The notes under the pieces were generated by a model that saw only the letters and a list, made by a program, of their open reading frames with translations, did not search any database and was not told the origin of the DNA. The position numbers and the translations under genes were made by a program. From assembly GCA_023334545.1 (NCBI GenBank), contig JAADVB010000088.1:1-64000 (forward strand): a stretch of DNA of 64,000 nt, read 5' to 3'. Origin of the DNA: Salisapilia sapeloensis CBS 127946 (Eukaryota; Protista; Oomycota). Numbering within the stretch: position 1 is the stretch's first letter; every line of letters starts with the position of its first letter. Shown piece after piece: positions 1-64,000 of the stretch.

Positions 1-33
1 CTTTTTGCTTTTTTTTGCGTTATCTTTCGCCAT
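1..33 (-). CDS. Probable 5' end of a gene running off the left edge (MAKDNAKKSKK...)
   Basis: ATG at 33-31 on the minus strand, open to the window edge; divergent from the Bin3 gene across an AT-rich ~215-nt spacer. Too short to identify. Confidence 0.35.
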   Translation of the reverse strand, partial: MAKDNAKKSKK

Positions 34-248
34 CTTTTTAAGCGCCCAAGCATGTGCCCTCCTCCGAAACAACCGCAAAGAGGTCTCTACAGAAACGCTA
101 AAGCTGAAAAACGTGATAAATTTATTATAAAATAGACTTTGATGAAAAGTGATAAGTGAATTAAAGTAAGAGTTAAAATACCTTTACAGCCTCTGATAAA
201 ATGAGAATTTTAATATTAGCCACGAACACAAACCAAGACAAGAAGTCG

Positions 249-1464
249 ATGAATCCAAGCACAGACGATACTGCCTTTCAGAAGACCAAGCGGAAGCGGT
301 TGGATCAAGTAAACAATGAATTGGAAGCTACAGCTACCAATGGTGCTTATGAAGTCGAGTCTACACGGTCAATGCAACACCAACGTAGCAACAAGCGGCC
401 CAATAAGAGACACAAGCCAGCAAAGCAACAGCATGTAGGCAACTTTAGAAGGTACCATCAGACTCTTTTTATGTTTAAGTGCATCTGCAACTTTCATATC
501 GCTGAATTGAATAATTGACTTTAACGTATTTGATGTGCTAGCTACTACACATATCGACTAGGACAGCAGTACCAAGGCAAGTTAGAGCAAGACCCTCGCC
601 TATCCGCTATAGACCACGACTGGATAAAGGATAAAACCGTGCTTGACATTGGCTGCAACTCTGGCGAGCTCACGATTGCACTAGGTAACACATTTATTCA
701 AAGTTATGATGAAAAACACTGACATGTTGGCATACGTAGCGAAACAATTTGCTCCCCAAAGTATTGTTGGCATTGATATAGATGCACAGCTCATTTCTCA
801 AGCACGAAGGAACATCAAGGACCTCTTCCAGAAGCAAAAGGTCGAGTCTGCCTTTGCTTCCATTGCGGACAAGACTGAGTCCAGCACAAACGGATCGGAT
901 GGAAAGAATGCTATGCCACTTTCGTTCCAGCTATGGAAAGCTCCACCTGCCACAGCGTCGAAAGACGAGTCAAAAGACACGAACAAGCATTCCTTTCCTC
1001 GCAACATTCTTTTCAAACGCGAGGACATTACATCTGACAAGCATACCGTCCACGACACCTACGATGTCATCACTTGGTAACTACACTTCATCTCCATTTG
1101 CTACATTTAATCTAATCTATACACATTTTCTAGTTTCAGTGTGACGAAATGGATCCATTTATTTCACGGAGACACCGGGATCAAATCTTTCTTTGATAAA
1201 GTATTTCGTCTTTTATCTCCTGGTGGCCGATTTCTATTCGAGCCACAGCCTTGGAAATCCTATCACAAACGCAAATTCACTTCGGACGTGACTGCTGCGA
1301 ACTATGATCAAATCCAATTACGCCCCAAGTTCTTTCCAGAACACTTGACAACATCCGTCGGCTTTGAATCATGTGACTTGATACAAGTATGCCAAACGTC
1401 CGCAAAGGGATTTAAGCGACCTGTTTACGTTGCTGTCAAGCCACTTGCGAAAGACAAGGAATAG
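249..1464 (+). CDS. MEPCE: 7SK snRNA methylphosphate capping enzyme / Bin3-type SAM methyltransferase (4 exons)
   Basis: Spliced by eye (introns ~452-541, ~684-740, ~1077-1133): GNFRSYYTYR, SAM motif VLDIGCNSG, GIDID, Bin3 core CFSVTKWIHLFHGDTG...GGRFLFEPQPWKSY. Confidence 0.9.
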
Positions 1465-1556
1465 TTAATAGGAAACGTTCCAAAATAATTAGTTTGGATA
1501 CCAACCCCCTGCACCTTCATTTGTTCGTGTTAAAGCGATACGCATGGGTCTACTCC

Positions 1557-2098
1557 CTACTCTCGAAACGCCGCTCCTCGTCTCTCTTGCGCTACAAGCA
1601 CATAACAAGTTAGATGTTGTCATTAATACCAATAGGCAACGTTTCCGATAGAAGGCAATGACATGAAAGACTTGCACGTTGCCTTTTACATGCCTTTCAT
1701 GTATAAAAGGAGATTAGCTTACCTTTGCGTATGATACCAGCGGCCTGCCCTCGCTGATTCGCACCTGCTGGACCGCCATGGCCAAGACTCGGGATCGAGC
1801 CTCGATGCTTTTTCCACAGCTTGACACGCTTGAACATCGGTGCGTGCTTGAGCATATCGGGGAATATGATGTACAATATCTGACTGCCTCGTAAATAAAC
1901 TTGGTCAACATGCGTCGATCGGCCGTGGGGATCCGTCCGAACGGCGTCCTTGAGCACACAGTTCATATTGTCTTCAGTCTCATCTAAGAAACCACGAAAG
2001 ACATCTCCGACTTTCATCTCAATCGTCACGATCGTGCCTTCGCCATCATGCAGCAAGATCGTCGGGATGCCAACACCTCGCTTGCCTGTGACCGCCAT
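1557..2098 (-). CDS. SNRPD3: Small nuclear ribonucleoprotein Sm D3 (2 exons)
   Basis: MTGKRGVGIPTILLHDGEGTIVTIEMKVGDVFRG...EDNMNC...VYLRGSQILYIIFPDMLKHAPMFK. Donor GTAAG at 1722; short last exon ending TAG at 1557. Confidence 0.92.
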
Positions 2099-2272
2099 GC
2101 TTACTGCGACCAGTCCAATGTACTCGGCAATGATACGTTTCATACAGTAGCAAATGAAAAGGAATGTGCAAGTGTATATTAAGTACCACTACGTCCCTCG
2201 TCCCTTACATTAATGCAGTCATTCATGAGACGAAGCCATGACAAGGAGTACCGACAGTATACGAGCGAAGGG

Positions 2273-3392
2273 ATGTCGGAACTACTCGATGATGCGCAAT
2301 GGCGTGGAGTCATCCGCACAGCCTCTGGACTCGGCGCTGGAGCCATTTCCACAGTGCTCTTGTACCCGCTTGACCTGGTGAAAGTCCGCTATCAAGTACA
2401 TGCAGGTTCCTCTCGCCCGTATCAATCACTGCCGCATGCATTCCGATCGGTCGTAGCCGAGCATGGCTTTCGTTCGCTATTCCGAGGCATGAGTCCAGCT
2501 CTGTATGGAGCTACCATCAGTTGGGGGTTATACATGTTCTTTTACGCTCAAGCGAAAGAGCGATATGAGAGCATGACTGAAGACGGTCAATTGCGTCCTG
2601 GAAGTTGGCAGTTTTTCATGTCTGGCATTGAAGCAGGGTGCATCTGTGTCCCTCTGACGAACCCAATTTGGCTCATCAAAACCAGAATGCAAGTGCAGAC
2701 TAGACGAAACGCACAACATGCAAGTGTAGATACTAGCAAAGATGCTGCGTCCAAAATAGCCCGACAGAATCTTCCGTACTCGAGTGTCTCAAGTACTATC
2801 CTGCTTGTATGTAAAGCTATCATACGGGAAACTCACGCATGTATACTATAGATGCGTTCCGTCGGATTGTAGCGGAAGAAGGTTTCTTATCACTCTATCG
2901 TGGGATGATTCCAGCCTTTATCTTGACGACCAATGGCGCTTTTAAAGTATTTCGTTATCTACTACTACTACCATGGATATGCTGCTGATAAAGATGATAG
3001 TTCTTTGCGTATGAAGCTTTAAAAGGAACGTATCAGACCCACGTGAGTCCAGACATGTCGATCGTACCGACATTGGCCATGGGTGCCTTATCCCAATCCT
3101 TTGCATCGACCATCACGTACCCGTACCAGGTCATCAAAGCCCGACTGCAACAAGGAGGCCCGTCCGCTCTTGCGTACAATGGCACGTGGGACTGCACCAA
3201 GAAGATCTTCTTGTAAGCTACTTTATTCCATGTCTCAATGGACATCACTAAGTCGTATGTAGACACGAGGGCTACACTGGTTTTTTCAAAGGCTTGTCAG
3301 CAAACATATTGAAAGTCATGCCCACAGGCGCCATCGTGTTCGCCTCATATGAAAAGATCAACTCGACATTAACCAGTCTTGTTTTCAAATAG
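2273..3392 (+). CDS. Mitochondrial carrier, folate/FAD transporter type (SLC25A32-like), 4 exons; start could be 2213 or 2225
   Basis: Three carrier repeats with signatures YPLDLVK, NPIWLIK and YPYQVIKARLQ (the PxW and PxQ variants are typical of the folate/FAD carrier subfamily); stop TAG 3390-3392 after splicing. Confidence 0.85.
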
Positions 3393-3423
3393 AGAAAAAA
3401 GTGTCGTTCGGGTACCAATCTAT

Positions 3424-4184
3424 TTAAAACATTTCGTCCTCTACACGCAGGTACTCTCCGATATCGGCTTGGTGGAGCACGACGTAGGCCGTCGGATCCA
3501 AGTTCTTACACATCTCCGTCGCTTGGGCCGCAATACCAAAGCCGAGCGGCACGTCGTTCATGCTATAGACGACGACACCAGCGTACTGCGGCGTGCTCTC
3601 TGTGATACGACCGAGGCCGGACTTGACAACGTTGTTTCCGTAGAGGAAAGACATCTCCGAGTTGGGCTTGATCCATACTTTGTACTAAAGACGACGTGAG
3701 ACGAGAATACAAGTAGAAGGAGAAGAGCATGTACCTTGGCGTATTGCGCGAGGTAGTCTAGGAAGGTGATACGTAGGTGGAACTTCTTGGTCTTGGTGAA
3801 CTTGCCGACGGCTGTGCCGAGCGACTGGAGCTCGTCCGAACCGACGTTGGTGGCTTGACGCATGAGCTTCTCACTGCAGTAGTAGACGAGGTTCCCGTGG
3901 AGACGGAAGCAGTATTTTTCATCCGGACGAGTGACCAAATGCTGGACATTCTTACCAATGCTAGAAAGAGAGTTAGATATTTTACTGGTAGTGCCGGTTG
4001 GAAGCAGAGTACGTACTATTTGCTAACCTTCTCAAAGACAGTCTAGTAGGAGGCAGATGCATAGCATTGATACATGTTAGTCAAGCCATTTTCCGAGTCA
4101 ATACGATAGTTATGATAATATAATTAATGGTAGCTTGGAGATGGGTCATCGTACCTTTAGTTCTTCATCCGTTAACGGTCTCAT
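3424..4184 (-). CDS. NIP7: 60S ribosome subunit biogenesis protein NIP7 (4 exons)
   Basis: [10 protein letters not shown]|TVFEKVSKY|IGKNVQHLV...YCFRLH...[28 protein letters not shown]...[18 protein letters not shown]...[13 protein letters not shown]. Confidence 0.95.
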
Positions 4185-4545
4185 TGTTTCCGGTTGCTTG
4201 GTAAAGGTAGAGGTAAGTAGTCCTTGATACCTCGGATGGAAATGGGTTTAATTGGTGGACTGGCGGTCGAACCTTTGATCGGCAGTACTGGAGCCATCTC
4301 CGGCGCTGTCATGCTCTCTCACAGGTACCTCTTCGTCATTTAAAATCAAAGATTCGCAGTTTATGTCTCTCTGCATACAAAACCCAGTACAATTACAGTT
4401 ATTTACGTCGATTTGCTGAAATATTACAAGTAGTTTACATGTGCTGTATTAAATTACGAAAAGGCAAGTGGTTGGCTCAGGTCTTCGCAACCAGCAATAA
4501 GCTCCATTTCAGTCCACGCCAAAGGAATAAGGAACAGTTTTAGCC

Positions 4546-5192
4546 ATGGAGAACAAGGTCGAGTCGGTACAGACTTTCGGGCGTAAGAAGAACGCTACGG
4601 CGGTTGCTTACTGCAAGCGCGGTCACGGCCTCATCAAGGTCAACGGCCAGCCGATTGAGCTCGTCGAGCCGGAGGTCCTCCGTGTCAAGACGTACGAGCC
4701 CGTGCTTTTGCTCGGACAGCAGCGTTTCGCCAACGTATGTATCTCTCTCCTACTTGTACTAGTCTAGCACGCATAGCCGTTCTCATGATGACCATCAACG
4801 ACCATCATACCACGCGTATAGTGGTCACGACTGGATCATCCATGCTGCTACTAGTCCTCAAGTCAATCCTATTGTACTCACTCTTGCCAATAGGTTGACA
4901 TCCGTATCCGCGTAAAGGGTGGTGGTTACACTGCTCAGATCTACGCCATCCGTCAGGCCATTGCCAAGGCCATCGTCGCTTACTACCAGAAGTGTATGTT
5001 CTAATCTTGGATGGAAGCAACTTCATGACGCTAATGATCTACATAGACGTTGACGAGGCTTCCAAGAAGGAGATCAAGGACATCTTGATGGCCTACGACC
5101 GTACCCTTCTTGTGGCGGACCCGCGTCGCTGCGAGCCCAAGAAGTTCGGTGGTAAGAGCGCCCGCGCTCGTTTCCAGAAGTCGTACCGTTAG
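4546..5192 (+). CDS. RPS16: 40S ribosomal protein S16 (uS9), 3 exons
   Basis: [27 protein letters not shown]...[11 protein letters not shown]...[24 protein letters not shown]; introns 4735-4893 and ~4994-5046; strong C/G-ending codon bias. Confidence 0.97.
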
Positions 5193-5412
5193 ATACATTT
5201 TCAACCTCTTCCACATCACGGGGGGAAGAGGGTGGAGGGTGTCTGTCGAGTGGGCATTTCATTCAATGCTTCATGGTATCCTTTGGCCGAGATAGGGAAG
5301 AGTCGAGTGACTCTAATAAAACTGTTACTTTCTCTTCTCGTACGCCATTGTCTTTTCTTTTTATACATTGCCACCTATTTTGAACTTGAAGTCCGATGAA
5401 TCGAACTTCAAA

Positions 5413-7047
5413 ATGGAGAGTCGAGGAGCTCGCTTCGTGCAGCAGAACCTAGAGCTCCTGGGCTTTGGCACACATGCCAATGCATTAGTACAGGCTGTGA
5501 AAGAGCTCTTTGAAAATGGTGCGTACTTAGAGGTAGATGCACGCTCTAGAGGGATGTAAGTATGAGTTAATGACCTTCTCGACAGCATTGGATGCCATTT
5601 GGAGTAGTGAACCAAGCGATATTACGGAAGAGATGGGTCAAGATGAAATGCTACGCATATCTGTGCGAGATGTGCTTTTGCCTGATGAGCAAGCAACTCG
5701 TGTGGTGGAAATTGTTTGCAGTGATACTGGTGGTGGCATTCAAACCCATCGCATCCAGCAGCTCTGTTGTGGTATCTTCGAGACCACCAAAGCTTGCACT
5801 ACAACCTCGGACCCGACCACCGCTGTAACAAGTGGGAAATTCGGTAATTTGCTGTACTCTTTGCACGCAGTCTAGATAAATAGATGCTTTTTTTATCAAG
5901 TCCTAGACTACCTCATTTCGAATGCAACTAACAAACTTATACAGGAATTGGATTGAAAGGAGCCATGCTATACAGTCAGCAGCATAGTCACGAGCAAAGC
6001 TGTCTCAAGCTCTCGACGACATCAGCAAACACTTCCGACATCCTACATGCTCACTTACAAATCGGATGTACGACGGACCAAAATGCCATCGTACAGCACG
6101 TGCAAAGCTTTCAAATGGATGAAAGTCACGTCGATTTCTCTGGCACGGAAATGAGACTACAACTCCCACTTCCAGATACGAATGAAGAACTGGAAGATGT
6201 AGCTGATACATTAGCCATTTACTTTCAAACGTTCCGTTATTCATGTCCAAGCTACTTGGCCATTGATTTCCATTTCCACGTGCGTGAAATCCAGCTAGAT
6301 CTACAAATTCAATCTGGAGAAGAACCGGAGCATCGACTTTTAGATGACTTTCGAGTGGATTTGGATGATGTCGTCTACGTTCAAGAGGAGAGCAGTGACC
6401 TTGCTGTTTCCATAAGCTGCATCGCTTTGCTCCAAGGCAGCACAATCATGACAGAAGCCACTGATTTCGACATTTGTCTACTGCGCTATGCGAATCACGT
6501 CCCTCTCATCAACAACGATGATATCTGGATCGGTGGTATGGCCAAAGGCTTGCTGAATAAAAAAGTATGGCGAAAGCATGGATACATATGTAGACCGAAC
6601 TCGACATCACCCCTACTAAACCAATTCAAAGCAAATCCACGAGGCAGTCGCAATAAGAAAGACCAAACAAGTCCTTTTACACTTGTTCTAGCCATCGACA
6701 TCAGCTCCAATGTTTGTGAAGACAGAACGGGTGGACTGCGATATGGATGCTTAAAGAAGAGTATACTGGACGACTGCTACAGCCACCTCGTCTCTAGTTG
6801 CTGTGCGCAATTAGTCCAAAAGCTCGTGGATCAAAGCGTCTTGGCTTCACCATTTATAGAACGGGATAAAAGCATCATCGATACGTACGCTCCCTTCATC
6901 GCAAATATTGTTGCGAATATCTCCAATACAAGCACGAGTGTTGGTGGTATGTGGGATGCATCCTCCGTCGACAGACCTTACATCGATCAAGAGGACGTGA
7001 CGACCAGGTTACAACAGCTTCTACGTCAACAGCTTCATTTCAAATGA
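5413..7047 (+). CDS. DNA topoisomerase VI subunit B-like protein (TOP6B/MTOPVIB), 3 exons, ~488 aa
   Basis: Exons 5413-5518, 5586-5843 and 5945-7047 join in frame. GHKL motifs VKELFENALDA, DTGGGI and SGKFGIGLKG; transducer motifs LLRYANHVPL and VWRKHG. Confidence 0.85.
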
Positions 7048-7081
7048 ATATGCTTTCTTTCACTACTCTTGTCTTTCCTTA

Positions 7082-8761
7082 TTAGCTACATCCATTGCCG
7101 CCTACAAAAACAAGACAAGAGGTCGATTGGTTGATGGACAGCGCATTCACCGCCACCGACCAGGCCAATGCGATCAGCACGTACGTGAGCGTCACGTAGC
7201 CCATGAAACGACTACTTCCTCCTTCGCGTCTCAATTGCTGCGTTTCTGCCTTTTGTCGTGGTAGCAACGGTAGAAACAGGAGACCACAAAAGTTGATCAA
7301 ATAGCGTATGATCAAGACGTAGGTTACGTCCCATCGAACATGAGTCGAGTCGATCATGATGTCAGTGTTTGTGACGTCGAACTGGGCGTTCACCGTCTTG
7401 GTTAATGAACTTGCAAAGGGAGACGCGAGATTGGAGACGGTCGTAACCAGACCATAGACTGCTGCCTCACTATCTCCATCACAAAGCTCGACTACGACGT
7501 AGGTGGCGATGATAAAGCCAACACCTTGTGGAATATTCTCTACGATTGGAACGCCGAGCCAAAACCATTGATTCCGGACGATGTCCCACGTCGTAAGGAA
7601 CGATACGATCATATCTACGACAAGTACGGACACAAGTGTGATTGCATGCATCCATCGCCAGTCCCATTGCAAACCAAACTTTCCGGTGAAGAAGAGTGCA
7701 GAGGCAAAGATCACAGTTCCGACGATGGTAAAAATCTTGTCGTTCAGCGGCGTGGCCTCAGCCCAGTAGCTTTGCATCGGGTCACCACAAGTAATCGTGA
7801 AGCTTTCAAAGAGACCGGAAAGGAACTTGTAAGCAATCACTTGGTACATCGACCGCATTTGTAGTAGTGTCCAGAACTTGATCATGTACTCTTTTAAAGA
7901 TGAACCAGGATGCTTCTCTTCGTCGATAAAGTACCATGTCACTGGAATGACTGGTAATATGCAGAACGCGATGATGACCATCAGTTGTGGGAACGAAAGG
8001 GAAAAGTTGAACTCTCCACCATAGTCGTGACCGTTGAAGGCAAAGCCGATGAAGACGTTGGAGATCATGACAAAGATAGTACGAACGAGGTAGACTGTTG
8101 TTTGCGTCTTGCCTCGGATACTCTCTGGCTCTCGTTGCGCTAGCTCGACAACAAGTCCATCCGCAGCTACGTCGGATCCGACGTAAGCGACGGCAGCGAG
8201 CGTCATCAGTACGATAAATTTGCTACCTTGTTCTGGTGCATCGAAATTTACAATGGATGTGATATTGGACGGCCGCTCGACTGGATTCATGTGGACGTAC
8301 TGTGGATCTGGAAAGTAAGGATCACCAGCATCCATACATCCCATGACAAGGAGCACGACAAAGCAAAGGGTCCATCCGATAATCATAAATGGGCGGCGGC
8401 GATATCCAAAGATCGGATAGCAGTCGCAGATGACACCGTATACAACTTTAAACGACCATGGCAACATCAACAAGACACGCGCAGACACTAGCTGTGTCCC
8501 TTCCATTTGCAGGTAATTGAGCAGGAAAGGATAGATGACACCTGGAAGAGCGCCATAGAGAAGTCCGACGGCTGCGTACTGGGCCAAGAGACCAATGTAG
8601 CGACGACTCCAGATATTTGGAGCGCCACCAGAACGGAGTGCACCTTGCTCTAGACGGTTATCTTGAGGAGTTGCAAGGCGGACATAGCTTTCTTCATGCC
8701 TGCTGCCGAAAAACGGAGACGATAGAAAGGATACTCGGTCCAGTTCTTTGGCAGGATTCAT
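7082..8761 (-). CDS. Folate-biopterin transporter (FBT/BT1) family MFS protein
   Basis: 559-aa intronless ORF with ~12 hydrophobic segments; LPWSFKVVYGVICDCYPIFGYRRRPFMIIGW and DVAADGLVVELAQREP are typical of the oomycete FBT family. Confidence 0.88.
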   Translation of the reverse strand: MNPAKELDRVSFLSSPFFGSRHEESYVRLATPQDNRLEQGALRSGGAPNIWSRRYIGLLAQYAAVGLLYGALPGVIYPFLLNYLQMEGTQLVSARVLLMLPWSFKVVYGVICDCYPIFGYRRRPFMIIGWTLCFVVLLVMGCMDAGDPYFPDPQYVHMNPVERPSNITSIVNFDAPEQGSKFIVLMTLAAVAYVGSDVAADGLVVELAQREPESIRGKTQTTVYLVRTIFVMISNVFIGFAFNGHDYGGEFNFSLSFPQLMVIIAFCILPVIPVTWYFIDEEKHPGSSLKEYMIKFWTLLQMRSMYQVIAYKFLSGLFESFTITCGDPMQSYWAEATPLNDKIFTIVGTVIFASALFFTGKFGLQWDWRWMHAITLVSVLVVDMIVSFLTTWDIVRNQWFWLGVPIVENIPQGVGFIIATYVVVELCDGDSEAAVYGLVTTVSNLASPFASSLTKTVNAQFDVTNTDIMIDSTHVRWDVTYVLIIRYLINFCGLLFLPLLPRQKAETQQLRREGGSSRFMGYVTLTYVLIALAWSVAVNALSINQSTSCLVFVGGNGCS

Positions 8762-9568
8762 GCTCGTAGTGCCACGGATGACAATGACGTTTAGGGATGC
8801 TGCTGAATGGATGCGAGTGCTGAGAAAGCTTTAATTCTGAAGCTTGGTTTTTGCGTCTGATACCTGTGGTCGTAGCGTGTGACCAAACTAAGAATGAGAA
8901 GCACTACAGATGTGGACATGAATACATTTCTGCGCTCAAATTCTATCGATACGTCATGATCCAATCTGAATACTTTTCTTGAACGTTTATGATAATGTGT
9001 ACGAATGAGATTGAAAGAAGCGGATGAGAAGTAACTTCCTTGGAAGGAGAAATGCTCAGAGCAGATAGGATCGTCTTCCATGTATGAAACCATTTCATCT
9101 GGACATATCTTTCATATAATGAAGATAATACAAATGCTAGTGTCTCGATAAAGACGCTAAGTTGAAGTGATTAATTTGGAATCTTGGCAATCATGTCGAG
9201 TGCACGAGCCTTGGGTTGAGTTTCCACATTTTAGTACCTTCGTAATTTTCCAATCGTCGTGCGACTGATTCAGAGACACATTGAGCGTAGAGGGTTATTG
9301 TCTCTACGTTGGTGCTTTCAAAAATCCCCTTTGCAATGTTCATCGACATTAAAGATGACAAGCGATGTCGGTGTTTCTGTACCTTTGACATCTGAGTAGG
9401 TGCATGCTTTAGAAGGATTTATATGTCGGACAAAAAGGTGTAGCAAGATCTTCATGTGAGATCAGACACAGATAATGAAAGCGAGGGACTAAATTGCTCT
9501 TCGCTTATCACGACGTAGGCTTTGCATGCCACCACACCGACCATAAGCATTCTTTGGGTGCCTCAGGA

Positions 9569-9584
9569 GCTCATTTTCAAATTC
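9569..9584 (+). promoter_or_regulatory. Oomycete Inr+FPR core promoter element upstream of subtilase 1
   Basis: GCTCATTTTCAAATTC matches GCTCATTYBNNNWTTY exactly, ~38 nt before the ATG at 9622. Confidence 0.7.
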
Positions 9585-9621
9585 AACTGCTTTGAGGCAA
9601 GTAGCTGCCTACTACTTAATC

Positions 9622-11190
9622 ATGGGTTTGCTAGGTTTCCAAGCCTTGCCCATCATTCTGCTCCTCTTCACTGTAAGTGCTGTGCACATTCATCCAAATG
9701 TGCATCGCACACTTCAAGAAGAAGGCTCTGTCAATCTCATTGTGACAATGCAACCTGCTCCTTCAATTAAACATCATGATGTTGATCCAGATGCATCTCG
9801 AAGTGACCGCATCACTGATCTCGTTGCCCAGCTGCGTTCAGATGCCAAAGCAACCCAACAATCCGTGAACGCTGCCCTCAAAAGCATCTCGTCGTTCAGT
9901 ACCACCGACAACCCCTTGTATGTGCAAACGCATAGTTTCTGGATTACCAACCATGTCTACATCGAAGGAGCCACACCAATTGTTGTAGAAAAGCTAAAAG
10001 ATTGCTCTCACGTGGAGCAGGTGAGGAAGGAGTCTATCCTTCCACTTCCAGCCGTCCTGCAATCAACATCCACGGACTCATCGCCTCTTCAATCATCTCC
10101 AGAGTGGGGCCTAAATCTCATTCAAGCTCCACAAGTCTGGCAGTCAGGCAACACCGGACAAGATATTGTCGTGTCGAGCATTGACACTGGCGTAAGAGGA
10201 ACGCATGAAGCTTTGCAATCAAACTATCGTTCTGAATACGGATGGTTTGATCCGGAAAGCAAAAAGGATGAGCCGTATGATCTTAATGGACATGGCACAC
10301 ATACGATGGGAACCATCGCTGGTAACCACGGCATTGGAGTTGCCCCTGGCGCTACCTGGATGAGCTGCAAAGGTTGTCGGCCAGATGGCTGCTCTGAGTC
10401 AGATCTGCTTAGCTGTGCTCAATTCATCTTGTGCCCAACGGACAGTCAAGGGAACAATGAGGATTGCTCCAAGGCACCACACGTCGTGAGCAATAGTTGG
10501 GGTGGGCCATCTGATAACGATATTTTTCAAGCTGCTGTGAGCGCTTGGGAGAAAGCAGGCATCATACCCGTCTTTGCCAATGGCAATAGCGGTCCAGGAT
10601 GCAAGTCGACAATGTCTCCTGCAGAATATGCCAATGTCATCGCTGTTGGAGCAACCGATAGCGACGATACATTAGCCAGCTTTAGCAGTCGAGGTCCATC
10701 ATATAATGGGTTGCAAAAGCCTGACGTCTCTGCTCCTGGTAAAAATGTCCGGTCTGCATGGAAGGACAGTGACGACACGTACGTGACTATCTCTGGCACA
10801 AGCATGGCGACACCTCATGTCAGTGGGGCGGTAGCCCTGCTGCTCCAACAAAGAGGCAAATTGGAGTACAAGGACGTTTGGAAGGCATTAACGGAAAGCT
10901 GTGACACCCAGCTTGGCACCGTGAGCGACACATGCGTGGTGAATACTAACGATACATCGTATCCGAATTACGATTATGGCTATGGTAGAATCAATATAGC
11001 AAAAGCTGTACAAGGACACAGCAACTCGAGTGCTGGACGACGACTAGATGAAGCGACTATCACTGTGTTGAGCACATCGACATCTACCGATGAAGACAAT
11101 GAGTGCATCGGACTGGAGGCGGATGCCTGTGCCCAAATGCTCTTTTGCGAATGGGATGCCACCAAGAATGAGTGCTTTACTTGGCTATAA
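9622..11190 (+). CDS. Secreted subtilisin-like serine protease (S8A, bacillopeptidase F-like) with C-terminal Cys-rich tail
   Basis: Signal peptide, I9-like prodomain, catalytic D (IDTG), H (HGTHT) and S (GTSMATPH), oxyanion N (ANGNSG); intronless. Confidence 0.93.
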   Translation: MGLLGFQALPIILLLFTVSAVHIHPNVHRTLQEEGSVNLIVTMQPAPSIKHHDVDPDASRSDRITDLVAQLRSDAKATQQSVNAALKSISSFSTTDNPLYVQTHSFWITNHVYIEGATPIVVEKLKDCSHVEQVRKESILPLPAVLQSTSTDSSPLQSSPEWGLNLIQAPQVWQSGNTGQDIVVSSIDTGVRGTHEALQSNYRSEYGWFDPESKKDEPYDLNGHGTHTMGTIAGNHGIGVAPGATWMSCKGCRPDGCSESDLLSCAQFILCPTDSQGNNEDCSKAPHVVSNSWGGPSDNDIFQAAVSAWEKAGIIPVFANGNSGPGCKSTMSPAEYANVIAVGATDSDDTLASFSSRGPSYNGLQKPDVSAPGKNVRSAWKDSDDTYVTISGTSMATPHVSGAVALLLQQRGKLEYKDVWKALTESCDTQLGTVSDTCVVNTNDTSYPNYDYGYGRINIAKAVQGHSNSSAGRRLDEATITVLSTSTSTDEDNECIGLEADACAQMLFCEWDATKNECFTWL

Positions 11191-11393
11191 AGATAAACGC
11201 AAAACATCTCAAGCATCACGGCAATAAGCGAGCTAGTACTCCAGCAATACAAGCGTTATTGACTCGCTTATTCTAGTTTCCACATCGATCCCAAGTTACC
11301 GTTAACTAAATATATCCAAAAGCAACGAGCAATTTAGCCCATATACTGATTCAGACTCGACTCTGCGCACGAGCATTTGGATCGACGAGGTCA

Positions 11394-11762
11394 TGGTACG
11401 CTTGCTCTCGTCCTACCCTCTTCATGCAGCTTCATGATAAGCTGACTGGCATATTGAATAGGCTGCATCAGATCAACTCGTAGGATTAGTCCTTTTGCTC
11501 ATTAGCGTCGTCGTGTACGTCTACTACACACTCTGGGTGATCGTGACGGTACGATTTGTCATTCCTCCCTACTTGGTCTCTGTCTTTAACATGTATGCTA
11601 CAGCCATTCGTGGATGCTTCCCACCCATTGCAACGTTTCTTTCCACCCTACTACTTTGCCATGGCTATCCCAGCCATCTTACTCGTACTGTTGTTCACTG
11701 GGAGTGCCACCTTCATCGGTCTCGTCATGATCCGAGCACAGAATAAGAAGAAAAACAACTAA
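11394..11762 (+). CDS. DPM2: Dolichol-phosphate mannosyltransferase regulatory subunit DPM2 (3 exons)
   Basis: M|AASDQLVGLVLLLISVVVYVYYTLWVIVT|PFVDASHPLQRFFPPYYFAMAIP...FIGLVMI; two TM segments and the DPM2 YYT.W...PF.D..HP...FF signature. Confidence 0.9.
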
Positions 11763-11829
11763 ACTCGAATGCCTTTTTTGTGTCTTTTTGTGTTTATTTC
11801 CTGTACCTGCTTCAACCCCTCGACAGTAA

Positions 11830-12401
11830 TTAGTGCGTCGACGTGGACGGGTCCGAGCTGAGCGTGCTCTGCGGCTGCGTGACAGGGAAGCCCATGGCCT
11901 GGATTTGCTGATAGTTGAAACCTTTCGACAATAACTCCTTGACTGCCTCATTCGACTGTTCCTCTCGTAGCAGCTAGAAGCATGGTTAGATAAGGATTCT
12001 ATTGTTTTTCAAGAGTTGAAAGATACCTCGATGCTCATGGGGACGAGCGTGATGATGCCAAAGGTGGCGATGAACCAGACCGTGCGACGAGATGCGTTCC
12101 ATCCCTATTGAATATAACTGTCACTACCAACTAGCATCAAGCAGATAGATGAAAGGACATACGGACTGGGACCAGGCAACAGCGCTCTGGTAGTACGAGC
12201 TCTCTTGGACAGTCGTTGGCAGGTTCTTGATCATTTCCTAATCCATCCACACAAATAAGTAGCTGTTCTTACTACTTGGGCGATACAACCAAGCAGGAAG
12301 AGGTAGCAACAAGAGGAACGTACCATCATGCTAGAGCTGCCATTGCCAGCTTTCGCCTTCTCCTTCTCCAAATTCCTTAGCTCTCCGAACGTGTCTGACA
12401 T
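11830..12401 (-). CDS. TOM22: Mitochondrial import receptor TOM22-like (short, plant Tom9-type), 4 exons
   Basis: Not in the ORF track. Spliced product MSDTFGELRN...AVAWSQS|GWNASRRTVWFIATFGIITLVPMSIE|LLREEQ...; the W..SR...W....T..I...P..IE..RE..Q pattern matches the Tom22 TM region. Confidence 0.72.
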
Positions 12402-12596
12402 ACTTCGATTCTTTTTGTGTTCCAGTCATACTCGAGTTCTATACAATGCCATCCTTATGCCACTTCTTTTTCCGATCAACCCTGTAAATGCATCTAATTT
12501 AGTGATACCAACTCCCTTTCTTGACACGAAAGTGATATAGCTCATTTGCATCTTAGAGATCTGCTTCGGACAAGATTTTTGGAAGGGTAACGCTTA

Positions 12597-15500
12597 ATGG
12601 CGACTAAGAATGAAGTGGAGGTAGATACCTTCGTGCCTCCACTGTTGCTGAGTAAAAAACAACTTGGTGGTGTGCCTGTGCAAGGAGATGTGAAGGAAAA
12701 AACCATCTTGACAGCCACTTATGATGCTGATCGCAGCGCGATTTTAGTCGTTGATGACAAGTCTGCATGGATCTGCACTTTTGGAAAGTCTATGGATACG
12801 AATGAGAGCAAGTTAAATGCCGTGACACTCACCGCTTTTGAGACCGACACCACAATCGAGTCGGATGACGAACAAGAGGAGGTACAAGGCGACAACCGAG
12901 ATGCATGGAGCATTCAGTGGAGCCCAGACGGCTCGTATCTTGTTATAATGGGTCAAATTCTTGACGAATCGAACGATCCGACGAAACGAAAACCTGCATT
13001 GTGGCTATCTACTACTCCATCATGGCTACAAGACACTTCCGTCGACACGTCCGAGCCTTTGACCATCGAGATAGACGTTTCCGACTACACCAGCAAGCGA
13101 AAACTACGTGATACTTCTGGTTTGACGTCTGTCTTCTTCCCACAGGGCAAATCCACTACCTTCTGCTTCCTGACATTCACCTCGTCACTCTTTCAAGCGG
13201 AAATCGGCCTTCCACAGCTCTCTTTAGTCGCTTCTGAAGTAAAAGAAGCATCGAAAGTCACTTCGAAAGACCAGATCAAGCCTTTCTTCCGTCTCCAACC
13301 ACTCGTCGACTTGAGTGAGTGGCACAGTCGTACTCGCTGTGCTACTTTTGACAATTCTAGCTCGACATTAGTCGTCTCTGGAAGTGTCTTGGATACTAAT
13401 GGAGAGCTAGTAAATATGCGAGCATCTTCTTTAACAGTTTGGCGTTTCTCTAGGGATTCAAAGAGTCCACAACAAATGGATTCAACCATCTTAAAAGAAG
13501 CAGCAGTGTCCTCCAAGAGTACCTCCAAAACTGAGCCAAAAGAAGAAGAGAAAGCAAGTGTGAGTACATGGAGAAAGCTATGGACTGGTACGAAAGACTT
13601 GAGAGCGGCTGAAGAGCTTATTCAGTCCATGACATTGTCCACAAATGGAGACTATGTCGTGCTGACGGATATAACAGGCAAGCTATCTATCTATCGTCTT
13701 CATCCAGTGCATCCGATTGTGTCATGGCAGTTCCTACACCACGTACCGACGGATGGGGATGCTAAAACAAGTGCTCTTGTACAGCAATCAGGTTTTCTAC
13801 ACGTCAAAAAAGCATCCTTCACTCTAGACAACATTCTCCTCTTGTCTACGAAAGAAGGACGGATGGTATATGCTCGTGTCCAAGATGATGCAAACCTACA
13901 GTATCTTACTCCGGAATGGAATGCACGACACAAGAGCAGTCAACGCAGTAGAGTACTTGCGTTCGACATGTCTGTAAGCGAGACACTGGGTATATGCCAA
14001 GTTATCATGACTTCATCATCCAAAGTGCAGCTCGAGTACATTCAAAAGCTGTCTTTCGAAACGTTCATACAACAAGTGATTTCATCTAGCAACTTGGAGA
14101 AAGCGTTGCGACTCGTGGATCAAAGTACTTTGGACTCGAAGGACAAGGATGGACTATATCACCAGATATGGAAGCGTTATCAAGCAGATCAGACGGTCGG
14201 AGAGACGGATGGATGGAAAACCATCATCGATACATCATCTCCTGCCTTTGATACTGCCCTCCTGTCCTTATCTCGAGTGTCAGACGCACAAACGGTTGCA
14301 CTTGAGTGTCAAGACGCAATCTCGTTCTTGTCTCCAGACGACACGAGACGGATCATCACGACAGGTCTCGAGCTAGACGTCTCTGACGCTCTTCACACTA
14401 CCTTCCAAACGGCTTTAGACCGACTGGACACGATGCAACAGATCTATACAGCAGAGATGGACGATAAGGATAGTGAATGGTACCTCGGAGCAGTCTACGC
14501 ACAGTTTCTTGCTACATCCCCGTTAGATATGTGCATGTCACTCGCCTCGGAAGGACGCACAGACGCCTTATCGCTTGTCTTCTGGAGTTATACAGAAGAA
14601 CTGATGCCTCATCTCTTGGATCTCTTAAGTGCTATACCTCCAACGGTGTCTCCATGGCAGTACCTGTCTCTCCTTCCAGTATTGTGCATTGGCACCAAGC
14701 GTCTGTACAAACTGCAGCGTGATAGTGGTGTGGAGGTGAATGTCATGACACAGGATCTACCTGCTATCGTCCAGGTTGTACCGATGGACTTGCCGAATGT
14801 AAAGGCTTTGGATGTAGACATTGTTGTCACGTGGTTCCAACGTCGGATTGAAGACTTAGACAGTACATACGGACAGCTCGAGACGAGTTACTACTTGGCT
14901 CGATTAGCATACATGTGTATTCCTTTAGAAAGCATGTCCAAGGACTTGTCCGACCTCTTGGTGCATACCCAGAGACTGTACCATTCGATCTACACGATTG
15001 GGATGTTCCCACCATCCAAGACCTTGGCAGGATGGAAGAACGAACTCTTCTTAGACCCACTGCTTTGCTTCTCGACTCCTGTCGATCCAGATGCATGTCT
15101 ATACTCTCTCCATACAGTCTTCCTGTCCACTCGAACGATCGTTTACTCGCTCGATTCACCTTGTGCACATGTATGCCGATACCTCTTGTCTCTCCACCCA
15201 TCCGACCCAATGGCATTGGAGGCGTGCACTCGTATCATGGAAGCTAGTGCTCCATCTTTACCCATGCCCAGTCGATGGATCCAGAGCGATACTTGTCTCC
15301 TACAGACTGCCATTCAACTCATCCTCCAAAGCGACGGCAGTACGCACCTCACTCGTGACATTGAGTGCTGGTGGCGGATTTTTATGTGTCTCCCTGAACG
15401 TACGCACAAGGATGATGCTGACACGACTGCGCTGCAGGATCAAGTAGATCGCGTATCCAACTTGCTCATACAGAGTGAGACGCTGCTCAAGTACGATGTG

Positions 15501-18500
15501 AGCAAGACACCCAAGGAGCTTTCTCAAGGAAGCATTGAACTAGACGATTTGGTAGGTCTCATGTGTGAACGAGGGTTGGATAAGGAAGACGGATGGAAGG
15601 GAGTGTGTGGGGACCTTTTGAAGGTTGCTACGTTGCTACCGTCTGAAGAGCAGAGTCAGCATCGTATACTACAAGCCATATTGACGTACATGGTGCGTCA
15701 GAAACGGAGTGGAAGTGAAGATCTAGTAGTCAGCTGGGTCTCATTAGCTCCTGAAAGTATCCCGCAAGTACTCGACCTCCTCTTGTCTCTTTTATCCGAA
15801 GCTATGGATGAACTCGTAACTAGCGAATCGATGGCATGGGCCGTTTATCATCTACTAGAGATCGTTATACAACACCAAGCTACATCTCCAGAGACTATCC
15901 AAGCTTACACAGCGAAGATGGAAGAGTACGCGAGGTTCATCAAGGGCGCAGACGTCTTGTCTCGTACAACGGATGAAGCCTTGCGCTTGACACCGAACGA
16001 ACTACTGTCTTCTTCTCTATATGAACGTCAAGAACTGACGATCAAGGCACTTGATATGACAGCGACTCACTCTTCTGTCGATCCAAGTACATTAGACTGG
16101 CTATCGTCTTGGACGCACAAGAAAGTATTGACATATATGGATGCCATCTTTCTCCTCTGTGAACTCTTCCAGATCGACAGTAATGAGTTCAAGCTACAGC
16201 TACTGACTAGTGCAGCAAAAGGACGTATGGACCACGTAGAAGAAGTGTTTAGTATGCTCATGGAGAGCTTAGCTCTAGTTGAAAGCGTCGACTTGAGCGC
16301 TTTGGACAGTGTTCAGCAAATCTTTGCGCTTGTACAACAAGTAATGGACGTTGACTGTGCTCAATACTGGCCACAACAAGTAGCGCTAGGAGAGACATTG
16401 CTTTCATGCGACTACAGTCTATACCAGACATACGACCAGATCACGACAAGTGCTGACCACATCCAAAGACGACTGCACGTCCTCAGCTGTCTCCAACGTC
16501 TATCGACTGAGCTCCATCTATCGGAGAAGGAGATTGATAATCGCAAGACTGACGGCATGGACGTTGCGCAGTGTCTCCAACAACAATTCCTTCTCCCGAC
16601 GCTGGAGGTGGTCAAGAACGAGGAGTCAAGTCCTTCACTTCTATTGCGTCTTCTGTCCCTCACATGCTCTCTCGACAAGAGCCTCAGTGCGAAGTCTTCT
16701 TGGCTGGAGGGTAGTCTAAGCCATTTGACGCTCTTGTGTTTAGACGAGACACTAGAGCTAAGCGTATCGGACGACTTGTTCTCTTCTTACGTCGACTGTA
16801 CACTGGACTTTATCCAGACGTATGCAGACACTTGTGACGATACACATACGTTCCAACGTTTTTCTGAAGACCTTTTCCATCAAGTCGTCGGATCAAATGG
16901 CGAAGCAGTAGACATTGTCGTCGAACGACTACGCCGATTCTTTTTAACCTTGAAAGACAAAGTCACGAGTGATTGGAAACAAGTCTTATGTCTCGATCTA
17001 GCGAGTCGATGTGAAGATCATCTCCAGGCACAGGCACAACAACGAGAGCTGGAAAGTGTTCGAGAGAAACTCGATACGAACCTGGATGCGGACAGATTTG
17101 AGCGAGATGAAGCGTATCGGAGGCAACAGCTAGTGTCACTTGCACATGCCGACATGGAACGAGCATTGACATTAGCCAAAAGGTACCAGATGAATAATCT
17201 CGACGTCCTACTTCCGTACTTGAAGGCGATACTAGTGGATGGTAAAGATACGGGTGATCGTCAACAGGAGATTGAACGACGTGTCAAGGTCGGACAGACA
17301 AATGTCTTCGAGATGACGTTGGCATCTCCAACACCATTCGCATCTTTTCTACTAGACGTATGGAAGGAAGTAGATGGGAAAGATCATGTTGCAGTGCTAC
17401 TCGTATGGAGAATGATGCTCGAGTGTTCAAAGCGTTTAGAAGGAGAGACGCAAGTATTTCCTCAAGGAGCTTTATCTAAGACTCAGCATCGACGTCTGAC
17501 ACTACTCTTTGCGTGTTTGAAGAAAGCAAAGGAGTTTACCCCAGCATCTTTTGATGCCAAGCGCTTGTGTGCAGTGGATGTCGATCCTCTTGTCGAGACA
17601 CGGGTAAGTGCAACTGTATTGGAAGAAGCGTTGAGTGTGACGACAGATCGGAATGTCAAGGGTATGAGTAAAGTCATGCAAAAGCTACATCAAGTACCTA
17701 TCTCCACGTACCTTCTCCTCTTCCTCGCAAAGAAGCTTGAGACGCTGTGGGAAGGAGATGGTACTAGCACCCAGGCATTCGATTCCTGTCAAAAGTTCAT
17801 GAACGGACTAAACGACAGTCATCTTTGCTTCTTCTACGCGTCCTTCACTGGCATTTCTCTGTCCAGTGTGGGTGAAGTAGAGACACATGACGTAGACATC
17901 TCTTCTCTATCCGCTTTCCAACCTCTGTCAAGCCAGGAAACATGGCATGTCTTGAATGATTTCTTCTCGCGTCTTGAGAAACGTAGAGAGCTGTCGGATG
18001 TAGCTTCTCATGTGGAGAGAGAAGTGGAGAAGGCAGGCATGAGACTAGCTCTGGATGCTGTGCATGCGTCCAAGTGGCTCCCACACGTCACCAAGACGGA
18101 GGTGCAGCAGTGGCAGGACAAGATGCTGAGGTGGACACAGGCACCTGATGCTTCAGCTCTTGAACCACTCATGGTCGAACTGTGCACGTTAGTGCAGAGC
18201 GTGTCCATGACGTCCCTTGTCATGTGTCTAGGAGAAGTGGTATGTGGCGATGAATGCCGGTTGGATACACACAAGGTGTATATAGAGGCAGTTGGGATTC
18301 TCATCTCGGCTTTTGTCGCATGTGAGGAGAGATACACAGAGCCAAAGGATCTACTCCACATGAACATTCAACAGGAGAATACAGTAGCTACCTCCATGCA
18401 ACGTCTCGGCAAAATGGATGATAAGGACAGCTCGCTACTGCATACGCTCCAAGCGTCTGCTTCCTCTGTCTTGAACAACGTACAAGGCAAACGAGAGGAC

Positions 18501-19505
18501 GTAGCGACTACTATTGTAGAGCAATTAGAAGTGACGATGGAAGAGATGGAACGAGCCGAAGAGTACGAAAGACTAGCAGTGCTAACACAAGTGCTCTTGG
18601 CGCGAGATCGAGGCCGACGATCAAAGGAAGAGCTGGCAAAGTTGAGCTTTGGCGCCAAGGTCAAGGCACTATTGTCCACCTCTGAAAACGTCACAAAGAT
18701 ATCCACAGATGCGATGCACTTGCCAGACAACTTTACTCTTGTCGTCCATGAACTCTTGGCTGCTGAAACAGTCATTAGCACAAATACCTTGACGACTCTT
18801 CTCGTCCTTCGATCTGACATCATGCCTTGTACCAACGGACAAACATGGGCGGAAGAGCTTACACGAGCGACCAACCAACGTCTGGAACAGGAGAATAGCA
18901 CGGAGGAAGATGTAGAAAGTAGTCAAGTAGAGCAGTGGTGGGTCCGTCTGCTTATCCATGGCAAGCTAAGCCAGCCACTTCTTTCCTTTTATCAAGAGAC
19001 AGCCTACAGCCATATCCAATCCGTATCTGCACAAGAGGACGTGATGCAGTCTCTAGTCGAACAGGACAAGGCACTAGCTGCTCGCTTTGCTCTTTTGTGT
19101 CCGTCTGACGCACTCCGCTCATCTTACCACTCGATGATCTTTGCACAGGACGCTTTCTCCAACCTCGACCTGCTCCTCTTACGTTATGACGTCAAGACGT
19201 TGCTAGCGGAAGGCCTGTACGATGATCTGGTTACTTACCACGTCCAATGTCACGAGATGAAGCCGTTAACATCGACAGGAAGCTACTTTGTCTGTGCGCT
19301 CGTGAAAGAACGCAAGTACATGGCAGCAGCACGTGTGGTCTGTATGCTATGGCACGTGTCTCCCATGCTGTATGATAGTACAAGTGCTCTTTATCTTTTA
19401 CGCAAGTACGTGCAAAAGGTATCGATGCAAGTGAAGAGGAAGGGAGGACGGATGATGGAGCTAGTGACAGTGGTAAATGAACGAATGCAAGAATTGGAAA
19501 GTTAA
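12597..19505 (+). CDS. NBAS: NBAS/Sec39-like Golgi-to-ER tethering protein (2302 aa)
   Basis: N-terminal beta-propeller-like repeats (WSIQWSPDGSYLV, MTLSTNGDYVV); Sec39-like segment LASEGRTDALSLVF...LLDLLSAIPPTVSPWQYLSLLP; long helical remainder; size fits the family. Confidence 0.8.
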   Translation: MATKNEVEVDTFVPPLLLSKKQLGGVPVQGDVKEKTILTATYDADRSAILVVDDKSAWICTFGKSMDTNESKLNAVTLTAFETDTTIESDDEQEEVQGDNRDAWSIQWSPDGSYLVIMGQILDESNDPTKRKPALWLSTTPSWLQDTSVDTSEPLTIEIDVSDYTSKRKLRDTSGLTSVFFPQGKSTTFCFLTFTSSLFQAEIGLPQLSLVASEVKEASKVTSKDQIKPFFRLQPLVDLSEWHSRTRCATFDNSSSTLVVSGSVLDTNGELVNMRASSLTVWRFSRDSKSPQQMDSTILKEAAVSSKSTSKTEPKEEEKASVSTWRKLWTGTKDLRAAEELIQSMTLSTNGDYVVLTDITGKLSIYRLHPVHPIVSWQFLHHVPTDGDAKTSALVQQSGFLHVKKASFTLDNILLLSTKEGRMVYARVQDDANLQYLTPEWNARHKSSQRSRVLAFDMSVSETLGICQVIMTSSSKVQLEYIQKLSFETFIQQVISSSNLEKALRLVDQSTLDSKDKDGLYHQIWKRYQADQTVGETDGWKTIIDTSSPAFDTALLSLSRVSDAQTVALECQDAISFLSPDDTRRIITTGLELDVSDALHTTFQTALDRLDTMQQIYTAEMDDKDSEWYLGAVYAQFLATSPLDMCMSLASEGRTDALSLVFWSYTEELMPHLLDLLSAIPPTVSPWQYLSLLPVLCIGTKRLYKLQRDSGVEVNVMTQDLPAIVQVVPMDLPNVKALDVDIVVTWFQRRIEDLDSTYGQLETSYYLARLAYMCIPLESMSKDLSDLLVHTQRLYHSIYTIGMFPPSKTLAGWKNELFLDPLLCFSTPVDPDACLYSLHTVFLSTRTIVYSLDSPCAHVCRYLLSLHPSDPMALEACTRIMEASAPSLPMPSRWIQSDTCLLQTAIQLILQSDGSTHLTRDIECWWRIFMCLPERTHKDDADTTALQDQVDRVSNLLIQSETLLKYDVSKTPKELSQGSIELDDLVGLMCERGLDKEDGWKGVCGDLLKVATLLPSEEQSQHRILQAILTYMVRQKRSGSEDLVVSWVSLAPESIPQVLDLLLSLLSEAMDELVTSESMAWAVYHLLEIVIQHQATSPETIQAYTAKMEEYARFIKGADVLSRTTDEALRLTPNELLSSSLYERQELTIKALDMTATHSSVDPSTLDWLSSWTHKKVLTYMDAIFLLCELFQIDSNEFKLQLLTSAAKGRMDHVEEVFSMLMESLALVESVDLSALDSVQQIFALVQQVMDVDCAQYWPQQVALGETLLSCDYSLYQTYDQITTSADHIQRRLHVLSCLQRLSTELHLSEKEIDNRKTDGMDVAQCLQQQFLLPTLEVVKNEESSPSLLLRLLSLTCSLDKSLSAKSSWLEGSLSHLTLLCLDETLELSVSDDLFSSYVDCTLDFIQTYADTCDDTHTFQRFSEDLFHQVVGSNGEAVDIVVERLRRFFLTLKDKVTSDWKQVLCLDLASRCEDHLQAQAQQRELESVREKLDTNLDADRFERDEAYRRQQLVSLAHADMERALTLAKRYQMNNLDVLLPYLKAILVDGKDTGDRQQEIERRVKVGQTNVFEMTLASPTPFASFLLDVWKEVDGKDHVAVLLVWRMMLECSKRLEGETQVFPQGALSKTQHRRLTLLFACLKKAKEFTPASFDAKRLCAVDVDPLVETRVSATVLEEALSVTTDRNVKGMSKVMQKLHQVPISTYLLLFLAKKLETLWEGDGTSTQAFDSCQKFMNGLNDSHLCFFYASFTGISLSSVGEVETHDVDISSLSAFQPLSSQETWHVLNDFFSRLEKRRELSDVASHVEREVEKAGMRLALDAVHASKWLPHVTKTEVQQWQDKMLRWTQAPDASALEPLMVELCTLVQSVSMTSLVMCLGEVVCGDECRLDTHKVYIEAVGILISAFVACEERYTEPKDLLHMNIQQENTVATSMQRLGKMDDKDSSLLHTLQASASSVLNNVQGKREDVATTIVEQLEVTMEEMERAEEYERLAVLTQVLLARDRGRRSKEELAKLSFGAKVKALLSTSENVTKISTDAMHLPDNFTLVVHELLAAETVISTNTLTTLLVLRSDIMPCTNGQTWAEELTRATNQRLEQENSTEEDVESSQVEQWWVRLLIHGKLSQPLLSFYQETAYSHIQSVSAQEDVMQSLVEQDKALAARFALLCPSDALRSSYHSMIFAQDAFSNLDLLLLRYDVKTLLAEGLYDDLVTYHVQCHEMKPLTSTGSYFVCALVKERKYMAAARVVCMLWHVSPMLYDSTSALYLLRKYVQKVSMQVKRKGGRMMELVTVVNERMQELES

Positions 19506-19522
19506 GTCGTTGTATTGGCAAA

Positions 19523-20169
19523 CTAGACGTTCAATTGGACGAGTTGGAGGAGAGACGTGTTGCGCCAGTCTTTCGACACATCCTCCAAGTGCTCTTCAAA
19601 GTCCACTACGCTTTCATGTGCCTTCTTCGACAAGGCAGTGGACACCAACTTGGGTGCACTCGTATCCACAAGTGTCAGTCGATTGTCCACCTTTGTCCAT
19701 CCACGCTTCACGTCTTTCAGTAGGAGCTACGACTTTTATAAGTATTTTGCTATGGAGTAGAGGATAGTTAACGAGATACCTGAACGGCAGAGTTGTTTTC
19801 ACTTTCTAGTTGCTCGTTCACGACCGTAATGACACAGGCACGAGAGCAATTGTTTTCGACTTGCGAAGCTAGCTTTGAGGCAAAATGGCTCAAGTCAGAG
19901 GCATTCGCTTTAGACAATGCATTGGCAAAGTAGACCCCAATGATCTGTTTTCCCTGCGTCTTGCTGTACGTATCCACGATGTTACATGCCACCTCAGCAG
20001 TCGGAGCTAGTGGGGAGGTCTCATGGAACAAGGGCGCAGCGTCTTCCACAACCACACCTCCATTGTCTTCCTTGCCAATAAGCAGTCCGCAGCAGGAAGC
20101 TGACGGGTGTTTAGCAGCGTGCAGCATGAGCTTCACATAGGCCTCTGATGCGAGTTGGTAGGAGCTCAT
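19523..20169 (-). CDS. EMC8: ER membrane protein complex subunit 8/9 (UPF0172, MPN-like), 2 exons
   Basis: AYVKLMLHAAKHP...CGLLIG...VEDAAPLFH...IIGVYFAN; intron 19779-19727; C-terminus LVDFEEHLEDVSKDWRN. Confidence 0.92.
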
Positions 20170-20366
20170 GATCCGAGTGCTCGTATCGTTGATGAGTCGA
20201 CCCGTAAAAGTAACATCAGTTGTCTCGATGGATTAAGTGCTGAATAAAAACCATACAATCGAACGCGACGTCATCATCGTCGGTCACTATCTCTTCCAAG
20301 CGGTATTCGCCCTTCGTAGATCCTCCACAGAACTACATCCAGCTCCAAGTTGGCATTGCATGAAAA

Positions 20367-21670
20367 ATGAATGCCAGGTCAAAAGCACGAAAGTCTAGCT
20401 CGAGTTCTGATACATCTTCGTCGTCGTCTGACACGCCTCGGTCCGGTCGATTTCCAAGTGTGCCAAAGCCAGTGTATAAAGCGAAACTGGAAGACATTAT
20501 TTTAGACGCGAAACGTCGTCATCGTACTGGTATGTCGTGATTCGAGTATCTGATGGATCTTACGAGACTTACGACGAGATAGACATTAAAAAGGATGCTT
20601 GGGATCGAGAAGGCTTTGCTGGCTCAGACGTTTGTGAGCTTCAGATTGGGTCCTCTAATTCTTCTGACCAGAGCAATATTCGTCGTGAGTCTTGTCGAGA
20701 CCTTTCGGTCGATCGATTCTTTGAAGAGTATGAAAGTCCGAGCGTCCCAGTTGTGATTGAAGACATTCCGCAAGAGTATGACTGGTCTGCACTAAGAAAC
20801 TGGGACTTTGAGGTACGTCATGTACTTCTTATTTTTATCGGTAAGAGTCTCATGTGCAAGTAGAAATTGAAAGAAAAGTATAAAAATGTGCGTCTCAAGT
20901 GTGGTGAAGACGACGACGGTCGTTCGATTCGGATGAAAGTGAAGCATTTCATCCGGTATATGCGCAAGCAGACCGACGATTCTCCTCTCTACGTCTTCGA
21001 TAGTACGTTTGACGACGATGAAACGACCAAGCCGTTGCTATTCGACTACAAAGTCCCATTATACTTTCAAGATGATCTATTCAACCTTGTGTCGGAGAAG
21101 AGACGACCTCCCTATCGTTGGTTCCTCATCGGACCCAAACGCTCCGGCACTTGTGTTCACATCGATCCACTCGGTACGTCTGCTTGGAACACGTTGATCG
21201 TCGGGCGTAAACGATGGGTTCTTTTCCCACCAGACGTACCGAAACGAATCGCCAAAGGAACAGACGAAGTACTGAAAGGAGAGGACGATGAAGCTGTCAA
21301 TTACTTCATGGACATCCTCCCTCGCATCCGACGCAAGTATCCGGACGTTGCGAAGAAATGCATAGACTTTATCCAGTACCCTGGTGACACGTGCTTCATC
21401 CCAGGCGGATGGTGGCATACGGTACTGAATCTAGACGACACGATCGCCGTGACGCAGAATTTCTGCAGCGTCCAGAACTTTGATCGCGTGTGGACTCGTA
21501 CCCGCAGCGGTCGGAAGCGTATGGCTGTCAAGTGGCTCGGGACACTGAAGGAAGAACGACCGGAGCTAGCGAAACGAGCGAAGAAGATGAATAAACGCGA
21601 TGGATTTATCATGCACGACAAACGCAAGCTACAAGATGCCAATACAAGTGCCAAACGGATGAAACAATAG
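20367..21670 (+). CDS. JMJD6: JMJD6 arginine demethylase / lysyl hydroxylase (JmjC), 3 exons
   Basis: LKCGEDDDGRSIRMK, DDSPLYVFDSTF, RPPYRWFLIGPKRSGTCVHIDPLGTSAWN, PGGWWHTVLNLDDTIAVTQNF; HxD...H iron ligands intact. Confidence 0.95.
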
Positions 21671-21735
21671 ATTTTTGTAAAAGTGTCCGGACGTATTCCA
21701 TACATTTGTACTGGTGTGTGTCCAGCGTTTCAAAG

Positions 21736-23451
21736 CTACCTTCGATCGCTTGGCGGCAACGCACACGAGACACGCAAAGGCGTTCCTTTAAACTCCTTTC
21801 CGTCCATTTCTTCCACCGCTCGGTTCATATCGTCCTGACTCTTCAACGTCACGAAACCAAAGCCTCGAGCAGTGATGCGCACCGTCTCATAGCCGAGGTA
21901 CTGGAAGAGGAAACCCAGCTCATCTCTCGTCGTCCCTTGCGGCAAGTTCCCGACGTACACTTCGTACGGATGAGGGTTACTAAACCTTCCACCTCGTCCA
22001 CCTCGTGGATTCGACTGACGGAATCGATTTGGATTCGTATTTGACGGCGCATTCCCGTTTTGGTTTTGTAGATGCGATGGCACTTGGGCATGCCCCCACC
22101 AGACCGAGTGCACAATCACACTCTCAGCATTTCCATTCTCGTCTCTTGTCGGAATCGACAGCACGAGGTTCTCGCCTTCTCGAATCGGCACGCGATGACG
22201 AAATTCATCCTGAAACACTTCTTCGATAAACACGAGAAAGCCAGTCGGCACGGCCGTTAGACGCAACGTAAATGGCTCACCAAAGGTAATGGGCGACCGA
22301 GGCAGAGGCTGGGCACATCCCCATCGACCATCGATATTGGAATTCTGAACGACTTGGCGGTTCCGACGCGGATTAAAGTGGTACAAGACCGTTCCTGGAG
22401 GCGTGGCACCAGACAGTAAGGACGACTGGGTCGAAAGATTAAAGCAGCATCGGTGGGAGGAAGACGGGATGGTCGCGTGGATCACGAGCGTGTTGTTCGT
22501 GGCGAACGCAACTTCCGGGAGAACAAGGTCCAGTGGTGTCTGATTTGCTGCTGAGTCCCAATCTTCCGTTCGTAAGAAACTTTCTAGTGGTAACTGGATC
22601 GACGATCGTCCGCCTTGGATCTTAATTTCCCCAGGTCGATCACTCTTGACCGTACGAGGTCGTTTCGCAGGTGCCGGAGGTGGTGTATTGTTATTAGTAT
22701 TGTTGTTCGTAGTGGTCGAATTGACGACACTTCCACCTTTCAGGATGTCTGCCAACGGATTCGAACGTTTCGATCCCGTCGTGTTCGCCAAGGAAAACGA
22801 ATTAGTTCGACCTAGGCTAGGTTTTGATTTCTTTGCCATCAATTGCTTGGCACGTTCCATTGCAGATAACCCCGTTGTTACGTTCGTACCACTGGAGGTT
22901 CCATTTGTACTAGAAAACATAAGTAGAGGCTAATACTATTGTACAAACGCAGCGTACCTTGTGCTAGTGGACGAAGCACCTTTAGGCGTGCCTGCATTCG
23001 ACCCAGAATGTTGACGTTGGAGCAGAAAGTTCTGTACACGCTCTCGATCTGCTTGACTCTTCTGCCTTGGCGTCGTGGAGCTCGTGGTCGTACTAGCAGC
23101 GGCAGTCGAGAGCGAAGCGACCTGTGGTGTACCACCTGCCGTGGTGGATGGCACGTAGCTCCCAGCTTTAAAGGCTGTAGCTTGAGGTGGACTAGTAAAG
23201 GTAGCTTCTGTGTTCGCTGTGGTGATGCCTTCCGCCTCCTATGACGACTGTGAATAGAGATAAATGGACATGCATAAGAGAAGGAGTACTTTTGGAAAGA
23301 AGAGATCATGGAGGAGTTTTTCCTGTCTCGTGAGGTATTTCCCATCCACATGGAATAGCTTCATCTCAGACTGAAGTCTAGCGACATACCCTCCGTTCTT
23401 ATCGATGATCTCATCGTCTCCACCATGCTCCGACATGTCCACTGCCGCCAT
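21736..23451 (-). CDS. Galectin-like domain + RGG box + RRM fusion protein (3 exons, ~538 aa)
   Basis: Exons 23451-23290, 23238-22958 and 22909-21736 join in frame. Galectin motifs YHFNPR, VVQNS and GRWG, then FRHR; RGGRGGR; RRM with RNP2 VYVGNL and RNP1 RGFGFVTL. Confidence 0.8.
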
Positions 23452-23645
23452 ACTCAAAACGTTTTTCCTAGTCTCCTCTTGATCTCACATTCATATATTT
23501 TTTCATACAAAAATGCAGTGATATCAGTAAATAATTTTATGGAACGGACACTTAACACGATTAAAGCACTCCGAGTGGTTTAGCAGGCTAGACCATCGCT
23601 ATCAACGCGTCTACCTTCTCTACTACTATCTTTCGGAAGATTCTA

Positions 23646-24374
23646 ATGACGGCATCATATTTCTACTTGGCAACTACGCTTCTGATTAACTTGACGTTCT
23701 TTGATGCCTTGTCAATAGCTCAAAATAGTGACAGATGGCCGCCGAGTCTTGATTATTTCGAGCAATACTTGGACGAAGTACGCCAGGAAGCAGCTACGAA
23801 AGAACAGGAGCTTATCGACCAACTCCAGATCGCTCGTAACTCTATATTGCAATGGCCGAGCAAAGAACAGTCGACACAATTAGATCCAAAGCAAAGGTTG
23901 GAAAGCCAATTCAATAGTCTCCTGGAAACGTCCATGGAAGAGCTCGAGTATGAAAAGCAAAAACTGTACCTTGAAATGGACATTGCCGTTCGTCAGATTG
24001 AAGAATATATGACCAAAGCAAAGGAAATGAAGAAGACGCAGGAAAAGCAGGCGACGACTCGCACTCCAGGTCTATTCTACATCCTCCAGAGCCTATTCCA
24101 AGATTTTATGACCTGGACTATGAACGTCATGGCCACTGTGTGGGAGACACTCGTGATGCTACCTCTACGATGGCTATGGAACCAAATTGTATACGCCTGG
24201 TATAATATCATTGTGCCATTCCTATGGCTCAGTGGTCTCCTCGCCGTCTCCTACGCCCTTATCCAGGCAACTATTCGTGGTTTTGATATGTATAAGCAGA
24301 ATCAGCGGGAGAAGAAGGTAGTATATTCCGAACGTAGACGTATCCGTCGATCGTCTAAACCCGAGTCCAGCTAG
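23646..24374 (+). CDS. Hypothetical protein: signal peptide, coiled coil, C-terminal TM helix and basic tail
   Basis: 242-aa ORF; hydrophobic N-terminus, E/K/Q-rich heptads, TM IIVPFLWLSGLLAVSYALI. Confidence 0.7.
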   Translation: MTASYFYLATTLLINLTFFDALSIAQNSDRWPPSLDYFEQYLDEVRQEAATKEQELIDQLQIARNSILQWPSKEQSTQLDPKQRLESQFNSLLETSMEELEYEKQKLYLEMDIAVRQIEEYMTKAKEMKKTQEKQATTRTPGLFYILQSLFQDFMTWTMNVMATVWETLVMLPLRWLWNQIVYAWYNIIVPFLWLSGLLAVSYALIQATIRGFDMYKQNQREKKVVYSERRRIRRSSKPESS

Positions 24375-24409
24375 TTATGCCTAACGGTCCCCTTCGTTCT
24401 ACTCCATTT

Positions 24410-25365
24410 TTATTCTAATTGAATAAATCTCGTTGCCTGTCGATGCTCTGTCTGCAGAATGTCTTCAATATCTTCCACAGTCACGTTTTCCACTTGAAAG
24501 TGGTGATGTAATTCCTTCTCGAGTTCCTCTAAAAAGTGTCGTTTGTCCTCCAAGACCGATTGTAAAGGCTGGAGGAACTCTAGATGACTACGCTGTTCCC
24601 GATACTTGGGCTGCCGAGCTGGATTTGTCAGGTATTCCATATTCGATGGTTGGAATTGCCATAAAAACGAAGTGTGGTGCAACCATCGGTCCTTGGAGAT
24701 ACTTTGGGCGTTGCCTGCGATCTTCTTGTCATCAAAAACGTAGTCATCTTCCCTTAAACCAAACGTCTACAGGCCCAATAGCATATATAAATCGTCATGT
24801 AACTGCTTAACAAGGATATTAGGTACGTGTTGATGGCCACATAGACGGTCAAAGAGCGGAGAGAAGAAGGTGTTGGACCATGACATGATTTCACGTGGAT
24901 ACGGCTTGACATGGGGAAAGGAATCCTGCCACAAACTTGTAAAATCATTGTTATTTCATAAATTAGGATATGAAATACTTGTTTGCAGATGAAAGTCGTA
25001 AAGACCGTGTCTTGATCCACAATGACCGTGCCTCCTCCAGTAAATCGTTTCAAGACAGGAATGTTATCTCTAGAGAACTTCATCATCAGATTTTCATATC
25101 ACTTGAGACTTTATTGGCATGCTTTTGCAACTGAAAAGTCATAAAAATATCCTATACAAATATATCCATACCTTTTCACAGCGTCTGCATGGAGCAATTG
25201 GTCAGGTTTGCCACCAATACCCATGACAATAGTCGGTGGAGTACTCTCCTGATTCAGCAAGAACCAATTATGCTGCTTTTCAACTCGAAAGATCGCTTCC
25301 TCGATCCGTAATTGCTCTTGGATCGGTACGCCTCGTAGGCGTAGCAACTTTAAGCTCGGCTTCAT
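24410..25365 (-). CDS. Lipoate-protein ligase-like protein (BPL/LplA/LipB family), multi-exon
   Basis: EQLRIEEA, TIVMGIGGKP, VLKRFTGGGTV, DYVFDDKKIAGNAQSISKDRWLHHTSFL: the RxSGGG-type and KxxGNAQ/HHxS motifs of lipoate ligases. Confidence 0.85.
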
Positions 25366-25595
25366 CCTCGACGCGATTTTTAACAAGTACTTGGCATTGA
25401 AATCGAAACAAAACGTTTAAATTCTTCCATTTCTCATACCTACACCCTTTTCCAGCTTTTAAACACACATACCATACTAATTTATAGATAAAGCCAGATA
25501 TATGTATCATCTACATCATGTACAAAACAGAAAGCCTTTTTCCCAACAGAACCGCATAAAACTAAAATCGAACGGTTCGCAACGCTCGAACAAGC

Positions 25596-27821
25596 ATGGG
25601 TCGAGGCCGATCTGCCATTTGGGAATACTTTATTCACGGTGATGTCGAAACACGCTCCGGGCGTGTGCGTACGATCGCTCGGTGCAATTTTTGCGGACAT
25701 GATGTTGCTAGTCAGCCAGAACGAATGAGAAAACACTTGCAAAAGTGTGAAAGCACTCCTCTCGAAGCCAAGTCGAAGGCACAGACACTGCCACCGGCGT
25801 CGAGCACCGTCGGGCTGGCTAGTAGCCCCAACTTTCCTTCCGGGAAGCGTAAAGTGAATGGAGTCGACGGGAACGACTATCCGAAGCGCATGAAGAAGTA
25901 TGAGACGGAACCGAATAAGCTGCTCTCTCCGTCGAGGAAGAAAGATGGGATGGAGGAGGCGGTCGATACGGCGACCAATGCCTTCTTCCACGAACGAGCC
26001 GATGAAAGTTTCGTCAAGATGTGTATCTCTGGCAATCTCAGCTGGAGCACTTTGGACAACAAATTCTTCATCGAAGGTGTCGGTGCCCTACGTCCGTCCT
26101 ACTATCCTCCGTCCAGTGTCGTCGCACAGCGCAAGATTGTCCCAGAGCTCGTGCAGAAAATGGCCACGGAATCTGCCACCTTCCTGCAGCAATCGAGCAA
26201 CCTGACCCTCATCCTCCAGGCCACGACCGCAGCGTCATCGACGAATTGGATTGTAGTGGACAATACTGGAGGATCCGCAGTCGTTCGTAGCCAACAACCG
26301 ACGGATTGTCAAGAAGCCACCTCAGTCTTATTGACAGTGATGGCGGAACTGCAGACGCAGACGAGTGCTTCTATCTCTGTCTGTTGCGAATCCACGGATG
26401 TCTTCCGAAAACTCAAACAGAGCGAAAGCTTTTCCGAGATGGACGTGCCTCACATTGGTGCTTGCATGGGTACCCAGACGGCTCATATCTTTGGTGACTT
26501 ACTGAGCTGTTGTCCACAAGTCAGTCTCCTCTTGTCTTCTTGTCTTGAACTCGTTAATTTCCTAGATCACTCGAGTGACTTTCAACAGATCCTTGGAACT
26601 ACTCCCTTGAGATTCAAAAAGCCCTACTTGTCCTCCTGGCATGTCTTCATGGCCAACCTCAAGTACATGCTGTCTCTCGAGTCCGCCATTCGCAACGCAA
26701 TGGTACCGTTCGCCACGGACCCGACACTCCTGAGTCAGTCTGACTTTATCCCACCCACCATCAAGACACTACTAAACGACGACAATCTATGGGACCACTG
26801 GCGGCATCTCGATCACTTGCTACAGCCGCTGACATTCACGCATCTCCTCAGTGAATGCAACCACACATCTGCCGCTCAGTTCCTCGTGACTTGGTTCTGG
26901 CTCCACGCCACAGCTTCCAACAGTCCTCTCCTTGATGCCTCCCAAAGACAAACGTTTCGTATGAAATTCCAAGGCCGGATCCGAAAGTACGTAACGCCAC
27001 TCCAATTCTCTTCCTTCCTTGTCGATTTAAAAGTACGTAATACTGGCTTATCGGAAGTTGGGCAACGGTGTGTGAAAAAGATGTTTGCAAAAGAATGTCT
27101 ACGTATGCATGCACGAGGAGTAAAGAGTGAGAATGGACCGACGTACTTGCACGTGTTTGAAGAAGTCGATCTCTTTGATCGAAAGCAGAGTCCGTATGAA
27201 GATCAGGATGAGTTCATCCAGAATAGTGCTATCTTCTGGAAACACCTCAAGGACAGAGTCATTGCGGCCTGTGCACTGATCGCAGTGGAATACGTATGCG
27301 TGTCATCCGACTGCAATCAATACTGGCACAGTCTCCTCTCGTCCTGTGCCAGTCCTACTATTTCTAGTCACAACGTCCCGTCGCCTCCAACGACTGTCTT
27401 TGCAGATGCGTATCAGAAACTCAAGATCCATCTCACTCGTCAGACGACACCAAAACTATCCATTGCAGAAGCGAAGACAAAGTACGATGGTTTGGTCGAA
27501 GAGACGAGCGCTTTCCCGTCACTCTTAGATCCGTCGTCCAAGCCGAATGACTATCGACAGTCCGAATTGGTAGGAGAGCAAGGCCAAGTCCAAGAAACGC
27601 TGGAGACACTTATTCGAAAGAGCGTCGAGCAAGGTGGCAATGTCATCCAAACGCTATTGGAGAAAAGTCGAGACGACTGGACTGGGATGGAAGATTTGAA
27701 TGAATTCACGTTGGACTGGCTTGACAAGAGTGATGACGCCGAAGACAAGTGGCGGAAATGTGCCGCCGGATTCCTAAACTTAGGTCCGACGAACGACTTG
27801 GACGCAACCCATTGCGTCTAG
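25596..27821 (+). CDS. BED zinc-finger protein derived from a hAT-like transposase (apparently domesticated, catalytically degenerate)
   Basis: SAIWEYF...ARCNFCGH...RMRKHLQKC (zf-BED); FVKMCISGNLSWSTLDNKFF...LRPSYYPPS resembles the hAT/DUF659 N-terminal block; intact 741-aa ORF; no TIRs seen. Confidence 0.75.
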   Translation: MGRGRSAIWEYFIHGDVETRSGRVRTIARCNFCGHDVASQPERMRKHLQKCESTPLEAKSKAQTLPPASSTVGLASSPNFPSGKRKVNGVDGNDYPKRMKKYETEPNKLLSPSRKKDGMEEAVDTATNAFFHERADESFVKMCISGNLSWSTLDNKFFIEGVGALRPSYYPPSSVVAQRKIVPELVQKMATESATFLQQSSNLTLILQATTAASSTNWIVVDNTGGSAVVRSQQPTDCQEATSVLLTVMAELQTQTSASISVCCESTDVFRKLKQSESFSEMDVPHIGACMGTQTAHIFGDLLSCCPQVSLLLSSCLELVNFLDHSSDFQQILGTTPLRFKKPYLSSWHVFMANLKYMLSLESAIRNAMVPFATDPTLLSQSDFIPPTIKTLLNDDNLWDHWRHLDHLLQPLTFTHLLSECNHTSAAQFLVTWFWLHATASNSPLLDASQRQTFRMKFQGRIRKYVTPLQFSSFLVDLKVRNTGLSEVGQRCVKKMFAKECLRMHARGVKSENGPTYLHVFEEVDLFDRKQSPYEDQDEFIQNSAIFWKHLKDRVIAACALIAVEYVCVSSDCNQYWHSLLSSCASPTISSHNVPSPPTTVFADAYQKLKIHLTRQTTPKLSIAEAKTKYDGLVEETSAFPSLLDPSSKPNDYRQSELVGEQGQVQETLETLIRKSVEQGGNVIQTLLEKSRDDWTGMEDLNEFTLDWLDKSDDAEDKWRKCAAGFLNLGPTNDLDATHCV

Positions 27822-27891
27822 ACTATAACAAAGAGGTAAAAATACTAGTTGCCATTTATCACTAGTACAACACAATAAGATCTTGGATTTA

Positions 27892-29298
27892 TCACACAGC
27901 TTCAATGGATTGTTTCGCATTTACACGGCCGTAGCCAAAAAAGTTGTTCGGAAAGTCTTTCGATGACGTCGAGCCACATACTTCCTTGATGTCTCTATCG
28001 ACAAACCGGTTCGTGTGGAGCGCTAGACCGTGTGTGATTTGGTCAAACGTCAGCTTTGGGTTCTTCTCCAACATCAATGCGACAGTACCAGCGACATGGG
28101 GAGCTGCCATGCTTGTACCTGACTTGGAAGCGTAGTCCGAATCGCCTTCTGCGGACGCAGAGACGATATTCGAGCCAGGAGCAGAGACGTCCGGTTTCTG
28201 GTAACCTCGACTGGGTGATCCTCGACTGCTCGTCGAATGCAGCTTTTCGTCGTAGTTGGTGGCCCCAACGCCGATTGTGTTCGCGTAGTCACCTGGAGAT
28301 AGCGCTGTGTTACATTCCGGACCAGAATTGCCGATGGCAACGACTGGTACGATGCCAGCTCGTCTCCAAGCGTCAACATTCTTTTGAAAGAACGGGTCAT
28401 TCGGTCCAACGCCCCAACTGTTGAGCACAATGTCAGGAGCTTTGCTACAGTCTGGGTCCGATCCGTCCGGATTGGAAGGACACATGACGAACTCGGCACA
28501 CGCGTCCAAGTCGGAGGCGTAGCATCCGTCTGATCGACATCCTTTACAGGCGATCCATTGGGCCTCGGGAGCAACACCATAGCCGCTCGAGCCAACGGCA
28601 GTAGCAATTGTGTGTGTACCATGGCCGTTGTCATCGTAAGGTGACGATTTGTGTTCTTTTGGATCAAACCACCCGTGGTCAGAGCGCCAATTTGCACGCA
28701 AGACTTCATGAGTTCCACGTACTCCAGTGTCCAGTGAAGCTACAACGACTCCTTTGCCAGTGATACCTTTTGCCCAAACTTCTGGTGCTTCGATACGTTG
28801 GACACCCCATTGTGCAGAATAGGACTTCAAGTGCCTCAAGTTACCATTTTCTGTTGATAAAATGGGAAACACAGGCTCTGTGGAAATGTGCGCAATGGAT
28901 GGGATAGCTTGTAACTCTGAAAGCATCTCTTTTGCCGCACCTTGGATGTATACTCGGCCGCCGATCCATGAAGTCTTTGTACCTTTGCAAGACGGAATCT
29001 GTCGCTCGTCTAGGCTCTTAATTAAATCCAGAATCGGAGCTTGCTTTTCTAACACTCGACCTTTCAGGTGCTGAACAAGTTCATCGATTTCAAGCGCCCG
29101 AGCAATGTTATCCAATGATGTAACGATCGTCGACCCGACCGAGTCGATCAAATCCTCTTCGGATTCCACCATGTCAAGCATAAGGTCGACACTGTCTTGG
29201 GTTTCCAATCTGCGATGCACGTCGGGATGAACCACAGGTAGACCGGAGATATGGGCTACGTATGTCAACAAGAGACATGCTGTGAAGAGGAAGGTCAT
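27892..29298 (-). CDS. Secreted subtilisin-like serine protease (S8A), array copy 1
   Basis: Signal peptide from ATG 29298; LDTG, HGTHT, AIGNSG, GTSMAAPHV. Confidence 0.93.
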   Translation of the reverse strand: MTFLFTACLLLTYVAHISGLPVVHPDVHRRLETQDSVDLMLDMVESEEDLIDSVGSTIVTSLDNIARALEIDELVQHLKGRVLEKQAPILDLIKSLDERQIPSCKGTKTSWIGGRVYIQGAAKEMLSELQAIPSIAHISTEPVFPILSTENGNLRHLKSYSAQWGVQRIEAPEVWAKGITGKGVVVASLDTGVRGTHEVLRANWRSDHGWFDPKEHKSSPYDDNGHGTHTIATAVGSSGYGVAPEAQWIACKGCRSDGCYASDLDACAEFVMCPSNPDGSDPDCSKAPDIVLNSWGVGPNDPFFQKNVDAWRRAGIVPVVAIGNSGPECNTALSPGDYANTIGVGATNYDEKLHSTSSRGSPSRGYQKPDVSAPGSNIVSASAEGDSDYASKSGTSMAAPHVAGTVALMLEKNPKLTFDQITHGLALHTNRFVDRDIKEVCGSTSSKDFPNNFFGYGRVNAKQSIEAV

Positions 29299-29980
29299 GG
29301 TGAAGTCTGGTCGTGGCACTAGGACTGCGACTTGGGAAATGAACTTTTCGTCATTACTGTAGAGCCAAACAGATAACCGGTTTTGGGCATTTATACCGTA
29401 TACCGTACAACAATAGCGACAGCATGCAAAAGACAGTTAAATCAAGAAGTACAATCAACCACCATGTACGTATTACTTAGCTTGAATCTGACCTATCACG
29501 ATGGCTTTATCTGGTCCTCAAACATTTCTCGCTATGTCGCAGCTATGTGATAGGATATTTTTTTCATGCAAAAAATACTTACTTAAAGGTAATGCGACGG
29601 GTAAAAGCATAAACTAAAATTAGACTCCACCATCGAAATGTTGGAGACCAGAGTTTCCAGATATGAGATCCTCGAACGTTTTCACATTTTCTTCTGGTAA
29701 ACAGAGGGGCATGAACGTTCAAGTAAGCATCCATCTGCCTTTACAATCAAGCGTTCATGATACGATGCGGTGGCAAGTTCGTGAGCACCAAAATTAAAAG
29801 ATGAATTTCTATTCACTTGTTCAGACTTCAACATTAAGCAATTATGTTGTCGACCGTCAGTTTCAATGGAAAAGATGAGTTTCCGAAGTAAAAGAGATTT
29901 GTACTTTGTTGCGTTTGAATGTCGATGGGAACCAAAAGTGGCATGAAAGCAAAATTCAAATAGAGTAAGCCCCATCAATA

Positions 29981-31405
29981 CTATTGAAATTGCTGGAATT
30001 GCGAGCTGGTAATCGCATCATACGCGTTGATCAGACCGTACCCAGATTCGTCATTCTTCCAGCTTGGGTCGCTTGGTCTTCCACAAGTGGAACTGGAGAC
30101 CGTTATATCCTTCTTGGCGTTGTATGAAAAAATGTATTTGATCATCTTGGCATTTAGACCCGGTTGCTCGCTCATGACAAGTGCCGCAGCACCGGAAAAG
30201 TAGGGAGCAGCCATACTGGTACCAGAGCTTGTAGTATAGCTTGTATCGCTGTCACGCGACGTCGTCCGAATGCCATCTCCTGGGGCGACAAAGTCTGGTT
30301 TCGTATGGCGCTGCGCAGACGGCCCTCGCGCACTGCTTGATCTCAGAGCGTTATTTACGTCTAAAGCACCAATACCGATGCTAACGTCGTAGTCACCAGG
30401 AGACTCAACACTAGAGCAGCCTGAGCCAGAGTTTCCAGCTGCAAAAACCGGGACAATACCAGCTCGTTCCCATGCGTACACAGTACAATAGAAGAAATCA
30501 TCATACCGACCAACTCCCCAGCTATTGCTGATAATATCTGGAGCTTTAGAGCAGTCTTCATTGCCCCAGTAATCTGTCGGACACAGCATCCACTGTCCAC
30601 ATTTCTTTAGATCCGATTCAAGGCATCTACCTCCTTTGCAGCCATGGCAAGCAATCCATTCGGCTTCTGGAGCAACGCCGGTACCTTTGTCTCCAACCGC
30701 CACACCGGCAACTTTTGTGCCATGACCATGACTGTCGTAAGGGTAAGGAACGTTATCAGCAGGGTCGTACCAGCCATAGCTTTGGCGAAAATTATCACGA
30801 AGGGCTTCGTGTTGGACGTTGACACCAGTGTCGATAATACCGATGACGACGCCACTGCCTCTTGTGCCTCGATCCCAGACTTGCGGTGCTGAAATTTTCT
30901 CAATGCCCCATGGAATATCTTCATCTTGCTCCGCAACAGATACTGCCGCGTCTTCATCCAATTCGACAATGGAGTTGGCTCTAATGAAACTTTCATCAGG
31001 CACTTGACCTAGAAGAGCTTGAAGAATATCGGTCGTGGCGCCGAGAATGCGGCATTCACAACTGATTGGAATCGTTTCACTTGTTGGTCTACCCACCCCC
31101 AAAAGTATGTGGACGAGTCCGAAGACAAGTTGAAGGACCTGCTGTAGCAAGCTCTCACAATTGGGAGCTGTGTCGTGAATCATTCTCTTGATTGCCGTGA
31201 TATTCTGCTCTTTTGTCATGCTCGAAGTCAGGTGGAGATCATCAATCTTCTTAATAGGGTCGCACATTGTGACCAATAGATCGACTTCACCGTCCGCAGC
31301 CAACCGACGATGCACTTCTGGATGTACTTCTGGTTTGGCATCCGAGGTGGTCATGGCAGTAACCATTAGAGTGAGCACCACCAACACCAATAATGAGAGC
31401 TTCAT
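29981..31405 (-). CDS. Secreted subtilisin-like serine protease (S8A), array copy 2
   Basis: Signal peptide; IDTG, HGTKV, AAGNSG, GTSMAAPYF; divergent prodomain. Confidence 0.92.
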   Translation of the reverse strand: MKLSLLVLVVLTLMVTAMTTSDAKPEVHPEVHRRLAADGEVDLLVTMCDPIKKIDDLHLTSSMTKEQNITAIKRMIHDTAPNCESLLQQVLQLVFGLVHILLGVGRPTSETIPISCECRILGATTDILQALLGQVPDESFIRANSIVELDEDAAVSVAEQDEDIPWGIEKISAPQVWDRGTRGSGVVIGIIDTGVNVQHEALRDNFRQSYGWYDPADNVPYPYDSHGHGTKVAGVAVGDKGTGVAPEAEWIACHGCKGGRCLESDLKKCGQWMLCPTDYWGNEDCSKAPDIISNSWGVGRYDDFFYCTVYAWERAGIVPVFAAGNSGSGCSSVESPGDYDVSIGIGALDVNNALRSSSARGPSAQRHTKPDFVAPGDGIRTTSRDSDTSYTTSSGTSMAAPYFSGAAALVMSEQPGLNAKMIKYIFSYNAKKDITVSSSTCGRPSDPSWKNDESGYGLINAYDAITSSQFQQFQ

Positions 31406-31479
31406 TATGCTTATGGTACGAGGAAGTCAGGGATATGGAAAAGAGAGGCCTCGGTCAGGATGTAGATGGCAATAAGCCA

Positions 31480-31494
31480 AAAGTTGAGAAATGA
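31480..31494 (-). promoter_or_regulatory. Inr+FPR-like element upstream of subtilase copy 2
   Basis: TCATTTCTCAACTTT on the minus strand, ~75 nt upstream of the ATG; an identical 15-mer lies at 33891-33905. Confidence 0.6.
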
Positions 31495-32374
31495 AAGCTA
31501 AGAGGCTGCTAACGTGTGCGTTGGCAAAGAAACGATGGCCAGGAGCTACGATTATTCACCAAGGAGGCGTTGTATAGAGCAGGCGAAAGGACGGTGGTAT
31601 CTTCTACGTTGAATGAGCCATGTAATCATTTAACATATACATCATGTCGGTTTCTACGATTGTAAGCAACTTTGATGTCACGTTGCAAGGACTCTTCCGA
31701 CTTTGACCTCTATGTCCACATGACATGCTTATGCACGCCTCTCCAATAGCATGGTATACTTGACTTTAGTTCCCGGTCTATCGCATACGACAACAGAAAG
31801 GCGTCTTCGTTCGTATCAAATCATGTTCTTCTATGCATCTATATGGAGATCGTTCTTTGCTCGCGACATGTTAAGTGCAATTCGCAGAAGGATCTTTTCG
31901 ACGTTAGGTCCGAATGGGATTTGTAGCGGTAATACGTTTGACTAATGCCTTCCCTCGTGATCGCATAACATTCCCCACATGTAGAAACCTTGTGCCTTTC
32001 CAGTTAAGATCAATGTAGGAACCTGCGACGGACCATTTCAAATGCGTGGTCGTACACTGGTAGCATGAGTCTAATTGCAAACTACTAGAATATTTACCCA
32101 AACGATGATGTATTCGCCATCGTGCACCAAGTGCAAGATATAGTGACAAACTTTATTTGACAAAATGTAGAATTTTCTCAAAGCATCTTGTGGTAACCTA
32201 AAGATTTATGTTTGTGGTTCTCAAATTTCGAAGTCTCGAGGAAGTAGAAATGAAACGTTGAAGTGTATTACATGCTCACTTTGTGAACTGCCCTCGTCAG
32301 CATGCTAGACTTTTCTTTGGTAGTGGAGTGATGGCGGTTAAACACCTTTAAATGTACAAGCAAGTTGCATCGCT

Positions 32375-33814
32375 TTACACAGACGTCATTGCTTGGTATC
32401 CCTTGATGAGTCCAGCACCATAGCCATTGTTCGGGTACGAAGATGAAGGAGTGCATGTGGATATATCGCTGGCCAGCTCGCGGTCCGCGTTTGCTTGTAA
32501 CAACTCCTTGACGTCGTCCACATTCAACTCTTTGTTCTTGCTTTTGAGTAGCAATGCAATGCCTGCAGTATGTGGAGCTGCCATACTCGTACCGGACTTG
32601 TATACGTAGCTTGTATCGGAAGCAATACCTGCTGATCGAATATTTGCACCAGGTGCAACAACGTCAGGCTTGGTGTGGCCTTGGTAGTTTGGTCCACGAC
32701 TGCTTCGGTCGACAAGACGATCTCCGTTAGTGGCATCAATCGAGCCGACACCAATGACAGTGGTGTAATCTCCTGGTGACACAACTGTTTGGCAGCTCGG
32801 ACCGCTGTTGCCGATTGCAAATACGCTAATCATGTCAAGGGCATGCCATGTCTTCATTGCGCACGTGTAGCTTGTATCGCCATAGGATGTGCCCCAACTA
32901 TTAGTGACTACATCTGGAGCTGCATTGCAATCCGAGTTACTTTGTGGTGACCAATAGTCGTGAGGACAGGCCATGAAATCCATACAGGCTATAAGAGCGC
33001 TCTTCCAGCACCCGTTAGATCGGCAGCCCATGCATGCAATCCACTCAGCACCAGGAGCAACACCGATGCCATTCGATCCCACCGCAATGCCCATCGTGTG
33101 GGTTCCGTGACCATGGTCGTCCTGTGGCTGACTCATCGACTCGTCGTATGGGTTGTACCAACCTTTGTAAGATCGGTAACGGTCTTCAAGCGACTCATGT
33201 TTAAGGAAAACACCAGTATCAATGGATCCAATCACCGTTCCTTCCCCCAACGTTTGGTCATGCTCCCACACTTGGGGAGCTTGAACATCAGTAACACCCG
33301 GTTCAGCGTTGGCAGTATCCAGCACTTGAGCAGCGATAAAGTCACTCACAAAAGAGAATAGCGCATCGATAAGAGGGATGTTGGAGACTAAGGTTTCCAG
33401 AAGCTGTAGGCTAGGCTTCTTGATTACAAGTTCCATCGACGTGAAGTGGCATCGACAACCCTCATGCTCACTCGGATTAGAGTCACATTCGTTTAAAATG
33501 TCTTGGAACTTGGTAGTACACATTTGCTTTAACGCTGCAACCACTTTGCTCTTGTAGTTTGGATCAGTCTTCGAAATGGAGATGAAGATAGCGTCCATTT
33601 CTGCTTGGACCGGCGTTTGGGACGCTACCATCATTATATCAGGAACGTTTTCTAGTCCCAACTTGGTTAGCGTAGTAGACACTGTTTTATCGACTGCAGC
33701 TAGAGCGTCCCCGAGTAGGCCAGCTTGCGCTTCGGCATTGGTTGGTGTAAACGTGCTGGAAGCAACCGAGGTTACGACCAGTACGGCTTTGACAAGCGAC
33801 GAGATCAAGTTCAT
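32375..33814 (-). CDS. Secreted subtilisin-like serine protease (S8A), array copy 3
   Basis: ATG at 33814; IDTG, HGTHT, AIGNSG, GTSMAAPHT; strongly divergent, Cys-containing prodomain. Confidence 0.92.
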   Translation of the reverse strand: MNLISSLVKAVLVVTSVASSTFTPTNAEAQAGLLGDALAAVDKTVSTTLTKLGLENVPDIMMVASQTPVQAEMDAIFISISKTDPNYKSKVVAALKQMCTTKFQDILNECDSNPSEHEGCRCHFTSMELVIKKPSLQLLETLVSNIPLIDALFSFVSDFIAAQVLDTANAEPGVTDVQAPQVWEHDQTLGEGTVIGSIDTGVFLKHESLEDRYRSYKGWYNPYDESMSQPQDDHGHGTHTMGIAVGSNGIGVAPGAEWIACMGCRSNGCWKSALIACMDFMACPHDYWSPQSNSDCNAAPDVVTNSWGTSYGDTSYTCAMKTWHALDMISVFAIGNSGPSCQTVVSPGDYTTVIGVGSIDATNGDRLVDRSSRGPNYQGHTKPDVVAPGANIRSAGIASDTSYVYKSGTSMAAPHTAGIALLLKSKNKELNVDDVKELLQANADRELASDISTCTPSSSYPNNGYGAGLIKGYQAMTSV

Positions 33815-33890
33815 GATCAGCAAAAAGTCTTAGGCGCGAAATGTGATTTTTGGGGAATGGGAGTACTTGCAAGGTGTAAGCTAGAGCAAG

Positions 33891-33907
33891 AAAGTTGAGA
33901 AATGAGC
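33891..33907 (-). promoter_or_regulatory. Inr+FPR-like element upstream of subtilase copy 3
   Basis: GCTCATTTCTCAACTTT on the minus strand, ~78 nt upstream of the ATG. Confidence 0.62.
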
Positions 33908-36136
33908 CTTTAGTGCATCTCTTCCTCAATACTTGCCCCGTCGAGCAAACTTTCGAAGCAATGTTTCCGCTAAGCGACATGAGAAAAGACGCTGTAGGGA
34001 TTGCTAAGATAGGCAGAAGAAAGCATATAGTTCGAAATGAGCATCTAAGATCATGAGAATACGTATCGAATATACTTTTTGACGATACACGTCGTCATTC
34101 GAAGGGGCGTTGTTGAGATAGTGGGAGCGTCGAAATTGTTTGCTTGTTAGGACACTTTGGAAGAAAAGCGTGGGGATCGTAATCCGCAGAGAAATATTTT
34201 CATACAAGTTTGCAGCATTAAAAAGGATCTAACGAATGTCATGTCTTCCGTCGAGGCTATGAAAAACTTCTATAGGGACGCTAAGGCACGATAGTACGTG
34301 CTGTGGTCCTACAAATAGCATGGAAAAAATCCATGCGCCTGCTCGAGCAAAAGACAGTGTCGTATGCGTCGTGAGTTCCATACCAAATAAAAAACTCACT
34401 TAAAGGAGTCTTTCCTCTTACTGTAGTCAGACGTAAAGGAATTACAATAAAAGTTACTAGCATGATACGGCATGTAGAGTGCTTTTCATTTGCCACAAAT
34501 GCTAGACTAATGAGGTTACTATTGCCCTCCATCCATACGTAGACAGACTACTTAGATCGCTACGCAGAAGAAATACTTTTTGTGCGCATTGCGATTGTAT
34601 TTACATACCAGCCTGTCGTCATGTCCCCGTGAGTGCCAACATGGAGAAGAAAAGTTCACGTTCGTAGAATAGAAAGTTATGAGGAGGAAGGTCGTCATAC
34701 TTTTCGAAAATATCGATTTGCTTCAAAGAGGTTGTTTCGTGCCAAGCTGACATCTTTCGTCTATATCCGCAGAATAAGCGCCGCCGAAGACAACTCAAAG
34801 TCGAGGGGGTGAAGGATCGGACATATTGGCTCATTTGTATTCAAAGAAATTCAAATTTTTGGTCTGGTAACAACAAACGAGTTTGCATGATCCATGAGAT
34901 ACAGCACATATAATTTGTTTAAAGTTAATAGCCTCGCAAACTCTTGATATATGTACTGGGCTTGTAGCAACGACGGCTGATTGAGAAGATCCTCTACTTC
35001 CGTTTTAATTGACAATCTAGTCGTTCCCACTACTACCCCATTAACGCTTTACGTGTCTACATGGTGCCAAAGTGTTTGGCTTAAGCATTAATAATTGTGA
35101 TACTGCAATTGATCCTGATATATGTATGCACCTATGGTACGAGTTCGGAGCTACTGGAAATGAATTAAAGATAGAATGAGCACATCTACTTAGTCATAGA
35201 AACCCGTTTTGCTAAGTGATTTAGCAGCGATCTCATCTCGATAACTTGTTCCAAAGCATATCGCTTTACGGACCATTCCAAGGTTACCGGCTATAAGCAC
35301 AAGACATTTTCAACTCAAGGCGCATACAAGGGATGTGTATGCCTACCAGTGGTTAAGCTTCCAGCGAGCCTCAAAAAGTTAGCTGGTTTCGTGCGATGAA
35401 TCGCAAGACTATGAAGTGACTCTAAAAAGCATTCATCGGCCACAGCTAGATATCACGACAGCACTGCACATTTTAACTATTAGACGCAGTTGTTTTTGCT
35501 GATCAATATCACAAGATAGGCACTTGAACGGTAATTTATCAAAGTACGCTCGTAGTAGCCATGAAGGGAAGGATACTCGTCGACAATGCATTTCGACTTA
35601 AATAGTTTATTTCACTGTCTATCCACACGACAACAGCTAGATTGGTATTTGAGCACAGTGAAGCATCAAGCTTTAAATGCTCTTAGCCAACAATCGAGTA
35701 TAAGCGATGCCAACTACCCTCCCCCGGCTCAGAACCAAAGTTCAGTCTTCCCAATCGTCGACGACATGATGAAGAGACATGCGTGACGAAAGTTACACTA
35801 TCTCTCAAGCAAGATGGTAAACTGCCAACGACGACAAACAGAGGAGTAGTCAATCGTCCAGATAGCATATTGCTACAGTCCTACACGAATTTGACCTCTC
35901 AAAGTTACCAGACCAGACCAGACTTACAAACTCTTATGTCCATTACTTTTGACATTGACTCACTATGATGTAATATACATAAAGCACCTCATCTGCTTAT
36001 CATAAAGGCACACGATTTCTTTATCTTCAAATGCGTAAAATTTATGCACATTAAGTGGATGCATCACTCGTACCCCCACCTACATCTTTGCCTCTTCTTT
36101 GGCTCAGCTACTCTGTCAAGAGTGATCTATGCGAAA

Positions 36137-37522
36137 TTACACAGCGTCGATCGCGGCTTCAATGTTCAATCGACCGTAACCGTATTGGTTGTTCGGGAAT
36201 GTGCCGTCGTCAATACCACCACAGGCACGGGTCGTCATGGCCAGGCCTTCCGTCACGGCTGTACTTGTTAGCGCATGCAAAACATCGTCGAATTCCATGT
36301 CTCCCTTTGCAGCAATCATCAAGGCAATGGCTCCAGACACATGTGGCGCAGCCATACTTGTACCGGTGTCCGTGGCATACGCGTCGTCATCTGTGTACCA
36401 AGCGGATTTGATGTCCGTGCCAGGGGCAGAGATCTCAGGCTTGAGCTTGCCCTTCATGCCCGGACCTCTGCTGCTTCTTTCATTCAGTCCATCTGTCTGG
36501 TTCGTGTTGCCAACGGAGATGACATTCGGGTAGTCTCCAGGCGACGTAGCAGTACTACAAAGAGGGCCATTGTTTCCGTTCGACACAACAGGGATGATAC
36601 TCGCGCTGTGCCATGCTTCCACAATGTCTTCATAAAAGTCCAAATTGCTTCCACCGCCCCAACTATTACTGACGATATGAGGAGCCTTTGAGCAGTCTTC
36701 GTTCTCGCCGTTCGTGTCATGTGGACACGCAATGTACTCGCCACAAGCGAGCAGATCAGATTGGTAGCAACCAGTGGCACGGCATCCTTTGCAGGCCATC
36801 CAACCAACACCAGGTGCGACACCAATGCCATTCGAGCCAGCGATGATGCCCATCGTGTGCGTACCATGACCGGAGCTGTCGTTTGGCTTCTCAGACTTTT
36901 CGTATGGGTCGAACCAGCCAAAGTCACCGATGAAGTTTCCTTCGAGAGCTTCATGCGTGCCTCGGACGCCAGAATCAATGTTAGCTACGATGACACCTTC
37001 ACCTGTGTTTCCGCTGTCCCAAAGCTTCGGCGCATTGATCTTTTCGATACCCCACTCAGCGTCGGATGAGTTGTTTACCACGACGGCAGATTGATCACTT
37101 AGTACAGGCAGTGGTAACACGAGCTCTTCTGCCACTGACTTTACACTTGGGAGGTTTGCAATTGCGTTGACGACCTCCTCCGTCGCGCCTTCAACATAGA
37201 TCGCGTTGGAAATCCAGTGGCACTTGTACTGCCGGAACTTTTCTGCTTGCGCATTGAGGTTGTCTTCCACTTCTTTTTGTGTAGACTTTGCCGCATCGCG
37301 CAAAGCTTTCACGACAGCCTTAATACGCTCTTCTCGACTGTTAAAAAAGTCTTCTACGAACGATAGAGGGGAAGCAATCGGTTTCTCCATCGTGACGATC
37401 AGATTGGATTCGCCTTGGGATTTTAATGCCCGATGGACACCTGGATCAACAAATGCAGCATCAGACATTGTTGCGATGGTCACAACGGTGGCGAGCGCGG
37501 AAGCAAAGGATATCGACACCAT
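36137..37522 (-). CDS. Secreted subtilisin-like serine protease (S8A), array copy 4
   Basis: Signal peptide; I9-like prodomain (DPGVHRAL...WISNAIYVEGA); IDSG, HGTHT, SNGNNG, GTSMAAPHV. Confidence 0.93.
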   Translation of the reverse strand: MVSISFASALATVVTIATMSDAAFVDPGVHRALKSQGESNLIVTMEKPIASPLSFVEDFFNSREERIKAVVKALRDAAKSTQKEVEDNLNAQAEKFRQYKCHWISNAIYVEGATEEVVNAIANLPSVKSVAEELVLPLPVLSDQSAVVVNNSSDAEWGIEKINAPKLWDSGNTGEGVIVANIDSGVRGTHEALEGNFIGDFGWFDPYEKSEKPNDSSGHGTHTMGIIAGSNGIGVAPGVGWMACKGCRATGCYQSDLLACGEYIACPHDTNGENEDCSKAPHIVSNSWGGGSNLDFYEDIVEAWHSASIIPVVSNGNNGPLCSTATSPGDYPNVISVGNTNQTDGLNERSSRGPGMKGKLKPEISAPGTDIKSAWYTDDDAYATDTGTSMAAPHVSGAIALMIAAKGDMEFDDVLHALTSTAVTEGLAMTTRACGGIDDGTFPNNQYGYGRLNIEAAIDAV

Positions 37523-38059
37523 TTCTCAAAACGAACGATGTACTTGTGGCCAACTCGGGAGATCGACGAATGAACACCACGACATCGTGCGATGTTAACG
37601 AGAGACAGAGCCCAGACGGGATCACTTCATTATCAGATAGGATGCAGATACCCATTTTTGTAAAAAAAGTTGTTGTGTCGTGAATGCGTAGGTGAATTGT
37701 GGAGGGTGTATTGATCACGTGTCTCTCATCTAGCTCGAAGCAGACTTTGTTAGACTTCTCGTCATATATTCATGTGCACATGCTGGACTCTATGAAAATC
37801 TAAATGACTACTTGTCGAAATCTAACAGTGTGCTTTCCATCCTGCTGGGAATCCAGCAAGGATACATCGACAAATTTCCCGGCACAGAATCACTTGATTG
37901 ACAACTGTAATGACTGAAATCCAGCATCATGATCTCTATGCTGCGTCTGTGATGGCCGTTTCTGAGAATTTCACTAACTTTCAACCTCAACTGGCGGATC
38001 TATCGGCGGTACTTAGTACTACAGTAGCCTTGTAAAACAAAAAATAGATTATTCGTTTC

Positions 38060-38893
38060 TTAGAGCCAACTAGCAATGTACAATCCCCAGTAACTCGCTT
38101 GCATGAAGACACCAGAGAGGAGTGGGAGTGTCAAGTTCTCATCCCATCCATTCACCTCCGTGCTTTCAGCTGCGCCGGCACATACACCAGCAACGAGGGC
38201 ATTCGTCCATGTATCCGATGCCGACATGGAAACTCCTCGGACCATAATATCGTACACGGCGGAGACGAGCGTGCAGGCGACGACGCATCCGACCAAGCCA
38301 GCGTACGACTTGTCTCCACTGAGCGCATTACGAAGTCTTCTCTGCACATTCTGGTCTCCATACAATCGACCTGCCAAGGCAGCCGATGGATCGCCTACTG
38401 CTAACTATATATAAATTCAGTAACCTTGTGTCTCTACGTGGGTCGATGGACGTACGTGCAGGATTGCGAGTCGTGCAATGTGAGCTGGGAAACTTGCTAG
38501 TGCAATTGCTGCGCCGATGAGGAAGAAATACAGACCTGGCAATGCATTTGCACTAACTTCCTTCTTACGAAGAAGTCCACCAAAGTACTGCTGATACATA
38601 TCATTTACACGCGTGTTGGACGCTCGCTTGGCGTTTAAAAAGTGGAAGGAGCAGGCGCCCGCCCCCAGAATGATGCAAGTCATAAACCAACCATAGTACA
38701 CACTCGATGCAACGATCAGTAGCCCAGTGGCAGCATGCTGCCCCTTGCGTCGTAGATATAAATCGCCTCGAAATGCCATATTCAGTCTACTATTGCCAGA
38801 TCGCTTGGAAGCTCGGGTTGGACGCTTCTGACCGCCGACGAGAATCTGAAATGCAAAGATGGAGAGGAAGACGATAGCAGTCGAAGAAATCAT
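38060..38893 (-). CDS. CTP-dependent lipid kinase (DGK1 / phytol kinase / dolichol kinase-like), 2 exons
   Basis: LRRKGQHAATG, LLRKKE, |LAVGDPSAALAGRLYG, GDKSYAGLVG, WDENLTLP; polytopic membrane protein. Confidence 0.8.
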
Positions 38894-39102
38894 GGCAGAT
38901 AGCTCCAACGAAGCTGGACGGCTCCGGTCGAACGCCCGAGATGGGTGACGTCATGGAAATGTAGCCACTTGTACCGTCGACGTACCATGGATCGATACGG
39001 ATGCCTAGCCAAGTTTCCGTGAGACGAATATGATTTTTAGCCCTCCATTTTTCATTCTGCATGTACTTGTGCAGTCAATTCATTACATATTCCTTATCCA
39101 CA

Positions 39103-39131
39103 CGTACACGAGACTAACACGTTCGTGTACG
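39103..39131. repeat. Perfect 9-bp inverted repeat (stem-loop) downstream of the desaturase
   Basis: CGTACACGA (39103-39111) / TCGTGTACG (39123-39131) with an 11-nt loop. Confidence 0.6.
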
Positions 39132-39235
39132 ACCAAGATGTAGACGAACAAAGGCAAAGATAAATGCGTATTCACGGTGCACGAAAAAGACTTGATTTTT
39201 AATAAAGTGGAGGGGACATGCTGATCATCCTAAGC

Positions 39236-40222
39236 CTAGTTGGCCTTCTTGAGTTCGGCCAATGCAGCCTGGGGGTCGTCACGTTCTTCGTCAATGACCT
39301 CCTTGACCTTCTTCGGGCTCGAGCTGCTCGAAGCCTGCTCCTTCTCCGTCTTACTCTTCTGCATCGCAGCCCAAATGTTGGTTGCACGACGACGGTCGTA
39401 GACAAGACCAACAGACGCAAGCAAGTCGATCGTCAACTTGGTCGGGTTGTACTGTTCCGACGCTCCCAACTCACTCGTGGCGTAGTCGTACGGGAACTTG
39501 TGGTGCCAGTTGTGCCAGCCCTCGCCAACGGCAAAGAAGGACACGAACGCGTTCTCACGCGGAGGAATGTCCGCGTACGGCTGGTAACCGTAGAAGTGAG
39601 CGGCACTGTTCACGAGCCACGTCGCGTGGAGGACGAGGGTGTAACGAAGGAAGCCGCAGATGAAGAGCGCGTTGAACCACGACTCGTCGGCAGCCTTCAT
39701 GGTCACGAGCATCGGGAAAGCAAAGCACATGAAGAGGTTTCCCCACGGGTTCAGTTTCTCCTGAAGCACGACCACCCAGTCGGCCCACAGGTCGTCATAG
39801 TTGAGCTTCTTACCGGCCGCATGGACTTCCGGTGCCTTCTTCTGGAGCAACCAGCCCATGTGCGCGAAGAAGAATCCGCGGCCAGAGTTGTGCGGGTCGG
39901 CGACCGTGTCGGAGTACTTGTGGTGGACACGGTGGTCACGCGTCCAGTGGAAGATCGTGCCTTGGTTGGCCATCGAGTTACAGAGCATGAGGAAAAATCG
40001 GACGGATCCGTGGGCCTTGTACGATTTGTGGGCCCATAGTCGGTGGGCACCAGCAGTGATGCCGACACCGCTAAAGTAGTAGAAGATGAGACCAAGGAGG
40101 TATGTCTGCCACTTGCAGTCGAAGAGGCATGCCAGACCGACGATCGCACCGATGTGGACGATGGACATGTAGTAGATCATGAACCAATTGGCCTCCTTGT
40201 AAAGTTCCGCCCAGGTTGCCAT
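39236..40222 (-). CDS. SCD: Delta-9 fatty acid (stearoyl-CoA) desaturase
   Basis: His boxes HRLWAH, HRVHH and HNWHH; GITAG, NSGRGFFFAHMGW, GEGWHN, FPYDY; strong codon bias. Confidence 0.96.
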   Translation of the reverse strand: MATWAELYKEANWFMIYYMSIVHIGAIVGLACLFDCKWQTYLLGLIFYYFSGVGITAGAHRLWAHKSYKAHGSVRFFLMLCNSMANQGTIFHWTRDHRVHHKYSDTVADPHNSGRGFFFAHMGWLLQKKAPEVHAAGKKLNYDDLWADWVVVLQEKLNPWGNLFMCFAFPMLVTMKAADESWFNALFICGFLRYTLVLHATWLVNSAAHFYGYQPYADIPPRENAFVSFFAVGEGWHNWHHKFPYDYATSELGASEQYNPTKLTIDLLASVGLVYDRRRATNIWAAMQKSKTEKEQASSSSSPKKVKEVIDEERDDPQAALAELKKAN

Positions 40223-40255
40223 ATTGGATGTCGATGCGCTTGTGATCTACAAAGT

Positions 40256-40271
40256 AGATTTGGAAATGAGC
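40256..40271 (-). promoter_or_regulatory. Inr+FPR-like element upstream of the desaturase
   Basis: GCTCATTTCCAAATCT on the minus strand, ~34 nt upstream of the ATG. Confidence 0.65.
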
Positions 40272-40614
40272 TTTAGGATGGACCGGAAGGTGGCAATGGA
40301 TCGGTATCGTCTCAGTCCACGCAATCTCCATTTTGGTCGGATGTCATCTCGATGCCATCTCCTTTGACTTGAACTAATTATGTGACCGACTCCCTCCACA
40401 CGTATCAGCTGTTGACGCAATAGTGGCCCAGGACTGGTTCCGCTCGTTGCAACGCCAGTGAATTCAACTCGGTTGCAATGACATGGCGGTCTACAACACA
40501 TGAACACCAGCCCTTGGTACGTATGACACCAAATCATGATCCAAAAGAAAAATATCTCAGAAGATGAAAAAGAGTTGATTTCATTCTATTCCTTTTTCCA
40601 ACACATCACCACAA

Positions 40615-42993
40615 TTAAGCCCAAAGCTGTCGTAGACGGTAGTGAAGATTAACGGCCGTCGGACGTGCCTTTGGGTCTCGACTGACGCAATCCATGATCA
40701 ACTGCCGAACGCTCGAGGGACAATCGTCATGCACCAATGGCTTAATATCCGTCGTGGTAACCAATAATGCGATCTTGGCTTCCGAGTACGGAGCTGCATT
40801 CCCTCGCTTGTGTCCGTTATAAGGATGACCGCAAGTGTCCAATTCGCTCAATAGAATGCCAAACGAGTAAATGTCCGCAGACGTAGAGTAGTGGTCACCT
40901 AGCAACACTTCTGGTGCAATCCACGCAGTCGTGCCAACACCGCCCGTATACGAGTTCGTCTCTTCATCCAAGACTTCTCGACTCACGCCAAAGTCCCCGA
41001 CCTTGGCTTCGAAATCACTTCCAAGCAAAATGTTCTTCGACTTAAGGTCGCGATGCATCACCGGTTGATCCAATGAATGCAAGTACACGAGTGCCTCTGC
41101 AACGTCCAAAGCGATGGACGCTTTCGGCGTCGGAGACGAGTGTGGATCCATCCACGTGAAGCGCTGTCGACCATCAAGTGACTTAGCAGTCTCTTTGAGC
41201 AAAGCATTTAAATCTCCATTCGGCATGTACTCGAGTAACAAAGACAAGTCCATGAGGTTGGTCCACGATAGGCCGATGAACCGGACGATCTTTGGATGTT
41301 CCAGTCGAGCGTACAGTCGAATTTCATCCATGAACATTTTTAATAAAGCAGCATCGTTTGCATACTTCGGTAACAATCGTTTGACCACCACGTCTTGCCC
41401 GTACAATGATGCCAATGATACGGTACCGTATCCACCATGGGCAATCTCACCCACTATCTGCAAGGCTTCCTGTGACATACGATACGGAATCAGCATTGTA
41501 TCATTTCGAACGTCATTCGAAAGGTATCCCGACGTGTTCGTCAAGAATGTTTCTCCCACGACTGACTCGTTCATAGACAGCGTGGCAAAGTCAGTCCCAC
41601 CTGATGCTGGTGGAGCTTGGTTGCCGGGTTTGTTCGTTATTTGTCCTGGAACACCCGTGTAGCTGTCCTCTCGATGTTTCCGCCGTTGACGAATAAAGAC
41701 AGCCAAGATAATAGCTGCGATAATGACGGCACCTACGACCACAGAGACGATCACATACGTGGTAGAATTGGAGGGTTTGTCACTGGATGCTGTACCATCC
41801 GTACTAAAACCACTTTGATCTGTATCAACTAAGGAAGAAGACGATGCAGGTGTAGAAATACCTTTTGGATCGGCATCTGTACCACTCGCTTTACCTGTGT
41901 CATCGCTTTTCTTACTCCCATCGCTTGTGCTAGTCCCTGTTTCATTTTCTCCATTACTGTCGCTTTCTTTTTCGAAGGCTGACGGGTATTTAGACGCAAA
42001 TGTATCGTCATCAATCACACAAATGGAAAACTTTCCCACGTTTTCGAGCTCACCATCGGTACAAGAGCTAACTGAAACTTCTATATTCAACTGCGCATTC
42101 CGTAGGACTGCTAGATCCGACTCTCGAACCTCAAAAGTGGATACGGATGCGCCACCTAAAGTGAGCTTTTGTAGTTTCGAAGGGATAACAAACCCTTGGA
42201 TAGACGTGACACCACAATTGCTACACTCGAAAGATCGAAGTGTATCTGGAAACACGGCACCTTCAAGAGATGACAAGTCCGTGTTTCCATTAGCATATAG
42301 TTGTTGGAGTCGAGACGGAAACCGAAAATCTCCCAACGACGTCAATTCATTCTTACGAATCCACCTACAGTAGGTAGTGAGTGAATCGGTAACCAAAGCA
42401 GCTCAACAAGAGTACATACAAATCCTGTAGTTTTGCTGGAAAGTCACTCGCTTTTGCTTTTTCAATGGAGTTTAAATCTAGAAAAAGCTGCTGCAGACTG
42501 TCTGGCAAGTGAATGCCAGACAAGCTTGTCAACCCATTACCAGTCAAGTCTCTAATCAAAGGTCAGAAAGGTGTCATTTACTACACAAGGGATCCACTTA
42601 CACTTCTTTTAAGCTGGGGCCATCTGAGACAAAGTAGGAAATGGCATTATTCGTGAGGTGCCTATGACAATAATAAGAGATGAGGCGGGAATGATGCCAT
42701 ATTACTAGTAGTTGCGTAAAACAAGGTACATACAGCGCTTCAACGTTCGGGTAGCTCAATACACTTTCGATGTTCATATCGTTGGCCTCAATCATGTACT
42801 CACCCGGGTTAATGTAGCTGTCTACTTTGATCTCTTTGTCGTCGCAAGAGGGCGATACAATGAGCGCATTCTTCCCGTCACCAGCAACAAGACTAGTGTT
42901 CTGTGGTGCCTCAATGCCTATAGAAGAGCAGGTCTTGCAAGTCGCGCATGGGAGAGCTAGCACGAGGCATACGACCTGAATCGCAGCACGCAT
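40615..42993 (-). CDS. LRR receptor-like kinase (signal peptide, LRRs, TM, TKL kinase), 4 exons
   Basis: Signal peptide MRAAIQVVCLVLALPCATC; LRR units (LTGNGLTSL, LDLNSIE, IRKNELTSL, ANGNTDL); TM YVIVSVVVGAVIIAAIILAVFI; kinase GGYG, VVKRL, HRDLKSKN, DFG, APE. Confidence 0.9.
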
Positions 42994-43361
42994 TGGGTGG
43001 TAGTAATTAGAAAATGTTCCTAGAGCGAACTGACTGTGATTGCGTAAAATCCAGTTCGTCTTCGCTTAAATGAGCTGTTCAAGAAGGATTTCCGCAGTCA
43101 TTAAACTTTTCCATAAATGAGAAGGCACATTGAAACTGCCAAGGTACACATCGAGGAGCATATCTGATCCGAACGCTACGCGTTATAGGAAGACTCGTAG
43201 ACCAGGTACTTGTTTTGGCAAAAAGAGAGTCAGCGTGAAAAGTAATGTCTTTATTTTCGGTTGTCAAACCGAAGATATCTGCTCGATCGTAATATATTTA
43301 GACTCGGAAAATGTATGCCACTTCAACATGAGATCCACTGATCTGTGAGCACACTACAGAA

Positions 43362-43975
43362 ATGGCCGACTACGCGAAAGTTGAGAATAACCCGTTGCCG
43401 ACGGTCCTGGCGGACCATGCCCCGAACGTCGCGTTCGTGATTCACCGTAACAAGAACAAGAATGTCGTCGTGTACTCTGCCAACTTGCGTGAGGATGGCA
43501 CTTTGGACCCGGAAAACCCGCTGGAAGTTTTCTGGATCATGTTTGAGAACGACGGCAACCCTCGTGAAGACCTAAACATGATTGAGCGCAACACTGCCTA
43601 CGGATGCACCGTGAAGCCTCGTGAAGGACATCCGGGCGAGTATGAGGTGAGCATGTTCAGATTTGTCATTTGTTATCACGTGTGCTAATTTGCAAATTCA
43701 TGTAGGTGATCTTGACTTCGCTCAAGGACCGCACGCTCATTCTCAAGGTTGAGGACGGTAAGGTCGTTGGCAAGGGTACATGCAACGGTGTGGAGGACTG
43801 CACTCTTCACCGTGTGTTTGTTCACTCAACGACTTCGTGGGGCATGCCCAAGGTACGATATCGAATCTCACATCTAAAGATGCCTTTGCTCACTCTAGCC
43901 TGCTAGGTGGACCACATCGAGATCCATGGCGTGGACCCGAGCGGCAACGCTGTTGTGGAGAAGAAGAAACCTTAG
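43362..43975 (+). CDS. DUF4833-like protein (3 exons)
   Basis: FVIHRNKNKNVVVYSAN...PLEVFWI...EDLNMIERNTAYG...W(G)MPKVDHIEIHG matches my recollection of the DUF4833 pattern; GT-AG introns; strong codon bias. Confidence 0.7.
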
Positions 43976-44146
43976 ATCCATCCAACGGAAGATTTTCCAC
44001 CTTTACAATCTGTACGCATGAGGTACCATCGAAAGAAAATAAAAAAGAATCCCAATCCTACTGCCACAACGTCTTGCGTTCTATAAATACTTCCAACAGC
44101 TCTCTTCGTACGTATTAAATACCTTTTTTCAACCACTCTCGTCTCC

Positions 44147-45077
44147 ATGGCCGATCAAGTCGAAGACTCTGCCGTAAATGACTTTCTCCTCATTCTTGAG
44201 GAGCATCGAAAGAATTGCGAACGCCAAGGCAAGTATGTAGAAGCGGAGATAGCAAAGAACCGACTGGAAGAGCTCAAGGTGCATGAAGAAAATCGTCGAA
44301 AGGAAGCTATGCGATCTCGTCAGATCGCTGAGAGACTTGGTATTGAAGAGGCGCACATGCTCGAGTTTCAGCAATTCAATCAAGTTTGGGACCGGAAAAT
44401 GGAAGAGTACGAAGGAAACGTGGAGCAGCTAGTCGCCAACATGCGTGAGAAGCATAAGAACGACTTACTTGATTTTCAGAAAAAGTTACTGGAGAAGCAA
44501 AACAAGCCAAAGTTTTCAAAAGATCTCTTAAATTTGCGACGTGTGGAGGAGCATCTCGCACGACAGAAAGAGTACGTGTCTAGTGGGTACATGTCGTAAA
44601 GCCGTAGAGTTAATAGATATACTCATGTAGCTATTCGGAAGCGCATAAGATCAAACTGAAGGCAGATGCATTGGTATGCAGTGAAATTAGCATGAAATGT
44701 CGGTACTTGCGCTAAAATCTATTTGATGTAGGAAGAATGGGAGACAGAGAAATGGCAGAACTTGAGACAGCAAGAAATGTTCCAACGTGAAGTTACCTTT
44801 AAGCAACGGCAAAAACAGGATTTGGATGCGTTGCAGAAGCGTATCCAGTCTGGCAGGGAAGAGCAAAAGAAACAGCGACAAGTCGACTTGGAACGGTAGT
44901 AGATTTCGTCTTCGATACTTTATTTTGCTGCACGATTGATGTTGGGATCATAGGCTGCTGCAAAGGTATCAGAACGTCAAGGCCGAATTGCAAAAGCAAC
45001 AGAATTTGGAGCGTATTCGCCATGAAAAGTTCGTTCAACGGCCAGGAGGCAATGCCAGCCTCAGTGGCAAAGCGTAG
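44147..45077 (+). CDS. Conserved coiled-coil protein of the type found in flagellated protists (4 exons)
   Basis: LEEHRKNCERQGKYVEAEIAKNRLEEL...EEAHMLEFQQFNQVWD...PKFSKDLLNLR...LARQKEYSEAHKIK; recalled from ciliate/algal flagella-associated hypothetical proteins. Confidence 0.7.
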
Positions 45078-45187
45078 GTACCAGAATAGCATTAAACAAA
45101 TACATTCTTTCCAAGCACTATATGAATTCCTGTCTATCTCGCTCTTCCACCGTGCAGTTCGTAGCTCGCTTTCGATACTTGACGATG

Positions 45188-45324
45188 CTAATCCTTCCTG
45201 TGCACGGATTTAAAAGCCTTGCGGTTCTGTATTACCATATACGCCACTGGAAGGATGACTCCAACGACCATTATCATCAGTCCGGTGACGTAGGCTCCCG
45301 AAAAGTACGAGATCGTGTGTTCCA
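45188..45324 (-). CDS. Candidate 45-aa single-pass membrane microprotein
   Basis: MEHTISYFSGAYVTGLMIMVVGVILPVAYMVIQNRKAFKSVHRKD: one TM helix followed by a basic tail; fills an otherwise empty gap. Confidence 0.45.
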
Positions 45325-45453
45325 TGCTTTCGTATCGATATGTGTGGTTCAACTGCAATAGAAGAGACTCTCCGACGTAAAAGAATCTAAATACAAGAGC
45401 ATATACAAAAAGCAAGTTATATACCAGTCATCTACTCTCGCCATTCTGTGGAT

Positions 45454-46245
45454 ATGCTACGTCGATTTTTACCAGTAGCTCGCGTGGCGCGTCTACCGAG
45501 CAAGTCTCTACCATGCCGCTTCATGACAGCCGAAGCTGCCAAGAAGCCTACTGGACCACCTATTAAGAAATACATGATCTATACGACGATCATCATGTTC
45601 GGCATCCCTGGCGCCATCGGTGGTGTCTTCGTGTACAACCTCCGTACGGACGACGAGTTCTATGCGTACTTTAACGACCGGTACCCAGACTTGATCGAAG
45701 CCATTGAAAGCTATGTTCAATTGGACGAATCGCAATTAGAGCTGTCGGCTCGAGATGACATTGGGCCGATTGACGATACGAGTGCATTAGAAGAAGAGAC
45801 GGTGGACATCATTGCCCACTTGCGATCCGGCAAGACCGTCACATTCCAGACTTCTGGATCGGCAACGCAAAAGGAGATTGAGGCAAAGGCATTGACGCTA
45901 TCATCGACTTCCAGCGATGCTGTCGTGTCCTTTTCGTTCGACGAAGGTGATGAGTCTGCGAATAAACCAGCTGCAGCACAAGCCCTTCCCGGCAGCTTTC
46001 CACCTCAGATGACGTGGGGTAGTAGCAACAGGTCATCGTCCACTGCTTCCGCACCGAAGAAGACACCGACGTCGGAACTACGTCGCGAACTGGATGATAT
46101 TCGCGTACAACAGGCGGCTTTGGAGCAGTCCAAGTATGCCGGGAGAGACATTGACGACGTTGATGAAGAAATTGCGCAGCTTGAGCGCCGAAAGGAAGAG
46201 ATTAAGCGAGCCTTACCGCGAAAGCGATTCCTCTACATCTTCTAA
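45454..46245 (+). CDS. Hypothetical mitochondrial inner-membrane protein (presequence + TM + C-terminal coiled coil)
   Basis: Arg-rich, acid-free N-terminus MLRRFLPVARVARLPSK; TM YMIYTTIIMFGIPGAIGGVFVY; C-terminal heptads. Confidence 0.7.
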   Translation: MLRRFLPVARVARLPSKSLPCRFMTAEAAKKPTGPPIKKYMIYTTIIMFGIPGAIGGVFVYNLRTDDEFYAYFNDRYPDLIEAIESYVQLDESQLELSARDDIGPIDDTSALEEETVDIIAHLRSGKTVTFQTSGSATQKEIEAKALTLSSTSSDAVVSFSFDEGDESANKPAAAQALPGSFPPQMTWGSSNRSSSTASAPKKTPTSELRRELDDIRVQQAALEQSKYAGRDIDDVDEEIAQLERRKEEIKRALPRKRFLYIF

Positions 46246-46616
46246 ATGCATCTGATACTGCTCTCTTCCATTTTCTGACCTTCTCTACCTTTCGTATTCC
46301 TTTGGGAAAGTCGATTATCTTGTACAGGCATGAAAATCCAGGATCTTCCTGTGATCCGAGGCATGCACCCATCAGGTGCTCAACTCGTAGAAATACCTTG
46401 CCACCGAACCCATTTCTGCCCATCGACATATCTTTGACATCGACTTGCTTTCACTATACTTTCACACAACCGGATTGCGCTTGGCGACACGGAATAAAAA
46501 GTTTTATTCAAGTACAAAAAACGACCTGCATCCAAACGACACTGAGAAAAGTCAATTCATCTCACTTCGTAAAAGACTCGAGAAACAACAAGTTGCCGTC
46601 CCCGCACACTTTATAC

Positions 46617-48813
46617 ATGGTCATCCCGCACTTGGACGAAGACCAAGATGAACGGTCCGAGCAAATGCAATCATCTAGACGCCGCGGTGCGTTCGGTAGC
46701 TCAGGCTTTGAACTCTCGTTCCTCTCGCGCGTACCGGCACATCGCGAAAACATGACGGCTGAACGCGCTGCAGTCGGTTCCGCTCGACTGAAACTATATC
46801 ATGAACTGTGTGACCAACGGCTTGATTGTGCGCTCAACCAATTTCGGCGTCTAGAAGATGCAGGTGAACGCGGGTCGATCACATCTCGTCGATCTAGACC
46901 GAGTTTCGGATCATCGCCTACAACTACCCGTGCGTCGCTTGATCCACGGAACTGGAAACTCGTGCGTGAACGTAGTGACATTCACGTCATGCGACACATG
47001 AAGCGAAAGCAGCGGACGAGTACGATCATGGCGACAGGAACGCTCCATGGGAGTCTCGTGGACGTCATGAGTGGATTGTATGCGGAATCGACGAACGAGT
47101 CTCGCGTACTGCATGCACTCTTGACGCCACGAGTGCTGGACACGGGTGTCGTTTTAGTGGACAAGCGCAGCTCGGAGTCGTCGCCCTTTCAGTTCTCCGG
47201 TATTACGTATACAGCTCTGCAGGCTCCTGGAATCTTCTGTCGGCATCGGGACTTTCTCTGCTTCAAGGTATGTCAAGCTTACGTGTCGTTCTTAGTTGAT
47301 GGTGATGCTAATTTTTGCTTGTCTTTAGAAAATGGATTTAATCACAGATGATTTTGGTGAAGAGTTTGGCTACATGACACTTCAATCGGTGGATTCAGTG
47401 GATGATCCGCTTAATCCTCGTTTATCCCACGCTTCGTACGATTACTCCTACCAGTACACACCACAACAGCACTCTCCGTATCGCCGAGGCTACTTGTCCA
47501 TCGCGATCGTATTCTATCGTCATCCGACCGACAGCAATCTTGTCACCATGTTCGCACATGGTGAGTATAACCCCAAGGGCCGTATACCTCTAGCATTAGG
47601 AGAACTCTGTCTAGCCGATTACCTCGTATCGATGGCCCACACCGTCCGTACTGGTCAAGCAAAGAAGTTATCTGCTCTACTGCAAATTCAACACGAGCAA
47701 CGTCGTCAATTCCGCCACTCGTGGGGTCCGAACGATCAGGACGATTATGAAGCAGAAAAGCTGCAGGACCGTTGCTCGCTCTGTGCCCGATCTTTGTTCT
47801 TTTGGGATGGTCCTCGCCGCTGCCGTAGCTGCTGGAAGCGAACCTGTCGCCGCTGCCGTGTAGAAAAACCGATTTTCTGTGCACACATGCATCGTAGTCA
47901 TGATGACCAAAAGGGTTCGAAAATCCAATCGCCGTGTACGGAAAACTTTTGCCTCCAATGCGTCTGCAATGTGATTCCGAGTGCGACACAGACCAATGCA
48001 AAGCTTTTAGATCGCTTGGACAAGAAGCGACGTCGGTCCATAGGTGCTCCGTCGAATGCGCGGCAGACCATTTCCAGCTCTACGGACGACGTGCGCTCTT
48101 GGCCAGGTCGAGCTGAATCGGATCGTATGATGGAAAATAATCAGGATGACGCTTCGAGTATCTCGGCCTTTTCATCTTTCGAGTCCGACAAACTCCAGCA
48201 GCACAGACTAACTCTGACGAAGCCACCTCGTCGCAACTCGAGTTGGGATCAACTACCCCTTCAAAACTCGACAAGAGCTGCATCCAGCTCTCAATTATAT
48301 CAAACAACTAGTTTCATCTCGAATGGCGGCGTGTCGACGTCGATGCAAAGCTTTTTCTCCGTCTCGTCGAGTGGACTCGACCACTCGACTAGTTTCAGTG
48401 GGAACAACGCAGCATTGGACGAGACGATCGATGAAGAGCGAGAAGCAAACGCTCTCCATCCGCAGCGAAATCGTCGCACACCAAAGAGACATGATAACAA
48501 TCTACCGAAGAAAGCAAGTGGTCGAGTGAAAGCAAGTCCTCAGAAACGAAGTGAGGAGTATTACGACCGGAAGCTACAAGACTATCTGAACAACTTGACA
48601 AGCAGTCACTCGTTCATGAGCAGCAAGCGGAGTATGGACAGTAGCGCCCATGACCTCATGTCGATTAGCACGCCGCACACACTCAGTCGAACGACGCCAA
48701 GGTTTGACGACGACCTGACGGATCTGCGTGGTTTCGCCACCAACGTCGACGACGCATCTCCATCCTCCGTCGCCTCTGCTCGAGTCTACGCGCAAAATTT
48801 TCCCGACAATTAA
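46617..48813 (+). CDS. START-like domain + degenerate FYVE-type zinc finger protein (oomycete family), 2 exons
   Basis: WKLVRERSDIHV...MATGTLHGSLVDVMSGLY...RHRDFLCF; Cys cluster CSLC...CRSC...CRRC...CLQC; Ser-rich tail; intron ~47267-47328. Confidence 0.8.
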
Positions 48814-49043
48814 TTAACAACTTTATTTTTCATATCTATCTCGAAAGAAACTATCTTTATGCTTACTTTTGATAACTATAACTTTAGTCTACTATATCAT
48901 GCAGTGCGATCAGCTAACCCATAGTGGCAGCAACAGTAGCCATCTTAATATCGTACAGGAAGTCTACCAAATAGAAACGAAAAAAATAAAAAGAGAAATA
49001 CGTGTGGAATCGGAACCAATCGATTATCCAATTACGAAAGGTC

Positions 49044-49517
<474 letters not shown>

Positions 49518-49626
49518 TTAAAGCTACGGAGACGGAAGACGTTAGTGTCAAGTGGATAAAGTGAAGCTCGTCGATGGATGGAGATACCTACGGAAAAGGA
49601 AATCTTGGTACTTGCGTACCAAGATC

Positions 49627-49779
49627 CCTACTTCCGATCCTCGATATTCGCAACACTCGACGAGTCACGTCCACGTCGGTTGTTTCGTGCAGGTTCCGGA
49701 TGGAGTTAGAGAAAGAAAGCAATCGATGGACATGCCTCGTCGATTGCGAATAAGAGACCGAGGATGGAGAAGCCGTAGG
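49627..49779 (-). repeat. Long imperfect inverted repeat (hairpin) upstream of the RPS27A ATG, inside a probable 5'-leader intron
   Basis: Arms 49627-49686 and 49715-49779 with perfectly complementary blocks of 5, 7, 9, 8 and 5 bp plus shorter ones; 28-nt loop. Confidence 0.8.
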
Positions 49780-50335
49780 TACGTACCGAATACAATCGAC
49801 GTTGGAGGAGTTTACATACCGAACGAAAAGAGGGTGGTGCCCGAAGTTGTCGTCCGATTCCAGAGTGATTGGGCTCCAAGCTATGGACACTTCGCGTCTT
49901 GTGAACCAGTCAGAGAAGGTATACAAAAATGCAGTCTATTTATAAGTGACTGGAGGGATGTATACTTCTAATTCGGTTGTTTTACGACCGTTTTGTTGGG
50001 AAAGCGGAGATCTTGAAAGGATGTGTGGCGTTGAAGTTGTATGGAAGTTATTAATAGCTCGCACAAGTGAGCATCTCTTGACGTTAGACGACTTGAGAGC
50101 ACAGGATGGAGCTTGTGTATATATTTTCTAAGAACTATTGCCATTTTCAAAGTACCTGTATCGTCGTGGACGCATGGATTGCACTGATCTGTTCAGTACT
50201 AGTTACCATCCACATTCTCGTCGTATGCATCCGTGTTTGTCTGCACATACGGAGAAAGCTGCGAGGTAAAGTGAATGCAAAAGGATATACGAGCTACTCA
50301 ACTGACAATGTGCTGTAGGTAAGAACGGATTGCTC

Positions 50336-52027
50336 ATGGCAACGAGAGGAATTCTACCATTCCCTTCAGCAGTAATACAAAAGGATGCTCATGCAGCTCG
50401 AGTCATGAGTCACAAGAATACCAAAAAGCACGGGCAACTATTTGTGCTTCAAACACAGCGTATGCTCCATACAGATCTCTCCACGGCGCCTCGTCCACAA
50501 CGTTCGCCAGCTGAAAATGATGGCTCTGTTTTGGTAGGACCGAGAGCTGGTGACCTTGACAGCGAGGATAGTATCGCAGAATCTGATACTTCGAAGGGAG
50601 ATAGCCATCCACAGACGATGCTTTCGAAGCCCAAAAGTTCAAGTTTGGAGTCTTTTATTCCATCGTTAATGACAGGAAGACAGGGAAACAAAACAAAAGG
50701 TAATTCAGGTGATAAACATGATAAACAAGAGAAAACACACCGCCAGAAATTTACTCCATTGCGTATTGCAATGACATTTTCTAAGCCAAAGCGTGAACCA
50801 AAAAATAAACGAAATGAGTCTTTTACTACTCAATCGTACTCACAACGAAATGAGCTTGCGGGGCTTTCACCTGATCTGCGATCACGTCAGGAGTTACAGG
50901 CGAACGAAGCGCTCAAGAAACAGCGAAGGATCAGTGCTGGTGTCGATTCACTCTTGCAATTTGATGTGGACAAAGGTACAGCTGCTGTATATGAAGTGAA
51001 ATTGGCAGAAGTACAGCTTGTGAAGCGTCTTGCGGTTGGTCCACTGAGCGAAGTCTACGCTGCCAAATGGAGAGGAACAAGAGTTGGGGTAAAGCTTCTA
51101 CTGCCGCGACCAGGAGAAGTAGATCAATTTGAGGATGCAGTGAAAAACTTTCGACGAGAAATTTGGGTCATGAATTCGCTCAAGCATCCAAACATCCTAA
51201 CGCTTATCGGTGCTAGCCTCACTCCAAACTGCTACGTCCTTGTGATGGAGTACATGGCAAATGGCTCTCTCTATGACTACTTGCGTGATGAAGCAAATTT
51301 CATCCCACCACCCATGATCGTCACTACTGCACATGAGATTGCGTTGGCAATGAGCTACATCCATGCACGCTCCGTCCTCCAACGCGATCTCAAGTCTAAG
51401 AATTGTCTTATTTCACAGAACTTGGTCGTCAAAGTCTCTGACTTTGGTCTGTCTCGTTACCGGAGTAAATTGTACGGGGAGTACTCATTCGTTGGCACAC
51501 CATTCTGGGCAGCACCAGAAGTCTTACGGCACGAAAAATATAATGAAAAGGCTGATGTGTACAGTTTTGCGATCGTCTTGTGGGAACTTGTCGAGCGAAA
51601 AGACCCATATGAAGACATGAACGCTATGCAAGTCCCATTTCTAGTAGCCAACGATGGCCTTCGACCGGCTGAGTTCACGCGTCCAGCACCACTCGGTCTA
51701 GAGCAGCTTATGAAACAATGTTGGGACAATGACCCAGAGCAACGTCCGGATTTTGCTGAAATTGCCTCGACACTAGCCAAGTGGAATAAAAAGGAAGTCA
51801 ATCGTACCGCTCTATCCGCATTGATACAGCGTGAAGAGCAAAATATTTCTGCTGAAGAAAGGAGGCGATTTGCAATCACGCATGATGCGAACGCCAAAGC
51901 TATCCCCATTATCTTATGTCCAAAGAATCGGACATTCAATGTTATTGATGATGCGGAGGAGGAAGGCAGAAAGCCTTTAAATAAGTTCAAACGCTCATCT
52001 ACAGTGGCAGATTTGCGAGGGAGGTGA
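50336..52027 (+). CDS. TKL (Raf-like) protein kinase with an atypical Gly loop
   Basis: VGVKLL, FRREI, QRDLKSKN, DFG, GTPFWAAPE, DVYSFAI; N-terminal low-complexity region. Confidence 0.9.
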   Translation: MATRGILPFPSAVIQKDAHAARVMSHKNTKKHGQLFVLQTQRMLHTDLSTAPRPQRSPAENDGSVLVGPRAGDLDSEDSIAESDTSKGDSHPQTMLSKPKSSSLESFIPSLMTGRQGNKTKGNSGDKHDKQEKTHRQKFTPLRIAMTFSKPKREPKNKRNESFTTQSYSQRNELAGLSPDLRSRQELQANEALKKQRRISAGVDSLLQFDVDKGTAAVYEVKLAEVQLVKRLAVGPLSEVYAAKWRGTRVGVKLLLPRPGEVDQFEDAVKNFRREIWVMNSLKHPNILTLIGASLTPNCYVLVMEYMANGSLYDYLRDEANFIPPPMIVTTAHEIALAMSYIHARSVLQRDLKSKNCLISQNLVVKVSDFGLSRYRSKLYGEYSFVGTPFWAAPEVLRHEKYNEKADVYSFAIVLWELVERKDPYEDMNAMQVPFLVANDGLRPAEFTRPAPLGLEQLMKQCWDNDPEQRPDFAEIASTLAKWNKKEVNRTALSALIQREEQNISAEERRRFAITHDANAKAIPIILCPKNRTFNVIDDAEEEGRKPLNKFKRSSTVADLRGR

Positions 52028-52153
52028 AAACTACATCGCTGTTTTGACTACGACCCGAATACCCATGTATATCTCCAAATTATTAAGCTCTGCTAGAAAG
52101 TAATTCTACTGTGATAAAAATAGATATCTACATTTGATGAGCGTATAAACCTC

Positions 52154-53839
52154 ATGTCCTCTTCCATTCTTCACTCATCGTTCATATCGTCGAGCATAAG
52201 CATGCAACACTCTGAAGAGAATGAAGAGTCGAAGTTTCCGAGTGGCAACGAAAAAAATGAAACGAATGCAGCAAATGTGACTGATCCGATGCATCAGGGT
52301 GGACTCGTTAGTCTGCTTCTTATTGAAGAATTCTTACTTCGATATCGACTTACTGACACGGCCAAGATGCTACGAGATGAATTTGCCAGATTGCACAGCA
52401 CAAATCAATTTCCAGATGTATCACTTTGGGCACAGATACAAGGAATCTGCTGCAAGCTCTTTTCTACAAAGGAGGTCAGCGTAGACAATCTAAACACTAC
52501 AACACTTGACAAGATGATACATCATCTACTCCAATCCGCTACAGACACCAAGCATCATGAAAGAGGCAAAAAGAACACTAATAATTTGATCAGTGTTGTT
52601 GTTTCACCTAAGAAATCATTGCAGTTATCCGATCTTGGGGCGGATAAATTATTCCCTGTCAAAGCAACATACGACGCGAACTCGTCAAAGACATTTGAGT
52701 ATCCTGTATCGAACGTAGCGCCGCAGGAAATTGATGTAAAAGTTAGTGGAGAAGAAGTGGACGCTTCACACGACCTCTCAACGTACAATGTCAAGGTTTC
52801 AGTTCCAAGTGCCCGACGTAGATCAAGACACAGTTCAAACAAGAGAATACGAGGGATAACAGAAAGCAAGCCACGCCGATCGGTTCAGGCAAAATCGAGT
52901 AAAATCCTGCAAGAAGCTAAATCAACTTTGAAGAAGTACACTTCGACTACTTCTGCGAGTAGTAATTCCGATGATAGAGGACTCATTCTTGCCAACGAAT
53001 CACAACTCAGACGTGACTTGTATGCCTCGAGGGCAATGGAACGTGAGTTGAGAAAAATAGCCGATGAACATCGATTTGGACCGGGAAACCCACAGAGAAA
53101 GTCATCCGATAATACATCAACCGACAGAAAGCAATTCAATCAACACGACGAGCATTCGCATGCACTTACAATGGAACGTTTGGGTTCGAGCAAGCGAATG
53201 GAGTGTGCATTATGTCGTTTTGAACATTTACATGTGAATCTTCCATGTCAAGTGTCGTTTAAATGCATCATCGAAGTGCATCAAAAGTGGAGTTACGAAC
53301 CGCCGGATAGAGGCACCAACCCGTATTACCGACCACCATTATGCTATAATGCTGTCCTTGTGTGTCGTATGTGTGCACAGATCATTCAACATCATACTGG
53401 AAAGTCAGGCACTGTAGAAGAGATGGTATCACCTTTGCGGTCGACTTGTAACACACGGCAAACAAAGTCGATGTCTTCTCTAGCTAATCATGTTGGCCAA
53501 GCTAATCAGAGGAAGCATAGTCCTACAACAGAAAGAAAATTTGTTACTGATCCATTTTCACTTCCGCCTCTTGTGGGAGACGAATGCGATAACACAACCG
53601 AAGAGGATTTAGTGGAAGAACGTCAACGCAGACCTCGCAAGTCCTCTTTCGGATTAGACCAGTCTATGCATCCAAGATTTGTAGAGTCATCCGCGAAAGT
53701 AATTGTATATGAACCACAGTCCAAGGCTGCTGAATTTATGACGCCTAAAGAGTGGGGACTAATCAAAAGCACACGCAGTCTCATTCGTTCTTCAGTCGAA
53801 GAGTCCACACAACAACAAACATCGGATAAAAACCGATAG
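52154..53839 (+). CDS. Hypothetical protein with N-terminal LisH-like motif and a Cys-rich (CxxC...CxxC) module
   Basis: LLIEEFLLRYRLTDTAKMLRDE; ECALC...VCRMCAQ; 561-aa intronless ORF. Confidence 0.7.
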   Translation: MSSSILHSSFISSSISMQHSEENEESKFPSGNEKNETNAANVTDPMHQGGLVSLLLIEEFLLRYRLTDTAKMLRDEFARLHSTNQFPDVSLWAQIQGICCKLFSTKEVSVDNLNTTTLDKMIHHLLQSATDTKHHERGKKNTNNLISVVVSPKKSLQLSDLGADKLFPVKATYDANSSKTFEYPVSNVAPQEIDVKVSGEEVDASHDLSTYNVKVSVPSARRRSRHSSNKRIRGITESKPRRSVQAKSSKILQEAKSTLKKYTSTTSASSNSDDRGLILANESQLRRDLYASRAMERELRKIADEHRFGPGNPQRKSSDNTSTDRKQFNQHDEHSHALTMERLGSSKRMECALCRFEHLHVNLPCQVSFKCIIEVHQKWSYEPPDRGTNPYYRPPLCYNAVLVCRMCAQIIQHHTGKSGTVEEMVSPLRSTCNTRQTKSMSSLANHVGQANQRKHSPTTERKFVTDPFSLPPLVGDECDNTTEEDLVEERQRRPRKSSFGLDQSMHPRFVESSAKVIVYEPQSKAAEFMTPKEWGLIKSTRSLIRSSVEESTQQQTSDKNR

Positions 53840-55432
53840 GTTTTACGCTTTGCGCATAGAATCCTACTTTTAGCAAGATTTAAATAGATAGATTACTATC
53901 ATGGACACTTGCAGCATTTGAAGTCATGTACGTTTATAACAAACATGTATACATTCCTCTGCTTCTGCGTGGTTGGGATTTATTTGTCTGTTGACGCAGC
54001 TAAGCATATACTGTTATAACTTGTAAGCCGTACGCATGAGCACCGATGTAATGTAGTGTCTGCACAAACACCAGCCACTCCTGCGAATTGACGTGTCAAG
54101 TATCCTATGAATAGCGAATATAAGCTGTACAAGGATGTTGATATATTTGCGGTCTGAGGTGCTAGTGCAGTATTGCAATGAGCATTTGTACTTACACAAT
54201 TAAAAAAAATTATTTAATAAACTTAATAAATATTTATCGAATATGATGAACTACAGATAGGTGTATTCCTATACTACCAGTTTATCTTGCACAACCACCA
54301 TCAAATACTGATAAGAGCTCTTGTCTACAAGCCGCGAAGCTGTGTAAGTTTAGGAAGAGTTCATAGAATTAGGTGTCGCTGACGATTATGCACATCCAGG
54401 AATGGAAAAGAAAGTAACGAGTTTGATAGTTTCATGGACTTTAAAGACTCAACAACGAATTGAGTATCGTAGAGATCACGAAGCTGTATCATGTGAGGTC
54501 AAAACATGAAACTTTTCGATCCGGATGAGAATTGAACTCCATCAGAAGCATCCGCAAGTGAGAGTAGCAACTGTAGTTCATTTATTATGTATAGGATCCA
54601 TGATCGATGCTTACAAGAAATGTAGGGGATGATCGACTACTTATCAATGCGGATGTTAGCCAAGTTTTTACTCTTCAATTACAAGCGTCTGCTAAAAGTC
54701 AAGCAAAACGCAGAAGTAAGACTTTAAATATCTGTGAAATGAAATCTTTCTGCGTTGCAAGTGTTCAATGCATAAAATCGAGATAAACCATGTCCGAGGT
54801 GATGCATCTATCGTACATCAAACGGCGCTGGAGCTTGTACTCCGCAGTCAAGATCAGAGCTATTAATGTCTAAGCAGCTAATTCGCTTTGTTTACCTCGT
54901 TCTGTAAGCTTATTGATGTCTACCGCGTCTTCATGCAGAAGTACGCCCCATTCAATACTTCATGGAAACTTCAATATCAAATAACAAGTATCAGACACTT
55001 CAACACATCCGAAACTGTACAAAGCTGGGATGCAGCGGAAGCTAGCTTAATTCATCACGCAGTAGAATTAAATAACACCCATGGCTTGATTGAATGCTAG
55101 ATTTTGCAAAGATGACGTGTAAATCACTTCTCTGATCCAGCTGTACTCCTTCCTGGATAGTACCTCCATGCGCAAATCAGAAACTTGGAAAAAATTTCGC
55201 TTCTTCTTACAAGTGCCATGTGAATCTCTCTTGACCCAGAAATCCAGGTGAGGTGGTCTTTGCAAGTGCAAAGCACTTCACGAAGAAAATAAGAAACTAG
55301 ATTTTTATCTTAAGTTTCTGTGTCGAATTGCGAGCTCGCACCAATCTCCTGCATACAAAAATCCAGTCTAGAAAGTGTATCCGCAATGTCCGTCCGTTTC
55401 GATTCACTTTGCAATCTGCGCCATATGCAGCA

Positions 55433-56533
55433 ATGGAGCCAAAAGCTCCTCTACAAAAGCTTGCCTCGACACCATCCAACACGTTAAATCGCAGTATTAC
55501 CCCTCCTATCACTCTTTGGGAACCAACATCAAAAGAGCTGGAATGCCTGTCATTGCATGATTTTGACCTCTTGAAAGCAATCGGAAGAGGATCTTTCGGA
55601 ATCGTGAAGCTAGCCAAGCACAAAACTTCAGGAAACGTTGTCGCGATCAAATGCGTTTCCAAGAAACGAATTGCAGCATTGCGCCATAGCCACCATCTTA
55701 TACGTGAACAAAAGGTGCATAAATCTATCCACCATCCTTGCATCGCTCGACTTTATGCCACGTTTCAGGATCAAGCTCGCGTTTATTTATGTATAGAATA
55801 TCTACCTGGCGGAGAACTTTACAATCTTCTCACTTTACCATCCTCTTTCGTACAACGAAACGAATTTGGAGGGTTACAGATCCAGGCAGCCTGCTTCTAT
55901 TTCGCTTGCTTGGTCTCTTCCATACAGTATCTGCATAACGAAGGTATTTTGTATCGAGATATCAAGGCAGAGAACCTCGTCTTGGACAAGTCTGGATATG
56001 CAAAGTTACTAGACTTTGGATTCGCAAAATACAAGGAGCAACAGAATAAGACGTTGTGTGGTAGTCTCACGTACATGGCACCAGAAATATTAAGTCGATC
56101 TGGGCATGACGAAAGAGCAGATCTGTGGTCGTGTGGAATCTTGCTGTATGAAATGCTAATCGGGTCTGCTCCTTTTGACGATGCCAACAATCGTGAGTTG
56201 GGACGGAAAATTACATCAGAAGATGTTCCGTTTCCTCCTGCCTTTGCTTGTGTCTACCCAGAGGCTTTCGACCTGATTTCCAAGTTACTCGTGAAGGATC
56301 CATCGCATCGGATGCAAAGTATTTCGGACGTAAAGCAGCATCCACTTATGACTTTATACTTTCCAACAGAAAAGAGTTGGGAGATGCTGGAGCGTCGACA
56401 GATAACACCACCCTTCATACCGAAGGTGCCTAGTCATAATAACGTCAGCTTTGGTTGTAGTGACAGTGGAGACGACAGTGATGGAACGGAATCATGCGTA
56501 GATAACAACGACGATATATTTGAAGAATATTAA
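55433..56533 (+). CDS. AGC-family (PKA-like) Ser/Thr kinase
   Basis: GRGSFG, VAIK, YRDIKAEN, DFG, TLCGSLTYMAPE, DLWSCG, AGC tail PPFIP. Confidence 0.92.
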   Translation: MEPKAPLQKLASTPSNTLNRSITPPITLWEPTSKELECLSLHDFDLLKAIGRGSFGIVKLAKHKTSGNVVAIKCVSKKRIAALRHSHHLIREQKVHKSIHHPCIARLYATFQDQARVYLCIEYLPGGELYNLLTLPSSFVQRNEFGGLQIQAACFYFACLVSSIQYLHNEGILYRDIKAENLVLDKSGYAKLLDFGFAKYKEQQNKTLCGSLTYMAPEILSRSGHDERADLWSCGILLYEMLIGSAPFDDANNRELGRKITSEDVPFPPAFACVYPEAFDLISKLLVKDPSHRMQSISDVKQHPLMTLYFPTEKSWEMLERRQITPPFIPKVPSHNNVSFGCSDSGDDSDGTESCVDNNDDIFEEY

Positions 56534-56572
56534 ATGCGTAAATGGATAGAAATAAATACATCTAAGCTCAAG

Positions 56573-57889
56573 TTACATTTCTTCTTCGGGTGGGAAGAGA
56601 CTTATATCGACGTCACTCTCTAGCTTTGGCACAAACGGGGCTTTCACCTTTCGATTCGCAAGTTCTAACCATTTCCTCTCGTTAGGATAAAACTGTTGAA
56701 AGAACCGCGAGCGTTTGACGTCTTGCCAACCCTGCGGTCGATTGACCGACTGTTTCTGAAGTAGCCATGTCATCAACTCTACAGCTTCTGGGTGTTTCTG
56801 TGCGAAGCCTAGCGGAAATACCACGTCATCTTCGAGTATTCGACGGCTCATCTCCCGTCGATTGTCATGCTGAAAAGGGGTCACGCCACAGAATAATTCG
56901 TACAGAAGAATCCCAAAAGCCCATAGCTCAATGCACGCTCCATACTCTTTTCGTCGCAGCATCTCTGGCGCCATGTATTCTACACTACCGCATATCGTTA
57001 CACTCATTGCATCACTTGCACCTGGCTTAGCCAATCCAAAGTCGATGAGCTTTGGATAGCCACACGTGTCCAACAAGACATTTTCTAACTTTACATCACG
57101 ATACAAAATTCCGACAGAATGCACGTGTTCCAGTGCAAGTAACACGCATCCGGCATAAAACACTACGTGTGCCTCCTTTAGGCCACCAAAGTCACCCTGA
57201 AGGTCACGTCGAGCCTGTTCGTTGTCCAATTTATACAAAGAATTTCGGTGCGACGAGCAGTGGGAATGCGCTACATCCTGTCGCGTAGATACATTCTTAC
57301 TATTGGATGGCGACAAGGGCGTTGGCTCCGTTTTGATTTCGTCTATTTCCGACTCGGAATCTGTAGCTGTTGTTAAAGACCGGTCACTTTTCTCTTTTCG
57401 TGCCAGTGTACCAGTAGATGGAGGTTCTTCTTCTAATTCGTCGCGTTCGGTGTATACGAGACTGTATAGCTCGCCGCCTGAGCAGAACTCAATGACCATG
57501 TAGATTGCATCCGCGTCTTGAAAAGTTGTATAAAAGGTTACAATCAGAGGGTAGTCGAGAGATAGGTGGACCATTTGCTCTCGTAACAAGTTGGTTTCCT
57601 GCTTTAACTCTCGGATCCTCTGTTTATGCAACACTTTGATGGCGACGATAACACCAGTTCGTACGTGTCTTGCTAACTTGACGATGCCAAAAGAGCCTCG
57701 ACCAATGTCGGATAAAATCTGAAATTCACTGATAGAACTTGCATTGCTCACGAGAAACTGACGTGTACTAAAGGATGGTCTTGAACCTGACGAACTTCGA
57801 GCTCGAGATAGTCGACTTGACGTCGATGTTCGAGCTCGTAAATCCATCAGTTTATTCCATAGCGGAGTAATGGCTGACTTGAATCTCAT
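56573..57889 (-). CDS. AGC-family (PKA-like) Ser/Thr kinase with a ~75-aa kinase-domain insert
   Basis: GRGSFG, VAIK, YRDVKLEN, DFG, TICGSVEYMAPE, tail APFVP...F. Confidence 0.92.
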   Translation of the reverse strand: MRFKSAITPLWNKLMDLRARTSTSSRLSRARSSSGSRPSFSTRQFLVSNASSISEFQILSDIGRGSFGIVKLARHVRTGVIVAIKVLHKQRIRELKQETNLLREQMVHLSLDYPLIVTFYTTFQDADAIYMVIEFCSGGELYSLVYTERDELEEEPPSTGTLARKEKSDRSLTTATDSESEIDEIKTEPTPLSPSNSKNVSTRQDVAHSHCSSHRNSLYKLDNEQARRDLQGDFGGLKEAHVVFYAGCVLLALEHVHSVGILYRDVKLENVLLDTCGYPKLIDFGLAKPGASDAMSVTICGSVEYMAPEMLRRKEYGACIELWAFGILLYELFCGVTPFQHDNRREMSRRILEDDVVFPLGFAQKHPEAVELMTWLLQKQSVNRPQGWQDVKRSRFFQQFYPNERKWLELANRKVKAPFVPKLESDVDISLFPPEEEM

Positions 57890-58320
57890 CGTGGACAGCG
57901 TCAAGACACCCTATGCAGTTAAACGCTTATCCTAGGTCGTAAAGAGCAATCCAAGGCCTCTTGCGTTTTCCTTTGGTGGCCCGTAATGGGTTTGTCTTGA
58001 CCAAGTGCAACCAAGGGCGACTGTTGGGAACTGATCGTATAGCTAGGATACACTATTCCTGTCGCTATTTTCACTCGTATATCGCGATGCGACAGAGAGA
58101 CTTTCGCGAAGGCTCCAAGTCGTTTTTATCTCTGCCTCGTGGTGCTCGTTCTTTAGTCGCTGAATTGTGGCATGAACGACGATCGAACTGATTTCAGATG
58201 TGGGACAGTAGACAGTACATTTTCCAGTCGAGCGTCCAACTAGGTTCGATTTTGCAGCTCGGGATCGACCTACTGGAATATTGGACAGAGTGAGAGACAA
58301 TCACGCCGGTTGCTTCCGAG

Positions 58321-59757
58321 ATGCTGCGACGCGTTGCAGATGAACGAGTCTTCCACGGATCGGATGACATTGTCATATCTCATACGATCTTACCCAACGC
58401 CTCGAACGACACGACACGACCGATCTCCGCTGCGACGTACACTTCCAATCGTAGTGACGGGTCCCGACGACCTCACTCGAACGAAGCATTTCCGTCCCAT
58501 CGATATCACGAAACGTATGAAGGTGAAGAGGACGCCCCACATCTTGTAGTGGACTCCAAAGGACAAGAGATTAAGCTGCGTGAAGAATGTGAATCCGACT
58601 CGGACATTCCGCCAACTCATTTATTGCTCGAGTCACCTGCGCCGAAAGGTGTCCCAGCCGTCCAATCGTCCAAAGCAAGATCAGGCAGGTACATAGGCTC
58701 GAGTTCTGCGCACCAAAGGCAACAGAGTAAGGACTCGACAGGTTCTGGTCGAAAGTCTGCCAATAGAGCAAAGCAAAAGGATAGAAGCAGAAAAGCGCCA
58801 GAGCCAAAAGACTGTGAACAAGAAGAAGGACGGAAACGAAACTCAAAGAAGCAATCCAAGCGTCAAGTAAACCGTTCAGCTCCATTCGAAAGTAGTGAAT
58901 CAGATGCAGATGACTACATGCGCTATGCTATGGAGTCTTCCGACTCATCCGATGCAGCTCCAAAGTCACGACATTCTCACACGAGACAAAAAGAGACGAA
59001 ACCGACGTCAGACTCGGACTCGGACGAGTTCGAATATTCGCCCAAGTTGAAAAACTCTAGTCATAACCATGAAAATGGTAGCTTAGTCAGTAGCATCAAT
59101 TCTCGGCAGGATCAACACAGACGCATGAGTAGCATGACGCAGCTCCTTCAGTGCCAAACGGAAAATGAAAAGCTGCGGCAACAACTAGCCCAGACCAAGT
59201 CGCGATTGCGTCAACAGGAAGAAGCATCCAACACTCGCATCGACGAGTTGACTCGATCGCACCAAAAGCAACTTGAGCGTATGCAAGAAGAACACGATCG
59301 TCAACTGGGTCAGTCGAAAGGAAATACAAAAGACGCTGAACGGTTGCGTAGTCAGCTTCAGGCATTACGAGACCAAGTGCAAACATACCAACGTCGTATC
59401 CATAGGTGGGAAAAGCGTAGTCAATTAGCTATCGACTGCTCTGACGATTCCCATCGGTCAAAAGCATTGTGGGAAAGCATTTGGAAAGACCTTCCTTCCT
59501 TTCAAGAGCCTGCAGCTACAGATGAAGAAGGCGAACATACGATCCAGTATCTACACACTGCTCTAGTAGAACGAAACCAAAAGCTGGAAGAGATGAAAGC
59601 CAAGTGGGAGGCACTGCAACAGTCGAATATTTCAAAGGACGGTAGGGGAAAGAAAGATACATTTTATGCACCTCCAAAGGTGCAAGTGAAAGCCAAGGGC
59701 GAGCACAAGGGAAAGAAAACTGGCGTAAAGAAGCGTGTGCAACATCCTTGGGTTTAA
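58321..59757 (+). CDS. Hypothetical low-complexity / coiled-coil protein
   Basis: 478-aa ORF; S/K/D-rich disordered N-half, long heptad C-half. Confidence 0.65.
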   Translation: MLRRVADERVFHGSDDIVISHTILPNASNDTTRPISAATYTSNRSDGSRRPHSNEAFPSHRYHETYEGEEDAPHLVVDSKGQEIKLREECESDSDIPPTHLLLESPAPKGVPAVQSSKARSGRYIGSSSAHQRQQSKDSTGSGRKSANRAKQKDRSRKAPEPKDCEQEEGRKRNSKKQSKRQVNRSAPFESSESDADDYMRYAMESSDSSDAAPKSRHSHTRQKETKPTSDSDSDEFEYSPKLKNSSHNHENGSLVSSINSRQDQHRRMSSMTQLLQCQTENEKLRQQLAQTKSRLRQQEEASNTRIDELTRSHQKQLERMQEEHDRQLGQSKGNTKDAERLRSQLQALRDQVQTYQRRIHRWEKRSQLAIDCSDDSHRSKALWESIWKDLPSFQEPAATDEEGEHTIQYLHTALVERNQKLEEMKAKWEALQQSNISKDGRGKKDTFYAPPKVQVKAKGEHKGKKTGVKKRVQHPWV

Positions 59758-59803
59758 CTTCCATCGGAAGACAGTACATTTCACTTTTCTCCTACTTTCA
59801 TGT

Positions 59804-60851
59804 TTATGGCGTCGAAGTGCTCCAGCCATGAAAGCTCTGATACGGGTTGAAGGACGGTTTGTTCTGATGTAGCTCGTCAAACCATGGATGATCCATCGCT
59901 TCTCTTGCGGAGATACGTCCCGTCGGTTCATACACGAGCATCCTCTATGTTCTCATTAGCCTTTGATGGCGCCATACTTGCCATTACACATACCGACAAA
60001 AGATCGAGGCCGTCGGCATCCAGCATCGGGACGACGCTCTGGAGCGGTTGCTCCTTCCAATTGGGAAACACAGGCTGGTACGCAGGTAGACTTGAAACGC
60101 CTGGCCACGTGTATTCGTCTGGTGTCCCGAGCACTCTACATCACGCCATAAGAAGTCGTTTCCGTAGATATAAACAGAAAGCAGCCTACCGAAAGATACG
60201 AAAGAGTTCATCAATTTCAGAATCGCCTGGAAACAAGGGCTGGCGACTAGCGAGTTCTGCCAAGATACAGCCAGCGCTCCAAATGTCGACACCGGTAGAG
60301 TAGTGGTTGTTGCCTAGTAAAATCTCCGGTGGTCGGTACCACAGCGTCACGACTTCGTGCGTGTATCGTCTAACAGGCGGAGAGAGTAGTCGACTAAGTC
60401 CAAAATCTGCGATTTTTAGATTGCCCGATTGGTCCACGAGCAGGTTCTGTGGCTTGAGGTCTCGATGTATGATGCTCTCTTGATGGCAATGGGCCAAGCC
60501 AGCAAGCATTTGGTAGAAAAAGCGTTTAATTAAAATTCTCTCTTCCAACAATGGAGCTCGACGATGGTCATCCATGTAGTGTTTCAAGTCTTGTTGCATG
60601 CATTCAAATACTAGGTACAGTCGATTGGAGCCGCAGACGACGATATCATCTAGCAATACGATATTCGGGTGGTGGGATAAGTTCATGAGAAGCGAGATTT
60701 CACGCATTGTGGTTGGCGGCAGTCCTTCCACTTCACCTTCCAATCGGACCTTTTTCAATGCTCGGATTTGGTTCGTGCATTGGTCACGAGCCTTATAGAC
60801 AACTCCATACGTGCCTTCACCAAGCCGCTCAAGCCTTTGAAAACGGTCCAT
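59804..60851 (-). CDS. Cyclin-dependent kinase (CDK1/2 clade or CDKB-like), 3 exons
   Basis: [71 protein letters not shown]|VLGTP...|[12 protein letters not shown]...HPWF. Confidence 0.93.
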
Positions 60852-62557
60852 GCTTCTGCTTTCAATTGTAGAAAGCTGGCGTCGATTGCAATGGATGGGA
60901 TGGAATGTGAAGGATGGCACTGGCAGGTGCTTCAAGCCGGAGGACTTGAGGAGATGATAGAGTAATACGGGGGAACCGATACGAGTCACGAAGGTGATCT
61001 GCGACTGGCTTTGGCAGCAGCAAAAGTAGCAGTTACAAGTTAATGCGGATCCTTTCCCGAGAGATGTGCACTTAGTAAATGCGTGAATAGTTATATATTT
61101 CACAATGTTTATCATGAAAATGAATGTTGTGCATATATCGTTTGCATAAAAGTATGCGAATTTGGCGGGAAAGATGGATATGGTTCGAGCGATCTGTGCT
61201 GTCGTTGCCATGACTGCTCCACAAACCAGCTATGTTGGTCCTCAAGAAGCCTTCTCATGATTCCTTGTGAGTGGGTAAAAAATAAAAAGCGTGTAGGATA
61301 AGCAACAAAATGATCATTTTCCGTGGCTATAAGTAATAGAGCTTTACCAGAGGGGTATGGCGTGCTTGACGAGGATGAGAATAGTGCCTCAGTACAAAGT
61401 GCAGTCTGCTCGTTTCTAAAGGCTTTATTTGCTTAGCTAAAATGTCTCGTTGCGTTTGTCATGGAGCTAGCTATCGTTTTACTATGTTATATTGATGCAT
61501 TATTCTATCTGGCTGTCCAGTAACTTTAATATAGGAGGATGCCTGCATTTGTCTAGCTCATATCCACTCGGATAAGATGACCATTCTTCAGATACGAAGA
61601 TCAAGACTGTAGCCACAAAGATATGCTTTATTTTATACGTCTTAATTGGAGATAACTTTGCAACTAAAGGTCATGAATACCATCCTTTAAATGCGGCAAT
61701 AGACTGATTGTCGGTATTTCCATGGTCATATCTGCGCCATCGATGTGTGCACTTAAGCAGTAAGCTTTTGCAAATCAACTTGTTATCGTCGCCATAATGC
61801 ACAGTTTGTTGTTACATGTAGCGAGGGCAAAGTGACTAACTTCGCTTTGCTTCGCAAAAGTTGCCTGGATGTAAGATATGAAAGGCTGACAAAATAGAGC
61901 CATTGCGCTATCTTGCAATGTAGTCCAACAAATTTGTAGCTAGTTTGAACTGCTTCGTCTTGTTGAGGGATGTAATGCGTCAAGTGGTTTGTTTCCGTTG
62001 GTATCCAACGCGTCCGATTCTATCATGCCGCAGTCCCTTGATACATGTACAAACGAAAAAGTTGCTAAAAGATACTCGTTAAAGTTTGTTGAAATTTCAG
62101 AAAAGCAAGGAATCGATCAAGATTGGACCAAGTCGAGTGACGATTTCCAAGTTGCAAACTAAAAATTAGTTGCAATCAGCAATCGATTTATAATCTGTAA
62201 CAGCTTCATTTATTTGATACCGCGAATACAAGTATTTTGTCAGTACATTGCATGTGAATGCGTACGAGAGCTTAGACTTGCATCGTCGAGCCTATCGATG
62301 TGCTCGTCTATCGTCCGTGCTCAGCAGCTTCCACAGTACTCCTACACTATACAAAAAACACCTCAAGCGCCAGTCACGACTCGACAATCTCGAGACCGTG
62401 GTAGGTACGATCATGACTAGATTACGTGATCCCATATCGCCTGATTACGAGGTAAGCACGAAGGACCAATGAGGATCGAGCGATAGTGAATTATCCAACA
62501 CTTGACATCAATTTATCTACGTAGAATCGATGCTACGATCGACAGTTTCTACGCTTC

Positions 62558-62573
62558 GTTCATTCTCGATTTC
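62558..62573 (+). promoter_or_regulatory. Inr+FPR-like element upstream of the WrbA gene
   Basis: GTTCATTCTCGATTTC, 35 nt upstream of the ATG. Confidence 0.6.
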
Positions 62574-62608
62574 GCTTCTTTCAGCGCACATCTACGCCAG
62601 AGAAAAGT

Positions 62609-63433
62609 ATGGGTTGCAGCCAAAGCAAGAACGCCGACGTGGTCGGTCAGAACACCAGTAACCAGCCTGCTAATGAAAACAACAACAACAACCAGCATGC
62701 GAATGCTACCGCCAATAATAATGACAACGCTGCTACCACGGAGCAGACGACTCGTAAGGAAGAGCCTAAGCAAGAAGCTGCCGAACAATCGAGCGAAACC
62801 ACGGTACACAAGGAGGAATCTAGCTCGAAGAAGCCTACGATTGCGATTATCTACTACTCCATGTACGGACACGTCGCGACGCTTGCTGAGAGCATTAAGA
62901 AGGGTGTCGAAAAGGCCGGAGATGTCGATGTGAAAATCTACCAGATGGCCGAGACGTTGCCCGACGATGTCCTCGAGAAGATGGGTGCTCCTGCCAAGAA
63001 GGACTACCCCATTGCGTCGCCAGAGACGATCCGGGATGCCGACGGTGTTCTCTTTGGTATTCCCACTCGTTTCGGTTCTACACCGGCACAAATGCGTTCG
63101 CTGTTGGACGCATGCGGAGGTCTCTGGGGTGAAGGTGCCCTCGTCGGCAAGCCTGCCGGCATCTTCGTCAGCACTGGATCTCAGAGCGGTGGCCAAGAGT
63201 CCACGGCATGGACGACCGCTACGTTCCTTGCGCACAACGGTATGATCTTCGTTCCGCTAGGTTACCGTGACCCGAAAATCTTCAACATGGACGAAGTGCA
63301 CGGTGGTAGCGCCTATGGTGCTGGCACCTTTGCCGGTTCCGATGGGTCTCGCCAGCCGTCGCAGCTAGAGCTCGACCTGGCCGTGACGCAAGGAGAGAGC
63401 TTTACGGCCATTGTAAAGAAGTTGACCGCGTAA
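62609..63433 (+). CDS. NAD(P)H:quinone oxidoreductase type IV (WrbA/flavodoxin-like) with an acylation-type N-terminal extension
   Basis: IIYYSMYGHV, DGVLFGIPTRFG, STGSQSGGQE, GGSAYGAGT, DGSRQPS; N-terminus MGCSQSK. Confidence 0.93.
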   Translation: MGCSQSKNADVVGQNTSNQPANENNNNNQHANATANNNDNAATTEQTTRKEEPKQEAAEQSSETTVHKEESSSKKPTIAIIYYSMYGHVATLAESIKKGVEKAGDVDVKIYQMAETLPDDVLEKMGAPAKKDYPIASPETIRDADGVLFGIPTRFGSTPAQMRSLLDACGGLWGEGALVGKPAGIFVSTGSQSGGQESTAWTTATFLAHNGMIFVPLGYRDPKIFNMDEVHGGSAYGAGTFAGSDGSRQPSQLELDLAVTQGESFTAIVKKLTA

Positions 63434-63552
63434 GTCTATTTTGTTATTTTTACGACGACGAGCGCTACTTTTGTCAAAAACAGCAACACGATCTGCTACA
63501 TTTTTTCTTACTTCCTATCTTATGCTTTTCAAGATGAACCATCACTTCTTCA

Positions 63553-64000
63553 TTATCGAACCGTCGGATCGGATACAGGCTTTAATTTGTAGAGTGACAA
63601 AGGAGGTTGCACAAGTACTCGTTCATATGTCAAAATGTGTTCGATGCACTGGAAAAAGTCGGCAAGCGATGCATCATCGCCACGAGATTCATAGGCGAGA
63701 TACGTGACGGTGTCGGCATGGCTAAGTCGACGGATACTTTGCGCCAACTGTCGCCACGAGTCTGAACCGTAGATTGGGTTGATGCAATCCGAGACGAGGA
63801 TGCAGTCCACCTGTTCGAATGGCAGGGACATGGTCGTGCCCCACCGAAATTCCGCAATTTGGACTCGACGCCGTTCGGACGCGCCGAGGTTGCTATCGGC
63901 GTTCTGCTGGAGCAACTCGAGGACTTGAGATTGGTCGGTAAGGACTACATTTGCACCCAGAGTCGCTGTTACAAGGCCAGAGAGTCCGCATCCACTCCCT
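63553..64000 (-). CDS. METTL21-like protein lysine methyltransferase (5'-truncated by the window edge)
   Basis: GSGCGLSGL (motif I), VVLTDQ, FRWG, ILVSDCI, YESRG. Confidence 0.85.
   Translation of the reverse strand, partial: GSGCGLSGLVTATLGANVVLTDQSQVLELLQQNADSNLGASERRRVQIAEFRWGTTMSLPFEQVDCILVSDCINPIYGSDSWRQLAQSIRRLSHADTVTYLAYESRGDDASLADFFQCIEHILTYERVLVQPPLSLYKLKPVSDPTVR

Follow-up and report, generated by a model that had tools for sequence, protein, structure and literature searches.

Can a galectin-like domain be a built-in part of an RNA-binding protein, and what would it do there? The question was raised by one gene in a stretch of 64,000 nucleotides (the window) from contig JAADVB010000088.1 of Salisapilia sapeloensis CBS 127946, for which an earlier note, made from the sequence alone, had proposed a "hard-wired" combination of a galectin-like domain, an RGG box and an RRM. 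Why galectins, which are defined by sugar binding, should reside and work in the nucleus and in RNP or splicing complexes has long been a puzzle.

Gene Structure

The gene lies on the minus strand, with the start ATG at 23451 and the stop TAG at 21738-21736, both read from the sequence. The spliced 538-aa product proposed earlier was reproduced with three exons, two GT..AG introns and orthologue matches of exons 1 and 2. Exon 1 (23451-23290, 54 codons) is acidic and carries a GKYLTxQE-LL motif, which is kept in the oomycete orthologue alignment. Intron 1 (23289-23239, 51 nt) runs from GTACTC to CATAG, and if it is left unspliced the frame-1 translation ends at a TAG. Exon 2 (23238-22958, 93 codons plus 2 nt) is Ser/Thr/Ala-rich and disordered, with a conserved DRERVQNFLLQRQ motif. 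Across the junction left by intron 2 (22957-22910, 48 nt, GTACGC...TCTAG), AG|T forms a Ser codon, and the long ORF stays in frame. In exon 3 (22909-21736, 390 codons plus stop) a single uninterrupted frame runs through what is left of the disordered region and then through the galectin-like domain, RGG box and RRM; both domains fall within the stop-free ORF 21736-22920 of 394 codons. Residue numbers used here, such as H181 and W200, are positions in this ORF, not in the 538-aa product. The coordinates given previously for HFNPR, WG and RGGRGGR all hold on the minus strand.

The splice sites at this locus are based on homology, the exons being searched separately and not as a joined product. 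In the Globisporangium orthologue, exon 1 matched aa 16-44 (E 3e-07) and exon 2 matched aa 80-151 (E 6e-12), in the same order as in the N-terminus of that protein. The product of exon 3 showed 66-69% identity to Phytophthora orthologues across 94-98% of its length. No credible Pfam family was found for exon 2; a resemblance to the diatom pyrenoid motif DPC4_C was dismissed (E 0.032, under cutoff). Judged from its sequence, the locus is a real three-exon gene with a predicted product of 538 aa.

The N-terminus, MAAVDMSEHGGDDE..., is acidic and non-hydrophobic, and inspection of its sequence gave no signal peptide, in agreement with the earlier note. The long disordered N-region described in the earlier note was also recovered, since pLDDT was below 50 across ORF aa 1-90 in the AF2 model. 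Directly before the folded domain stands KRPR, an NLS-like basic motif (22654-22665, minus strand, ORF aa 86-89). The oomycete orthologues share the VKRPR context, with K86 almost invariant. The motif may serve in nuclear import, and the protein is probably intracellular, either nuclear or nucleocytoplasmic.

Galectin-Like Domain

The galectin-like beta-sandwich domain occupies 22084-22587 on the minus strand (ORF aa ~112-279), with the Pfam core at 22177-22509 (aa 138-248). The domain assignment of the earlier note was borne out by Pfam, where Gal-bind_lectin (PF00337) scored 54 bits against a cutoff of 22.1 (E 1.6e-14), and by sequence matches in the PDB, which were galectin-9, -7, -8 and -3. 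In a profile search of the PDB, galectin-9 was matched at E 4.9e-14. In the AF2 model the domain had pLDDT 83-94 over most of its range. The structural comparison that had been suggested gave the same picture: the top Foldseek matches of the predicted middle domain were all galectins (galectin-7, -8N and -9N, E 1.6e-10), with TM by target of 0.81-0.86 for galectin-7 against the predicted model. The middle domain is thus predicted to form a two-sheet beta-sandwich of the galectin CRD type. Animal galectin-7, -8N and -9N CRDs resemble the stramenopile family described below in the PF00337 match and the predicted fold, and their HFNPR, V-x-N and stacking Trp are in register with it. In contrast to them, the family lacks the Glu at W+3 and mostly the Arg at W+5, shares 20-27% identity, and adds N-terminal strands, a C-terminal WWGH, an RG-rich linker and the RRM.

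The last beta-strand ends in the family-specific WWGH motif (22090-22101, minus strand, aa 274-277). The motif is invariant in oomycetes, Albugo included, and family-wide its first W is found in 55/57 members, the second W in 56/57 and the G in 56/57. Animal galectins align with the profile only at positions ~48-166, a stretch that does not contain the motif.

The HFNPR sequence (22380-22366, minus strand) lies on strand S4 and supplies H181, N183 and R185, the three residues that canonically contact galactose O4. Alignment to galectin-9N showed H181, N183, R185, V191, N193 and W200 to be present. The stacking Trp is kept in W200-G-C-A-Q-P (22323-22306, WG being 22323-22318), whereas two canonical residues seen in the WGPEER of galectin-9N are replaced, Glu (W+3) by Ala203 and Arg (W+5) by Pro205. 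The earlier reading, in which the H, N, R, N and W positions are present and the Glu and Arg of WGxExR are replaced, agrees with this alignment, and the protein thus departs from the full signature H-x-N-x-R...V-x-N...W-G-x-E-x-R at these two residues.

The same pattern was seen throughout the 57-member alignment. H181 was conserved in 53 members, N183 in 52, R185 in 55, N193 in 48 and W200 in 56, that is, 84-98% for the pocket residues against a mean column identity of 14%, a contrast that speaks for selection on the pocket. Part of the constraint on the HFNPR strand could be structural. Glu at W+3 occurred in none of the 57 members and Arg at W+5 in eight; in all 41 aligned oomycete sequences W+3 was S, A, T or I. 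The Albugo orthologues have lost the H, N, N and W and retained the protein, its WWGH motif and the RRM, so the pocket is dispensable in at least one lineage. In canonical galectins, mutation of the WGxExR Glu abolishes lactose binding. With this Glu missing, carbohydrate binding may be gone altogether.

RG-Rich Linker and RRM

The RGGRGGR box (22005-21985, minus strand) and the C-terminal RRM were both found as previously described. The box is part of a linker (aa 286-313) with pLDDT below 50, and with this predicted disorder no fixed two-domain module emerges from the model. Linkers in the Peronosporales and Pythium orthologues are variable and G/R/Y-rich and Saprolegnia is without one, so the RGG box is not family-defining.

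The RRM spans 21757-21969 on the minus strand (aa ~318-388), and Pfam RRM_1 (PF00076) matched aa 321-383 with 49.3 bits against a cutoff of 20.7 (E 4.5e-13). Its sequence matches in the PDB were cS22/cp31, Pub1 and nucleolin. Both RNP2 (VYVGNL) and RNP1 (RGFGFVTL) are intact, aromatic residues included. The AF2 model, with pLDDT mostly 87-94 in this region, gave the beta-alpha-beta-beta-alpha-beta order (E320-324, H332-338, E344-350, E354-359, H362-372, E383-386). V323, G324, G353, G355, F356 and V357 are invariant in the oomycete alignment and the RNPs are invariant or nearly so, while F339, L326 and the AFV core are conserved across the whole family.

Distribution of the Fusion

Orthologues with both domains were found in all sampled oomycete orders. 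Of the 41 oomycete homologues found at E <= 1e-42, almost every one had PF00337 together with PF00076, across Peronosporales, Pythiales, Saprolegniales and Albuginales. A search of 1.84 billion representatives with the galectin-domain profile returned 78 single-domain matches, 56 of which had a C-terminal RRM; most of those without an RRM were partial sequences. None of the 69 tandem-repeat (animal-type) galectin matches in this search contained an RRM. The number 56 is a lower bound on the further 50%-identity clusters that combine a galectin-like domain with a C-terminal RRM. When 57 family members were submitted to Pfam, the galectin family was assigned to all of them and RRM_1 to 31 (E <= 1e-3). 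The features of the family, namely a single galectin-like domain, HFNPR, the W, no Glu at W+3, a C-terminal WWG and then the RRM, were present in 48-56 of the 57 members, and the S. sapeloensis protein shows all that define it.

Named members among the further clusters were all stramenopile (a thraustochytrid, diatoms, a xanthophyte, a brown alga and a chrysophyte) and include Aphanomyces, Hondaea, Tribonema, Ectocarpus, Corethron, Skeletonema, Dactyliosolen and Epipyxis; many others were environmental, and some of these might come from outside the stramenopiles. The survey of stramenopiles advised in the earlier note thus showed the architecture to extend from oomycetes as far as diatoms and brown algae. 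In transcriptome-derived members (MMETSP, Trinity) both domains were on one transcript, some of the ORFs being marked complete. With more than 90 sequences of this architecture and single transcripts in other stramenopiles, "hard-wired" proved an apt word, and we rejected the idea that the fusion is a peculiarity of the S. sapeloensis genome. In a quick tree the ochrophytes, Hondaea and the oomycetes were grouped roughly as vertical descent predicts, with long branches and weakly supported deep nodes.

Other searches added little. The ESM Atlas shape search gave galectin-only or RRM-only clusters and none with both families, the ESM Atlas search by features gave no usable match, and a word-based search with the family alignment returned mostly oomycetes again. 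Members in public databases are automatically named "Galectin" or "Galectin-related protein", and some orthologues "31 kDa chloroplastic-like", a name that reflects the RRM only. The earlier note knew of no characterised galectin-RRM fusion, and we likewise found no published description of one in the literature on galectins, oomycetes, stramenopiles, Phaeodactylum and the orthologue accessions; a review of chimerolectins nowhere mentions RRM or RNA-binding partners (PMC12355970). By the sequences at hand, the galectin-like/RRM fusion is an ancient stramenopile-wide family, so far uncharacterised and already present in public databases.

Comparison with Known Proteins

GRIFIN, GRP/LGALSL and galectin-10 have the galectin fold with an incomplete sugar signature and no lectin activity; they are single-domain proteins in which several of the H/N/R/N/W residues are gone, whereas the stramenopile family keeps this pentad strongly conserved and has the RRM. 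A galectin domain as one module of a multidomain protein is also known from the GT31 galactosyltransferases of plants and animals. Their partner domain is an enzyme of the secretory pathway, and the stramenopile partner is an RNA-binding domain. The RRMs of the cp31/cS22 type, Pub1 and nucleolin likewise combine a canonical RRM (RNP1 and RNP2) with an adjacent RG-rich segment, but none of them has a lectin-fold domain.

The galectin fold is found in the nucleus and cytoplasm with RNA-binding proteins also in mammals, in galectin-3 and galectin-1 (PMC4952364, PMC5338267). Galectin-3 has a disordered N-terminal tail before its CRD, as has the stramenopile fusion. It is without an RRM of its own and reaches RNA via partners such as hnRNPs, while the RRM of the fusion is covalently attached. 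Galectin-3 also has the full WGxExR and binds LacNAc, in contrast to the stramenopile family with its incomplete motif; no orthology is implied by these likenesses.

Possible Function and Alternative Explanations

With modest confidence, we favour a nucleocytoplasmic protein that binds RNA and has, in its variant galectin pocket, a conserved ligand which is not LacNAc. RNA would be bound by the RRM, assisted by the RGG box. The galectin-like domain would act as a ligand-docking module, its concave-face pocket retaining the His, Asn, Arg, Asn and the stacking Trp and lacking the Glu/Arg pair, which canonical galectins use for the second sugar of lactose or LacNAc; loss of this pair points to a ligand other than classical LacNAc. 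A nucleocytoplasmic glycoprotein may present such a ligand as a galactose-like epitope; a partner that is not a sugar is less likely. The protein would tether the ligand to RNA or RNP complexes. We infer the localisation, the binding of RNA, that the pocket has a ligand and of what kind, and any role in RNA processing.

A galactose-containing nucleocytoplasmic glycan is known in this group of organisms, the Skp1 glycan, for which a Pythium ultimum enzyme was characterised (10.1101/764241). A bolder version, which we regard as improbable, would be an ancestral stramenopile "glyco-reader RBP", in which the pocket reads an intracellular galactose-containing glycan and is physically coupled to the RRM, so that glycan status would directly control the fate of the bound RNA. 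Candidate ligands would be the O2-dependent Hyp-linked Skp1 glycan, known from Pythium among other protists, or else an RNA or nucleoside that is glycosylated. If true, this would be the first hard-wired lectin-RNA-binding effector and an independent evolutionary solution to the indirect role of galectin-1 and -3 in animal nuclei.

The same pocket data admit another explanation, possible though in our view doubtful, that the galectin-like domain binds no carbohydrate and is a sugar-independent module for protein docking or oligomerisation in an ordinary RRM/RGG RNP protein. This would fit the complete absence of Glu at W+3, the scarcity of Arg at W+5 and the survival of the protein in Albugo without the whole pocket. 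It would also fit the position of the most conserved family-specific motifs, W121 and WWG 274-276, which are outside the canonical sugar site, and galectin-related proteins without lectin activity provide a precedent. In such non-lectin relatives (GRIFIN, GRP), however, the pocket residues drift, whereas here H/N/R/N/W are among the best-conserved columns, which is unexpected for an idle pocket. Docking without sugar is also in keeping with the association of galectin-3 with hnRNPs and nuclear RNP components (PMC4952364, PMC5338267). As a protein-docking scaffold only, the domain would be a modest addition to the non-lectin galectin relatives.

Less probable still is a pocket that reads a nucleic-acid feature, such as a base, a ribose or a nucleoside that is glycosylated or hypermodified, and cooperates with the RRM as a second RNA-recognition module. 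A Trp stacking platform amid His, Asn and Arg might suit a base or sugar ring, and the fusion to the RRM is permanent throughout the family, but we know of no precedent of nucleoside binding by a galectin fold. That the protein is a secreted or cell-surface adhesion lectin we consider very unlikely. Extracellular location is frequent among galectins and the Phytophthora palmivora orthologue is named "Putative cell-cell adhesion protein", but this name is an automatic transfer, signal peptide and transmembrane segment are both absent, and the RRM with intact RNPs, the RGG box and the KRPR motif are present. It is hardly credible that a galectin-like gene and a separate RRM gene were read as one by an erroneous gene model, as both domains are within one stop-free exon, the architecture recurs in the many proteins noted above, complete transcript-derived ORFs included, and in P. 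nicotianae one ORF without introns encodes the orthologue, its translation identical to the database protein.

The family is a natural experiment, in which a galectin-fold pocket has been covalently fused to an RRM since before the split of oomycetes, labyrinthulids and ochrophytes, and in which the galactose-contacting core is strongly conserved while the second-sugar contacts are lost. The identity of the ligand would show if intracellular lectin-type recognition couples directly to RNA binding. The family has members in major pathogens of crops and fish (Phytophthora, Pythium, Saprolegnia, Aphanomyces) and in ecologically dominant diatoms with genetic tools, and the question is therefore directly testable.

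Neighbouring Gene

The gene adjacent to the fusion gene is a true JMJD6 orthologue. The earlier note had regarded this tail-to-tail pairing as possibly a coincidence, which is the better reading, since the pairing is not conserved: no JMJD6 was present within the 6-8 kb flanks of the orthologues in P. nicotianae and Saprolegnia. A functional link to JMJD6 was rejected as unsupported. The adjacency recurs only in Pythium oligandrum, where the orientation is opposite.

Gene Model and Domain Architecture

The galectin-RRM gene was built around a 394-codon ORF at 21736-22920 on the minus strand, the residue numbers of which are used throughout. Exon 1 (23451-23290, 54 codons) begins with ATG at 23451 and is followed by intron 1 (23289-23239, 51 nt, GT..AG), where read-through meets a stop codon. 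Exon 2 (23238-22958) was read upstream of the ORF, and intron 2 (22957-22910, 48 nt, GT..AG) separates it from exon 3 (22909-21736), ending with TAG at 21738-21736. The spliced product comprises 54 + 93 + 1 + 390 = 538 residues, with full-length numbers equal to ORF numbers plus 144; start, stop and length agree exactly with the earlier note. Exons were compared individually, not as a joined product. Exon 1 matched residues 16-44 of the Globisporangium splendens orthologue (E 3e-07) and exon 2 residues 80-151 (E 6e-12), the exon order being kept, and the motifs GKYLTxQE-LL and DRERVQNFLLQRQ are kept in oomycete orthologues. The three-exon model is a predicted one, with exons 1 and 2 resting on these orthologue matches. 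Beyond a 195-bp intergenic region, a 242-aa ORF (23646-24374, plus strand) is transcribed away from the gene; its N-terminus is hydrophobic, as is a stretch close to its C-terminus, and its middle is charged and probably forms a coiled coil.

Pfam placed Gal-bind_lectin at aa 138-248 (minus strand, 54 bits, curated cutoff 22.1, E 1.6e-14) and RRM_1 at aa 321-383 (minus strand, 49.3 bits, cutoff 20.7, E 4.5e-13). Compared by sequence with the PDB, the middle of the ORF matched galectin-9, -7, -8 and -3, and the C-terminus matched the RRM proteins plastid cS22/cp31, Pub1 and nucleolin. The motifs HFNPR (22380-22366), WG (22323-22318) followed by Cys-Ala-Gln-Pro, and RGGRGGR (22005-21985), all on the minus strand, lie in the same frame, so that the arrangement of galectin-like domain, RGG box and C-terminal RRM read earlier from the sequence stands with its coordinates. 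RNP1 and RNP2 are intact in the RRM, which is an ordinary representative of its family.

An AlphaFold2 structure predicted from a 17-sequence alignment contained a beta-rich domain at aa ~112-279 (pLDDT of 10-residue blocks mostly 83-94, and 72-79 in two loop regions) and an RRM of beta-alpha-beta-beta-alpha-beta order at aa 320-386 (blocks mostly 87-94). Disorder (pLDDT <50) was predicted for the N-terminal ~90 ORF residues and for the linker 286-313, which holds the RGG box; the protein has no signal peptide, and both this and the disordered N-region had been noted before. In a Foldseek comparison with the PDB, only galectins were found among the top 50 matches listed (galectin-7, galectin-8N, galectin-9N and C. 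elegans LEC-6), with a best E of 1.6e-10 and TM scores normalised by target of 0.81-0.86. The expected galectin beta-sandwich is therefore borne out in the model, and both the profile match and the predicted fold place the middle domain in the galectin superfamily.

The Putative Sugar-Binding Pocket

In alignments to galectin-9N and galectin-8N, H181, N183, R185, V191/N193 and W200 fall on the canonical sugar contacts. Glu and Arg of the WGxExR motif are replaced by Ala203 and Pro205, confirming the earlier reading, and the full galectin signature is absent. Under the classical definition, full signature and beta-galactoside binding, the domain would for this reason be at best "galectin-related". 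At the Glu column, the 41 oomycete sequences aligned there carry S, A, T or I without exception, and H, N, R, N and W are intact in all aligned oomycete sequences save two of Albugo type. Judging from these columns, the lost Glu and Arg are a trait of the lineage and no accident of the Salisapilia genome.

Mean column identity in the 57-sequence family alignment was 14%. Columns conserved to at least 90% include the sugar-site core (H181, F182, N183, P184, R185, W200) as well as R243 (the galectin "HR"), W121 and W274-W275-G276, and N193 is kept in 48 of the 57 members. None of the sequences listed has Glu at W+3, the third position after W200; Asp takes its place in seven, in a few a Glu follows at the next position, and Arg occurs at W+5 in 8/57. 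In galectins, His, Asn and Arg contact O4/O5 of galactose, the second Asn and Glu contact O6, Trp stacks against the sugar, and the neighbouring GlcNAc or Glc is anchored at its O3 through Glu and Arg. Taken with these contacts, the residue pattern leaves most of the galactose subsite in place and the second-sugar clamp missing. Galectin-8N likewise lacks the Arg (WGREEI), yet is a lectin, which makes the missing Glu the more serious departure.

Two variants were seen among the relatives. In P0038, P0053 and P0057, oomycete-like proteins in a separate clade of the tree, the motif reads WG-x-x-E-S; this late Glu may be a remnant of the lost one or a shifted stand-in for it. In Albugo laibachii and a relative (P0039, P0040), H, N, N and W are replaced by Q, S, S/G and K, and WWGH, the RRM and the overall architecture are kept. 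These orthologues may serve as a natural "pocket-dead" variant for comparison.

Family Distribution and Descent

A word-indexed search gave 41 homologues at E <= 1e-42, oomycete wherever named (Phytophthora, Nothophytophthora, Peronospora, Bremia, Plasmopara, Hyaloperonospora, Peronosclerospora, Globisporangium, Pythium, Saprolegnia and Albugo), nearly all with precomputed PF00337 and PF00076. Near-full-length matches reached only 66-69% identity, indicating that the window's own species is absent from that collection; a fragment over 78% of the query reached 72%.

An exhaustive profile search with the galectin-like domain alone yielded 594 matches at E <= 1e-3. Among the best 150 of these, 147 were new, 78 of them with a single galectin-like domain. 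RRMs were sought with an HMM iterated from the oomycete RRM, which in controls recovered the domain from known RRM proteins and gave no match in bird galectin-3 or the catfish multi-galectins. Within the same best 150, an RRM lay C-terminal to the galectin-like domain in 56 of the 78 single-domain matches and in 0 of 69 multi-repeat matches; most of the remaining 22 end straight after the galectin-like domain. At E <= 1e-3, Pfam detected galectin in 57/57 family members and RRM_1 in 31/57. The highest profile scores went to catfish proteins (P0044-P0047, P0219-P0222; Ictalurus punctatus, I. furcatus) of ~2,500-3,800 aa, in which the galectin domain is repeated 18-26 times in tandem; "uncharacterized" is the sole annotation of the P0044 cluster (3,100-3,400 aa, 18-20 repeats).

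Every family member bearing an organism name is a stramenopile; many others are environmental sequences, some of which may come from outside this group. The survey extended the fusion from oomycetes, including Aphanomyces euteiches, to the thraustochytrid Hondaea fermentalgiana (database name "Galectin-related protein"), the diatoms Corethron pennatum, Skeletonema potamos and Dactyliosolen fragilissimus, and further ochrophytes (Tribonema minus, T. gayanum, Ectocarpus fasciculatus and the chrysophyte Epipyxis). In a quick maximum-likelihood tree with weak deep nodes and long branches, ochrophytes, Hondaea and oomycetes grouped broadly as vertical inheritance predicts, and the window protein took its own branch in the peronosporalean/pythialean clade.

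Proposed Function

The lack of a signal peptide, a conserved KRPR patch, the RG-rich linker and the RRM with its intact RNP motifs suggest an intracellular, RNA-binding and probably nuclear protein. That the pocket core is so extremely conserved in lineages which diverged very long ago argues for continued binding of some ligand, and the uniform Glu/Arg loss argues for one other than classical lactose or LacNAc. We lean towards a bipartite adaptor, in which RRM and RGG box would grip RNA and the variant pocket would grip a ligand that is itself conserved; the most plausible one would be a galactose-like epitope of a nucleocytoplasmic glycoconjugate. Glycans of this type are known from this branch of the eukaryotes. 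A candidate ligand is the Hyp-linked Skp1 glycan, which contains Gal-beta-1,3-GlcNAc and terminal alpha-Gal, and the last glycosyltransferase of which was characterised from Pythium ultimum (10.1101/764241).

The main rival, a sugar-independent docking or oligomerisation module, is possible if rather doubtful; it is supported by the missing Glu, by Albugo, where the pocket is gone and the remainder, WWGH and RRM among it, is retained, and by galectin-3, which contacts nuclear RNPs without sugar (PMC4952364, PMC5338267). That the pocket reads a nucleoside or RNA we regard as improbable, and a secreted adhesin, for a protein without signal peptide, as very unlikely. A merged gene model is hardly credible. 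The two domains share one exon without a stop in the window gene, the Phytophthora nicotianae orthologue is one intronless ORF, and several named relatives derive from transcriptome assemblies (MMETSP ORFs, some "type:complete", and Trinity ORFs) with both domains per transcript, so that separate transcripts are not what the relatives have.

In line with the earlier note, which knew of none, no characterised galectin-RRM fusion was found in literature on galectins with RRM, oomycetes, Phytophthora, stramenopiles, Phaeodactylum or the orthologue accessions, and RNA-binding partners go unmentioned in a 2025 review of chimeric lectins (PMC12355970). The family sequences are public and auto-annotated as "Galectin", "Galectin-related protein", "31 kDa chloroplastic-like" or "cell-cell adhesion protein", so that the architecture can be seen in databases, yet is unstudied. 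The unusual part is the combination of the two domains. We consider the fusion, as read from sequence, a solid, conserved and testable oddity which may bear on the old question of the nuclear role of galectin folds.

Genomic Neighbourhood

The last exon of the neighbouring JMJD6 gene (20867-21670, plus strand) belongs to a true orthologue (PDB 6mev/6gdy, E 5e-87; Pfam JmjC, Cupin_8). The two genes are convergent, tail-to-tail as described before, and since only 65 bp separate the stop codons, their 3' ends must overlap unless both transcripts terminate very tightly. In Pythium oligandrum (SPLM01000001.1, 4332-13779), JMJD6 adjoins the orthologue head-to-head, not tail-to-tail, which implies a putative local inversion; several Peptidase_S8 subtilases lie on the other side, as in the window. 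No JMJD6 was found within the 6-kb flanks of the Phytophthora nicotianae orthologue or the 8-kb flanks of that in Saprolegnia parasitica. The adjacency looks like residual regional synteny rather than a functional pair, in line with the coincidence suspected earlier. In Phytophthora nicotianae (KI669563.1, 4189-7542), the orthologue is preceded upstream by an Rpb7-like gene, beyond which comes an LplA-B_cat (lipoate-ligase-like) gene.
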